Shown piece by piece: positions 1 to 64,000 of a stretch of DNA of 64,000 bases. The notes under the pieces were generated by a model that searched no databases, had not been told where the DNA came from, and saw only the letters and a list, made by a program, of their open reading frames with translations. The stretch spans positions 32,001 through 96,000 of the forward strand of contig CAWFAK010000007.1 in NCBI GenBank assembly GCA_963813715.1, in the 5' to 3' direction. This DNA is from an uncultured Planctomycetaceae bacterium (GTDB lineage Bacteria; Planctomycetota; Planctomycetia; Planctomycetales; Planctomycetaceae). Made by a program: the position numbers and the translations under genes. Position 1 is the first letter of the stretch, and every line of letters begins with the position of its first letter.

Positions 1-479
1 CCGCGACCTGCGCGGCGGCGAAAAAGCCTGGCAGCACATCAAGAAGGGCGTGCCCCTGCGAGCGGAGATCGGCCCCCGCGACATCGAGAAAGACGGCGTC
101 TTCCTCGCCCGCCGCGACACGGGGACCAAGGAACCGATCGGCCGCCCACAACTCATCGAGACGGCCCCGCAGATCCTCCAGGAGATTCAGAGACTCGCTC
201 TTTCAGCGGGCCCTCAAACTCCGCGAGGAGAACACCTGCCAGATCGACACGCTCGACGAGTTCAAGGCCTACTTCACGCCGAAGAACGATGCCAAACCCG
301 AAATCCACGCCGGCTTCGCCTACTGCCACTGGTCCGAAGACCCGGCGATGCACGAGCTGCTCAAAGACCTGAAGGTGACCGTCCGCTGCGTGCCGCTTGC
401 CGGACCTCAAGAACCGGGCAAGTGCATCTTCACCGGCAAACCAAGCACCAAGCGGGCGATCTTCGCGAAGGCCTATTAG
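1..479 (+). CDS. proS: Prolyl-tRNA synthetase, C-terminal part (5' partial, one frameshift near 190)
   Basis: Reads RDLRGGEKAWQHIKKGVPLRAEIGPRDIEK... then, after the shift, ...LKVTVRCVPL...GKCIFTGKPSTKRAIFAKAY*. This is the anticodon-binding and C-terminal domain of eukaryote/archaea-type ProRS. Confidence 0.9.
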   Translation, partial: ATCAAAKKPGSTSRRACPCERRSAPATSRKTASSSPAATRGPRNRSAAHNSSRRPRRSSRRFRDSLFQRALKLREENTCQIDTLDEFKAYFTPKNDAKPEIHAGFAYCHWSEDPAMHELLKDLKVTVRCVPLAGPQEPGKCIFTGKPSTKRAIFAKAY

Positions 480-3400
480 AGCGGTTTTCGCTCGACGAAC
501 AGCATCTTCACCGGCCTCGTCTCTTTGGTGAAGTGCAGGCTGGTTTGCTGCTCGACGTTGTGCAGTACGAGCGCCGGGTCGTGAGCTTCGCGTTTCTCCG
601 CATCGGTCGCCGGCCGGGCCACTTTTCCGGCCGGCTCATGCAGACGCCACAGGAGCTGCTGCGGATGAGCTTTCACTTCGCTGACGATGGGCATATCGAT
701 CCAGCGGCCGGCCCAGTTGAGGAACTCGCCGAACGTGCCGTAGCCTCCGCCACCATTGGGGCTCAGCACGCGGCCGTAGATTTGGACGCCGCGCGATTTG
801 CCGGTCTTGTCGTCTGGCAGCGGAGTGAAGTGATAGTCGCCCCGCGCCACGTAGACCTCGCGTTTGACTTGACGGAATTCGAGATGGATGGGCAGCTGCA
901 ATTCCTGCCGTAGAATCGCCTCGAATTGTCTCGCAAACAACTCGTCCGGCACTCCCTCCCGATAGACCCAGTCCCCCGGTAGAGAAGTCTGGAGAAGCTC
1001 CGGCGGTCCACTGATCTGCTGCGATTTGATGCGATGAACGGAGTCGCAGACGCCGATCAAGGGCCAGCGATCGGACCCCGGGGAGAAATCTTCGCAATGG
1101 AGTTTCCCATCCCAACGGTAACTTGCCACGAGCTTCGGCTCATCGCCGCCCGCTGGCACACCGAACTCGTTCGGTAGCGCAACGCGCCAGTATTCCGGCG
1201 CAGGGATGGGTAAGGGGGCGCAATGTGGCGTAAGACCTGCCCCGGCGCGAGGCTGTACCCCGGCTTGTTCGCCAACTCCGCCAGGATCGCCTCTTTTTCT
1301 TCTCGGATCTTGCGGAGCTTTTCTCCCCGTTGTCGGAGACCATCAACCGGCGCATTCGTTGGTATCCACTCGAACGCAAGCTGATTGACGACATTCAACT
1401 CCGGCATCCAGAAAGCAACGCGATCCGCCTCAGCGAGCTGCTTCTGCATCTCGATTTGCACGCGGTTTCCCTTGCGTCGGAGAGTGGCCTCTTTGCCCCG
1501 CCCAAATATCAGGGCGCGGCCGGCGTGGGCATCGATGTCCAAGGTTCCCGTATTCAGGCGGGCCGCGCGGAGTTCGACACCCCGCGCACTTCGAACGACC
1601 AATTCGCCCGCTCCGAGTTCGATCCGCTCCGCGGCGCCCGGCAGCCGCAGACGCAGGTGGTCATCTTGGACGTCGGCGACCAGGGGTTGGTCGAACTGTC
1701 GCAGAATCGACGGCTCAAACACCGCGCCGACCGGTTGACCGGTCAGTTTGGGAACGTCCGGATCGCGGACCAATTCGTAATCGAAGCACATGGAGTTCCG
1801 TCCGCGGAACTCGAATGAATAGAGAGTGATCCAAAACGTTCCCAGGCCCCCCTCGCGCGTGATAAACGGATTCTTTTGGCCGAACGAACTCTTCGAGAGT
1901 CGCCCTCGCAGCGAGATCCATTCTGGCCGTTGGAAGTCGGCCGTCGCGACGAGTTTTGCGACAAAGGATGCCTCAAGACGTTGATCGGGGGGAAACACTT
2001 TGCCAACCCGCAGGTCGAATCCGACGAGCGTAATGCCCCGGCCGTCGGTTTGCGCGGCCAAATCGATGCCGTTGCTTTGCACCCAGCGCTTCAATGGCTC
2101 CGGGAAAACCCATTGGTCCACCGGTTTGCCCTGATTCTCGACTGCCAATAAGTCGGGCGGCGGCGTCATCCAGCGGCCTGTGTCGATGTCGATGAACACT
2201 GGTTCGGTCTGGGCGCCCGTCAGCACTCGCTCAAAGATATTTCCATCAAATGGCAGGTGGGACTGGCTCAATTCGGGTGCCGGCAGGACGGGACGAGACG
2301 TCGGGTGCGGAGCCGCGGGGGCCTTGTCCTGGCTGGCGACAAGTCTCGTGCTGCAGATGACGGCGCTGGTTGCGCCAAAGAGCGTGAATAACGCGCCGGC
2401 CGCCAGCAGACCGCCTGTTTTCTGCCGATTTCGCCGCGAGCTGAACAGCCCCTCGATCCGCGTCTCGAGGCTCCCGCGCCAGTGGAGAATCCCCGTCGAC
2501 GCGGCCAACGGCGGCCGGCCGTGGGCCAATTGGGCCAGGCGCAGCAGCGTTTCGCCGTAACTGACCGGGTCGCGTTCGTCCAACACGAAGTTGTCGCACA
2601 CCTCCTCGCGCACAGACCAGGTGCCGATTGAGCAGATGGATGGTCACGATCGGCCAGAAGATCGCCTTGGAGGCCAACTGCAGCGCGACGACGAAATGAT
2701 CGCCGCGCAGAACGTGCGCCATCTCGTGCACCAGCACGTCGCGCAACTGGTCACGTGTAATCTGCGGCAGCGACGATTCGGGCAGAACAATCACCGGCCG
2801 CAGCCATCCCACCGCCAGCGGTGTGAGGACCTCTGCCGAGACGCCGACGTGCGGAAGCCGCCTGATCTTCATCCGCCGCCCCACCTCAGCGAGCGCGCAT
2901 CTGAAACGAAATCGTCCCTCGCCGGCTCGAGCGAAGCGCGCAGCCGGCGGAGCCGCAGGCAGCATCGGACGATGCCAACGAGCACCAAAATCGTGCCGAC
3001 GGCCCAAACGAACGTTGCGGCACTCGCGAGGCGGCGGAGCCCAGCGTTTTGCGGCTCCGATTGGGCCTCGTTCGTGTTCGATCGAATCGGGGAAGCTCGA
3101 GTGACGGCGAGAACCGTGGCAGGCACTCCGTTTGACCTCTCAATCGCTGGGGCTTCGGCCGGCAACACAAAGTCGTGCGCACCCGTCGATCCCGACGATT
3201 CGGCTCGTTCGCGCGGGCACTCTGCCACCGGCTCCGAAGCCGCCATTGCGACGCCCGCCTTGGTCGCGCTCGGCGAGAACAGCGGCAGCTCGATCAGCGC
3301 GATCTTGAATTTGAGAACGGCAGCCGCCGACAGAGGGGACAGCAAACAGCAGAGCAAGGCGGACAACAATAAAGAATGCCGCAGCGCGGCCCGTGACCTG

Positions 3401-3513
3401 AACGCGCGGGCCGCAACCACCGCGACTGTGGATACGACCAACACGGCCGCGACGACCAGAAACAGGCCAGCCACCACCTGGTCACCAGGATAAAATCGGT
3501 CGAGAGCGGCCAT
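476..3513 (-). CDS. BlaR1/MecR1-type M56 metallopeptidase sensor, copy 2 (joined from 4 ORF pieces)
   Basis: N-terminal TM segments, GWLRPVIVLP, zinc motif VLVHEMAHVLRGD, REEVCDNFVL and LETRIEGL, followed by a long C-terminal ectodomain. Pieces 2869-3513, 2246-3007, 1057-2613, 476-1159. Confidence 0.85.
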
Positions 3514-3537
3514 CGGTCACCCTCCTCGCTGCAGCTT

Positions 3538-6500
3538 CTACAACTTCCCGAGCGAGCCCGTCCGCGTGGGCATCGCCTTGTTGTCGTTCGTCGTGCGCCG
3601 TTCGGGATCAAACTTGAAATCGATGTACCGGGCTTTGGGATCAAAGTGCGCGACGACCGTGCCCAGGTCAATCTGCTCGCCGGAGTGGACGTCGAGTTTT
3701 TCGCGGATCGCCGGCCACGAGTGCGCCGAGCCGCCGACCACCAATCGGACCGGTTCGCCGCCGGGACCTTCGATGCGGAATCGTCCGTCGGCGTCGGTGA
3801 GAATGATCGGATTCGGATTGATCGGCGAAGTGGGCAACCACCAGTCGAGCCGCATGTCTCGCAGGGGCTGTTTCTGCGGGTCGACCAGGCGACCGACGAT
3901 CACCGCAGGCGGCTCGAGCGTAATCGTCCGCTCGGTCTCGCCCGGCCGCGGTGTAAAGCGAAGCGATTTCGTCAACCCGGTCGCCGTGTGCTTGAACCAG
4001 ACGACGCGAGTCTCGTCGGGCCCCGTTGCGGCGACCACTGCGGTGTCAGTGTCAGTGTGGCGGCGGTAGCTTTGCGGCTCGATCCCATAGGCGTCAACTC
4101 CGGACAACCGATTGCCGGCTCGGTCGACGAATTTGAGGGTCACGTCTTGTCCCGGGTCAACCGGAACGTCGATTTCAACCTCAGCGGCGCCGGCCGGGGG
4201 ATTGAGCTCCCGCAGAGCGCCGAACTAGGTTATCGACACACTATCGAAGGTTGGCTCGTGGGCCATGGACCGATTAGGACCGAGATTGGCCAGTTCCTTG
4301 ATCTGGGCCACGCCGAATCCGGGGCGGAAATGGCCGTCCCAGGTTTCAGGCAAATCACGCCGCGGCCCGGAATCATGGGAATGCGAAAGCGGCCATCGGC
4401 ATCCGTCTGACCGAAGGGGACATGACTCACCATGCCCATCGACTTCGTTGTGTACCGCGCATAGCTTCGCGTTTTCGTTCGAACGGAACGGCGTGTAATA
4501 CAGCGTCCCCTGCACGGGCTGGCCGGTTTTGAGGTTGAACGCTCGTCCCACGGCCCAGAGACCGCGCCGCAGCTTTTGATCGCGGCGAATCGGATCGAGC
4601 CCGTGAGCTTTCGGCAGGCTGATGTAGTCCATCTGCAGATACGGGCCTTCCGGCACGACCTTCAAAGTGCTCTTGGCGATGGGGTTCACCCCTTCGATCC
4701 GGTAGTGGCCTCGCTCGTCGGTCGTCGTCGACAGGAACTCCTGGTTGCCGCCCCAAAGTCCCTCAGCGGCCTGACACTCGATGGCGACGCCGCCAAGGGG
4801 AGCCGAAGAATCTTCGTCGGTGACGGTGCCTTCGAGCGTGATCCCCGGCCCGGCCGCAAAGTCAAACGTCGACCTGTAAATGAAATCCTGCCCGAGACCA
4901 ACGACGTGCTCAAAGCGCAGCTTTTTTCCGGGTCTGGTGAGCACGCGGACCTCGGAGGTGGCGAGCGACGGCCCTGCTAAGCGGAAGAAGATCAGCCGGT
5001 CGCGGCCCAACCCGAGAATCTCGAACCGGCCGTCCGCGTCGGTCATCGCCACAGGGATCACTGCATTCGAGGGTGTGCAGATGCCTCCGGGAAAGTGCGG
5101 CGTGGACCCGATCCCGTACATGAGCGGGGCCTCGTCGCCGTTGACGGACCCGTATCCGCCGAAGACCGGCTTCGGCGGCAATGCCGCCAACCAGCGATCG
5201 ACCAAGCGAGGCGTGCTGCAACAGATTCGGCGGATATCGAGCCGGGCACCCGCGACGGGGCGTCCTTGCAGATCGAGGACGCGGCCGCGGACAGGCTCAT
5301 CCGCCACAAGCCTCAGCTCGAGCGGACGATTGTAAGCCGGAGCAAACGAAGTCGGACATCGCGAATCCGTAACCGGGCACAGCGCGGTGACGTCGATGCG
5401 CGAATGCTCCTCGGCTTCCAGTCTCGTTCGATGCTCTGACTGAACCGGCCCTCGGAATCGGTGATAGATCGACGCCAGTGGCGTCCATGTGCTTCAGCAA
5501 GTCGGCAGGCGCAAACCTCGCCGTTTCGAGTCGAACTGGTAGAGGTCGATCTGCACGCGGGCTCCCGCAGCCGGTCGACCGTCGGGCAGAAGCACGCGGC
5601 CCGCAAGCGCAAGAGCTTCGGTCTTTTGAGCCGCCTGTTTGGGGACGTTCGTCGGCGCGGCGCCCCGCTGCCTTGCTCCGCCACGATCCGCGCCCCGCAC
5701 AAGAGGCCGCTCGCCGTGAGGAACAGTCCGAGACTCGCTAGGGCCGTCAGCCGCCCCGCCCGTTGGCGCGTGTCTCGTTTGGCGCTGACCAGGCTTTCGA
5801 TTCGCTCTTCCAAAGTGCCGCGCCAGTGCAGGATGCCCATCCCGGCGACGACGGGGACCGCACCGCGGCTCAGTTCCGCCAGCCTCAGCAGCGTCTCGCC
5901 GTAGCTGAGGGGGTCGCGCGTGGCGAGCACAAAGTTGTCGCACGCCTCCTCCCGTGCACAATGAAGGTGCCGGTTGAGCCAATGAATCACCACGATCGGC
6001 CAGAACAAGGCCTGGGCCAACAACTGCAACGGCAGCACCAGCGGATCGCGGCGCACAACATGCGCCAACTCGTGCATCAACACGTCCCGCAACTGCTCGC
6101 GAGTAATCGAGCCCAGCGAGACCTCGGGAAGAATGACAAGCGGCCGGATCCAGCCCGCCACGACGGGAGTGAGCACGCGCGTCGACACGACGATCGTCGG
6201 CCGTCGCACGATGCCCAGCCCTCCGCACACTTCGCCGAGCAGTTCGGGCAATCGGCCGTCGGTCGCTGGTCGTATGGCCCGCCGGATGCGACGCACGGCC
6301 CAATAGCTCCGAACCACGCCCAACACGAGCAGCAGCGTTCCCACAAGCCAGACCAAGATGGCCGAGATCGCGATCTCGATGCGCGGATTCGAGAGGAAGG
6401 GTTTGGGCTCGCGCGGTTCCGCGAACGCTGGAAGGGTCGGCGCCTGGTCGACGACCGGAGAGCTCTGCACGCCCGGCTCTGGTTGCGCCTCGCTCTGTGT

Positions 6501-6859
6501 TCCAGAGACTTCACAGCGTGCGCCGGGGGAACTTGCTCGACGGAGTCCTTTGCACGAGCGAAATCTGGCGCAGACTCTACGACGACAGGGGCGACTGCTC
6601 GATCGCCTGTTCGAGCCGACGGGAGCCAGCCCAGAGAGACCGTCGAACATCCTGCGGCAAACCACAGGGCCGCGAGAATCGGCGTCGCCAGGTCGCCGAT
6701 CAAGGCGGACAGCAACACGCAATGCCGGAGCGCCGCTCGGGCTTTGAGCCCCTGCGACAAGACGAGTGCGACTGTCGAAAGCAGCGTCACCGCCAGCACG
6801 ACGACGAGCAGGCACGCGAGGATTTGATCGCCGGGATACAATCGCTCAAGCGGAAACAT
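3538..6859 (-). CDS. BlaR1/M56 metallopeptidase sensor, copy 1, with carboxypeptidase-regulatory-like beta-sandwich repeats (frameshifted)
   Basis: VLMHELAHVVRRD and AREEACDNFVL motifs; repeats GRVLLPDGRPAAGARV, GRVLDLQGRPVAGARL...TDADGRF and GRLVDPQKQPL. Pieces 6077-6859, 5313-6815, 4225-5307, 4230-4439, 3538-4143. Confidence 0.85.
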
Positions 6860-6862
6860 GGC

Positions 6863-7282
6863 TCAATCTCCTCTCTTCGTCGGCTGGCTGGCTTTCGCTT
6901 TGTCGAGCATCGCGCGGATCCGCGCCAACTCGTCCGCGGTCACCCCGCGATGATCCAGGAGCGCCGTCAGCAGGACCTCCGGCGACCCGCCGCAGACGTG
7001 ATCGACGACGTTGAGCACGGCCTGGCCGATGGCCGCGGGGCGCGGCTGGGCTGCCGAATACAGATAGGTCCGCCCGTCTTCGCGGTGTTTGAGCCAGCCC
7101 TTCTGCTCCATCCGCTCCAAGAGCGTGCGAGCTGTGTTGCGGGCGAGCTCGCGAGTTTGCGAGAGGATGGCCCGCACGTCGCTGGCGGAAAGTTCACCCC
7201 GCTCCCAGACGATCTCCATGATTTCGCGCTTCGCGGGGGACAATCCCGGCAAACGACGCGTCCTTCGAGTCTTTGATCCCAT
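6863..7282 (-). CDS. BlaI/MecI/CopY family transcriptional repressor
   Basis: LSPAKREIMEIVWERGELSASDV...TARTLLERMEQKGWLKHREDGRTYLYSA. A GGAGG RBS precedes the ATG at 7282, and the gene lies directly upstream of the M56 genes. Confidence 0.92.
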   Translation of the reverse strand: MGSKTRRTRRLPGLSPAKREIMEIVWERGELSASDVRAILSQTRELARNTARTLLERMEQKGWLKHREDGRTYLYSAAQPRPAAIGQAVLNVVDHVCGGSPEVLLTALLDHRGVTADELARIRAMLDKAKASQPTKRGD

Positions 7283-7298
7283 GCCGGAGCGCCTCCAA

Positions 7299-7346
7299 TG
7301 GCTACATGATGTAGCCAATAATGGCGACGCTCAGTAGCCGTGTCAA
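7299..7346 (-). promoter_or_regulatory. Sigma70-like promoter plus BlaI-type operator
   Basis: Minus strand TTGACA (7341-7346), 17 nt, CATTAT (7318-7323). Immediately downstream is the palindrome TGGCTACAT-G-ATGTAGCCA (7299-7317), containing TACA-N3-TGTA, close to the BlaI/CopY TACA-N2-TGTA box. Confidence 0.8.
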
Positions 7347-7609
7347 GCATTTTCGCGAGCGATTTTCGAGGCTCCGCTTTTTACGCGGCGCTCAAGCCAC
7401 TCTGGCAACTGCCGGGGTTAGCGGCCGCGGCGGCATGTGTCAGCCGTCGCTGAACCGCGGGACGACACTTTTCGGGACGCTCGAAAGCGGGTACGCTCGT
7501 CGGTTGGCTCGCCAAAAAAGCGGCAATCGGCGGGGCGGCTCTCTGATAAGTCGGGCCGTCGCTCGTAGACGAACCAGGCTGACATCGAAGGCAATCAACT
7601 GAGGAAATC

Positions 7610-8044
7610 ATGATGTTCGACTCCCAAGACTTAAGCCGTCGTGAATTTGCACGGCTATCCGTGGCGGCGCTGGCCGGTTTGTCGGTTGGCGGCGCGGCCG
7701 TGTTCGCCGACGACACCAAGAAAGCCGAAAAGAATCCCCTGCTCAGCGATCCGCACGTCTGCCGCGGGCTCAACACTTGCAAGGGCAAAGGGGCGGACAA
7801 GAAGAATAGTTGTGCCGGCACCGGTACCTGCGCGACGGCCAAGAGCCACCCGTGTGGCAGCGCCAACGAGTGCAAGGGGCAAGGCGGCTGCGGCGACACG
7901 CCGGGCGAGAACGCCTGCAAGGGCAAGGGCGATTGTCACGTCCCCCTTGCCAAGGACGCTTGGAAGAAAGCCCGCAAACGGTTTGAGGTGCTGATGAAGG
8001 CCGACAACAAAACGTTCGGCGACGCTCCGAAGAAGAGTGCCTGA
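7610..8044 (+). CDS. Tat-exported Cys-rich small protein (bufferin/MNIO-precursor-like)
   Basis: Twin-arginine signal LSRREFARL, 9 Cys, and four N-x-C-[KA]-G-x-G repeats (NTCKGKG, NSCAGTG, NECKGQG, NACKGKG). GAGG RBS. Confidence 0.75.
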   Translation: MMFDSQDLSRREFARLSVAALAGLSVGGAAVFADDTKKAEKNPLLSDPHVCRGLNTCKGKGADKKNSCAGTGTCATAKSHPCGSANECKGQGGCGDTPGENACKGKGDCHVPLAKDAWKKARKRFEVLMKADNKTFGDAPKKSA

Positions 8045-8113
8045 GCCTCACTCAACTCGCTCCTTCTTCTCAGGCTCTCGCCTTCGCCTCAGCAGCCGAG
8101 CGTGCAAAACGAA

Positions 8114-8142
8114 AAAAGCCGCGAGTCACCCTCGCGGCTTTT
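8114..8142. terminator. Probable bidirectional intrinsic terminator
   Basis: AAAAGCCGCGAG-tcacc-CTCGCGGCTTTT between two convergent genes. Confidence 0.7.
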
Positions 8143-8297
8143 CTCATCGATCAGAGTATCTATGTTGAACGGAAGAGCGAGGCTTGTGCCGAGCCGCTGC
8201 AGGCCATCGGGCTCAGCAGAAGGCTCGCTCTTCGCGGTTTTCCCTGGTTGTTCGTTTCTCCGTTGCAGTGCTTCCTTTGATTCGATGGCCGACCGTT

Positions 8298-8790
8298 TTA
8301 TTCGGTCGCCGACTGCCCCTCGGTGGTTTCGCCCGTCGCTTCCTTGATTTGACGGATGCCCAACAGCAGCTGCTTGAGCGCTTGACCCACCATCGCCATC
8401 GGCACAACGGCGAAGTGCACCGTCACGTGCGGCTCAGCCTCCCCCTCTTCGGGCTCGACTACGAGGTCGCTGTTGACGACCAGGTCGGCGATCTCGGCCA
8501 GCTCCGGGTGTCCGGTCAGCCGATAGCACTCAGACATTGAGCGCCACGCCGCGCTTATTGAGCGGCGCGGGAATCGTCGTGGCCGCCTGTTTGAGCGGGA
8601 CGAGGGCTTCATCATAGCGCGCCTGGCTCTTGAGGGCTTCGCCTCGGAGCAAAGCGACAGCCGGTTCGAAGGGCCCCGCATCGACGATGGAATTCAGTTC
8701 ACCAATGGCTCGATCCGGGAGCTCTAACTCGAGATAGCCTTCCGCCCGCTGCAGAAGCCGGATCGTTCGCGGGACTTTATTGCTGTCCAT
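8298..8790 (-). CDS. Small TPR-like protein (one frameshift)
   Basis: LLQRAEGYLELELPDRAIGEL...LRGEALKSQARYDEAL, continuing as AWRSMSECYRLTGHPELA. Pieces 8530-8826 and 8298-8681. Confidence 0.7.
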
Positions 8791-9350
8791 GGCAAAGACC
8801 GTTTCTGTTGTGTCGTTTGCACCCAAAAAGCTGAGAGGTTCTTTCCCCGGGTAAGCAGTGTCGTCACGAGGGTGTCGTCACCATCTGGTGGCGGTCATTG
8901 GGAACTCGAGTCAGGCCCCTCCTTCTATTACTTCTTCTCAGGCGACTTTTAACGGCGTTTGTTACGGGGATTGTGGATCGTTCGTCAAATCTGTCAAAAC
9001 TCATTACGAGCCTTTGATTAGCAAACGTCATTCCATTTCCGGGCCATGCGAACGATTCGTCGCATCTCCTTGGTGCCGCGGAGGCACCGTCCGCTCCGGT
9101 CAAATTGCGGACGGGGCCATTTGTGTGCCCAACGGAGCGAAAACGCGCTCAGCCGGATGTCGGCTTGCACCGTGCAAGGCGCGGCTGCGCAAGCCGAGTC
9201 TGCATCGGCCTTAGGATGAAGCACGTCTCGCGATCGCGCTGTCCGGCGGGGACTCAACCTGATTGCCGGCTGCTTGATCGCGGCAGCAGCCGCTCGCATG
9301 ATAGGCCGCTGGCCGCCCCCCGATTGACGCCCCATTTCGAGCGAAGAGAC

Positions 9351-10904
9351 ATGCTGTTTTCTCGCCCCGGTCAGACAACTTACACCGTCGCACTTGTGCT
9401 CGTTTTGACTGCAGCGATCGCGTCGCGCGCGACAGCGACCTCGCCTACTGCCCTAGCGCGGCCGAACATCATCTTTATCTTTTCCGACGATCATGCGGCC
9501 CAGGCGATCAGTTGTTACGGCTCGCGGATCAACACGACGCCCAATCTCGATCGCATCGCGGCCGGCGGGATGCGGTTTCGCAACTGCTTTTGCACGAACT
9601 CGATCTGCGGTCCCAGCCGGGCCGTCGTGCTCACCGGCAAGCACAGCCACATCAACGGCTTTCTGGACAACAGCAACTCGCGGTTCAACGGCGCCCAGCA
9701 GACCTTTCCCAAACTTTTTCAAGCGGCCGGATACCAGACGGCCATCGTCGGCAAGTGGCACCTCGTCAGCGATCCGACCGGCTTCGACACGTGGAAAATC
9801 CTGGTCGGCCAGGGAACGTACTACAACCCCGTGCTGATCGAGAACGGCCGCCGCGTCCGCCACGAAGGGTACGTCACGGACATCATCACCGACCTCGCGC
9901 TCGACTTCCTGAAAGGTGGCCGCGACCCGCACAAGCCCTTCGTGCTGATGTATCACCACAAGGCGCCGCATCGCGAATGGGAGCCAGCCCTGCGGCACTT
10001 GCACCTTTTCGACGACGTCGACATTCCCGAGCCGGCGACGCTCTTTGACAACTACAGCGGACGCGGGACGGCGGCCCACGTGCAGCAGATGGAAGTTGTG
10101 CGGGATCTCAACAAGCTCGATCTCAAACTGACCACGCCCAAGGACCTGAACCCGGCCCAACTCGAGCAGTGGAACGCCGCCTACGAGCCCAAGAACCGGG
10201 CTTTCCGCGACGCCCACCTGACCGGCCGCCAACTGGCGCATTGGAAGTACGAGCGTTACATCAAGGACTATCTGCGGTGCGTGGCCGGCATCGACGAGAA
10301 CGTCGGCCGCCTGCTCGATTACCTCGACCAAAGCGGATTGGCGAAGAACACCGTTGTTATTTATTCGTCCGACCAGGGATTTTATTTGGGCGAGCACGGC
10401 TGGTTCGACAAGCGATTCATGTACGAGGAGTCGTTGCGAATGCCGCTCCTCGTCCGCTGGCCCGGCGTGACGCAGCCCGGAACGGTGAGTGACGCGCTCG
10501 TGTCGAATCTCGACTTCGCCGAAACATTCCTGCAGATAGCCGGCCTGCCCGTCCCAGCCGACATGCAGGGACAAAGCCTCGTGCCCGTGCTGACGGGAGA
10601 CGGTGCGACGCCGGCCGACTGGCGGAAGAGCCTCTACTACCACTACTACGAGTACCCGGCCGTGCACATGGTCAATAAGCACGAAGGCGTGCGCACGAGC
10701 CGCTACAAGCTGATCAACTTTTACGAGCTGGGCGAATGGGAGCTGTACGACCTCGAAAAAGATCCGCACGAGATGCACAGCGTCTACGCGGACCCGGCCT
10801 ACGCAACGACCGTCCAGGACCTCAAAACCGAACTCGCGCGACTGCGCGACGTCTATCGAGTCCCTCCCAACAGCGTCGCGAAGCGGCCCCGATCCAGCCA
10901 CTAA
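9351..10904 (+). CDS. Secreted formylglycine-dependent sulfatase (S1 family)
   Basis: Signal peptide, [13 protein letters not shown]-x-P-x-R motif [34 protein letters not shown] and [11 protein letters not shown]. Confidence 0.95.
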
Positions 10905-11031
10905 GGGCTGGCGTTTGGAGACCGGGTGAAGCTATGAGGAGCGGTAAGAGGTAGGCCGAGCCGGTTGGTGGTTGTGCTTGAACGTGGTAAACGGAGTTTG
11001 TTGCAAACCGTTTCCACAAAAGGACACCGCC

Positions 11032-12051
11032 ATGAAATTTGCCGGCTGCGACCTACACAAGCAGACTATCACGATTTGCGTCGTCGACCAATTGCGGCGG
11101 GTCTTGGAGCGTCGGACCGTGCGTTGTGGCGAAGAGCGGAGCATCCTCGCATTTTTCGAGAGGCTCGGGGAGTTCGAGGCTGTCGTGGAAGCGACCGCCA
11201 GCTACGAATGGTTCGTGCGATTGATCGAGCCCGTGGCCCATCGCGTGTTGTTGGCTCACCCCAAGAAGCTGCGTGTGATTGCCGAGAGCACGCGTAAAAG
11301 CGATCGGCTCAACGCGCAAATCCTCGCGGAGTTCCTGGCCTTGGACATGATTCCGACGTCTTACCGGGCGACTCCGCGGCAGCATGAGCATCGACGACTG
11401 GTGCGTCAGCGGGGCGGCATTCAACGGCGATTGACCTCCGTCAAGAACCGTCTGCGCCGCATTCTCTGCGACTACAACGCGGATCGCCCCAGTCTGTTCA
11501 CCGTGGAGGGGTTGGCGTATCTCCCCCAAGTGCCCCTCTCGGGAGCGGATCGGTTCGCCGTGGATCAAATGGTCGAAGAGTTGCACTTCGGGAGGCGTCA
11601 GCTGCTGGCCGTCAACGCCCGGCTGAAGGAGTTCGCCGAGGCGGCGCCGCTCCGCGAGCAGGAAGCGCGGACGCTGTTGCGGACGATCCCCGGAGTGGGC
11701 TTCGTGACCACCGAAGTTGTGCTGGCCGAGCTGGCAGACATTGATCGCTTCGGTTCGCAAAAGCGGGTCGTCGCTTACGCAGGGCTCTCACCGGGTCAAC
11801 GCGAGAGTGCGGGCAAGAGTCGGGAGCTGCACCTGGAGAAGAACGGTTCGACGCTGCTGCGCTCGACGCTGGTCGAAGCCGCCTGGCGGCTGGTTCAGCA
11901 CTCGTTACGTTGGCGTCGGATTTATGAACGATTGAAGTTGCGCGTGCGTGCCAAGAAGGCGATCGTCGCCGTGGCCCGCCGGTTGTTGTGCCTGATGACA
12001 GCGATCTTGAAGACGGGCCAACCCTACTCGCTCAGCCAGCAACCGACTTAA
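11032..12051 (+). CDS. IS110 family transposase/recombinase
   Basis: GCDLHK, VVEAT, KSDRLNA (RuvC-like DEDD with the 4th Asp read as Asn), LRTIPGVG, YAGLSPGQRESAG and AIVAVARRL. Confidence 0.95.
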   Translation: MKFAGCDLHKQTITICVVDQLRRVLERRTVRCGEERSILAFFERLGEFEAVVEATASYEWFVRLIEPVAHRVLLAHPKKLRVIAESTRKSDRLNAQILAEFLALDMIPTSYRATPRQHEHRRLVRQRGGIQRRLTSVKNRLRRILCDYNADRPSLFTVEGLAYLPQVPLSGADRFAVDQMVEELHFGRRQLLAVNARLKEFAEAAPLREQEARTLLRTIPGVGFVTTEVVLAELADIDRFGSQKRVVAYAGLSPGQRESAGKSRELHLEKNGSTLLRSTLVEAAWRLVQHSLRWRRIYERLKLRVRAKKAIVAVARRLLCLMTAILKTGQPYSLSQQPT

Positions 12052-12300
12052 ATCCCTGACCTTGGCAGGAGAGCACAAAACAAAACATCGATCGAAAGCG
12101 CTGCGACGACCCACAGACGACCCCGCCCCCGGCCATGAAGGCGTTCCCTCAAAAGAGCGACCTTCGAAGGGTGAATGGGGCGTCTCTCGAAAGTCGGCTT
12201 CCTGGCGACATCGACGGACCTGTTCCAGACCGTTGGTGATCCCGAATAGATGGTTGAGCGTACCGCATCGCCCAGATCACCACTTCAAACGCAAAAACCA
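12052..12300 (+). ncRNA. Candidate bridge/seek RNA of the IS1111-type element
   Basis: Two stem/internal-loop modules (12115-12185 and 12234-12282) whose loop strands match the element ends and flank. RNA ends and strand are inferred. Confidence 0.6.
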
Positions 12301-12549
12301 ACCCTTGACGCTACCCTTCTCATAGATGGCCGGGGCGCTCCGCTTTGCGGAAGTCCCGGAACATGCAGTAACCTGCTGCGCTGCCAATAAGCAGGCGTCA
12401 CCGGCACTCAATTAACGCGACTGGAGACGCCCACGAAATGACCTTCCGCTGTTTTTTCCGTTTTCAAACGGGGGCTTCCGCTGCGCGAGCGCCCCCGCCA
12501 CCCGCCCGAACGAGAACCTCTAGCGACTGTCTGGTGGCCTATGTTCCCA

Positions 12550-13041
12550 ATGAGCACGCTCATCCTGCCGCTGGTTCTCGCGGCGTCGTTCGCCTGCAGC
12601 GGTTCGGCCAATCTTTGGGTGTACTTTCAGACCAAGCGGTCCAAACCGCACCTCCTTTATCTCGGCGTGTGGATCTTGTGCCTGGTCCCATTCGGTGTCT
12701 CAGCGGGCCTCGCGGACTTTAATGACTCTCCAGCCGTCCGATTCGGCGCCCTGAATCATCAGGTCCAAGAGCTCAAACAGGAATTGATCCGCAAGCAGAG
12801 CCAAGGCACGGGCGATCCGCGGGTGATGAAAGAATCTGCCGAGGGAATCCGGAAGATCGAAAGCTCGCTGGCCACCGAAAAAATGAGTGAACCGATCTTG
12901 CCGCAAGTTCCCTGGAAAGCGGTAGCGGTCGCCAGTCTGATTATCTCCGTGGTCGTCCCGGTCGGCATTTATCTGGTGCGATCCGGACGCCAGCGTCGCG
13001 CTTCGACGGGAAATGGAGTTTCCGATCAGCCGAGGCAATGA
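12550..13041 (+). CDS. Hypothetical membrane protein
   Basis: Two N-terminal hydrophobic segments, a coiled-coil-like middle and a C-terminal TM; no family recognised. Confidence 0.6.
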   Translation: MSTLILPLVLAASFACSGSANLWVYFQTKRSKPHLLYLGVWILCLVPFGVSAGLADFNDSPAVRFGALNHQVQELKQELIRKQSQGTGDPRVMKESAEGIRKIESSLATEKMSEPILPQVPWKAVAVASLIISVVVPVGIYLVRSGRQRRASTGNGVSDQPRQ

Positions 13042-13302
13042 CGCCCGCCAGCTGACTGTGGCGCTCGGCCACCCATTCCTGGTTCACTGGCCGATTTCGG
13101 CCAACGCCCCGTCGGGTCCGTTCGTATCAGTGCTGCTGTTCGTCCCAGTTAGGGTGAGATTGCGCCAGACGGGCCGAACGGCCGTGTTTTCGCGGACTGG
13201 CCCCCTTTTCGCCGATGGGTGGGGTGTGACAGACTAAATGAACGCCGCTCGTCCCGTCTTCCGGGCGGGGCCGCTTTCGATTCATCGCCCTTTGGCTTCT
13301 CG

Positions 13303-14427
13303 ATGATCTTTTTTGTTCTGGCCTGCGTCGTGCCGTCGTTTGTCATCTCGCTGTGCATGACGGCGGCGATGCGGGTGATCGCGCCGCGGATCGGGCTGAT
13401 CGATCAGCCGGCCGCGCGGAAAGTGCACAAGGTGCCGACACCGCTGGGGGGCGGGATTGGCATCGTGGCGGGAGTCGTCATTCCGCTGTTGGGGGCCGAG
13501 GTGGCCGCCCGGTTTCTGCTGCAACGAAACGATCTCCGCGAACGGCTGCTGGGAGACGCCGGCATCTCGCTCGAAGGCGTGCTCGAACGCAGGTTTCAAC
13601 TCTGGTGGATTCTGGGAGCCGGCGTCGTCCTCTCGGTGATGGGGCTGATCGACGACCGCAAAAACTTGCACTGGGTGCCCCGGCTGATCGTGCAAATCGT
13701 GGTCGCCTGCGGCCTGGTTTTCGGAGCGGGCGTCCACGCGACCGTCTTCGCTCCCCAGCCGATCATCGGCCAGGTGCTGTCCGTTTTTTGGATCCTGGTG
13801 CTGGTCAACTCGTTCAACTTTCTCGACAACATGGACGGGCTGTCGGCGGGCATCGCGCTGATTGCCGCCACCGTGCTGGCCAGCTTGATGCTCAACTCGA
13901 CCGAAACGCCCCACTGGCTGGTGGCCGGACTGATGCTCGTGCTCGTCGGCTCGCTGGTCGGGTTCTTGTGCCACAACTGGCACCCGGCCCGCATCTTTAT
14001 GGGAGACACGGGGAGCTACTTCATTGGCCTGTTGATGGCCTGCGCGACTTTGCTGGGGACGTATTATGAGTACGACGACGCGCCCGAAAGTTCGCACCTG
14101 GTGCTCGCCCCGTTGTGCATCCTGGCGATTCCGCTTTACGATTTTTGTTCGGTGATGATCATCCGCAGCCTGCAGGGGCGCAGCCCGTTCCATGCCGACA
14201 AAAGTCACTTTTCCCATCGACTGGTGGAGCTGGGACTGCGCACGAAGGGCGCGGTGTTGACCGTCCATTTGGCAACACTGACCACGGGGCTGGCCGCGCT
14301 GTTGCTTTATCGAGTTCACGATTGGCCTGGAGCCATCTTGATCCTGGCGCTGGTCGTCTGCATCCTGGCGATCATCGCCATCCTCGAGACGGCCGGGCGC
14401 AAAGGCAACGGCGGAGGACCGGGCTGA
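13303..14427 (+). CDS. WecA/TagO-like (MraY family) undecaprenyl-phosphate HexNAc-1-phosphate transferase
   Basis: RKVHKVPTPLGGG, GLIDD, NSFNFLDNMDGL, IFMGDTGS and PFHADKSHFSHRL; multi-TM. Confidence 0.92.
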   Translation: MIFFVLACVVPSFVISLCMTAAMRVIAPRIGLIDQPAARKVHKVPTPLGGGIGIVAGVVIPLLGAEVAARFLLQRNDLRERLLGDAGISLEGVLERRFQLWWILGAGVVLSVMGLIDDRKNLHWVPRLIVQIVVACGLVFGAGVHATVFAPQPIIGQVLSVFWILVLVNSFNFLDNMDGLSAGIALIAATVLASLMLNSTETPHWLVAGLMLVLVGSLVGFLCHNWHPARIFMGDTGSYFIGLLMACATLLGTYYEYDDAPESSHLVLAPLCILAIPLYDFCSVMIIRSLQGRSPFHADKSHFSHRLVELGLRTKGAVLTVHLATLTTGLAALLLYRVHDWPGAILILALVVCILAIIAILETAGRKGNGGGPG

Positions 14428-14529
14428 TGCCCGCGCGTCCGACGCACCATACGCACGCGACGAACGAGCAGACCGTTCAGGTTCCTAACCGGCGAGCAGA
14501 TCGCAACCTCATGAGCTCGATGCTTTCTC

Positions 14530-16806
14530 ATGAGCAAAGCTAAGCGAAAGGCGGCCGCGCCCACGGCTCCGTCGCGGGACGTCGCCCTCAGCACAGAGAG
14601 CGACCCATTTGCCGGGCTGCTCCGCATCCTGGTGAGCGGGCTCGTCGTCGTGCGGTGGCTCATTCCCGCCGAGTCGGCCGCCAGCGGAGACACGCTCTGG
14701 GTCGTGCAGCTCGACCTGGCCATTGTCATCCTTTGGGCGTGGGCCGGCCTTCGCAGCGGTCGCTTTGTCGTTCGCTGGAGTCTGTTCGACTCGGCCCTGT
14801 GGGCGCTCGTGGCCGCACATGGACTGTCGGCCGCTGCCGTGTTCGTCACCGGCGGCGATCGGCGGGCCGCCCTCAACATGGCCTGGGAATGGGTCGGGCT
14901 GGGAATCACGTTCTTTCTGGTGCGGCAGACGATTCAAAACGCGCTGGACGCGCGCCGTTTGGCCGCCATTCTCGTCGCCATCGCCGTGGTGCTGGGCGGC
15001 CTGGGCATCTGGCAACACTACGTCTTCTATCGATTGGCAACCCGCGAATACACGGAGATGCTCAACGAGATCGATTCGCTGGAGAAGAACCCGGGCGCGA
15101 ACGCACGGCGGTTGGGCGAGCTGCAGCTCAAACTCGAGTCGCAGGGCATTCCGACCGATGAAATGGGCGCAAGCAGTACATCAATCGGCTGCAGTTCAGC
15201 AACGAGGCGCTCGGACCATTTGCACTCGCCAACACGTTTGCCGGCTACTTGCTGGTGATGCTGCTGTTGGCGGCCGAACTTTTCCGTACGCTGGCGGGCC
15301 CGCGGGCGAAGAGCACCATCGCTGCCTGGGCGGCCGCCTTCCTGGTGCTCGTCTACTGCCTGATCCTGACCAAGAGCCGCACAGCCTGGGTCGGCCTGTT
15401 CGTCGCGGGCGCGCTGTGGGGGATCACGCTCTTGGTCCGCAATCGGCAGCGGCTCAGCCGGCGGCTGTTGTTGGGGATGGGATTGGGCGTCGTCGGCATC
15501 GGCGTGCTATTTGGGATCGCCGCGGTGGGAAAGGGCTTCGATGCGGAGGTGGTATCCGAAGCGCCCGAAATCGCTGGCCTACCGCTTTCAGTATTGGAAC
15601 GGCGCGGTCCGGACAGTCGCCGCCGCGCCTCAGACTGTGATCCTTGGCACGGGCCCCGGCAACTTTCGCCAGCACTACTTGCGGCACAAGGTCCGCGAAT
15701 CGAGTGAAGAAATTGCCGACCCGCACAATTGGCTGCTCGATCTGTGGGCCAGCGGCGGCATTCTGGCCGTTGCTGCCTTCGTTGCATGCCTGGTGTTGGC
15801 CGTCATCCCTGTGCACAGGCGGCGACTCGCCAGTGAACCGGCGGACGCCGCACCGGAACGCCTGCCGCCGTGGACATCCGATTTGCCCGGTCCGGCCCTG
15901 GGCTTCTTGCTGGCGCTCATCGCACCCGTGGCCGGGGCAAATGGCAACTTCGATTTTTCGCAGTTGGCGCTGTTCGCGATTTGGATCGTCGTCTTTGCCG
16001 TGCTCCGTCGCGGCCTGGGCACCGCGCGGCTGGCCCCCATCGCGGTGGGCGCGGCGGCCCTGGGGCTGATGATTCATCTGAGCGGAGCCGGCGGCATCGA
16101 AATGCCGGGCATGATGCAACTGTTGCTTGTGCTCGCCGCCCTGGCGTTTGCCACCGTCGACCGGCCGACCGACGCCACCGTGTCGCTGCGGCTGGTGATC
16201 GGCATCGCGGGGGTCGGCGTGGTGTTGTTCGTCGCGCTCTTTCTGACGGGAACGCTGCCCGTGCTCAATCGTCGCGCCGCGATCGCCCAGGGAGAGCAGG
16301 CCTTGTTCCTCGATGGGAATTTTGACCAGGCGAAGGACGACTTTATCCAGGCCGCCTTCCGCGATCCGCTCAGCCCGGAGCCGCACGCCAAGCTGGCCGA
16401 CGCCTTGTTCGCTCGCTGGCAGTCGAGTCCGCCCGGACTCACCGGCGACAACTTTGCCAAGGCCTGCGAGGCGTTGAAAGAAGCCATGCACCAGGATCCG
16501 CTGAACCCGTCGCACTATCGGCGGTTGGGCGAGTTCTATCTGGCGCGATTCAGCCGCACGCACGACCCGGCCGATGCCCAGGCCGCCGCCGACGCCTACC
16601 AACGAGCCATCGAGCGCTATCCGAACGACGTCGCGCTGCGCAGCGCCGACGCCCAGGCCCTGGCTGACGCCGGCAAAACCGCGGACGCCAAACAGCAGGC
16701 CAAGCAGGCGCTCGAACTGGACGAGATTAACCACCGCTGGGGCCATACGGACCGCTATCTGCCGGACACGACGCTCGCTCGGCTCAGGACGTTGGCGGGG
16801 ACGTAG
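14530..16806 (+). CDS. O-antigen ligase (Wzy_C)-like membrane protein with C-terminal TPRs (frameshifted)
   Basis: LILTKSRTAW, LGTGPGNFRQHY and DPHNWLLDLWASGG, then TPR-like helices. Pieces 14530-15258, 15249-15707, 15511-16806. Confidence 0.85.
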
Positions 16807-17119
16807 GTGAGCTAGTCGGTCGAATTAACGAGGGCCAAGGCGCGCCTCACTCGGTCCCTCTCCCCATAAATGGGGCGACAGTGATCGCCACCGTCCGGCC
16901 AGGGTTATACGTTTTCCAACAGAGTGTGGCACCAAAACGTATGAGGACAGGCGGCCGCGGGATGTCCTCGCAGCCCAACGGCCGATTCACTATCATCCCG
17001 CCATCGATCGGTCGGGTCGTTTTGCGGGCCGGTGGGCGTTCGTTCTCTCGCTCGTTTGTCCGCCTGTTGATCACTCTGTTTATCACTGCCCGGCCTTGCC
17101 GTTTCTCGAGGATTGCCGC

Positions 17120-18790
17120 ATGTCGAAGGATCTGCTGAAGGCCATCCCCTTCGCGGTCGGGCTGATTGGAATTGCCCTTTTCGTCGGGCTGCCGTCGGGT
17201 TGCGGCGATCAGATCAACCAGACCGACGCCCCGCCCCACTCGTCCGACATCCCCAGGGCCGAGCTCCCGCCGAAGATTGAAAAGGCCGGCGGCCCCGCGA
17301 AGCAGGCGTCGGCCACCACACCGCACACCAAGCCGGCCCCGCCGACGGTCAAGCCGCTGCTCAAGGGCTGGGAAAAGCCAGCCGCCACGCTCATCTTCTC
17401 CGGCGAGCAGCACGGATACATGGAGCCCTGCGGCTGCTCGGCCACGCAATCGGGCGGCTTGTCGCGACGCGGCGATTTGATCCGCCAGCTCACCGAAAAG
17501 GGCTGGCCCTTCGCCGGCTTCGACCTGGGCGACCTGGTGAAGAAGGACAATCAACAGAACAAAATCAAATACCAGGTGATGCTGACGGCGCTCAAAGACC
17601 TGGGCTACAAGGCGATGGGCCTCGGCCCCGAGGAACTGGCGCTCGAGCGGCTCGAGCCGGGCTTCTTGGTGACGCAGGGCCCGGGCCCCGGCGCCGATCC
17701 GAATCAAGATGGTCTGGGCTTCGTCAACGCGAACGTCGAATTCACGTTGTTCAAGGATCCCGGTCTTCGCCCGGCCCAGATCGCGAAGGTCGTCACGATC
17801 AACGGGCATCGCATCGGCGTGACGGCCATCTTCGGCAAGACGCTGGTGGCCGCCCTCTTCGGCGACGCGGGCGATCCGCAGATCAAGGTGAACGATCCGG
17901 CCAAGTCGCTCCCGGCCGCTATCGCCGAGCTGAAGAAGCAAAAGGCCGAGGTGCTGGTGTTGCTCTCGCACGCCGAAAAATCCGAGTCGGTCGAGCTGGC
18001 CAAAAAATTTCCCGAATTCCAGCTCGTGGCGACGGCCCGCGGTCCCGAGGACGGCGAAGACAACTTCGAACCAGTCGGCAAGTCGCTTTTGGTGATTGTT
18101 GGTGCTAAGGGAAAACACGTCGCCGTCGTCGGCTACTACCCGGACGATAAGGCGCGTCCGTTCCGGTACGAGCTGGTCGATCTCGATAAAGAACGGTTTC
18201 ACGACACGCCCAAGATGATCGACCGCATGCGCGAGTATCAGCACATTCTCACCGGCAGCTACGATGCGATCCTTAAGGACTTCGCCCAACCGCAGCATCC
18301 GAGCGGCGACACGTTCGCCGGCGTCGAAACGTGCAAGGACTGCCACACCAAGGCCTACGAAATCTGGAAAGACTCGAAGCACGCGCATGCCTACGAAAGC
18401 CTGATCACGGGTCGCGAGGGAGCGAAAAATGTCGTCCCCCGCAATCACGATCCCGAGTGCATCAACTGCCACACGACCGGCTGGGACCCGCAGGGCGACT
18501 TCCCTTACGTCTCCGGCTTCTACAGCCTGGAAAAGACGCCGAAGCTCAAGGATCAGCAGTGCGAAAACTGCCACGGTCCGGCCGCCAAGCACGTCGCGCT
18601 CGAGCTGGCCTGGAAGAAGGATCCCAAAGCGGTCAACAAGGCCGATCTCGACGCCGCCCGCAAGCGGGCCGTGCTCAAAGTGGCCGAGGTCGAAAGGACT
18701 GTCTGCGACAAGTGCCACGACTACGAGAACGATCCGAACTTCAACTTCGCCAAATACTGGCCGGAGATCGAGCACAAGGGCAAGGATTAG
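17120..18790 (+). CDS. Exported tetraheme c-type cytochrome with N-terminal 5'-nucleotidase/metallophosphoesterase-like domain
   Basis: Four CxxCH motifs (CKDCH, CINCH, CENCH, CDKCH), GYMEPCGC...GGLSRR, DLGD, VLLSH, and a lipoprotein-like signal (PSGC). Confidence 0.85.
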   Translation: MSKDLLKAIPFAVGLIGIALFVGLPSGCGDQINQTDAPPHSSDIPRAELPPKIEKAGGPAKQASATTPHTKPAPPTVKPLLKGWEKPAATLIFSGEQHGYMEPCGCSATQSGGLSRRGDLIRQLTEKGWPFAGFDLGDLVKKDNQQNKIKYQVMLTALKDLGYKAMGLGPEELALERLEPGFLVTQGPGPGADPNQDGLGFVNANVEFTLFKDPGLRPAQIAKVVTINGHRIGVTAIFGKTLVAALFGDAGDPQIKVNDPAKSLPAAIAELKKQKAEVLVLLSHAEKSESVELAKKFPEFQLVATARGPEDGEDNFEPVGKSLLVIVGAKGKHVAVVGYYPDDKARPFRYELVDLDKERFHDTPKMIDRMREYQHILTGSYDAILKDFAQPQHPSGDTFAGVETCKDCHTKAYEIWKDSKHAHAYESLITGREGAKNVVPRNHDPECINCHTTGWDPQGDFPYVSGFYSLEKTPKLKDQQCENCHGPAAKHVALELAWKKDPKAVNKADLDAARKRAVLKVAEVERTVCDKCHDYENDPNFNFAKYWPEIEHKGKD

Positions 18791-18827
18791 CAGGCCCAAC
18801 ATCGACGGCGCGAGGATTGACGGGCCC

Positions 18828-19166
18828 ATGAGCGACGAGCAGCCGACGGCGATCAAAGCCTTCCGCGATCAGGGCGTGCTCGAAGTCACCTGGCCGCGGC
18901 TGGGCGTGCGGCGGATCGCCTTTAAGACGCTGCGGGCTAACTGCCCCTGTGCCGGCTGCGTCGACGAGTTGACGGGCGTCCGCATTCTCAACGTCGACGC
19001 CATCCCGGCCAACATCGCTCCGGCCCGCATCGAGCTCTGCGGCAACTACGCCCTCAAGGTCGAATGGAACGACGGCCATTCGACCGGACTGTATACTTGG
19101 CAGAGGCTCGCTGAGATGGGAAGCGCGAATGACTCAAGCACGAATGACGAAAGAATGACCGAATGA
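18828..19166 (+). CDS. DUF971 / GBBH-like N-terminal domain protein
   Basis: LRANCPCAGC...GNYALKVEWNDGHSTGLYTW. Confidence 0.9.
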   Translation: MSDEQPTAIKAFRDQGVLEVTWPRLGVRRIAFKTLRANCPCAGCVDELTGVRILNVDAIPANIAPARIELCGNYALKVEWNDGHSTGLYTWQRLAEMGSANDSSTNDERMTE

Positions 19167-19237
19167 CCTAAGCCCGAATCGGGCTCCATCATTCGTGCTT
19201 CGAGCTTCGTGCTTCCTTCGACATTCCTGCTTCGTCA
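19136..19237. repeat. ~100-bp palindromic element built of GAATGAC/AAGCACG heptamers, copy 1
   Basis: Self-complementary arms; near reverse complement of 21199-21300. Confidence 0.85.
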
Positions 19238-19288
19238 TTAGGGTTTTCGTCACCGACTCTCTTTCGCTCAACACAACCCCGTGGGCGC

Positions 19289-19888
19289 ATGAACTCTGCC
19301 GAGACATTTGAAGTCGAGCTGAAGTTTCCGATTTCCGACGCCGACGACATGACCCTCCAGCTGTTAGCTCGCGGCGCGCGGCGGGGTGGGATCGTCGAGC
19401 AGAGCGATCTCTATTTCCAGCATCCGTCGCGCGACTTTCGCCAAACGCACGAGGCCCTGCGGCTACGGAAGACACGCGACGGCGTGCGGATCACCTACAA
19501 AGGGCCAATCATCGACACGCGAACCAAAACCCGCCGCGAGATCGAGCTGCCCGTCGGCCGCGGGACCGGAGACTTCGATCAGCTTCGCACGCTGCTCACG
19601 GTGCTTGGCTTCGAGCCGGTCCGCGGGGTCGACAAGGTTCGCGCCATTTATGAACTCATGTGGGAAGGTCGCGAGCTGGAATTGGCGGTCGACTCGGTCG
19701 AGGGCCTGGGGACGTTTCTGGAGATCGAATCGCTGGCCCAAGAGCACGATCGCGAGACGGCCCGCGACGCGATCCTGCGGCTGGCGGAAAATCTCGGCCT
19801 GAAAAACTCGGAACGCCGTTCCTATTTGCAGCTCTTGACCGAGCAGTCGGAGGCCGCAAAGTCTGCCGGCGAGAAACCGGCGGAATAA
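19289..19888 (+). CDS. CYTH-domain protein (class IV adenylate cyclase CyaB-like)
   Basis: FEVELKF (ExExK), QSDLYF, ALRLR, ITYKGP, KTRREIE and LGTFLEIE. Confidence 0.9.
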   Translation: MNSAETFEVELKFPISDADDMTLQLLARGARRGGIVEQSDLYFQHPSRDFRQTHEALRLRKTRDGVRITYKGPIIDTRTKTRREIELPVGRGTGDFDQLRTLLTVLGFEPVRGVDKVRAIYELMWEGRELELAVDSVEGLGTFLEIESLAQEHDRETARDAILRLAENLGLKNSERRSYLQLLTEQSEAAKSAGEKPAE

Positions 19889-19934
19889 AGTGGCGACGTC
19901 GGCTTTTGCCCGGGATTTTGGCTCCTGAAAAGAC

Positions 19935-19980
19935 TTGTCAAAAGCCGATTGACAATATAGTATCTTTTTGTACACTAGTG
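19935..19980 (+). promoter_or_regulatory. recA promoter with overlapping inverted repeat
   Basis: TTGACA (19949-19954), 16 nt, TACACT (19971-19976). Inverted repeat TTGTCAA-N7-TTGACAA at 19935-19955 and palindrome CACTAGTG at 19973-19980. Confidence 0.7.
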
Positions 19981-20024
19981 CGAGCTCGGGATGAGACCAT
20001 CGCAAAATTCGGACCAAACGCAGG

Positions 20025-21189
<1,165 letters not shown>

Positions 21190-21198
21190 CAAACAGGC

Positions 21199-21300
21199 TG
21201 ACGAAGCACGAATGACGAAAGAAGCACGAAGTCCGAAGCACGAATGGATGTCACTCCTTCGTGCTTAGGTCATTCAGTCATTCTTTCGTCATTCGTGCTT
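21199..21300. repeat. ~100-bp heptamer-built palindromic element, copy 2 (inverted relative to copy 1)
   Basis: TGACGAAGCACGAATGACGAAAGAA...TTCTTTCGTCATTCGTGCTT directly after the recA stop. Confidence 0.85.
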
Positions 21301-21363
21301 CGGATTTTTCGCTTCCGGGATGCTGCCCCTTGGGTGTTGTCGCCGGCCCGCTACCATTACGGG

Positions 21364-22945
21364 ATGCTGCCGCTCAGCCTGTTTGGTCGACTGAAGCCCT
21401 GTTTTCGCCGGGGATCCGTCGGTCGTTCGACTGTTGCTGGAACGGCCGCCGTCGTCCTGTGCGGCTTGTTCGCGTCTGCGGCGCGGGCCGATGATCCGTC
21501 GGGAATCGGCGGCGGCCGCTTCGCTCGAGCACACGCTGATCGACGTGATTCGTCGCGTCGAGCCGTCGGTCGTCAGCATCGCCCGCGTCCGTCCGAACTC
21601 CGGCGTCGGCCGCTTCAACGCCTTCGATATCGATCCGGAAAATCGCCAGGAAATCGATCGGCCGGAGAATCCCGACTTCGTCCCGAACGAATTCGGCGCC
21701 GGCGTGATCATCACGCCTCCCAGCGGCGGCGGCCAGCGTTACATCCTCACCAATTATCATGTCGTCCACGGCGGCCCGAGCGCCAAGGCCGGCGACAGCC
21801 AGATCTACGTCCGCTTTGCCGATCGCCGCGGTTACTATGCGCAAATTCTCGCCGGCGACCCGCGGAGCGATCTGGCCGTGCTGGCCATCGATTACAACGG
21901 CGCTGGGACTGAAGCCGGCGCGACCTCAAGCCGGTGACGCTCCGCTCCGAAACGTCGCCCCTCACCAAGGGGCAGCTCGTGATCGGCTTGGGCAATCCGT
22001 ACGCCATCGCCCGCGACGGATCGGCCACCGCCAGCTGGGGCATGATCAGCAACGTATCGCGGCGTCCCGCCCCCTCGCGGCAGCGCGAATTCGGCATGCC
22101 CCAGGCCGACAGCAGCATTCACCAGTTCGGCACCCTCTTGCAGGTCGACACGCGGATGGAGCTGGGGACGAGCGGCGGAGCCCTGGTCAATTTCCGCGGC
22201 GAGCTGATCGGGGTCACCACGTCGCTGGCCGCGCTCGAGGGTTACGAACGGTCGGTCGGCTTTGCCATTCCCATCGACGAATTCACTCGCCGCGTGATCG
22301 AAACGCTGTGCCACGGCTACGAGGTGGAGTACGGATTTCTCGGCCTCACGCTCAAAACCATGCTGCCCGAGCAGCTCCGCCGCCGCTACGGCGAACTTCA
22401 AGCAGGCCTCGGCTGTCGAAGTCAAGATGATCGTGCCCAACTCGCCCGCGGCCATCGCCCAGGTGCGGCAGGAAGACCTGATCCTCGATATCGAGGGGCA
22501 TCCCCTGCTCGACCAGTTCGACCTGATGCGCTACGTGGCCCTTTACGGTCCGGACACGACCGTGCGAATGCGGATCTGGCGGCCGGGCGAGGCCAGCGAG
22601 TTGACTCTCGCCGCCAAACTCGGAAAATGGCCCGTCTCGGAGGAGGACGCGATCATCGCGACGGCCCGGCGCTACCCGCCGTGGCGCGGGTTGATCGTCG
22701 ATTATCCGACGGGGCGCTACAAATATGTCGGCTGGCCGTTTCAGTTCCGCGATGCGGTCGTCGTCGCGTCGGTGGCGTCCCGCAGTCCGGCGCAGGCGGC
22801 CGGGCTGGCCGAGGGAGACTTCATTTACAGCGTGAACGGCGTCCCCGTTCGCACGCCGGGCGAGTTTCAGGAGGCCGTCCGCGGAGCCGACGGGCCGGTC
22901 ACCCTCGAACTGGGCGACCATCGCAAAGTGACTGTGCAGAGATAA
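21364..22945 (+). CDS. HtrA/DegP-like trypsin serine protease with PDZ domains (frameshifted)
   Basis: Triad ILTNYHVV, SDLAVL and GTSGGALVN; PDZ-like segments NSPAAIAQVRQEDLI and SPAQAAGLAEGDFI. Confidence 0.85.
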
Positions 22946-23090
22946 AGACTGTGCAGAAATGACGGTCCGGAAGTGACCGCTTCCCCGCCAAATCACGACC
23001 GAAGCACGAACAGAACACGGCCCAAGCACGCCGAGCGACTCACCGGCGATCCATCGGACGGACCGACCGACACCAGTCAGAGGAAGGCTG

Positions 23091-25722
<2,632 letters not shown>

Positions 25723-25750
25723 ATGACGTCTGCGACAGCCGGAGGGGGGA

Positions 25751-25904
25751 TTTTCACCACAAAGACACGAAGGAATTTTTGAACAGGAGGTAACGGAGGA
25801 AACAGAGAAAATCAAAAGGTGCGATCCTCGTCTTCTCTGTTTCCTCCGTTACCTCCTGTTCAACGTATTGTTTTTCTTGTTGTCTTTGTGCCTCGGAGTG
25901 GAAA
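25751..25904. repeat. Nested inverted repeats (perfect 31-bp inner IR inside an imperfect outer IR)
   Basis: TTGAACAGGAGGTAACGGAGGAAACAGAGAA (25779-25809) has its exact reverse complement at 25833-25863. Outer arms are TTTTCACCACAAAGACACGAAG and CTTTGTGCCTCGGAGTGGAAAA. Confidence 0.85.
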
Positions 25905-25925
25905 ACACCCGCTTGTTGCGCCCGC

Positions 25926-26955
25926 CTATGTCAGCCCGCGGCGGCGGAGCTCGGCGACCACCGTCTGCACGATGACATTCACTTGTCGCGGGGTCGAAGC
26001 CGTTCGGGCCGCTGCCGGCGGGGCAGCCGCCGACTGGTTCGTTCGTGAAGCCGTGCTCGGCCAGTAGGCACTGCAGCGTTTTGCTCAACGTCGTCAGGTC
26101 GGTTTGCTGCTCGGGCGAGAGGGGCTGACGGCCGGTGCCCATCTGGAAGCCGCGGAGCTCGACGGCCGCGCGGAAGCCTTCGGGGAACTCGGCCGAATAG
26201 ATCATCGTGTCGAAGAGCGTGATCAGGTCGTATTGAATCTTGCGGGCCGCATCGAGCTGGCCGGCGAGCGTGAGGTCGTAGAGCCGCCGCGTCAGTTCGG
26301 GGACGACGCCGGAGCTGGCATTCGTACCGCCGTCGCAGCCGACCAAGAGCATCGGCATCAGCGCCGCGTCCCAGCCGGTGAGGAACGCGAAGTCGGGCCG
26401 GTTCGGCCGCACGGACTTGATCATGCGGATCATGTGCGGGATGTCGCCGGACGAATCCTTGATCGCGACGATCCGTTCGCACTCGTCGGCCAGCCGCTGC
26501 ACGGTGTCGACGTCGATCGGGCTGGCGAACATCGGGATGTTGTAGAGCGTCACGTCGACCGGCGTGTTGCGGCCGATCTCCTTGAAGTACGCGTAAACGG
26601 CAGCCGGGCTCAGCTTGTAATAAAACGGCGCGACGATCGCGACGGCCCGCACGCCCAGCCGCGCGTAGTGCTCGCACGCCGCCAGCGTTTCCTTGACGTT
26701 CGCTTCGGCGGCGCCGGCCAGAATCGGCACGCGGCCCCGCGCCTGATCGACGATGATCTCGGTGATTCGCCGCCGCTCGTCGGCCCGGAAGCGGGTGAAT
26801 TCGCCCGTCGAGCCGTTGGGATAAAGGCCGTGGACGCCGCGATCGATCAGCCAGTCGATGTAACGCCGCAGTTCCGTTTCCTGAATTTCGCCGGCGTCAT
26901 CGAGGGGGACGAGGTTCGGCGTAAAAATCCCCCGCAGCCGTTCAGATTGTGCCAT
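25926..26955 (-). CDS. DapA/NAL-family class I aldolase (C-terminal frameshift corrected)
   Basis: [23 protein letters not shown] and the Schiff-base Lys in AIKDSSG. The shifted frame ends [19 protein letters not shown] at 25926. Confidence 0.9.
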
Positions 26956-27175
26956 CGCGGACCGTCTCTCCCCGAGTTCGTGCGTCAAAAGCGTGTGTCG
27001 TATTATACAACCCAAACACCCCGCCCTGCCCGGCGGCGGCGGTCAAGCGAGGTCGGCGGGGAACGGCCGCCCGCAGTTCCTGAGAGAATTGAGCGTTGCA
27101 CCAACGGGCGGCTGTCGCGCGCGATCGGCAGATTGAGCACATTCGGAGCGACGAGATCGCGGGGGGCCGGGCGAC

Positions 27176-29318
27176 TCAGGCCTTCGCAGCGCCGGCGGCG
27201 GCCGGCTGACGTGCGTCGGCCGGACGACCCGGGGCCTTGCCGTCGGCCGGCTCGCCGGCGTCCGCCTTCTTCTCGGTGGGCGGCAGGCGCGGCAGCGGTC
27301 GCAGCGGTTCCTTCCGTCACGACTGGGCGGCCGCCGAACTGCAGCAGCAGGATCAGCACGAGCGTCGCCACGGGCAAGAGAGCGACGGGCGAATAGCCGT
27401 AAGCGACGGGAGCATAACCGAACAGCACGACTACGCCGCCCACGCAGAGCGCGTAAGGCAACTGCGTGAAGACGTGGTCCAGGTGGCTGCAGGAGGACGA
27501 CGCCGAGGCGAAGATCGTCGTGTCGGAAATCGGCGAGCAGTGGCGGCCGAAAACGGTGCCGCCGATCACCGCGCCGATCGTCGCCAGGAAGAGCGGGTGC
27601 GTCGCGTCGGGCTCGTTGAGATCGACCAGGAGCGCGTGCGTCACGGAAAGATACGTCGGGAAGCGCCATCGCCAGCGCTGCCCAGGTGCTGCCGAGCACG
27701 GCCGTCATCAAGCCGACGGTGACGAACGCCACCAGCGGCAGCCACTCGAGCGTCACCCGCGGCTGGCCGATCTCCGCGAGGAAGCCGGCCGTGTTCAAGT
27801 GATCGGCGTCGCACACGCGTTGAAACGACCACGAGAGAACTAGAATCAGCGCGGCCGGCACCATCCGCTGCAAGCCCGAGACCCACGCGCTCAATCCCTG
27901 TTGCAAACTCAGCGAGCGCGACCAAACGGCCAGTGCCACGGCGGCGACCGACGCGATGAACGCGGAAAAGAGCATCACCCGCGACGGGTTCGCGTGTTCG
28001 AGCGCGTCGAGCAGCCCGGGCTCGCCGGCCTGGTCGCCAACGAGGGTCAAGAGTTCGCTTCGCCCCGTCCACCACAGGCCGACGGCCGCCAGAGCGAACA
28101 ACAGGGCCAGCGGGATGACGGCATTGCGGGCGCAGCTTGATGCCGCTGGGCGGATCAGGCTCGACGGGCGGCAGCACGGCCGGGTCCGAGAGGTCGGGCC
28201 GGCTGAGGTGGCCCTGCGTTGCCGCCCGCCCTTCCGCGCGGAGCATCGGTCCGAAGTCGTGCCCCAAAAAGATGACGAGGGCCGCGAAGGTCAGCATCAA
28301 AATCGGGTAGAAGCAGTAGGGCAGGCTGGCCAATAGCGTCGCCGTCGGGCTGCCGGCAATTCCCAAGTCCTCGAAGACCACGCGGAGCGTGCCGCGCTCG
28401 GCCGCGATCCACGTGGAGACGACGGCCAATGCCGCGACCGGCGCGGCCGTCGTGTCGACGAGGAACGCGAACTTCTCCCGCGAGATCTTGAGGCGATCGG
28501 AGAGGGGCCGCAGCGTTTTGCCGACAATCAGCGCGTGGGCGTAGTCGTCGAGGAACATGAAGATGCCGAACAGCAGCATCGCCAGCTGGCCCCGCTCGCG
28601 GGTGTTTGCGCGGAGTGCCAGGCGGTCAGTCAGTGCCGAGAGCCCGCCGCCGGCCGTCAGCACCGCGAACAGCGAGCCAAAAAAGAGCATCACCGCCAGG
28701 ATCGACAGGTGCGCCCCGCCGAGTGTGCCCGGCTGTTCGCCGTCGAAACTGACGAACGAGTCGATCGTCTGCACGAAGGCGTGGAACAGGTTGCCGCCGT
28801 CCAGAATGGCCAGCCCGCTCCAGATGGCCACGAACATCGCCAGCACGAAATTCCGCGGCCAGAGGCAAAGCACCAACGCGACCGCGGCCGGCACCAGCGC
28901 CAGCCAGCGAAACGTACGCGGCACCGAGACGCTGGCCGACTTGCGGTCGCCACCGTCGACGACGATCTCCGGCGCCGAGATATAAATCTTGCGGCCTTCG
29001 TGCTGGTCGGTCGTCAGCTCGAGCACGCCGTTGTGAAACGGTCCGAGCTTGGCGTCGTCACTTTGCGGCAGCGCCAGGCGGATCCCCGAGATCAGCGGCT
29101 GCTCGTTGTACGACAGGTCCGGCTTGCCGGCCGCGTCGTAGGCTCGGATCACGATCCGCCGCACGGGCACGTCGGTGAGCACGATCGGCGGAACTTCGAT
29201 CGAGAACCGCGGATGCTCGACGAGTTTTTCTTCCGCTGGCGCGGTCGCCGCTCATGGCGCTGCCGGGTGCGGCTAGCAGCACCGCCAGCAGGAACGCGAT
29301 CGCACGTCCGTTGAGCAT
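27176..29318 (-). CDS. NhaC-family Na+/H+ antiporter / amino-acid transporter with N-terminal soluble domain (frameshifted)
   Basis: FLDDYA, DRLKISREKFAFLVDTTAAP and GTVFGRHCSPISDTTIFAS...HLDHVFTQLPYA. Confidence 0.85.
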
Positions 29319-29324
29319 CGGCAA

Positions 29325-30223
29325 CTATCCGTTCGCACAATCGGTGGCGGAGCCGGGCCGGCGTTCGCTCGCGTCATTTGCCGCCGGCATCACTACATCC
29401 GGCGTCACTTCACTCGGCACCAGCGGCGCGGGCCAATAGACGTCAAAGGTCGAGCCGGACCCCGCCGTCGTCGCGACGTCGATCCAGCCGCCATGACCGG
29501 TGACGATCCGCCAACACTTGCACAGTCCGAATCCCAGCCCCCGCCCGGCCGCGCGGCCTGAATAAAACGGATCGAAGAGATGCGCCCGGTCCAGTTCTGA
29601 AAGTCCGCTGCCGTTGTCGGCCACGCTCGTCACGGCGTAGGGCTGGCCGTCGACGTTGGCTGCGGCGACGCTGACCTGAATCGTGCCGGCCGCGGGTCCG
29701 ACCGACATCGAGGGCATTTCGCACGAGCTCGCTCACCACGATCGCTAACTGCGTCGGATCGATGCTGGCAAAGACCGCCGACTCGGCGCGGAACGTCAGG
29801 CGACAGGCCCGCTCGCGGGCCGCGTCCTGAAAGCGGTCGACGACCGCGGAGACGGCGTCGTTAACGAGCAGCCGCTCGGGGACCGGCGCCGGCGGCCGTG
29901 CGAAGACCATCAGGTCGCCGATCATGTCGCGGATGCGAAATGCCTGCGCGGCGATCGTCGCCAGGCTCTGCCGCCGACCGGGATCGGTCTCGTGCTTGAG
30001 CAGCGCCTGCGCGCGGCCGACGATCGTCGCCAGCGGATTGTTGATTTCGTGCCCGGCGCCTGCCGCAAACTCGGCGAGCGCCGCCAGCTTGGCATCCTCG
30101 AGAGCGCGCGCCGAAGTGGCCTCACCCGGCCCGATCGCGAAGGGAATGGGACGCGGGTTGGCAACCGAGCCGCGGGTCTGCCGAAAGGGCGACGACCGCC
30201 GCAGTGGGCGCTGCTGCCTCCAC
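29325..30223 (-). CDS. Histidine kinase (HisKA + HATPase) with no evident sensor domain; start uncertain, frameshifted
   Basis: LAEFAAGAGHEINNPLATI, ELVRNA, VADNGSG and FDPFYSGRAAGRGLGFGL. Confidence 0.85.
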
Positions 30224-30261
30224 GAGGGGCCTCCTTGCCTGCCCCGGACGCCTGTCTTACC

Positions 30262-30299
30262 CCCTCTCCCATTCCGATGGGAGAGGGCCGGGGTGAGGG
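30262..30299. repeat. Palindromic REP-like repeat (CCCTCACCC..CCCTCTCCC..GGGAGAGGG family), copy A
   Basis: CCCTCTCCCATTCCGATGGGAGAGGGCCGGGGTGAGGG; inverted relative to copies B and C. Confidence 0.85.
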
Positions 30300-30321
30300 C
30301 TCTTTTCGCGCCCTCACTCAG

Positions 30322-30676
30322 CTACTCGGCAATGCCGCAAACCCGCAGCACCGCTACGACGATGGCGTCCAAGTCCTTGATCACATCGTCGTTGCCAAAG
30401 CGGAGGACTCGATAGCCGGCGTTCTCGATGTGCTGTTGACGCTCGCGATCGTAATCCGCGCCGCCCGATATGGCTGTCGCCGTCGAGCTCGATCACCAAC
30501 TGATGGTCCAAACAGACGAAGTCGACAATGTACGGCCCGATCGCGTGCTGCCGCCGCACCTTGAGTTTTGCGGTGCGGCGCGACCTCAACGCCGACCAGA
30601 GCCGCCGCTCAGGAATCGTGAGGTCTCGTCGCAGCCGGCGGCACGTCTCGGTTTGTTGCGGACGCCGCTGTGACAC
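30322..30676 (-). CDS. DUF559 / Vsr-like PD-(D/E)xK endonuclease-domain protein (one frameshift)
   Basis: TIPERRLWSALR, RRQHAIGPYIVDFVC and LVIELDGDSH, then DRERQQHIENAGYRVLRFGNDDV. Confidence 0.88.
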
Positions 30677-30684
30677 GGGAACAC

Positions 30685-30723
30685 CCCTCACCCTGCCCTC
30701 TCCCCATCGGAATGGGGCGAGGG
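30685..30723. repeat. REP-like repeat, copy B
   Basis: CCCTCACCCTGCCCTCTCCCCATCGGAATGGGGCGAGGG. Confidence 0.85.
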
Positions 30724-30793
30724 TGTGCAGTGACGCCCGCTTTCAACACGCCGACGCGAGCTTTCGAATCCCCACGTCAGTCAGGTCAAGAAA

Positions 30794-31378
30794 CTAACGG
30801 GCCGTCTGGGCCGGTTCCATGTCGAGCAAGTGGCACATCCGTTCGACGAGTTTTTCCACCTCGAACGGCTTCTGCAGAAAGTCGTTGGCTCCCGACGCCC
30901 GCAGTTCGGTGATCTTGTCCGGCTCGACCATGCCGCTGATGCAAATGATTTTGACGTCGTCCAAAGCCGAGTCGCTGCGGACCCGCTGGCAGACTTCTTT
31001 GCCGTTGATATCGGGGAGCATCACGTCCAGGACGATGACGTCCGGATGGTACTCCTTGACCATCATGCCGGCGTCGAACCCGTTGTTGGCCACGCGAACC
31101 TCGAAGCGGCCGTCCGATTCGAGCACGTCGCGGATCAACTCCACCAGTTCCTCGTCGTCGTCGACGATCAGGCCCTTGCGCTTGCCACTTTCCAGGGCGT
31201 CGGTCGGGATGCTGTTTTCCTTCATGAACTTATAGAGAACATCCCGAGGGATACGGCGAAATCGTGAGCCAGGGACGCGGAAGCCTTTGAGCTGTCCGGA
31301 GTCGAAACAGCGAATGATCGTCTGCTGGCTAACCTTGCAGATCTTCGCTGCTTCGCCCGTCGTAAAGACCGTTTTCAT
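30794..31378 (-). CDS. Response regulator with N-terminal excisionase-like HTH
   Basis: MKTVFTTGEAAKICKVSQQTIIRCFDSG; receiver motifs IVDDD, VLDVMLPDING and FLQKPF. Confidence 0.92.
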   Translation of the reverse strand: MKTVFTTGEAAKICKVSQQTIIRCFDSGQLKGFRVPGSRFRRIPRDVLYKFMKENSIPTDALESGKRKGLIVDDDEELVELIRDVLESDGRFEVRVANNGFDAGMMVKEYHPDVIVLDVMLPDINGKEVCQRVRSDSALDDVKIICISGMVEPDKITELRASGANDFLQKPFEVEKLVERMCHLLDMEPAQTAR

Positions 31379-31815
31379 AACGCTCGTCCCATTCCTTCGA
31401 TTCTGAGCAGTGTGTCGTGAACGGAGACCCGCCGCGGGTCTCGGAAATCCCTCGACAAGAGGGGCTCCTCCCTGGTGGCGCAAGCTCATCCGCGCCGCGC
31501 CACTCCTTTGATCGCTCACATCCTTCCGGAAAATCGGCCCTCACGAGAGTTAGATTGGGAAGCAGACTCCTCCAGTGAACTTGAACCGACCGGGGGGGCC
31601 GGCTGCTCCGCTCGCCCAGAACTGGACTGAGCACGAGCAACTCCGTTCACACGCTTGCTTAATTGATATTCTTTAGCGCGTCAAGACAACTTGCCAGCCT
31701 TATCAGAGACCCCGTTGATGGCCAATCTGTGAAGTCGTTGCGGTAAGTTGGGATCACGACCGATCTTGGGATGTCTCACAGTATATCAAGGTCCGAGCAT
31801 GTGTGGCGCCAAGGT

Positions 31816-33657
31816 TCACTCGGCACGTAGTGAAACCAAGCGATCCGGCTCCTTTAGGTAGAGGGCCAGGACCGCCAAATCGGCCGGCGTGATGCCGCTG
31901 ATCCTACCCGCTTGACCCAGGTTTCCGGGTCTCACTCGGGTGAACTTTTCCTTGGCCTCCGCCCGCAGTTGGGGCAAGGCCACGTAGTCGAACGTGGGAG
32001 GAATCCGCAGCGATTGGACCTTGGCCTGCCGCTCGATGTCCTGCCCCTGCCGCCGGATGTAGCCCCAGTACTTGGTCTCGATCACGATCTGCTCGATGGC
32101 CCTCGGCGACAGGCCTAGCTCGCCCGCCTCGGGAGCCAGAGACACCAGGTCGCCCCAGGTCGTTTCGGGCCGGCGAAGGTGCTCCTCGAGCGACTGCCCC
32201 TGCCGCCGCGTGGTCTGGATAAACTGCACGCCGCGGGCAAACTCCGACTCATACGCGGTGAATTCGCGGTTTCGGCGCGCGTCGACAAGGCCCAGGCGGA
32301 TGCCCAGGGGGGTCAGCCGGCGATCGGCGTTGTCGTGCCGCAGCAGCAGCCGGTACTCGGCCCGCGAGGTAAACATTCGGTAAGGTTCGTCAACCCCCTT
32401 GGTTACCAGGTCATCCACGAGCACGCCCAGGTAAGCCTGGCTGCGGTCGAGCACGAAGGGCGGATGGCTCGCCACACAGAGGGCCGCGTTGACGCCGGCC
32501 ACCAGCCCCTGCCCCGCCGCCTCCTCATATCCCGTGGTGCCGTTGATCTGCCCGGCGAAGAACAGCCCGGCCACGAGCTTCGTTTCCAGTGTCGGCCCGA
32601 GCTGGACGGGCGGCGCGTAGTCGTATTCGACGGCGTAGCCGTAGCGGATGATCTCGGCCCGCTCGAGCCCGGCGATCGCATGGATCAATTCGTCCTGCAC
32701 GTCGCGGGGCAAGCTCGTCGAGATGCCGTTGCAGTAAACCTCCCGCGTATTGCGGCCTTCCGGTTCGAGGAAGATCTGGTGCGACGCTTTGTCGGCAAAG
32801 CGGACGACCTTGTCCTCGATCGACGGGCAATAGCGGGGACCGGTTGAGTGGATTTGACCGCTATACATGGGCGCCCGGTGCAAATTGGCCCGGATCAAGT
32901 CGTGCACCGCGGCATTCGTCTGCGTGAGATAACAGGGAATCTGCGGCTGGGCGATCCGCTCGGTGAGAAAGGAAAAAGGCTGCGGAACCTCGTCGCCCGG
33001 CTGAATTTGCAGCGAGGCAAAGTCGATCGTCCGGCCGTTCAGCCGGCAGGGCGTTCCCGTTTTGAATCGCCGCAGCTCGAAACCAAGTTGGGTGAGGCTC
33101 TGCGACAGGGCGTTGGTCGTTCCCTCCCCGGCCCGTCCGCCGGCGGTTTTGGCTTCGCCCGTATGCATGAGCGCTTGCAGAAACGTGCCCGTCGTGATGA
33201 TGACGGCCCGCGCGCGATAGACGGCGTCGCCCCGGACTGCGCACGCCGGTGATCCGCCCCTCTTCCGTCACCAGCCCTTCGACCATCTCTTGCCGGACGC
33301 CGAGATTGGGCTGCTCCTCGACGCGGAGCTTCATGGCGAACTGGTAGGCTTTTTTGTCGGCCTGGGCGCGGGGGCTGTGCATCGCCGGCCCCTTGGTTCG
33401 GTTCAGCATGCGGAACTGGATGCCCGTTTCGTCGATCACGCGGCCCATCTCGCCGCCGAGCGCGTCGATCTCGCGGACGATCTGTCCCTTCGCCACGCCG
33501 CCGATGGCCGGGTTGCAGCTCATCTGGCCGATGGTGTCGAGGTTCATGGTTAAGAGCGCGGTCTTGCGCCGAGGCGCGCCGCCGCGAGCGCCGCTTCGCA
33601 GCCGGCATGACCGGCCCCGACGACGACGACATCGAAATCGTATTGCGACGCAACCAC
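31816..33657 (-). CDS. mnmG: tRNA uridine-5-carboxymethylaminomethyl modification enzyme MnmG/GidA (frameshifted)
   Basis: [53 protein letters not shown] and [12 protein letters not shown]. Confidence 0.97.
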
Positions 33658-33841
33658 TCGCCAGTTCCCGGATTGAGACAAATCTGAATGCCGGTCCCGC
33701 CCGCTCGTTGACCCGTCTATCTTAGTGGCAGCCGCCCCTGACTTGCATCCCGATGCCAATCCGCAATACTGCTGGTCGGCGAACCGATCACGACAGACGA
33801 TTTTTTGACAGTCTGATTTCTTTGATACGGGAAGAGAGACC

Positions 33842-34354
33842 ATGACCACCCGCACCGACGCAGTCAAACTCCGGGGCAACCCGGTCACCTTAGTTGGCAA
33901 CGAACTGAAGTCCGGACAGACCGCGCCCGATTTCAAGCTGCAGGACACCGGAATGCAGGAAGTGTCGCTGGCGACCAGCAGCGGCAAGACGCGGATCATC
34001 GCGACGATTCCCTCGCTCGACACGCCCGTCTGCGCGATGGAGACCAAGAAGTTCAACGAGCAGGCCGGCCAGCTGTCCAACGTCGAAGTGCTGGTCGTGA
34101 GCATGGACCTGCCGTTCGGCCAGAAGCGGTGGTGCGGAGCCGAGAATGTCGCGAGCGTGAAAACGCTGAGCGCCCACCGGGCCACGCAGTTCGGCGAAGA
34201 CTACGGCGTGCTGATTCAGGGCGGCCCGCTCGACCGCTGCCTGGCCCGCGCGATCTTCGTCGTCGACGGCCAGGGAAAGCTGAAGTACGTGGAGTACGTG
34301 AAGGACATCAGCGAACACCCGAACTACGACGCCGTGTTGGCTGCCGCCAAGTAG
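33842..34354 (+). CDS. tpx: Thiol peroxidase (atypical 2-Cys peroxiredoxin)
   Basis: PSLDTPVCAMETKKFN, SMDLPFGQKRWCGAE, LARAIFV and HPNYD. Confidence 0.95.
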   Translation: MTTRTDAVKLRGNPVTLVGNELKSGQTAPDFKLQDTGMQEVSLATSSGKTRIIATIPSLDTPVCAMETKKFNEQAGQLSNVEVLVVSMDLPFGQKRWCGAENVASVKTLSAHRATQFGEDYGVLIQGGPLDRCLARAIFVVDGQGKLKYVEYVKDISEHPNYDAVLAAAK

Positions 34355-34744
34355 AGGCGCCTTTCCGGGCCTGCGGTCGCGCGACTTGTTCGCCGCACGC
34401 TCGCACGCCTTCGGAGCGCCGCCAACTTCAAACTGGGCTCATTCGCTCGCGCGGATGAGCCTTTTTTCATGCGCCCCGGTTGCGCGGGCGGCGGCACGCT
34501 CGGCACATTCGACGCAAAGCGACCATGGGCGGCCGTTCCTGAGGCTTGTCCGTCACAATCGGAGCTTCACAATCGATTCTTAACCTGCGGTTTTTTTGAC
34601 GCGCGAACGGCTTGCCGTAGCCTTGAGCGTCCGCGGCAGGAGAATGCGCCCCGGGGCCGTTTTGAGGCCCCGGTGCCTCCCTCGATGCCGCGGAGCCAAG
34701 ACGGTCCGCCCCCTCGGCAGCTAGCCTCGAAGAAAACCGCAAAA

Positions 34745-37107
<2,363 letters not shown>

Positions 37108-37178
37108 CCGGCCCAAGCCTCTCGTTTGGCCCCGCAGGACCTGCATCTCTTTTGGCCCCGGTAGGGGCCGAAGCGGAT

Positions 37179-37934
37179 CTATTCGCTTCCGGCCGCGATC
37201 ACCTTCGCGAGATCCCGAAAAGTTCGCAGTTCGCCGAACTCGACGCTCGCGGGCTTATCCCACAGGGCCGAGACCCATATGAAGAGATAGGCAAAGAGTA
37301 AGAGGCTAATACCGACGCCCGTCATGAGAGGCGCGCCACCGATCATGCCGGTGATCATACCGATGCAGCCAGCCGCGCAGCACCACATTGCTGCAGTCGA
37401 CTGCGTTGAACGCTGAACGCAGACCGGTGGGAGCATGGCCGGCGCTAGCTTCGAGATCGGCCCCAGGAAAACGGAGGCATAGAGACGGGCGTATCGCGCA
37501 AGGGGCGAGGAGGGCGTGATCGCCTGCGTGTCCGCTCCCGCCTGATGTAAGAGCGACCGTATTGTCAGAAACGCCCCCGCCGATACCCCCTCGCAGCCAA
37601 GCACCGGGGCTGGTCGGACCCACGGCCTGCATGTGGACCGCGCGATCAGCTCGCACACGTCAGCCAGCGTCCGTTGCAGTTCGGGCTTCAGGACGCGCTT
37701 CCACTCGGACATGGGACAATCGATCTTCCACCCGGCATTAGTGGCCCGAGCAAGCCCTCGCCAATCCAACAGGTCGTCGGCGTCACGCCACGCGGCTACC
37801 GTGGTGCTGAACGACAACACGACCTCCGGATCGCCCTCGTGCATGGCGCAGATGTGCCGATGTTGGTCCTGAAAGACCGACAAAACATAGGCAGGAGTTG
37901 CCGGCTCTTCACGAGGCGGATAGTGGACCTCCAT
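37179..37934 (-). CDS. Hypothetical membrane protein
   Basis: 251-aa ORF with two C-terminal TMs, ending ELRTFRDLAKVIA; no family assigned. Confidence 0.65.
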   Translation of the reverse strand: MEVHYPPREEPATPAYVLSVFQDQHRHICAMHEGDPEVVLSFSTTVAAWRDADDLLDWRGLARATNAGWKIDCPMSEWKRVLKPELQRTLADVCELIARSTCRPWVRPAPVLGCEGVSAGAFLTIRSLLHQAGADTQAITPSSPLARYARLYASVFLGPISKLAPAMLPPVCVQRSTQSTAAMWCCAAGCIGMITGMIGGAPLMTGVGISLLLFAYLFIWVSALWDKPASVEFGELRTFRDLAKVIAAGSE

Positions 37935-37956
37935 GACGAAGCCTTTCCCGGAAGAG

Positions 37957-37993
37957 CCCTCACCCTACCCTCTCCCATCGGAATGGGAGAGGG
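37957..37993. repeat. REP-like repeat, copy C
   Basis: CCCTCACCCTACCCTCTCCCATCGGAATGGGAGAGGG just downstream of the tricorn stop. Confidence 0.85.
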
Positions 37994-38012
37994 GCTTCAC
38001 GGATCTCAAACC

Positions 38013-41000
38013 TTACTTCCCTTCCGCCGGCTCCTTCATTCCCGCCTTGTAGTAATTCGGGAACTCGGGGCGATGCGGATGCACGACGGGGTGCTTGGCG
38101 AGCTCGCCCGTCACGATTTCGATCGCCTTGTCGAGCTGCGGGTCTTTCCCTTCGCGGACGAGCTTGGGATCGAACTCGACTTCGACGTCCGGCGCGACGC
38201 CCCGGTTTTCGACGTCCCATCGACCGTTCGGGAACCAGATGCCCCAGCGCGGAGCCGTGACGCTGCCGCCGTCCATCAACGGCGGATAGCCGCCGATGCC
38301 GACCAGGCCGCCCCACGTTCGTTTGCCGACGAGCGGTCCCAGCCCGGCCTGGCGGAAGGTGTAGGGCAGATAGTCACCGCCCGAGCCAGCCATTTCGTTG
38401 ATGAGCATGACCTTCGGGCCCGGGATCGCCGACCCCGGAAACTGCTGGTCGTGCCCCTCGCGCGTCGACGCATAGTTGCGGATCGGCTGCCGCAAGTAGT
38501 CGACGATGTGGTCGGCGAGCGAGCCGCCGCCGTTAAACCGCTCGTCAACGATCACCGCGTCGCGTCCGGCCTGGGCGAAGAAGTACCGATTGAAGCGGAT
38601 GTAGCCTTGCGCGCTCGTGTCGGGCACATAGACGTAGGCCACCTTGCCGTGGGTCGCCTTGTCGACGGCCTGACGATTGCCATCGACCCAAGCGAGGTTG
38701 CGGAGCATCCGCTCGCTTTCGATCGGCACCACAGTGATTTCGCGGCTGCCTTTGCCGTCCGGGTTCGGGCCGACCTTGAGAATCGTTTGCTTGCCCGCCG
38801 TCCCCTCGAAGAGCGAGTAAACCTCGGTGTCGCCCTTCAGATCCTGGCCGTTCACTTCGAGCAGGTACTCGCCCTCTTTGACGTTGGCGCCAGGCTGCGT
38901 CAGCGGGGCCCGCAGGCTCGGGTTCCAGCTTTCGCCCCGGTAAATCTTCACGATCCGGTGCCGGCCGTTTTCGACTTTGAAATCGGCCCCCAACAGTCCG
39001 CCCTTCCGCGGCTCGCGCTCGGGCACGTCGCCGCCGAACATGTAGACGTGCTGCAGGCTCAAGCCGGAGAGCAGTTCGTCGATGAGGTAGGTCAGGTCGT
39101 AGCGACTGCCGAGGCCGTCGAGATCGACCTGGTGTTTCTTCCACTCGCCGTTCAGGTCGTAGCCGTGGAAGTGAGGATCGTAGAGGAAGTCTCGCTCAAT
39201 CCGTTGCACTTCGCGGTAGATCTGCCGCCATTCGGCCTTCGGATCGACGAAGACCTCGAGATTATCCAGTTTGAGCGCACCGTCGCCGGGCTTGACCGGT
39301 CCAGCCGTGGCCGTGATGAACCAACCGGGTCCCTGGCGATAGAGCATCTTTTCGCCGTCGTGCGAGATGACAATGGTCTGCGCTCCTTCGAGAATCCGCT
39401 CGGCCTTGCGCTTGGAGAGATCGAATTTATAGACCGTCATCCCGCCCGGGCCGCCTTCGCCTGGGTCGCCACCGCCCACGTGCGGCTCGGACGTTTCCAC
39501 GACGAAGATCGTGCCCGCCTTGCCTTCGTGCAGCCCGCCATAGTGTCGCGCGGGGATCGGCAGCGCGAGCGTCCGCTGATCGATGTTCGCAAAATCGATC
39601 TTCACTTCGACCGCGTCTTTCGCACCGTCCTTCTTCTCCTTGCCGTCTTTGCCTTTTTCGTCCTTCCCCTTCTCTTCCTTCTTGTCGTCCTTCGGCTTGT
39701 CGGCGTCCTTCTTGTCTTTATCTTTCTCGTCGTCGCTCTCCGGAGCCAGCGGCGAGGGATCGTTCTTGTTCAGCACGACGAGGTAAACCGCGCGGGTCAC
39801 CGGCCGATTAATGACCGACATGCCCGAGCCGACCGCCGGGCCGATGTCGGTGCTCGCCGTGAAGTACAGGTACTTGCCCCCCTTGTCGAAGGCGGGCGTG
39901 TCGGCGTCGCTCATGCCGTCGGTGATCTGGTGCAACTTGCCGGTCTTCAGCGAGTAGACGAAGACCGCCCCCATAAACGACTTGAGTGGCCGCGAAAACG
40001 CGAACCACTGGCTATCCGGTGCCCAGGACACCGAGTTTGTCGGACCCTCGCCGTAATAGCCGGTATCGACCTTCTTCGACTTGCCGGTCTTCACGTCGAC
40101 GAGCCAGACATTGGCTTTCTTGTCGCTGCAGGTAATCCACTTCGAGTCGGGCGACCAACTGGGGTTGTAGAGGAACGTCTCGCTGTCGCCGACCTTCAGC
40201 ACCTTGGCTTTGCCCTTGCCGTCCTGGCGCGAATGTGCAACCGATACTCGCCCGATTCGTCCGAGAAATAGGCGATCGATTTGCCGTCCGGCGACCAGGC
40301 CGGATCGCGCTCGGCCGCACCGACCGTGTGGGTCAGGTTGCGAACGTCCCCCTTCTCGGCCGGCACGGTCAGAATCTCGCCGTGCGCCTCGAAGACGGCG
40401 CGGGCGCCGCTCGGCGACAGGTCGACCCCTTGAATCGCGTGGGCCGCCTTCACGAATTTGGGACGCACGCTCGGCAAGTCGGCGTTGACGTGGATCGGCA
40501 CCTGCTTCGACTTCTGCGTCTTCAGATCGAACAGGTTCACCGTGCCGAAGCGATCGAACACGATGGCGTCGGCACAGGCCGAGGCGGACTTGATGTCGCC
40601 TCCCGCGTCCTTCGGATCGAGCACGCGGCGGATGCCTTTGCCCGCCACGTCGCAGGCGAAAAGCGCCATCGGCCCCTCGCGGTCCGACAGGAAATAAATC
40701 GTGTCGCCGATCCACATCGGGTCGAAGTCGGTCGAATCCTTCCGCTCGACCTTGGTGATCGACGAGTCGGCCAGGTCGGCAATCCAAATCGGGCTGGCGC
40801 TGCCGCCCCGATAATGCTTCAGCGGCCGCATCGGGCCGGGGAACTGCGGCTTGTTCGAGTAAGGCACATAGACGATCCGCTTGCCGTCGGGCGAGAGCGA
40901 GCCGGCCTCGGCCATCGGCAGCGGCAACTCGGTCGCCGGTCCGCCCGTCGCCGGCACGGTGAAGAGCCGCAGGAAGCGGCCGTAGCTGTGGCGCGGCGAG

Positions 41001-41455
41001 CGGAAAATGATCTCCTTGCCATCGTTGGTCCAGCCGACGGGCACGTCCGGATCGGGATGATGCGTCACGCGAACGGGCACCCCGCCGGCCGCCGGGATCA
41101 CGTAGACGTCGAGGTTGCCTTCATATTCGCCGGCAAAGGCGATCGACTTGCCGTCCGGCGAGAAGACCGGATAGCTCTCGAGGCCGACGCCCGCGGTGAG
41201 CCGCCGCGCCTCGCCCCCTTCGCGGGGGACAATCCACAGGTCGCCCGCGTACGTGAAGGCGATCTGCGTCGCGCTGACGGCGGGCAGCTGCAGCAACAGG
41301 GGCGGATCTTTCGGAGCCGGCTTCGAGTCGTCCGCCGCGGCCGGCCGAACGGCCGTTCCCAGCGACGCCCCAGACAGTCCCAACAGTGCCAATCCCAACA
41401 GACTAAAAACGACAAACTGTCGCCCGAGACCGATTGAACGCCCGCGGAAGCCCAT
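38013..41455 (-). CDS. Tricorn protease (S41) with beta-propellers and PDZ (one frameshift near 40230)
   Basis: IAFTYAGDLW, PD40 repeats (FSPDGK), GKVAYVYVPD, IVDERFNGGG, catalytic AGSGGD, GKRTWGG and VENRGVAPD. Confidence 0.95.
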
Positions 41456-41915
41456 GCCAGTCACCATTTCTCTGTATTCTCTCTGGGGCAAAATCAGGGA
41501 AGCAAAAAGGGCCGCGGGCGACGCGCCTAGCGGTCCATTTTTGACCAACTTTGCGGTAATTCTTCTGTGAGAAGCGTTTATTAAGCAGAAATCTCACACA
41601 TGGGGGTATCTGCGAAAGTTTTAGCATACCCGGCCCCCCGACCGGGGACAATAATCCGACCGACGATAGCGTCCGCAAAAGGAGCCGTCCCCGCGAGAAG
41701 ATCGTGGCGGCCAGATAATCCTGCGGCTACGCTGAGATCGAGCCCCGGGCGCACATCCCATCTACGTTGCGGATGCCCTCTCCGATGGCCTTTGCCCCCT
41801 CGTTTCCCGGTTCGTTCCCCGGTCGCCGCGACCGCAGCGGCCCGGTCGCTGAGTTCCCGGAGACGGCCGTGAGGAACTCCGCTCCCCTGCTCGCTCGGCT
41901 CGCGCTGGGCGTCGC

Positions 41916-43624
41916 GTGGGTCGGCACGTTGGCGAATTCGCCGGCACGCGGGCCTTCCCGCGGCGAAGCGGCCGATCGCCGCGCCGCGGGTCGTCCATCC
42001 CAATCTCGCACCGCACGCCTGGATCACCATCGGCAAAGAGACGACGTACGTCACCGGGCCCGTTTTGGAAGACGGGTACATCGACTATCTGGCCGCGCTC
42101 AACGCGGACGCCAGCGCCGGTGTGACGGCCGAGAACAATGCGGCCGCGCTGCTGGCGCAGGCGATCGATCCGGCGTCGATCGACGCGGGCCAGCGCGAAC
42201 GGTTTTACAAAGTCCTCGGCGTCGAGCCGCCCAAAAAGTCCGACGGGCTGTTCTCCGATTCGGCGGCCTTCCTCACCAACCAGGGTGACAAATTCGCCGA
42301 GACGATCGACACGCTCGTGCCCTGGTCGGCGGAAAAGTTTCCGCCTCGCGCCAGGTGGCTCGCGAGCCACGAGCGCGCTCTCGACCTCGCCGTCGAGGCG
42401 ACGCGGCGCTCACGTTGTTATTTCCCCATGATCCGCAAGCCCAACGCGGAAATGATTATGGCGGTGCTCTATGGGGTGCAGCCGTCGATGGAGATCGGCC
42501 GGGCGCTGGTCGCCCGCGCTGCTCCGGCTGCACGAAGGCCACATCGCGGACGCCATAAAAGACCTGCTCGCCTGCCACCGGCTCGCGCGGTTGATCGGCA
42601 GCGGGCCACTGTTGTTGCACGGCACCGTGTCCCGATCCATCGAGATCAAAGCGTGCTTCGCGGATGCGGCCCTCTTGCAAGACGACCAGCTGCCGGCGGC
42701 TGAAGCTTTGGCCTACCGCGACGAACTGGAAAAACTTGCCCCGCAGCCCAGCGTGGCCGATCAATTCGACCACGGCGAGCGGATCATGTTTCTCGGCTTC
42801 GCCAGCGAGCTGGCGCAAAAGCAGCAGCCCGAGTTGGAAGGCATGATGGTCGACCTGGGAGAGGCGCTGTCCCCGTTGGCAGACTCCGAGTTGATCGTCG
42901 ACATCTACGACATGCAGATGACCGTGGTCTGGAACAAAGGCATGCGCTCCGCCAACAAAGAGTGGGACCGCTGGCTGGCCGCCATCCGCACGCCGATCAC
43001 CGCGGGCCGTCAACTGCGCCTCGAGGCGCTCGAAGCGGAAGCCCGCCCCATCCTCAAACAAAAGCCCGAAGACGTCAGCGACAGCACGCTTGAGGAAAAG
43101 GGCCAATGGATGGGCCGGATGCTTGCCACGCGAATGATGCCGAACCTCAAGCCGGACGTCGTCGTCGAAGACCCGCGCGGATGCGGGTCGACCTGGTGCT
43201 GCTCGGCCTGGCCCTGGCCGCCTATCACGCCGACAACGGCGCCTATCCGGAGACGCTCGCCGCGCTTGTGCCCCGCTATTGCCGCGCGGTACCGGGCGAC
43301 CGTTTCACGACCAAGCCTCTCGTCTATCGACGCGAGGACAAAGGCTACGCGCTCTATCGCGCGGGGGACAACGGTCTCGACGACGGCGGCCGCGCCTCCA
43401 ACGCGCAGCCTCCCGGCGACGACATCGTGATCAGCATCACCGCTGAGTCCCAAACCCGCTTACCGCTCGTGGGCACGATCTCGCCGCGACAGGCAAAGGC
43501 AGCGCTCCTCGCAACGGGCCTCGCCCTCATGGCGACGCTCGCAGCAGTCGCCCTTGTCTTCCACCGGGCATCCCGGGCGCGGAAGGCGCGGCTGGCCGAC
43601 GCCCCAAAATTGCCGCTCGACTGA
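41916..43624 (+). CDS. Helical hypothetical protein with GspG-like C-terminal motif (frameshifted; start uncertain)
   Basis: ETTYVTGPVLEDGYIDYLAALN...; LALAAYHADNGAYPETLAALVPRY...YRAGDNGLDDGG; C-terminal TM. Confidence 0.65.
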
Positions 43625-43647
43625 GAGCGTGCACCACAGCCCGCCCT

Positions 43648-46600
43648 TTACGGCTGCCCCGCTCGGGTTTCTGCGATCGGTTTGGCTTGTCCGGCTGACG
43701 CGTCCCAAAGGCGGATCGTCCCGTCGTTGCCGGAACTGACGATTCGCCGCCCATCCGGACTCCAGGCGACGCTTTCGACCCCGGCCGTGTGGCCTTTTAG
43801 CGTGAGCGTCTCTTCTCCCGTCTCCACATCCCAAAGCTTGAGCGTGCTGTCCTCGCTTCCACTGAGGATCCGCTGTCCGTCGGGACTGAACGCCAGGCTT
43901 GTGACGGTAGCAGAGTGCCCCTCTAAGGTGTGCGCCGGCTGTCCTGTGAGGGCGTCCCAAACCACGAGCGTTTTTTCGTTCATCCGGCGACTCACGACGT
44001 ACTTTGCATTCGGGCTGAACGCGACCTCTAAGATCTCCTGGCCGAGCTTGAAGAGCCGCCATTTGGAATCGGTTGGGTCTTGGAATGTCACCAATTGTTT
44101 ACCGTTGGATGCGTCGTAGATCGTGATGCCGTCCAACGAGGTACCGCACACGATTTGTTTTCCGTCGCGCCGGTAGGCCAGGCAGTTGACGGTTTGCACG
44201 TTCTCAAACGACTGGACGACCTTGCCCGTCGCGGCCTCCCACATTCGAAGCGGGCTCTGGAAACATCCGCCGGCGATTTGCTTGCCGTCAGGGCTGAACG
44301 CCGCGTCACTAACCATCGCCCCTCCGGCTGCGAGCGTGAGGAGTTCGTTGCCACTCGACGCGTCCCACAGCTTTGCCCGATCGTGCAAGTTGAAGCTCTC
44401 CGTAAGAATGCGCTTGCCGTCAGGACTCCAAGCGACGCGGGCGGGACGATCGACACGGCCGTGAAGCGTCACTAACTCGCGGCCGTCGGCCGCATCCCAA
44501 ATCTTGATCGTCCCGTTCCAAGCGGCGCCGGCGATTCGCTGCCCGTCGGGACTGAAGGCGACACTCGTGACCCTTCCCAGGTGCTCGAGGAATCGGCCGG
44601 GCGACGCCTGGTCCGCGACAGCGGGCACCCAGACTTTGACCACCGCGTCGTTTGCTCCGCTCACGAGGCGCGTTCCGTCCGGGCTGAAGCCCACGCTGGT
44701 CACGATGTCTGTATGGCCCTTGAGAGCCAGCAATTCCCGACCATTTTGCGCATCCCACAATTTGACTGTGTGCGCTTGGTCCCCACTGACAACCTTCTTC
44801 CCATCCGGACTGAAAGCCACGCTGGCGATGATTCCCAGGCTACCGGGCGACGAGGCCTTCAGAGTCGGCTTGCCACTCGCAACGTCCCAGACCCTGACCG
44901 TGCCATCATGGCTGCTGCTCGCAACGCGATCCCCCTCGGGGCTGAAGGCGACACCCGAAACAAAACCGGAGTGCCCCTTGAGAGTCCGCACTTCTTGTCC
45001 ACTCGCAACGTCCCAGATTCGCACGGTCGAGTCCTCGGCCCCACTGGCGACCTGCGTCCCGTTTCGATTGAACACCGCACTGGTGACCGGGTTGGTATGG
45101 CCTTTGAGCGTCCGTAATGCCCGTCCGCTAACCGCGTCCCAGATTTTGAGAGTCTCGTCCCAACTGCCGCTGACAATCTGTTTTCCGTCCGGGCTGAAGG
45201 CTACGGTCGAAACCGCCCGAGCGTGGCCCGCCAGGCAAAGAACCTCACGGCCGCTCGACGCGTCCCACACAGTTGCGACGTTGCCCCAACTTCCGGCGAC
45301 AATGCGTTTTCCGTCCGGGCTGAAGGCTGCGCTGGTAATCGGACCATTTTGCCCGTCGAGAGTCTTGAGCAGGCGACCGCTGGTTGGCTCCCAGATTTTG
45401 ACGGTGCCGTCCGCGCTGCTACTGACGATGCGTCTCCCGTCGGGGCTAAACGACGTGCAGGTGATGGGTGCCTGATGACCTCTCAGTGTCCGCTGGTTCT
45501 GCGTGAACCGCGCCAGGAGGTAGCCGTATTCCCAACCTCGCAGATCCGTACGGCACTTATCCAGGTGCTGCCACGCCCCCTCGACGTCGTTGTTGTCCCA
45601 GTCGCGATGGGCTCCCGCAATCTGGACCGCGTAGACGCGATGCTCGGCCTGCCGTGAGAGTTCTTCCGCCCGGTTTCGCTCGGACACAGCCTCGGCGCGG
45701 CGCCGTTCCGCCTCGGCGGCGTTTGCATCGGCTCGCTGCTTTTCGGCCTCGGCCCCATTGCGCGCTTTCTCAGCCTGCTGGCGTCCTTGGTCCGCCCGGG
45801 CGGCATTGGCATCCGCCCGTCCCCTTTCCGCCTCGGCTCGCTTCCGCTGCTGGTCGGCAATCCCGCGCTCGGCTTGCGCGTTCTCGGTCTCGGCTTGTGC
45901 GCGCTGGGCGTTCTGGACCGCGAGCGCGGCGTTTTGATCCGACGTCTCTCGCATCGACTTTTCGCGGAACGCCATCCAAGTTCCGCCGATCGCGTCGCCA
46001 ATCAGGAGGACCGCGAACGCCGCCGAGGTCACGAGCGCCGCCCGATGGCGGCGCGCCAGCTTTCGCAGACGGTAGCCCGCGGAGGGCGGGCTGGCTTCCA
46101 CCGGTTCATCGTGCAGGTAGCGCTGCACGTCGGCCGCCAGGCCACTCGCCGATTCGTAGCGTCGCGTGCGGTCTTTCTCGAGGGCCTTCATCGTGATCCA
46201 GTCGAGGTCGCCGCGGAACATCTTCGAGAGCCGGGCCGGCTCGGTTCGGCGATGCTCCGCGATTGCCGGCAGCGAAGCCGTCGACTGGCTCAGCCGCGTG
46301 CTGGGCTTGGGCGGATCTTCCTCGCGGATCATGCGGATCAACTCGTCGTAGGCGGCTTGGGCCACCCGCTTCTTGTCGAACGGCGTGCTGCCAGTCAAAA
46401 GCTCGTACATCAGCACGCCGAGCGAATAGATGTCGGTCCGCGTATCGATATCGAGGCCGCTCATCTCCGCTTGTTCGGGGCTCATGTAGAGCGGCGTGCC
46501 GACCATCTGCGCGAAACGCGTGTAGATCGTTTTCTCGGTCAGCGACTGATGCAGGGCCTTGGCGACGCCGAAGTCGATCACCTTCACCAGCGGACGGCCG

Positions 46601-47163
46601 TCGTGCAGCGTGACCATCACGTTGGAGGGCTTGAGGTCGCGGTGGATGATGCCCTTCTGATGCGCGTGCTGCACGGCCTGGCAGACCACCACGAACAGCT
46701 CGAGCCGCTCGCGCGGGGTCAGCCGGTTCTTGTCGCAGTAATCGGTGATGGGAACGCCGCGGACCAGCTCCATCACGAAGTAGGGCCGGCCCGATTCAGT
46801 CGCGCCGGCGTCGAGCACGCGGGCGATGTTGGGATGGTCCATCATCGCCAGGGCCTGCCGCTCGGCCTCGAACCGCGCGATCACGTCGCGCGTGTCCATC
46901 CCGGGCTTGATGACCTTGACGGCCACCTTGCGGCGGACGGGAGCCAGCTGCTCGGCGACAAAGACGAGCCCGAACCCCCCTTCCCCGATCTGCTCCATCA
47001 ACTTGTAGGGGCCGATAACCGCGCCGACATAGGCGGAGGGAGCGTCGCCCACGATGGTCGACGGGGGTGGGTCCGGCAACCGCTGAGGGGCGCGCTCTGG
47101 CTCGTTCACAGCGGAGTTTCCCATGCTCCGCGCGGTGTGGAGCGGCGCAACGGCATGGCCCAT
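43648..47163 (-). CDS. Ser/Thr protein kinase with TM, coiled coil and WD40 repeats
   Basis: [25 protein letters not shown] and YMSPEQ; many GH...FSPDG...WD repeats. Confidence 0.96.
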
Positions 47164-47370
47164 GGATGCGGCTCAATTAGCGTTCAAGCAAGGCGAGTGA
47201 CTCATTTCAACCGAACGGCGCACGGCGATCAAGTTGTTTGTGCCTGAGACGGCTGGGAGCCTCCTCGGTCGGACGGCGAGCTGCCACTGGCCAGGCGCGC
47301 GAGAACGAACCGCTAGCGACAGCCGTGCTGCGCAGGGATTTCGCTGTGGTCGGAACGCCTTCGGCCAGCC

Positions 47371-47979
47371 TCAGCGGTAGTCGAGCCGGGTGATGGCGTG
47401 GGGCCCGGGAGTCGTGACGGGGTCCTTCCCGGCGACGTCCAGGTTGAAATGCCAGTCGTTGCGGCCGGGTGGCTGGAGGTCGACTTTGAACTGCGGGTCG
47501 TTGGCGTTTTTCTCCGGGTCGCTGTAGAGGTTTTTCAGTTCGTCCGGCTGCTCGAAGAGCGAACTTGTGCGGTGGCCGAAGATGCCTTTGGGGTGATGCA
47601 GCTGCACAAAGGTCACGACGTAGGAGCCGGCCTCGACGCCGTCGTGCACTCCGTAGGTGCTGAAGGAAAAATTCCCCTGGTCGTCGACGCCGCCCACGAG
47701 CTTGGGGCGCTGGGACGGATCCTGCGGATGCTGAGGATCGTTGAGAATGATGAAGAGCGTGGTGTTCGGTTTGTTGGGGGGCTGGCCGTCGACCGTCACC
47801 GTCCCCTCGAACTTCACAAGCTCGCACGCGCTGAGCCTTGGGATTGTCGCGAAAGGCCTGCTCGAGCGCCTTTCGGCGCTCGGAGGCCCGCAACCGCCTG
47901 CGGCCAATGCCACAGCAAACAAAATTTTCCACGAATGTTCGGCCGGCCCGCCGTGCCGGCAGCAAGCTGGCAAGCGCAT
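47371..47979 (-). CDS. DUF1559-associated lipoprotein (carboxypeptidase-regulatory-like fold; start uncertain)
   Basis: AGGCG lipobox, FEGTVTVDGQP and VDDQGNFSFSTYGVHDGVEAGSYVVTF; lies downstream of the DUF1559 gene. Confidence 0.75.
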   Translation of the reverse strand: MRLPACCRHGGPAEHSWKILFAVALAAGGCGPPSAERRSSRPFATIPRLSACELVKFEGTVTVDGQPPNKPNTTLFIILNDPQHPQDPSQRPKLVGGVDDQGNFSFSTYGVHDGVEAGSYVVTFVQLHHPKGIFGHRTSSLFEQPDELKNLYSDPEKNANDPQFKVDLQPPGRNDWHFNLDVAGKDPVTTPGPHAITRLDYR

Positions 47980-48119
47980 TAGATCAAACTCCTCCGCCTC
48001 GCGGCCCGATTTGATGATGAGATGGTTTCTTGAATGGCGCCTTGTTCGTGGTGAGAGTCGGGAATTGCAAAATCAAGTGCCGGGCGCGCGGCATCGCCCG
48101 GCCTTGGCGGACTGCGGCT

Positions 48120-49282
48120 CTAGAACGAGTCGGTCACCGCTTCGTGACCGCGAATGGTGACCAGCCGACAGAAGGTCGTCACGCTGATGTTTTCGCTGAT
48201 CATGTGCGCCGATCCATCACATAGCACGATGCCGCAACTGCCCGGATGGAAGCTATAGATGCCGCCGTCCGATTCGTTGACGCAGTTGACGATGCAGACC
48301 GGCTGCCCCTTGGGCACATAAAACGAGGTGCCGGAGAAATTCGAGCCGGTCATCCAGTGCTCGCCGTTGTCGAAGCACATCCAGCAGCCGCCGTAATTGG
48401 TTTTGCGGTCGGGCTTGGTGCCGCTGCCGTCGCAGAGCGCCAAATTGCACGGCACGACTTTCTTCAAGCCGCGCTGCCAGAGATCGGGACGCCCGGCCAG
48501 TTCGACGGAAAAGAGCGTGGTGCTGGTGCCGTCGGTGATGGAGCAGATGCTGTTGAAGTGATCCGACTCGACCGCGCCGTCGCGGCAGCCCAGCGGCAGG
48601 CAGTTGTTGTTGAAGTCGTACCAGTTGGCCAGCGACGAGCGATAGCCGCTCGAGGCCTGGTAGTCGCTGGCGCCGGCCAGCATGCTGGGAACGGGCAAGC
48701 CCGCACAGCGCAAACACTGGGCGAACGACGACGTTTCGATGAAGGGATTGATGTTCCGCGGGGCCGACGGGCAGATCCAGAAGGGAATCACCTGCGCCGC
48801 CGGACGCAGCGCCGCGCAGGGATCGGCAGGAACCAGCGGCTGGCCCAGTCCGCACGGACACCCAGAGTTGTGCGCCGTGTAAACCTCCAGGCCGATGGGG
48901 CTCAAGTTCACGGGCGACGAGGCGGCCGCATTCATGCAAATCTGGTTGTAGACCGTCATCGCCTCGGCATAGGGCAACAGCCGCTCACCCCACGAGTGCG
49001 TGTTGAGGGAGTCGTGGCATGTCTCGCATTTCGGGCACAAACCCAGCAGGCCGCCGAGCACGGGTCCGGGCAGATAAATGTAGGCGGGCGGGAAGAGGTT
49101 GTTCACGTCGTGATAGTTGTGGGCGGCCAGTCCAATCTGCTTCATGTTGTTTCGACATTGCGTCCGCCTTGCCGCCTCGCGCGCCGCTTGGACCGCGGGC
49201 AGTAAGAGCGCGATCAGCGTCGCAATGATGGCGATGACCACCAAGAGTTCGATCAGCGTGAAACCTCTGCGCTGCGCGACAT
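48120..49282 (-). CDS. DUF1559 prepilin-type protein (type IV pilin N-methylation site, H-X9-DG motif)
   Basis: [49 protein letters not shown] and [15 protein letters not shown]. The ATG at 49282 is joined by a frameshift. Confidence 0.93.
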
Positions 49283-49558
49283 ACCTGATCCTTTCCGCTT
49301 AACGGGTGGAGGGGTAGAGAGGGGCCGCGAGAAGGCGCGAACCCAATAGGCCAGGTAAAGAAAGGGAGACCAACCATAGGAACCCACGCTGGAAACGAGG
49401 ATCCTCAGCTGATATGGCCCGCAGCGAGTTTTGGCCCGCAGACTAGAGCCTCATTGTACGCACGCGGAATCGGTGCGTTCAACAATTTTTTGGCACCTGC
49501 GCAGATCTTAGTGCGGAGTTGATCTGCCGCCGCTGGTCGCGCTGCGACCGCGATGGAT

Positions 49559-50669
49559 TTAGAACAGCCGACCCTGATCGTCGTTCGGCTTTGGCAGCGT
49601 CAGCTGCAAGTGGGCCAGCGCGTTGGCAGTGATCATCCGCCCACGCGGCGTTCGCAGGAGGAAACCGAGCCTTAGGAGGAACGGCTCGATCTCGTCCTCG
49701 AGTGTATCGGTGGGGATGTTCAGGCTGTGCCCGAGTGCCTGCACGCCGGCCGGGCCGCCGCCGAAAACGCGGACCAGCGTGCTCAGATAGCGGCGGTCCT
49801 GCGCCTCGAGGCCCAGGTCGTCGATCTCCTGCAACTGGAAGGCGTTGCGGGCCGCGTCGGTGGTGATGCGGCCGTCGGCCCGGCTTTGGGCGTAGTCGCG
49901 GGCCCAGCGGAGCAGGTTGTTCGCCTTCCGCGGCGTTCCCCGGCTGCGCTTGGCGATCTCTCCGACTGCCTCTTCGGAGATCTCGGTGCGGAGCTTTCGC
50001 GCACTGCGGCGGACAATCTCAGCAATTTCATCGACGTCGTAGAAATCGAGGTGCTCGCGATTGACGAACCGGTCGCGCAACGGCCCCGTCAACAGGCCGC
50101 TGCGAGTCGTCGCGCCGATCAGCGTGAAACGCTGCAGCTTGATATTCACCGTGCGGGCATTCAACCCGTCGCCCAGCGTGATATCGACTCGGAAGTCCTC
50201 CATGGCCGGGTAGATATATTCTTCGACGGCTGCAGGAAGACGGTGGATTTCGTCGATGAAGAGCACGGAGCCGTGGGTGGCGTTCGTGAGATAGGGGAGC
50301 AAATCCTTGGGGGCGGAGAGCGACGGGCCGGAGGTGATTTGCAGATCGGTTCCCAGCTCGCGCGGAATGACGGTCGCCAGAGTGGTTTTGCCCAGACCGG
50401 GCGGACCATCGAGCAGCAGGTGGCCGAGCGGCTCGTTCCGCATCTTGGCGGCATCGAGCGTGATCTTGAGCCGCGTGATGACTTTTTGCTGGCCGACGAC
50501 GTCGGTCAGAAGTTTGGGCCGCAGCTCGTCATCGTAGCGCGCGTCTTCGAGGATTCTGCGGTTGCGCCACGCCGGCCGTGCCGTCGATGCCCGAACGGGG
50601 GGCGACAGGGACCTCGCCCTTCGACTCGGACTCCTTTCGCTTGCCGCGAAAAACGGGTTCACGCGCCAT
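49559..50669 (-). CDS. ruvB: Holliday junction branch migration helicase RuvB (5' frameshift)
   Basis: [42 protein letters not shown] and [17 protein letters not shown]. Confidence 0.96.
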
Positions 50670-50753
50670 CGTGGCCCCATTGTAGGGCAGGCCGTGCCTG
50701 CCGTCATTTGTAGCGGCCTGCTGACCGCTTAGTCGGGCATCGAATCGCCTGCT

Positions 50754-50841
50754 GGGTGGCACTGGCGGCTTGTCCGCCAGTGGTCTTTTTCCACAGTGCG
50801 AGCGATTGAAGACACTGGCGGGCCAGCCGCCAGTGCCACCC
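50754..50841. repeat. REP-doublet-like palindromic element (GGGTGGCACTGGCGG family), copy 1
   Basis: GGGTGGCACTGGCGGCTTGTCCGCCAGTG...CACTGGCGGGCCAGCCGCCAGTGCCACCC. Confidence 0.85.
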
Positions 50842-50860
50842 GAACCGCGTAGCCGCGCCC

Positions 50861-51871
50861 TCAATTCATCACAACGACAGCGTCGGTCATCATGTCGTGC
50901 AGGGCCTGCCGGCGGGGCGTCATGAGAGGCATGACAAACCCCATGCCGCAGATCGCCAGCGACGCGAGCTTGGCCAGCGTGCGAATGGCGGCTCGGGCGA
51001 ACGTCAGGCGGCGGCCGTCGGCTCCGCAGACGAACATCCGCATGGCCCGCTTGCCGATCGTGGCTTGCTCGCGCGAACTCTCCAGAGCCGCACTGTAGAA
51101 GAACCAGATGAAGAAGAACGCCTGCCACGACTCGCCGCGAAGCACGACCCCCACCACGGCCGAGGCGAGCGACACGATCACCAGGTCGATCGCCGCCGCA
51201 AGCGACCGCCGGAAAAATCCCGCAAACTCGAGCGGGTAGGCGGCCGGGCTGAGCGGCACGCCGCACGCCACGCAATACGCCGCACCCTGGGCCGCCGGCT
51301 GACCACACCGCGGACACGCGTGCAGACCCGAGGGACCGAAAGTCGGCGCCCCTGGGCCGCGCGACACCGCCGCTCCCCGTATGAAAGCCGAGCCGATCAC
51401 CGCCGCGGGGGACATCGGCATAAAGCCGCCAGAACCCGCGGCATCATGTGGGTTAGCCGAGACATGTGAGTCCGGTGCAGTCGGCGAGACGGCTGCGGGC
51501 GGTGCGCTCGGCGACGCGGGCCCGTCGACCGGCGGCGCTGGGGGCACGCTTGGCGGAAGAGGAAAACCACCCGGACCGGCCGTGTAACCGCTGTAGGGCG
51601 AGGCGCTCGGTGCCGGCGTGCCGACCGGCGCAATGCGGTCATACGGCGACGCGGGCGCGCTTGGACCGGGAGTCGGCGCGTTCGACCAGGCGACCGTCCC
51701 CGCCAGCTCGGCCGAGCGGTGGGCCGGGCCGGACGAAACGGAGACGGGCTCGCTCGTGGCGGGGACTGTGATCAGGTCGCTGCAGGAGGGGCACTTCGCC
51801 AACGCCAGCACGCGCGACTCGGTGGTCGTCAGCAGTTTGCCGCAGCGCGGACAATTAAACTCGATCGCCAC
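50861..51871 (-). CDS. RDD family membrane protein with zinc ribbons and Pro-rich linker
   Basis: CPRC/CPSC and CPRC/CVAC; FAGFFRRSLAAAID, QATIGKRAM and RQALHDMM. Confidence 0.9.
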   Translation of the reverse strand: MAIEFNCPRCGKLLTTTESRVLALAKCPSCSDLITVPATSEPVSVSSGPAHRSAELAGTVAWSNAPTPGPSAPASPYDRIAPVGTPAPSASPYSGYTAGPGGFPLPPSVPPAPPVDGPASPSAPPAAVSPTAPDSHVSANPHDAAGSGGFMPMSPAAVIGSAFIRGAAVSRGPGAPTFGPSGLHACPRCGQPAAQGAAYCVACGVPLSPAAYPLEFAGFFRRSLAAAIDLVIVSLASAVVGVVLRGESWQAFFFIWFFYSAALESSREQATIGKRAMRMFVCGADGRRLTFARAAIRTLAKLASLAICGMGFVMPLMTPRRQALHDMMTDAVVVMN

Positions 51872-51873
51872 AC

Positions 51874-52626
51874 TCAGGTTCCGCTCATCGCCTCGGCCAT
51901 GATCTCGTCGGGGATATTGTAATTGGCCGTCACGCTTTGGACATCGTCCTGGTCTTCGAGCGCTTCGATCAACTTCAACATCCGCCGGCTGTTGTCCGCG
52001 TCGAGATCGACGGTGCTGGCGGGAACCCGCTGGAGTTCCCCGACCTCGACCGGGATTTTGGCCGCCTCGAGAGCGTCGGCAACTTTGTGAAACGATTCGG
52101 GCGCACAGAGCACTTCGTACGACTCGCCCGAGAGCTTGACGTCGTCGGCCCCCGCGTCGATCGCCGCGCTATACAGGGTATTCTCGTCGACGTGCTTGGC
52201 GGGGACCAGAAAGACCCCCTTGCGCTCGAACATCCAGGCCACGCAGCCGACGCTCCCCAGCCGGCCGCCGCGGACCTCGAAGATCTTGCGGATCTCGCCT
52301 GCCGTGCGGTTGCGGTTTTCCGTGAGGATGTCGCAGAGGACGGCCACGCCGCCGGGGCCGTAACCCTCGTAGACGACTTCGCTATACGACTCGTCGGTGC
52401 CGCCGCAGCCCTTCTTGATCGCCCGCTCGATGTTGTCCTTGGGCATGCTGGCTTTGCGGGCCTTGTCGATGGCGTACCGCAGGGCCAGATTCGACGCCGG
52501 GTCGGCGCCGCCGTGCTGCGCCGCCACGATCAGCGCGCGGCTCAGCTTGCCGAAGAGTTTGCCCTTCAGCTTGTCCGCGCGCCCCTTCTTGATCGCGATG
52601 TTTGCCCAATGGGAATGGCCGGCCAT
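51874..52626 (-). CDS. yebC: YebC/PmpR family protein
   Basis: MAGHSHWANI, MPKDNIERAIKK, YEGYGPGG and LEDQDDVQSV. Confidence 0.96.
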   Translation of the reverse strand: MAGHSHWANIAIKKGRADKLKGKLFGKLSRALIVAAQHGGADPASNLALRYAIDKARKASMPKDNIERAIKKGCGGTDESYSEVVYEGYGPGGVAVLCDILTENRNRTAGEIRKIFEVRGGRLGSVGCVAWMFERKGVFLVPAKHVDENTLYSAAIDAGADDVKLSGESYEVLCAPESFHKVADALEAAKIPVEVGELQRVPASTVDLDADNSRRMLKLIEALEDQDDVQSVTANYNIPDEIMAEAMSGT

Positions 52627-52781
52627 AGCTCTCTCACGTCAGCCCGCAGCCCCGCTTGCACGGAGCGTGTGACAAGGTCGCTGAAAGCGACCACAGGCAC
52701 ACCATCTTTTCCCTGTTCCGGTCCGCAGGACCATCGAATCGGAATGGGGTGCCTTCGACCGCAATGCGGCCTCGTCACACC

Positions 52782-55060
52782 TTACTTCGCCGAGTGCTGT
52801 CCGAGTTTTTCCTCCAGACGCTGGATCAGTTTTGCGTCGGGATACGGGTCGTCCTTGGCGTCTTTGATCGCCTTCTGCCAGGCGTCCTTCGCCTTGTCCG
52901 GTTTGTTCATCTTGGCATAGCAGTCGCCCAAGTGTTCGGAGATTGTCGCGTCCGCGCCACCCGGGGCGGCGGCCGCCTTTTCGAGGAAGGTTTTCGCCTC
53001 TTCCACGCGACCCAGCTTCAAGAGCACCCAACCCATGCTGTCGAGATAGGCGACGTTGTCCGGATCCGACTTGAGCGCGATCTTGATCATCCCTTCGGCA
53101 CGCTCCAGGTTCTTGCCCTGGTCGGCGTAGAGATAACCCAGGTCGTTGTTGACCGACGGCTCCTTCGGATCCTCGACCAGCACCTCCTCCAGGATCTTCT
53201 GGCCGGTCGGCACGTCGCCCTTGAGCACGTAGCAGTTCGACAGAGCGAACTGGCAGCGGCGGACGAACTCCTTGCTCTTCGTGTACCGCTTGATCAGGTC
53301 GCCGTAGCGTCGGATCGCTTCCGGCCACTGGTGGCTGTGCGAGTAGACCCAGGCTTCCCAGTACAAAAGCTCTTCGTCGTTATCGAGCTTCTGGGCTTCG
53401 CGAATCGAAGCGAGCGAGTCCTGCGTTTTGCCGGCCAGCTCCTGCGCCCGCGAGAGCAAAGCCAACAGCTCGACGCGCACCAAATCGCCTTCGTTGCCGC
53501 TGGGGAACAAGGGCTCGGCGAGCACCTTTTTCAGGATCTCTGCGGCCTGGCTGTAGCGCTTCATCAGCACGAGATGCTTGGCGATCTCGTCGGCCAATCG
53601 GGGCGCCGCCTCGCGACGGTCCTGCATGGCCATGTTGTAGAACTCGATGGCCGCGTCGGTCCGTTGCGTCTTGGCCGCCAGCCGGCCGACGAGATAAGCC
53701 GTGAAGAAGTCGATCTTGGCCTTTTCGGACGCCTTCATCTTGCGGGCCGCCGCGATCAGGCTGTCCACCAGCGGGGCGTCCGTCTGCATTTCGGAGAGCA
53801 AAACGTCGAGCCGGTCGAGGCCCCGCTGACCCTGGAAACCCTTGGCGAGCACGTCGAGCAGCTGCTCGGGCTTGTGCTGCTTGCGATAAGAGCAGCCAGG
53901 CCGACAAAACCTTCCGGATTGCCCGTGTCCTTGAGGACGTCGTTGATCAGCTTTTCGGCGTCTTTCAACCGGCCGGCCTCGATGTACTGGTCGGCCAAAA
54001 AGTATTGCAGCGTGCTGTTGCGGCTGTCGTTCTTGGCCAGCTCTTCAACGCGGTGCAAGAACTCCGAATCTTTGCCCGTGGCCTTCAAGATGGCGTGCAA
54101 CAGCTCGTAGGGATGCCGACCCTTTCCCTGCAATTGCGCGTCGAGATAGGTCTGCAAATGGGTGAGGGCCGCGTCGTACTTCTTGGCTTTGAAGTAGGCC
54201 TGGGCCAGATTGAAGCTGATCGCGCCGGGCTTGCCGTTTCGCGACTGAATGGCTTCCTCGAACGCCTGGATGGCTTGCTGCGTGCGGCCGGCCACCAGGA
54301 AGATTTCGCCCATCGCCTCGAACCGGGCCAGTCCCTCGCGCTCGAGCATCGAGCGGGTCTGGAAGTCGAGATTGTATTTGCCTGGGTTGCGGCGGGCGTC
54401 GAACACGACCGTGTAGGCGTCGGCCGCCTTGTCGATCTTCCGCATCTCCATCTCGAGGGTGGCCAGCTGCAGGTGCAAGATCACGTAGCTCGCCGAGTCG
54501 TGTTTCAGCTGCGTCGACTTGATCGCCCGTTCGAGGTAGTCGGCCGCCTTCTCGAGCTTTTGCGCCTCGCGGAGCTGGGTGGCCAGGATCTTCAGGATCT
54601 CGAGGTTCTGCGGATCGAGCTCGATCGCCTTCTGGGCGTAATCGAGCCCCTTTTCGGTCTCGTTGAGAGCAAACGCCAGCGGCACCAGCTCGCGATAGAC
54701 GTCGACCGCCTTCGGGTCGATCTTGATCGCCGCCTGGTAGTCGGCCAAAGCGTCGGTGAAGCGGCTCTGGTCGGCCTTGAGCTTGCCCGACATGAAGAGC
54801 GCAAGCGCCTCGGCGTGCTTCTTTTGCTCGGGCGTTTCGTCTTTCTTGGGCTTCAGCTCGGCAAGGGGATTGCCGAACTCGTCTTTGATGATCGGTTTGC
54901 CCGCGGGCTTTTTGGCCTTGGGCGGCGCCGTCTGCGGCGCCTTGGGGGCGTCCGGTTCCTGGGCCGACAGCCGAACGGGAACAGCCAGCAACCCGGCCGA
55001 CACACCGCTCAAGAGGACACCGAACACACCGACTTTTGCCAGGCGATAGTAGTTGGCCAT
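52782..55060 (-). CDS. Exported multi-TPR protein (one frameshift near 53880)
   Basis: Signal peptide, tandem TPRs, and NNDLGYLYAD...AYLDSMGWV...EHLGD. Confidence 0.88.
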
Positions 55061-55119
55061 TCTCCCGTCCTTAGTGGAGGTCTGTCGCCCGAGAGGGGCG
55101 GCTAAAGGGTGGCACATTT

Positions 55120-55187
55120 TTAGATGGCACACGGTTTTAGGTGGCACGCTGTATTAGATGACAGACTGTATTAGATGCCAGACTGTG
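55120..55187. repeat. Four tandem imperfect 17-bp repeats
   Basis: TTAGATGGCACACGGTT / TTAGGTGGCACGCTGTA / TTAGATGACAGACTGTA / TTAGATGCCAGACTGTG. Confidence 0.85.
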
Positions 55188-55435
55188 CGCGTGAAAACTT
55201 CCCGGGGCGGCGCTGTCCGCAGACGCATGTCGTTACGTCGCGGCTGGTTCACCGGGCACGATCGCGATCCAACCGGCCAAAGCGCAGAGCTGTCTGGGCC
55301 GCAAGCTCCATCCCGCAGTCGAGGCCCCCCGGGGCCAGCTTCATTTTAGTCGCCAACCGCCGAGGCACCAAGGCGGGTTTGGGGTTACTACGTTTTCGGC
55401 GCCGGGGGGTGGCACTGGCGGCTCGTTGATGGCTC

Positions 55436-55700
55436 TCAAAACCAGTACTGATGCATCCGGCTCAGCAGGTCTTCCGTGAGGGGATAGCCACACGCGTCCC
55501 CCAAGACCGAATCGATCCCACATTTCGGGCAAAGGGCGGTTTGGCCACGCTTTATCATTCACCCACTCGACCACCGCCGACGGCGCAAACATCTCGCCGC
55601 AATAGAAACAGCCACACTGAGCGCCGACCATCAGCTCGTCGCGGTTCTGAAACGAGTGCTTATGAGCGGCGATGTGGTCCGCGGGTTCCGCGTCACTCAT
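55436..55700 (-). CDS. Small Cys-rich (probably Zn-binding) hypothetical protein (one frameshift)
   Basis: AHKHSFQNR...CGCFYC...EW, then TALCPKCGIDSVLGDACGYPLTEDLLSRMHQYWF*. Confidence 0.75.
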
Positions 55701-55758
55701 GCCACGATTGTAGCGCGCTCTGCGCTAAAGCGTCGTTGCCGCAGGATTGCTCTCAGTG

Positions 55759-55857
55759 GGGTGGCACTGGCGGCTCGTCCGCCAGTGGTTTTTCTTAGTG
55801 CGTCAAGACACTGGCGGACAAGCCGCCAGTGCCACCCGTCGAAGTCCAGTGCCACCC
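55759..55857. repeat. GGGTGGCACTGGCGG family element, copy 2 (with extra partial arm; a half copy lies at 55407-55426)
   Basis: Same arms as 50754-50841. Confidence 0.85.
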
Positions 55858-55879
55858 GCGAACCGGTGATTGAACGCGG

Positions 55880-56729
55880 CTACCGCTTCTTGCGCCGCCG
55901 GCACGCGGTGGCCGTCGCGGGGTCGGGGTTTGGCGGCCGCGGCGTGGCCGTGGCCGTCGGTGCCGCGGGGCTGGGGACGGGCGGGTGGTTTCTTGCCCGC
56001 TTTGCGGGCGGCCGAGTCCGCCTCCTTGAAGAGGTCGGCCAGTCGCTCGATCATCGTCTGCGGGTCGCCCGGCGGGTGGGCCTTCGACGGCTCGAAGTAT
56101 TTCACCAGCCGCGGATCGACGGCCAGGCAGCGGAGGTAGTGGACGAAGACGGCCACGTCGACCTTGCGGGCCGCCGACTTGAGCGATTCGGCCGCATGCT
56201 CGGGCGACTCGCCCGCCGGCACAAAACCGAGCCAGATGGCGGCGTTGGTCATCAGCCGATCGACGGGCACGACGTGCGTCTCGAGCGCCGTCTGCAGGGC
56301 GAAATTGCGGACGAACGGCGACAGGTCGCGAATCTTAAAGAGCTGCTTGGTCGCCAGCTCCAGCGTCTTGCGGCGAAGCCCCTCCAGGGCGAACTCGAAA
56401 TGCTTTTCGAACACGTACTGCAGGACGTTGCGGACGCGGTGCGCCCGCCAGTCGGCGTCGGGCATGCCGTTAAAGACGTGGTGCACGAGCTCGGTGATCG
56501 AGCTGACACGCAGCTCGTTGAGGTCGTGAAAGGCGCTCCAGAGCCGTTCGTATGCCCCATCCGCCTGCCCCGTCGACGTGTCTTCGAGGCAGACGGCGTA
56601 GAGCAGAGTTTCCAGCACGGGCCGGTCGTACTTGGGGACCGGCTCGTGATACCGCTTCTTCAAGACCGACACGAGCTTCTTGCCCAGCGTCAGCTTGTCG
56701 ACCGATTTGGCTTTGTGCGTGCTCGTCAT
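55880..56729 (-). CDS. Hypothetical protein with degenerate endonuclease III/HhH-GPD-like fold
   Basis: [29 protein letters not shown] and HVVPVD...AIWLG, with a basic tail. The tracked 621-aa ORF fuses it to rbfA only through an indel. Confidence 0.7.
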
Positions 56730-56794
56730 ATTCAGTTTCGTTCTCCGGTGGCCGCGATCTGACGGCCAGTCACCTCGGAACAGGTGGGAACAGG

Positions 56795-57398
56795 CTACGG
56801 CTGGGGGTTGGCTTTTGTGCGATCCTGGTGTTCGTCGGTCGAGTGAAGCTCTTCGGTCTGGTGGATGTCGCCAGGGGATGCGGCTTCGGACGAGGAGTCG
56901 CCGCTGGCAGCGGCATCCAACGGCGGCATCCTCATCTTCCGGCAGGTCGGACTCCTCTTCGTCGTCCGCCTCCTTGTCGAGCGAATCCTCGTCCGTCAGC
57001 GAATCGTCGTCTGTCAGCAAGTCGTCATCATCGGTCTCAGCATCGGTCTCAGCCGGAGGCGGGAGCACCTCGCGGAGCAGGCGCGAGGCCTCGATGCTTT
57101 TCTTCACTCCCTGGTCGAGCTCGAAATGCAAGATCGGGGTATAGCGGATTTGCACGCGTTCCGCGAGTTTTGCCTGCAGGAATCCGCGGGCCGATTGCAA
57201 ACCGTGCAGCGAGAGCCGCTGCATCTTCTCATCGCCCATCACCGAGACGTAGACCTTGGCGCTGCGGAGGTCGGGACTGACCTCGACGCGGGTCACGGTT
57301 ACGTTCTTGACGCGCGGATCCTTCAGGCCGAACAGGATCGTCGTGGCGACCTGCTCGCGAACGGCTTCGGCGACTTTCGCGGTGCGACGCGACCCCAT
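56795..57398 (-). CDS. rbfA: Ribosome-binding factor A with long acidic tail
   Basis: [39 protein letters not shown] and [11 protein letters not shown]. Confidence 0.95.
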
Positions 57399-57790
57399 CG
57401 AAAATTCCTTGGACTGCCCGGCTCGGCGTATGCGCGTGTGGCCCGATTCGGTGCGGGCAAATTCGGTGCGACTCGGTTCGGTGCGGTGCGGGTCGGTTCG
57501 GTCAGGCTCGGTTGGGTTAAGGCGGGCGGCCGCGGCCCCGGCAAACGCTCGCCCGCGGCCGATGGCGAAGGCGGAATCGACGGCGGGCGGGCAAACGGAC
57601 GAGACGGCGCGACCCGCGAACGACGACTGACTCGGCGCACGATCGGTTAACCGGCTGGAGTGCGTCATTCCGTCCTACGTCCTGCTCCACCACCACCCCG
57701 GGCTCCCTGCCCGGTTACCATCACCCCGGGCCCCGCGCCCAGGCAACCGACACGAAGGCGACCTTCCTGGGCGCCCCGCCAGGCGAAGGC

Positions 57791-60634
57791 CTATTCGAGC
57801 TTCCGCTTGATCTCGTCGACCCGATACCCCTCGAGCAAATCCCCTTCTTTGATGTCGTTGAAACCTTCGAGCCGAATACCGCATTCCATGCCTTCGCGAA
57901 CTTCGCGGGCATCGTCCTTCCCCCGCTTAAGCGAGGCAATCTCGTAGGTGTTGAGCACCGTCTGGTCCCGGCTGACGCTGATCCGGTTGGACCGCTCGAT
58001 CGTGCCGCTGAGCACGCGGCAGCCGGCGATCGTTCCCAGGCGGCTGATCTGGAACGTTTTGAGCACGAGCGCCCGGCCGGTCATCACCTGCTTCCGCTCG
58101 GGCAGCAACAAGCCTTCCAGGCTCAGCCGAATCGTCTCCGTGACCTCGTAAATGATGTCGTACCGCTTGATGTCGACGCCCACCCGCTCGGCCAGGGCGC
58201 GAGCCCGCTCTTCCGGAACGACGTGGAAGGCGATGATGATCGCGTGCGAAGCCTCGGCCAGCGAAACGTCGCTCTCGTTCACGCCGCCGACGCCTTCGTG
58301 CACGATCTGCACGCGGACTTCCGGATGCGTGAACTTGCCGATCTCGCTCCGCAGCGCCTCGATCGAGCCTTGCGAGTCGGCCTTGATGATCAGCGGCAGA
58401 TCCTGCACGCTGCCTTCGCGGGCCGCCGACAGAATGTCTTCCATCGACCGGGGCCGATCGCGTCCGCTGAGCGTCGCCGCCCGGCCGCGCTGCCGGCGCT
58501 CCTGCACCATGGCGCGGGCCTGCTCGATATCGTGCATCACCGAGAAGCGGTCGCCCGCGCCGGGCATGCTGTCGAGCCCGGCCACCTTGACGGGCGCCGA
58601 CGGGCCGGCCGACTCGATCGGCCGATCGTGATCGTCGTAGATCGCGCGGATGCGGCCTTCCGCCTCGCCGCAGAGGACGATGTCGCCCACTCGCAGCGTT
58701 CCCTTTTGGACGACGAACCAGGCGAGCACGCCCCGCCCCTCGTCGCGAAACGCCTCGAGACAGACGCCGACGGCCGGACGGTCCGGATTGACCTTGAGGC
58801 CCCGCATTTCGGTGCTGAGCAGAATCGTTTCCAAGAGGTCGTCGATGCCGCGGCCGGTGACTCCGGAGGTGCGAATCACGTCGGTCTCGCCGCCCCATTC
58901 GGTGGGCTGCACGTGATTGGTGGCCAGGTCCTGCAGAATTCGCTGCACTTTCTGCTCGGTCGCCTGCGGGAGATCGCTCTTGTTGAGGGCGACGATCATC
59001 GGCACGTTGGCCGCCCGCGCGTGGCTGATGCACTCGACCGTTTGCGGCATGACGCCGTCGTCGGCCGCGACGACCAGCACGACAATGTCGGTCAGGTTCG
59101 CGCCGCGGGCCCGCATCTCGGAGAAGGCCGCGTGGCCCGGCGTATCGACGAACGTGATCTTCTTGCCGCCGTGCTCGACCTGGTAGGCGGCGATGTGCTG
59201 GGTGATGCCGCCAGCCTCCCCCGCGGCCACGTTGGCCGAGCGGATTTTGTCCAAGAGCGTCGTCTTGCCGTGGTCGACGTGACCCAGGATGGTGACGATG
59301 GGCGGACGATCGACCAGGTTCTCGGGCGCTTCGGCGCTTCGGTCTCTTCGACCAGTTCCTGTTCGAGGTCCTTCGCCTTGCGGATGGTCAGGTCCACGCC
59401 GATTTCCATGGCCAGCTCCAATGCCGTCTCTTCGGAGAGGGTCTGGTTGATGGTCGTCATCTCCCCCCGCTCGAAGAGAATCCGCATCAGGTCCTTGGCC
59501 GGACGGCCCGAGGGCTTCCGACAGCGAGCGCATCGTGATGGGAGGCACCAGCTCGGCCGCCGTTTTCAAGCTGACGGGCTCGGTCCGCCCCCGCTGCCGA
59601 AAGCGGATCGGCCGCTTCTTGCGTTCGGGCTCGCCACGGTCCTGCGACCGCTTCCAGTTCTCGCGGCGATCGCGCGGGCCGACAACCGCCGCTCGCTTGT
59701 CTTTGTCTTCTTCTTCGCCGATGAAGCTCGTCGAACTGACGGCTCCGGGAGGCCCGGGCTCGTCGCCCTTCTTGCGGCGCTTTCTTCTGCTCGGCGTTTT
59801 TGTTGAGATGGTCGCGGAGCGGACTGTTCTCGCCGAAGATGTCCGGCGAAAGAGGAATATCCGGCTTCTGGGCCGGCGCTTCCTCTTTCTTGTTCGTGCG
59901 GTTCACCGGCGCCCGGTAGTTGGGCGGCGCGGCGATCGACGGCAGCGCGGGCTTCGGCTTGGCCTTGGGCCGGCGCTGCTGTCCTTGCTCGTCGACGATA
60001 CTGCCGCGCGGCTTCATCTCGCGGATGGACGAGCCGGCGCGGCGCCGCCGCCCGGAGCGATATAGTCGTCGGGACGCATCGGCGTGGCCGTACGCGGTGC
60101 GGACTCGGGCGCGAGCGCGGGCGAGGCTTCCTCAGGCGCTGCGCCCGGAGCCGTGCGACGCAGCGGGCCGCCGGCGCTGGGCGGCGACGCGGGCGGTTCT
60201 TCCACCGCCGCGCTCGACGCGGCCACGGTCGGCGGCGGCGTTTCGACGGGCGGACTGATTTCGGTGTCGACGGCCGGACGCGCTTCCGGCGCGGGAGCCT
60301 CCGGTGCGACCTCCACCGCGACCGTGCCACGATCGCGGGCCAGCGGCGGACGGGAAACGACCGGCTTGATGCTGCGGATTTTGCCCGCGTCGCGCATGGG
60401 GTCGCGCGCGAAAGGCGTCATCTGGACGTCTTCGGTGGCCGGCGCCGCCACGGCGCTCGGGCTCCCCTTTTTCATCTGCTGCAGAACGCGATCGCGTTCC
60501 TCCGGCGAAATGCTGGCCAGAGGAGAGTTCTTCAACTTGATCCCTGCGGCGTTGCAGTGTTCGATCAAGTCCTTGCTATCGATCCCCAGCTCTTTCGCCA
60601 GGGCGAAGATACGAATCTTCAAATCCATCGCCAC
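57791..60634 (-). CDS. infB: Translation initiation factor IF-2 (several frameshifts in the N-terminal half)
   Basis: [55 protein letters not shown] and GMECGI. Confidence 0.97.
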
Positions 60635-60753
60635 AAATTTCGTCCTTCCGGCAGGTCGTTGGCCTGCCGATCATCAGCCTGCCTGTGTGATATGCATAGT
60701 CCGCCCAAATACGGTTCGCCCAAAAACGGGCTTCGTTCCTGGCCGTAACCCGG

Positions 60754-62382
60754 CTAACCCGCTCCCTCTTCACCGTGCCCAGTGTGGCCATGCCCACCGT
60801 GGCCGTGGCCCCCCTCCGTCACCGAAGCCTGCTCGCTGATTTCCGCCTCCGTTTCGGGAGGCATTTCTGGCTCCGTTTCGGGAGGCTCCGGAGCCGCGTC
60901 GGCCGCCTCGTCGGCAATCTCGCCGCTGGCTTCCGTCATCTCGTCGAGCACCGTCGCGGCCAGCGTCGGCGGTTCTTGTCCGTTGTCCGCGCCGGAATGG
61001 GCTGCTTCCTCGGCGAGCGCCTCGTCGTGCAGCTCGTCCTCGTGCAGTTCCGCCTCGTTCAGTTCGTCGGTCACCTCGGCCCCGACGGCAGCCTCAGCGT
61101 CATCCCCCTCCGCCTTCGGAGCGCCGTTGCCCCCCGCAATGGCCGGCTCGGCCGGGGCTTCGACCACGACCACCGGTTCGGGCTGCTTGAAGCGGCCTTC
61201 CGCGATCGCCCGCCGCTCCTCTTCCTCGACCCGCGCCGCTTCTTCGTCGGCGTAGGCCACAATCTCTTCGCACTGCTCGGCCGTCAGTCCGCCCAGTTCG
61301 GCCAACTGGTCGGGCTCGATCACCGACAAGTCGTCGAACGTGAAGAAGCCCTGCGCGACCAGGTTCTCCGCCAGCTCGCCGCTCACCGACGGAACCTTCG
61401 AGAACATGCCGACCGACTTGTCGAGCTGCTCGTCGAGCTTCTTCTGGTTCATCACGTGGATGTCCCAGCCGACGAGCTTCGACGCCAGCCGCACGTTCTG
61501 CCCCTTCTTGCCGATCGCCAGCGACAGCTGATCGTCCGGCACGAGCACGATCACCTTGCCCAGCATGGGGCACAAGATGACGTCCTCGACCTCGGCCGGC
61601 TGCAGGGCGTTGGGCACCAGCACCTGCAGCGAGTCGTTCCAGCGGACGATGTCGATGCGCTCGCCGGCCAGCTCTTCCACCACGTTCTTGATCCGCGAAC
61701 CACGGACGCCGACGCACGCCCCGACGCAATCGATCTTGCTGTCATAGCAGGAGACGGCGACCTTCGAGCGGTAACCGGCCTCGCGAGCCAGCGACCGCAC
61801 CTCGATGATCCGCTCCTGCACCTCGGGAATTTCAATTTCAAACAGACGGCGGACCATTTCCGGATGCGTCCGCGACAGGATGATTCGCACGCGGCTGCCC
61901 GCCTTGCGGACGTCGATCACCACGGCCCGCACGCGTTCGCCGACGCGGTGCGACTCGCCCGGAATCTGCTCGCCGCGCGGCAACAGCCCCTCGACCTTGC
62001 CGAGGTTGACGGTGGCGGTACCCCCTTCGATGCGGGTGATCGAGCCGGTGACGATGTGGCCGCGGAGTGCTTCGTATTCATCGAACAGCGCGTCGCGTTC
62101 GGCCTCGCGAATCTTCTGGATGATGACTTGCTTGGCGGTCTGGGCGGCAATGCGGCCCAACAGGTCGCCGATTTCGTCTTTTTCGAGCGGCTTGGCGTCG
62201 ACAATCACCGAGGGTTCGCCGCTCTCGCGATCGATGTGGACTTCGAGCGGGCTTTCCTCGCCGAAGTGTTTGCGTGCCGCGGAGATGATCGCCTGCTCGA
62301 TCCCTTCGAAAACGATCTCCTTGTCGATGTTTTTGTCGCGATGAATCGCGTCGACAATTCTGAGGACCTCGCTGCCGTTCAT
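60754..62382 (-). CDS. nusA: Transcription termination factor NusA
   Basis: [41 protein letters not shown] and [21 protein letters not shown]. Confidence 0.97.
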
Positions 62383-62506
62383 GTTATTCCTTCCGCAACC
62401 GGTCGGCGGGCGGCCCGCCCGTCTTCCCCCAATGCCAGCTCACTCTCACCCGCCCGCCCGTCTCAGCCACCCCCTTTTTGGGGACCGGCCGACCGGGCCG
62501 TTGGAA

Positions 62507-62538
62507 CAAAAAAAGCGGGCTCAAGTCCCACTTTTTTG
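62507..62538 (-). promoter_or_regulatory. nusA leader terminator/attenuator hairpin (rimP-leader-like)
   Basis: Minus strand AAAAAAGTGGGACTTGAGCCCGCTTTTTTT, about 125 nt upstream of nusA. Confidence 0.7.
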
Positions 62539-63278
62539 CTGGGTCTCCCGCTCTGAGAACCAGCACCCCTCCGGCCGCAGAGTGCGACACGGAAGCCAAC
62601 GACGTTTGTGAGGAACGAACTCAAGGCTTACTGCACGGTCACATCTCTGATGCCCTCGTTGACTACCGCACCAGTCAAACGCCTGCGCCCGTCAAAGCCA
62701 CGTCGAACACGAGCGGCCACCCGCTCCAACGTCCTTCCCCACAACCCGGTACGGGACTGCGTTCGGGTCTGGATCCGCACGCTCTTACCGGCTTCACATT
62801 CTATACCTTCTCCCTGCAACGAACATCCACGACGTCGTCGTAGGGAGCAAACCGACCACTCATGACGATACTCGCAGCGAACCAAACAGTCAAGCAGCCA
62901 AGGGCTTCCTGCGATCCGAAACCCGGCGCCGACCCGGTTTATGACGACCGCGTAAACTCGTCATTTGGGTCGACCCCCAACCCGACTCTTCACGCCCGTT
63001 TTCCACTGGCACTTCCGCCCGCACATTCGGCAGCCGAACGCCCCGCACGCTGGATCGCGCGATCGGCGGCCGATAGAGTCTTGTCGAAGAGGCCTTGTCG
63101 CCGGTTCAGCATTCGAATGAGGCTTATTCGGGGTTCGGGCTCGACATTTGCCGGAGCAGCCACCAGCCGGCGACCGTCGGGGTTTGCGCAACCACCACGG
63201 ACGACAGCCACAGTCAACTGCCGCTGGCAACCGCCGCAGACAGTCGCGCCACCATTTTTCGTCGCGTTGAGGGTCATC

Positions 63279-64000
63279 ATGGCACGCCGTTCGGTCCTGA
63301 TCCTGTTCGTTCTGGCCGGCTCGCTCGCTTTGACGCAGACGGCCGATGCCCAGATCCTTCCCCTGTTCCGCCGCCAGGGACAGGGACAGCCGACGGCCTC
63401 GGAGACGAACCCCGAACACGAGCAGAAGAAGACGCAGGCCCAAGCCGCCTACCAGGCCGGTGACCTTCCCAAAACCATCGAGCTGATGGACTCCGTGCTG
63501 CGGGAAAATCCCCGCGACTCGATCGCCTACTACTTGCGCGGCAGTGCCCGCGTCGATCTGGGCGCACGCTCGATGGATACCAAGCTCGTCCGCGACGGCG
63601 TCGCCGACGCACGCGAGGCCATCCGCTTCGACACGCAGCAGTCGTCGCTCTATTACCTGCCCTATCTCTTCGGCATGAAGAGCCTGGCCGTGCTCGAAAA
63701 CCGCAAAGAACACGCGGAAACGGCCGTCAAGCAGGCCACGCTCGTGCTCGACCGGCCCAATCTCAAAGAAGACGAGCGAGCCAACCTGCTCTACCAGCGG
63801 GCGCAGGCCGAAGCCTGGCTCAGCAAGAGCGACGAGGCGATCAACGATCTGCAAGAGGCGCTGAAACTGGCTCCGTCGCACTTCGGCGCGCGGGCCACGC
63901 TGGCCGAAGTCTACGTCAAAGCGGGCCGCGGCCCCGAGGCTATGGCCGCCTTCAACAAGCTCGTCGAGCTGTTCCCCGAGAATCCGCTCAGCCTGAACAA
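63279..64000 (+). CDS. Exported TPR protein (3' partial; not in the ORF track because it has no stop)
   Basis: Signal MARRSVLILFVLAGSLALTQTADA, then AQAAYQAGDLPKTIELMDSVLRENPRDSIAYYLRG and further TPRs; open to the window end. Confidence 0.85.
   Translation, partial: MARRSVLILFVLAGSLALTQTADAQILPLFRRQGQGQPTASETNPEHEQKKTQAQAAYQAGDLPKTIELMDSVLRENPRDSIAYYLRGSARVDLGARSMDTKLVRDGVADAREAIRFDTQQSSLYYLPYLFGMKSLAVLENRKEHAETAVKQATLVLDRPNLKEDERANLLYQRAQAEAWLSKSDEAINDLQEALKLAPSHFGARATLAEVYVKAGRGPEAMAAFNKLVELFPENPLSLN

Follow-up and report, generated by a model that had tools for sequence, protein, structure and literature searches.

An IS1111-type insertion sequence in a Planctomycetaceae genome with a predicted REP-reading bridge/seekRNA in its 3′ non-coding end

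RNA-guided recombinases of the IS110/IS1111 kind are under development as genome-insertion tools. One element of this kind lies in the 64,000-nt stretch of DNA analysed here (the window), and it raises two linked questions, namely at which bases the element ends and which DNA would be read by the structured RNA that its 3′ non-coding end appears to encode. The stretch from 10929 to 12326 is one of eight IS1111-type copies, and about 12115-12270 in its 3′ non-coding end very probably codes for a bridge/seekRNA with a target-binding loop, module 1, and a donor-reading module, module 2. All features described below lie on the forward strand.

The insertion sequence proper comprises 1398 bp (10929-12326), or 1400 bp including one core copy, as delimited by eight copies and by empty sites. 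Its recombinase gene (11032-12051) encodes 339 amino acids with PF01548 (DEDD_Tnp_IS110, 2.4e-13) at the N-terminus and PF02371 (Transposase_20, 5.7e-23) at the C-terminus, so that both domains used to assign proteins to the IS110 family are present. The protein scored 214.5 bits against the NCBIfam model NF033542 ("IS110 family RNA-guided transposase", cut-off 140), and the closest solved relatives in the PDB were the bridge recombinases ISCro4 and IS621 (E ~1e-12). Plasmid-borne relatives showed recombinase identities of at most about 36%. The serine motif GLSPGQRESAG has A, not G, after the S. Subterminal inverted repeats of 7 bp, conserved in relatives, were found 3 bases inside the left end (CTATGAG, 10932-10938) and, as its reverse complement, 1 base inside the right end (CTCATAG, 12319-12325), leaving short terminal extensions; their length equals the lower limit of the 7-17 bp that PMC11208160 quotes for IS1111 elements. 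The non-coding part is longer downstream of the gene (275 nt, 12052-12326) than upstream (103 nt, 10929-11031), and insertion is specific for site and orientation and duplicates no target bases apart from the shared core. Within the IS110 family, the element is of the IS1111 type. A preliminary description of the window, which had recognized such an element and placed a structured guide RNA in its 3′ non-coding part, was borne out in this respect by the domains, the fold and the covariation described below.

In all eight copies the left junction is GGG-TG-AAGC and the right junction ATAGA-TG-GC, and taken alone these sequences are compatible with a shared GG or a shared TG. The preliminary description had chosen GG, with which the element would span 10926-12327, a module 2 loop closed by TGGTGATC and GATCACCA would present ATAGATGG and TCGCCC to a circle junction ATAGAT-GG-GTGAAG, and the role of module 1 would be unclear; GG indeed likewise flanks both sides in 8/8 copies. 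Against it stand the places at which the element is missing. The right target flank of the window copy is a REP hairpin, GCCGGGGCGCTCCGC...GCGGAAGTCCCGG (12329-12360), which has 16 short matches elsewhere in the genome. In a census, the REP hairpin pattern was found at 55 places, 6 of them occupied by the element and 49 unoccupied. Directly 5′ of the hairpin, before CCGGGG, GGGTGG is present in 23 of the 49 unoccupied matches, and among unoccupied REP-like sites matching TGG[CT]NNG, GGG precedes TG in 18/27; therefore, GGGTG is part of the target. All eight copies sit in GGG-TG-GC(C/T)G(G/A)G(G/C), six of them in the same REP arm.

Relatives and a sister genome point to the same assignment. 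Among 29 left junctions of relatives, TG and the next A are constant, and the triplet before TG differs from GGG in seven (GTA, ATT, AAT, AGT twice, CAT and GCG), with the left guide of the RNA following it. One copy (L008, on contig C8) lies outside a REP, and its orthologous empty site in the sister genome G002, the flanks of which are 91-92% identical to those of this copy, reads ...GGC-TG-GCCGAGG; a single TG is kept between the flanks without any indel, where a GG core would demand a 3-nt indel. For the window's own copy the orthologous intergenic region of G002 has diverged and is uninformative, as it contains neither REP nor element. Because of the unoccupied REPs, the varying triplet before TG and the orthologous empty site, the core dinucleotide is TG, not GG, and the element extends from 10929 to 12326 with TG on both sides, two bases away from the ends that had first been read. 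The left core copy (10927-10928) is preceded by the left target flank (LT) GGG (10924-10926), which belongs to the REP target outside the element and is GGG in 8/8 copies. TG stands at both junctions in 8/8 copies, and the loose ends of REP-bearing contigs begin at 12327, the first base of the right core copy (12327-12328). The same three observations contradict the circle junction ATAGAT-GG-GTGAAG, which was rejected; as predicted from the TG core, a circle would join ATAGA, TG and AAGC. Together with the RNA data given below, they make the version with a GG core very improbable.

The eight copies are 98-100% identical. In the protein alignment D7, E53, D91 and S259 of the recombinase are invariant, and the fourth tetrad position is N94 in the window copy (codon AAC, 11311-11313) and D in all seven other copies; by spacing and a weak N-terminal alignment to ISCro4, used for the mapping to IS621 residues, N94 would occupy the second D position of the D-x-x-D pair. 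Position 11311 reads G (A>G) in all four sequencing runs compared. In IS621, as described in PMC11208158, mutating any one of the four acidic residues abolished recombination. The recombinase gene is intact in L002, L007 and L008, frameshifted in L003-L005 and interrupted by an in-frame stop in L006. Because of the N at the fourth DEDD position, the window copy probably requires a recombinase supplied in trans by intact copies. Five other copies have the same guide region as the window copy, and L004 and L006 differ from it by indels; the right guide matches its flank at 9/9 bases in L001, L002, L003 and L005 and at 8/9 in the remaining four copies.

For the analysis of the RNA, relatives were collected in a protein-profile scan with one genome per species, which yielded 80 loci, and the 3′ ends of 17 non-redundant relatives with recombinases 48-76% identical to that of the window were aligned. 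Two rows, L079 (near-duplicate of L078) and L042 (near-duplicate of L112), were removed before counting. RNAalifold of the 17 relatives returned 24 pairs, 13 of them with compensatory changes, which make up the outer and inner stems of module 1 as well as a module 2 hairpin of the form TGG-GAC.../...GATC-CCG. Module 1 (12115-12185, 71 nt) consists of an outer stem, an internal loop and an inner hairpin; its stems AGACG/CGTCT, CCCC/GGGG and GAAGG/CCTTC, which had been noticed before in the single sequence, are present and covary across relatives. The module 2 hairpin (12203-12244) contains helices 4 and 5 with 10 pairs, 6 of which change on both sides, and a short 3′ hairpin behind the donor guide (GAGCG-TAC-CGC..., 12256-12269) occurs in the per-sequence folds of most of the 17 relatives. 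In an alignment of 38 RNAs, which are related sequences fitted to the covariance model, 93.8% of paired cells were standard, 16/24 pairs changed on both sides, and the covariation score reached 0.499 vs 0.146 in shuffles (0/500) and at most 0.086 with slid partners. The covariance model, built from the 17-relative alignment, gave eight matches in this genome, one per copy, and no orphan RNA copies there; 48 matches were obtained in 69 loci, each following the recombinase gene in the same orientation, including elements with recombinases only about 33-37% identical. No Rfam family was matched by the region 10500-12900 at E up to 10, the sole match being GNAS-AS1_1 with 17.7 bits (gathering score 45, E 8.3).

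Every string flagged in the preliminary description was found in its place, including TGGTGATC at 12234-12241, GATCACCA at 12275-12282 and TCGCCC at 12268-12273, and its outer stem of module 2, TGGTGATC/GATCACCA, does appear in the single-sequence MFE fold of the window, with a similar 7-nt stem in L085 and L105. However, a reverse complement of at least 7 nt at this position was found in only 3/17 relatives, and the stem competes with the conserved hairpin TGG-GAC.../...GATC-CCG, which covaries in all of them. The stem was therefore rejected as a conserved closing stem of module 2. A closing stem of the donor module was found neither by RNAalifold of the 17 relatives nor by eye between CTTCGAA and GTTGAG.

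The scaffold of module 1 reads GNCG-A-CCCC-G, about 11 variable bases, the inner hairpin, about 9 variable bases, TGAAT and GGGG-CGNC. On its 5′ strand the predicted right target guide (12127-12136) is composed of CCCCGGCCA (12127-12135), which can pair with the top strand of TG and GCCGGGG (12327-12335), and T12136, which faces A12326, the last base of the right end; the complete string CCCCGGCCAT is, as had been observed, the reverse complement of 12326-12335. On the 3′ strand GGGTGAA (12169-12175) is identical to 10924-10930, which had been taken for a copy of the left end. GGGTG (12169-12173) equals the left flank GGG plus the core TG on the top strand, so that it would pair with the bottom strand; therefore, GGGTGAA is the predicted left-flank guide that the first reading had missed, and its AA corresponds to the first two left-end bases. 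The window left guide covers just three flank bases and the core, and in relatives this strand varies with the flank.

Guides were taken from the relatives by alignment-anchored extraction; an exact search for the core complement CA missed guides with a wobble or without that base. For each guide the longest Watson-Crick run with its own junction was compared with the runs obtained with the junctions of other elements. Among the 17 relatives the right target guide reached 7.65 with its own vs 3.76 with other junctions and the left target guide 6.06 vs 4.77 (0/10000 permutations each), and in elements outside both model and hypothesis the values were 8.55 vs 3.73 for the right guide (11 elements) and 6.25 vs 3.43 for the left (8 elements; 0/20000 each), in permutation tests that disregard relatedness among elements. 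Two misses at poorly matching sites, L077 (run 4) and L085 (run 3-5), were retained in the counts, and L075 was omitted from the test of all left junctions owing to a wrong motif-picked left end. The extent of the natural variation is illustrated by the right guide strands CCCCAGCCAT in L076 (right flank TG-GCTGGGG), TCGGGCTTAT in L078 (TA-AGCCCGA), GGCGTGCCA in L080 (TG-GCACGCC), CTTGTCCCAT in L083 (TG-GGACAAG), GCATGGCAT in L138 (TG-CCATGC) and CTCTTTGACG in L097 (TG-TCAAAGAG), and by the left guide strands TAAAT (L097), GCGACGGG (L076), GTAGCAT (L090), GGGCA (L116) and CAGTT (L112). In 38/38 RNAs the left target guide is followed by A. The first left-end base is likewise an invariant A, so that this agreement proves nothing on its own. 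Judged by the covariation of guides and flanks in homologues, which extends to the 11 out-of-sample elements, module 1 reads unambiguously as the target-binding loop, a role that had been called ambiguous.

The matches in the window itself were set against 2000 shuffled versions of 12052-12300 with unchanged dinucleotide content. The 10-nt match to the right junction was equalled in 11 of them, the 8-nt match in 77 and the 7-nt match GGGTGAA in 522, so that the latter is not significant alone; all three were reached jointly in 0/2000. On the window alone the matches are suggestive, and the case for guides rests on the comparison with relatives, in which the 10-nt and 8-nt matches behave as guide segments that covary with the flanks. 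That the matches arose by chance or as by-products of the REP and the terminal repeats, in a 3′ end that is merely an untranslated tail or terminator, might be suggested by the frequency of the 7-nt match in shuffles and by a genome with 63% G+C, in which TGGCCGGGG has 191 occurrences vs ~271 expected by composition. Such an origin is hardly credible in view of the joint result of the shuffles, the covariation of guides and flanks out of sample and the covarying stems. Parts of the element were contained in 24 public runs, 18 of which are soil, rhizosphere or litter metatranscriptomes. Contigs of four metatranscriptome runs cover the element, and those of X1 and X3 also its own flanks, which is to be read as presence in RNA libraries, not as transcription; neither circle joints nor empty-site joints were seen in the contigs of these four runs.

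On the donor side, the predicted left donor guide ATAGATGG (12246-12253) is identical to 12322-12329, as first described: its ATAGATG equals the right end plus core (12322-12328) and would pair with the bottom strand, and G12253 corresponds to the first base of the right flank (12329). The strand CCG-AATAGATG, which equals right end plus core, is invariant across the 17 close relatives. The base following ATAGATG agrees with RT1, the first base of the right target flank, in 16/17 relatives and 10/11 elements out of sample, or 26/28 overall (0/20000 permutations), with G, C, A and T all occurring and L085 and L111 as the two misses; the second base after ATAGATG gave no signal vs RT2. In L111, where the core is CG, both bottom-strand guides read CG and the donor guide is ATAGACG.

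The module 2 loop of the preliminary description was thus retained for its ATAGATGG strand, a match to right end, core and first target base, and not for its TCGCCC strand. The 3′ tail after the hairpin, which contains TCGCCC, showed no covariation with the left junction (own 5.00 vs other 5.24, 9610/10000 permutations), and the wobble pairing of TCGCCC with GGGTGA was rejected as a left-end guide; this, too, counts against the GG core. A better candidate for the right donor guide is GGCTTC (12196-12201), which can pair with the top-strand GAAGCT (10928-10933, core G plus left end), the last pair being a G-T wobble. In relatives the hexamer that precedes the conserved TGG varies along with the left end (own 3.94 vs 3.33, 0/10000; with n=25, 4.12 vs 3.67), for example TTTTCA in L101 with the left end AAA and TTGTCA in L110 with ACA. 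This covariation signal is weaker than for the other guides and GGCTTC mismatches the core T; by this tracking GGCTTC is probably the guide for the left end.

A different arrangement would confine the guide function to module 1, as a short seekRNA, with module 2 serving as scaffold, processing signal or a DNA-level recombinase-binding site like the right end, and with the ends read by the protein via the subterminal repeats. In the account of Siddiquee et al. 2024 (PMC11187229), transposition of ISEc11 needed no more than the short seekRNA of 82 nt, and what the long form does was left open, which is in line with this arrangement, as are the weak signal of GGCTTC and the invariance of ATAGATG in the 17 close relatives, which leaves it unable to covary. 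On the other hand, if the segment simply copied the element's end, the base behind it would not track RT1, as it does in 26/28 (0/20000), the guide of L111 changes to ATAGACG together with its CG core, and the hairpin between both donor strands covaries as an RNA helix. A guide function of module 1 alone is accordingly regarded as unlikely, and module 2 is preferred as a donor-reading module. More specifically, the bottom-strand donor guide may reach one base past the core into the right target flank and so match the integrated right junction rather than the circle junction, and the second half of the long RNA would then be a true donor module in this clade; this is proposed tentatively, as less likely than not, and is more doubtful than the reading of the element as a whole.

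A -35-like box, TTGACG (12305-12310), lies 22 bases before the core, and TTGAC is found at exactly -22 in 17/17 relatives. By analogy, this box would fit the junction promoters known for ISEc11 and IS621. Left-end hexamers after the core gave no convincing match to a -10 box at normal spacing from it.

In the proposed mechanism, the RNA would be made from the 3′ end and bound by the recombinase. CCCCGGCCA, the 5′ strand of module 1, would pair with the top strand of the core TG and the right flank GCCGGGG, and GGGTG, the 3′ strand, with the bottom strand of the left flank GGG and the core, so that the two strands together would define GGG-TG-GCCGGGG, a 12-nt site at the foot of the REP hairpin. 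In module 2, ATAGATG(G) (12246-12253) would pair with the bottom strand from the right end across the core as far as the first target base, and GGCTTC (12196-12201) probably with the top strand of the left end. By analogy with the IS621 structures described in PMC11208158, the RNA may bridge a circular donor, in which the right end ATAGA, TG and the left end AAGC are joined, and the REP site. Strands of circle and target would then be exchanged at the shared TG, leaving TG on both sides.

Many of these properties are shared with the IS1111 seekRNA elements described in PMC11187229. Like ISEc11, ISPa11, ISKpn4 and ISPst6, the element has a long non-coding region downstream of a DEDD recombinase gene, and it has the subterminal inverted repeats of that group; the recombinase is, with 339 amino acids, as long as TnpEc11, a REP is the target as for ISPa11, and relatives have been re-targeted naturally (PMC11187229). 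According to the same paper, the match to the top strand stands 5′ of the match to the bottom strand in IS1111 seekRNAs and the two overlap at the core, and both the order and the overlap at the insertion point are found here. Module 1 (71 nt) and both modules together (~156 nt) can be compared with the short (82-96 nt) and long (148-172 nt) forms of seekRNAs in a table of PMC13604230. Unlike the elements of PMC11187229, the present one has a Planctomycetaceae MAG as host and GGG-TG-GCCGGGG as target. Segments matching the ends lie here in the second half of the long RNA, the role of which PMC11187229 leaves open.

The IS621 bridge RNA, as described in PMC11208160 and PMC11208158, likewise has two modules, each with a bottom-strand guide for the left half-site plus core and a top-strand guide for the right half-site, and a core dinucleotide common to donor and target. 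Comparable with its handshake guide, the right-flank guide carries one extra base that would pair with the last base of the donor, and the -35 box of the right end could complete a junction promoter as in IS621 (PMC11208160, PMC11208158). In contrast to IS621, the RNA is encoded in the right instead of the left end, the order of the loop strands is reversed, the core is TG instead of CT, and the donor module is not a simple internal loop (PMC11208160, PMC11208158). In the account of PMC11208158 the bottom-strand guides of IS621 pair with their own DNA past the core, whereas in the bottom-strand donor guide described here the base at this place matches the target flank. A target-matching base beside the donor guide may already appear in figures or supplements of the cited papers.

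Several copies at one REP position and an identical dinucleotide at both ends are also described for the IS110-family elements ISPpu9 and ISPpu10 of Pseudomonas putida (Pares-Guillen et al. 2025, PMC12288879). According to that study, ISPpu9 belongs to the IS110 group without subterminal repeats, unlike the window element, and Ssr9, the sRNA downstream of it, is not required and can move independently, whereas all eight matches of the covariance model in the present genome lie inside the eight elements. In the literature on IS1111 and bridge RNA, no Planctomycetes paper was among the matches listed. It is well supported that the element belongs to the IS1111-type seekRNA/bridge RNA kind described in 2024, and the biology itself is not new.

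For the annotation of such elements, the results mean that the "left end" GGGTG can be target DNA and that a single orthologous empty site is enough to resolve this kind of end ambiguity. If the donor guide does reach into the target flank, this would suggest a bottom-strand "handshake" or an RNA adapted to the recognition of excision substrates, it would fit the report that IS1111 donors need target halves at both sides, and the long seekRNA would gain a role. The clade offers a compact 339-aa enzyme of G+C-rich soil Planctomycetes with a readable guide code and a covariance model, accompanied by more than a dozen naturally re-targeted relatives, including ones with recombinases only about 33-37% identical, and it thereby provides a comparative handle on what the second half of the long IS1111 RNA does.

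The REP hairpin family, the usual target of the element, is present at window positions 12329-12360 and at about 35 further places in the genome, and has the consensus GGGTGGC(C/G)GGG-GCGCTCCGC-N3-4-GCGGAAGCCCC(G/C)G. Two REP subtypes were distinguished, CCGGGG...CCCCGG and CGGGGG...CCCCCG, and only the subtype CCGGGG...CCCCGG fully matches the right target guide of the element. Upstream of the element lies a gene encoding a sulfatase (window 9105-10904; Pfam Sulfatase and SGSH_C), the stop codon of which is separated from the element by 20-odd bases.

In eight copies of the element in its own genome the state of the recombinase gene was compared. The fourth DEDD position is occupied by N in the window copy (11311-11313), whereas all seven other copies carry D, and a G was found at window position 11311 in four of the four sequencing runs compared. 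The window copy is probably non-autonomous. Among copies L003, L004, L005 and L006, three have in common a frameshift near recombinase residue 209-220 and one contains an in-frame TGA, and only three of the eight own-genome copies look intact in their recombinase with D at position 94.

At the right end of the element, in 17 of 17 relatives, the motif TTGAC (window 12305-12310) precedes the core by exactly 22 bases, and it likely represents the -35 half of a promoter which is completed at the circle junction. In the elements of the relative's genome G005 (L082-L084 and L088) about 200 nt lie between the RNA and the right end, and in this stretch module 2 is followed by an extra insert that is G+C-rich and palindromic; the element length there is about 1608 bp, compared with about 1400 bp for the element of the window.

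Core variants were identified in further related elements. The element L111, on an Aporhodopirellula contig, has the core CG instead of TG, and both of its bottom-strand guides are altered to match CG. The elements L078 and L079, from two Gimesia MAGs, have TG at the left junction but TA at the right junction; TA is also what the right target guide pairs with, whereas both bottom-strand guides read TG. On the basis of these sequences, L078 and L079 may represent a natural mismatch between donor and target core.
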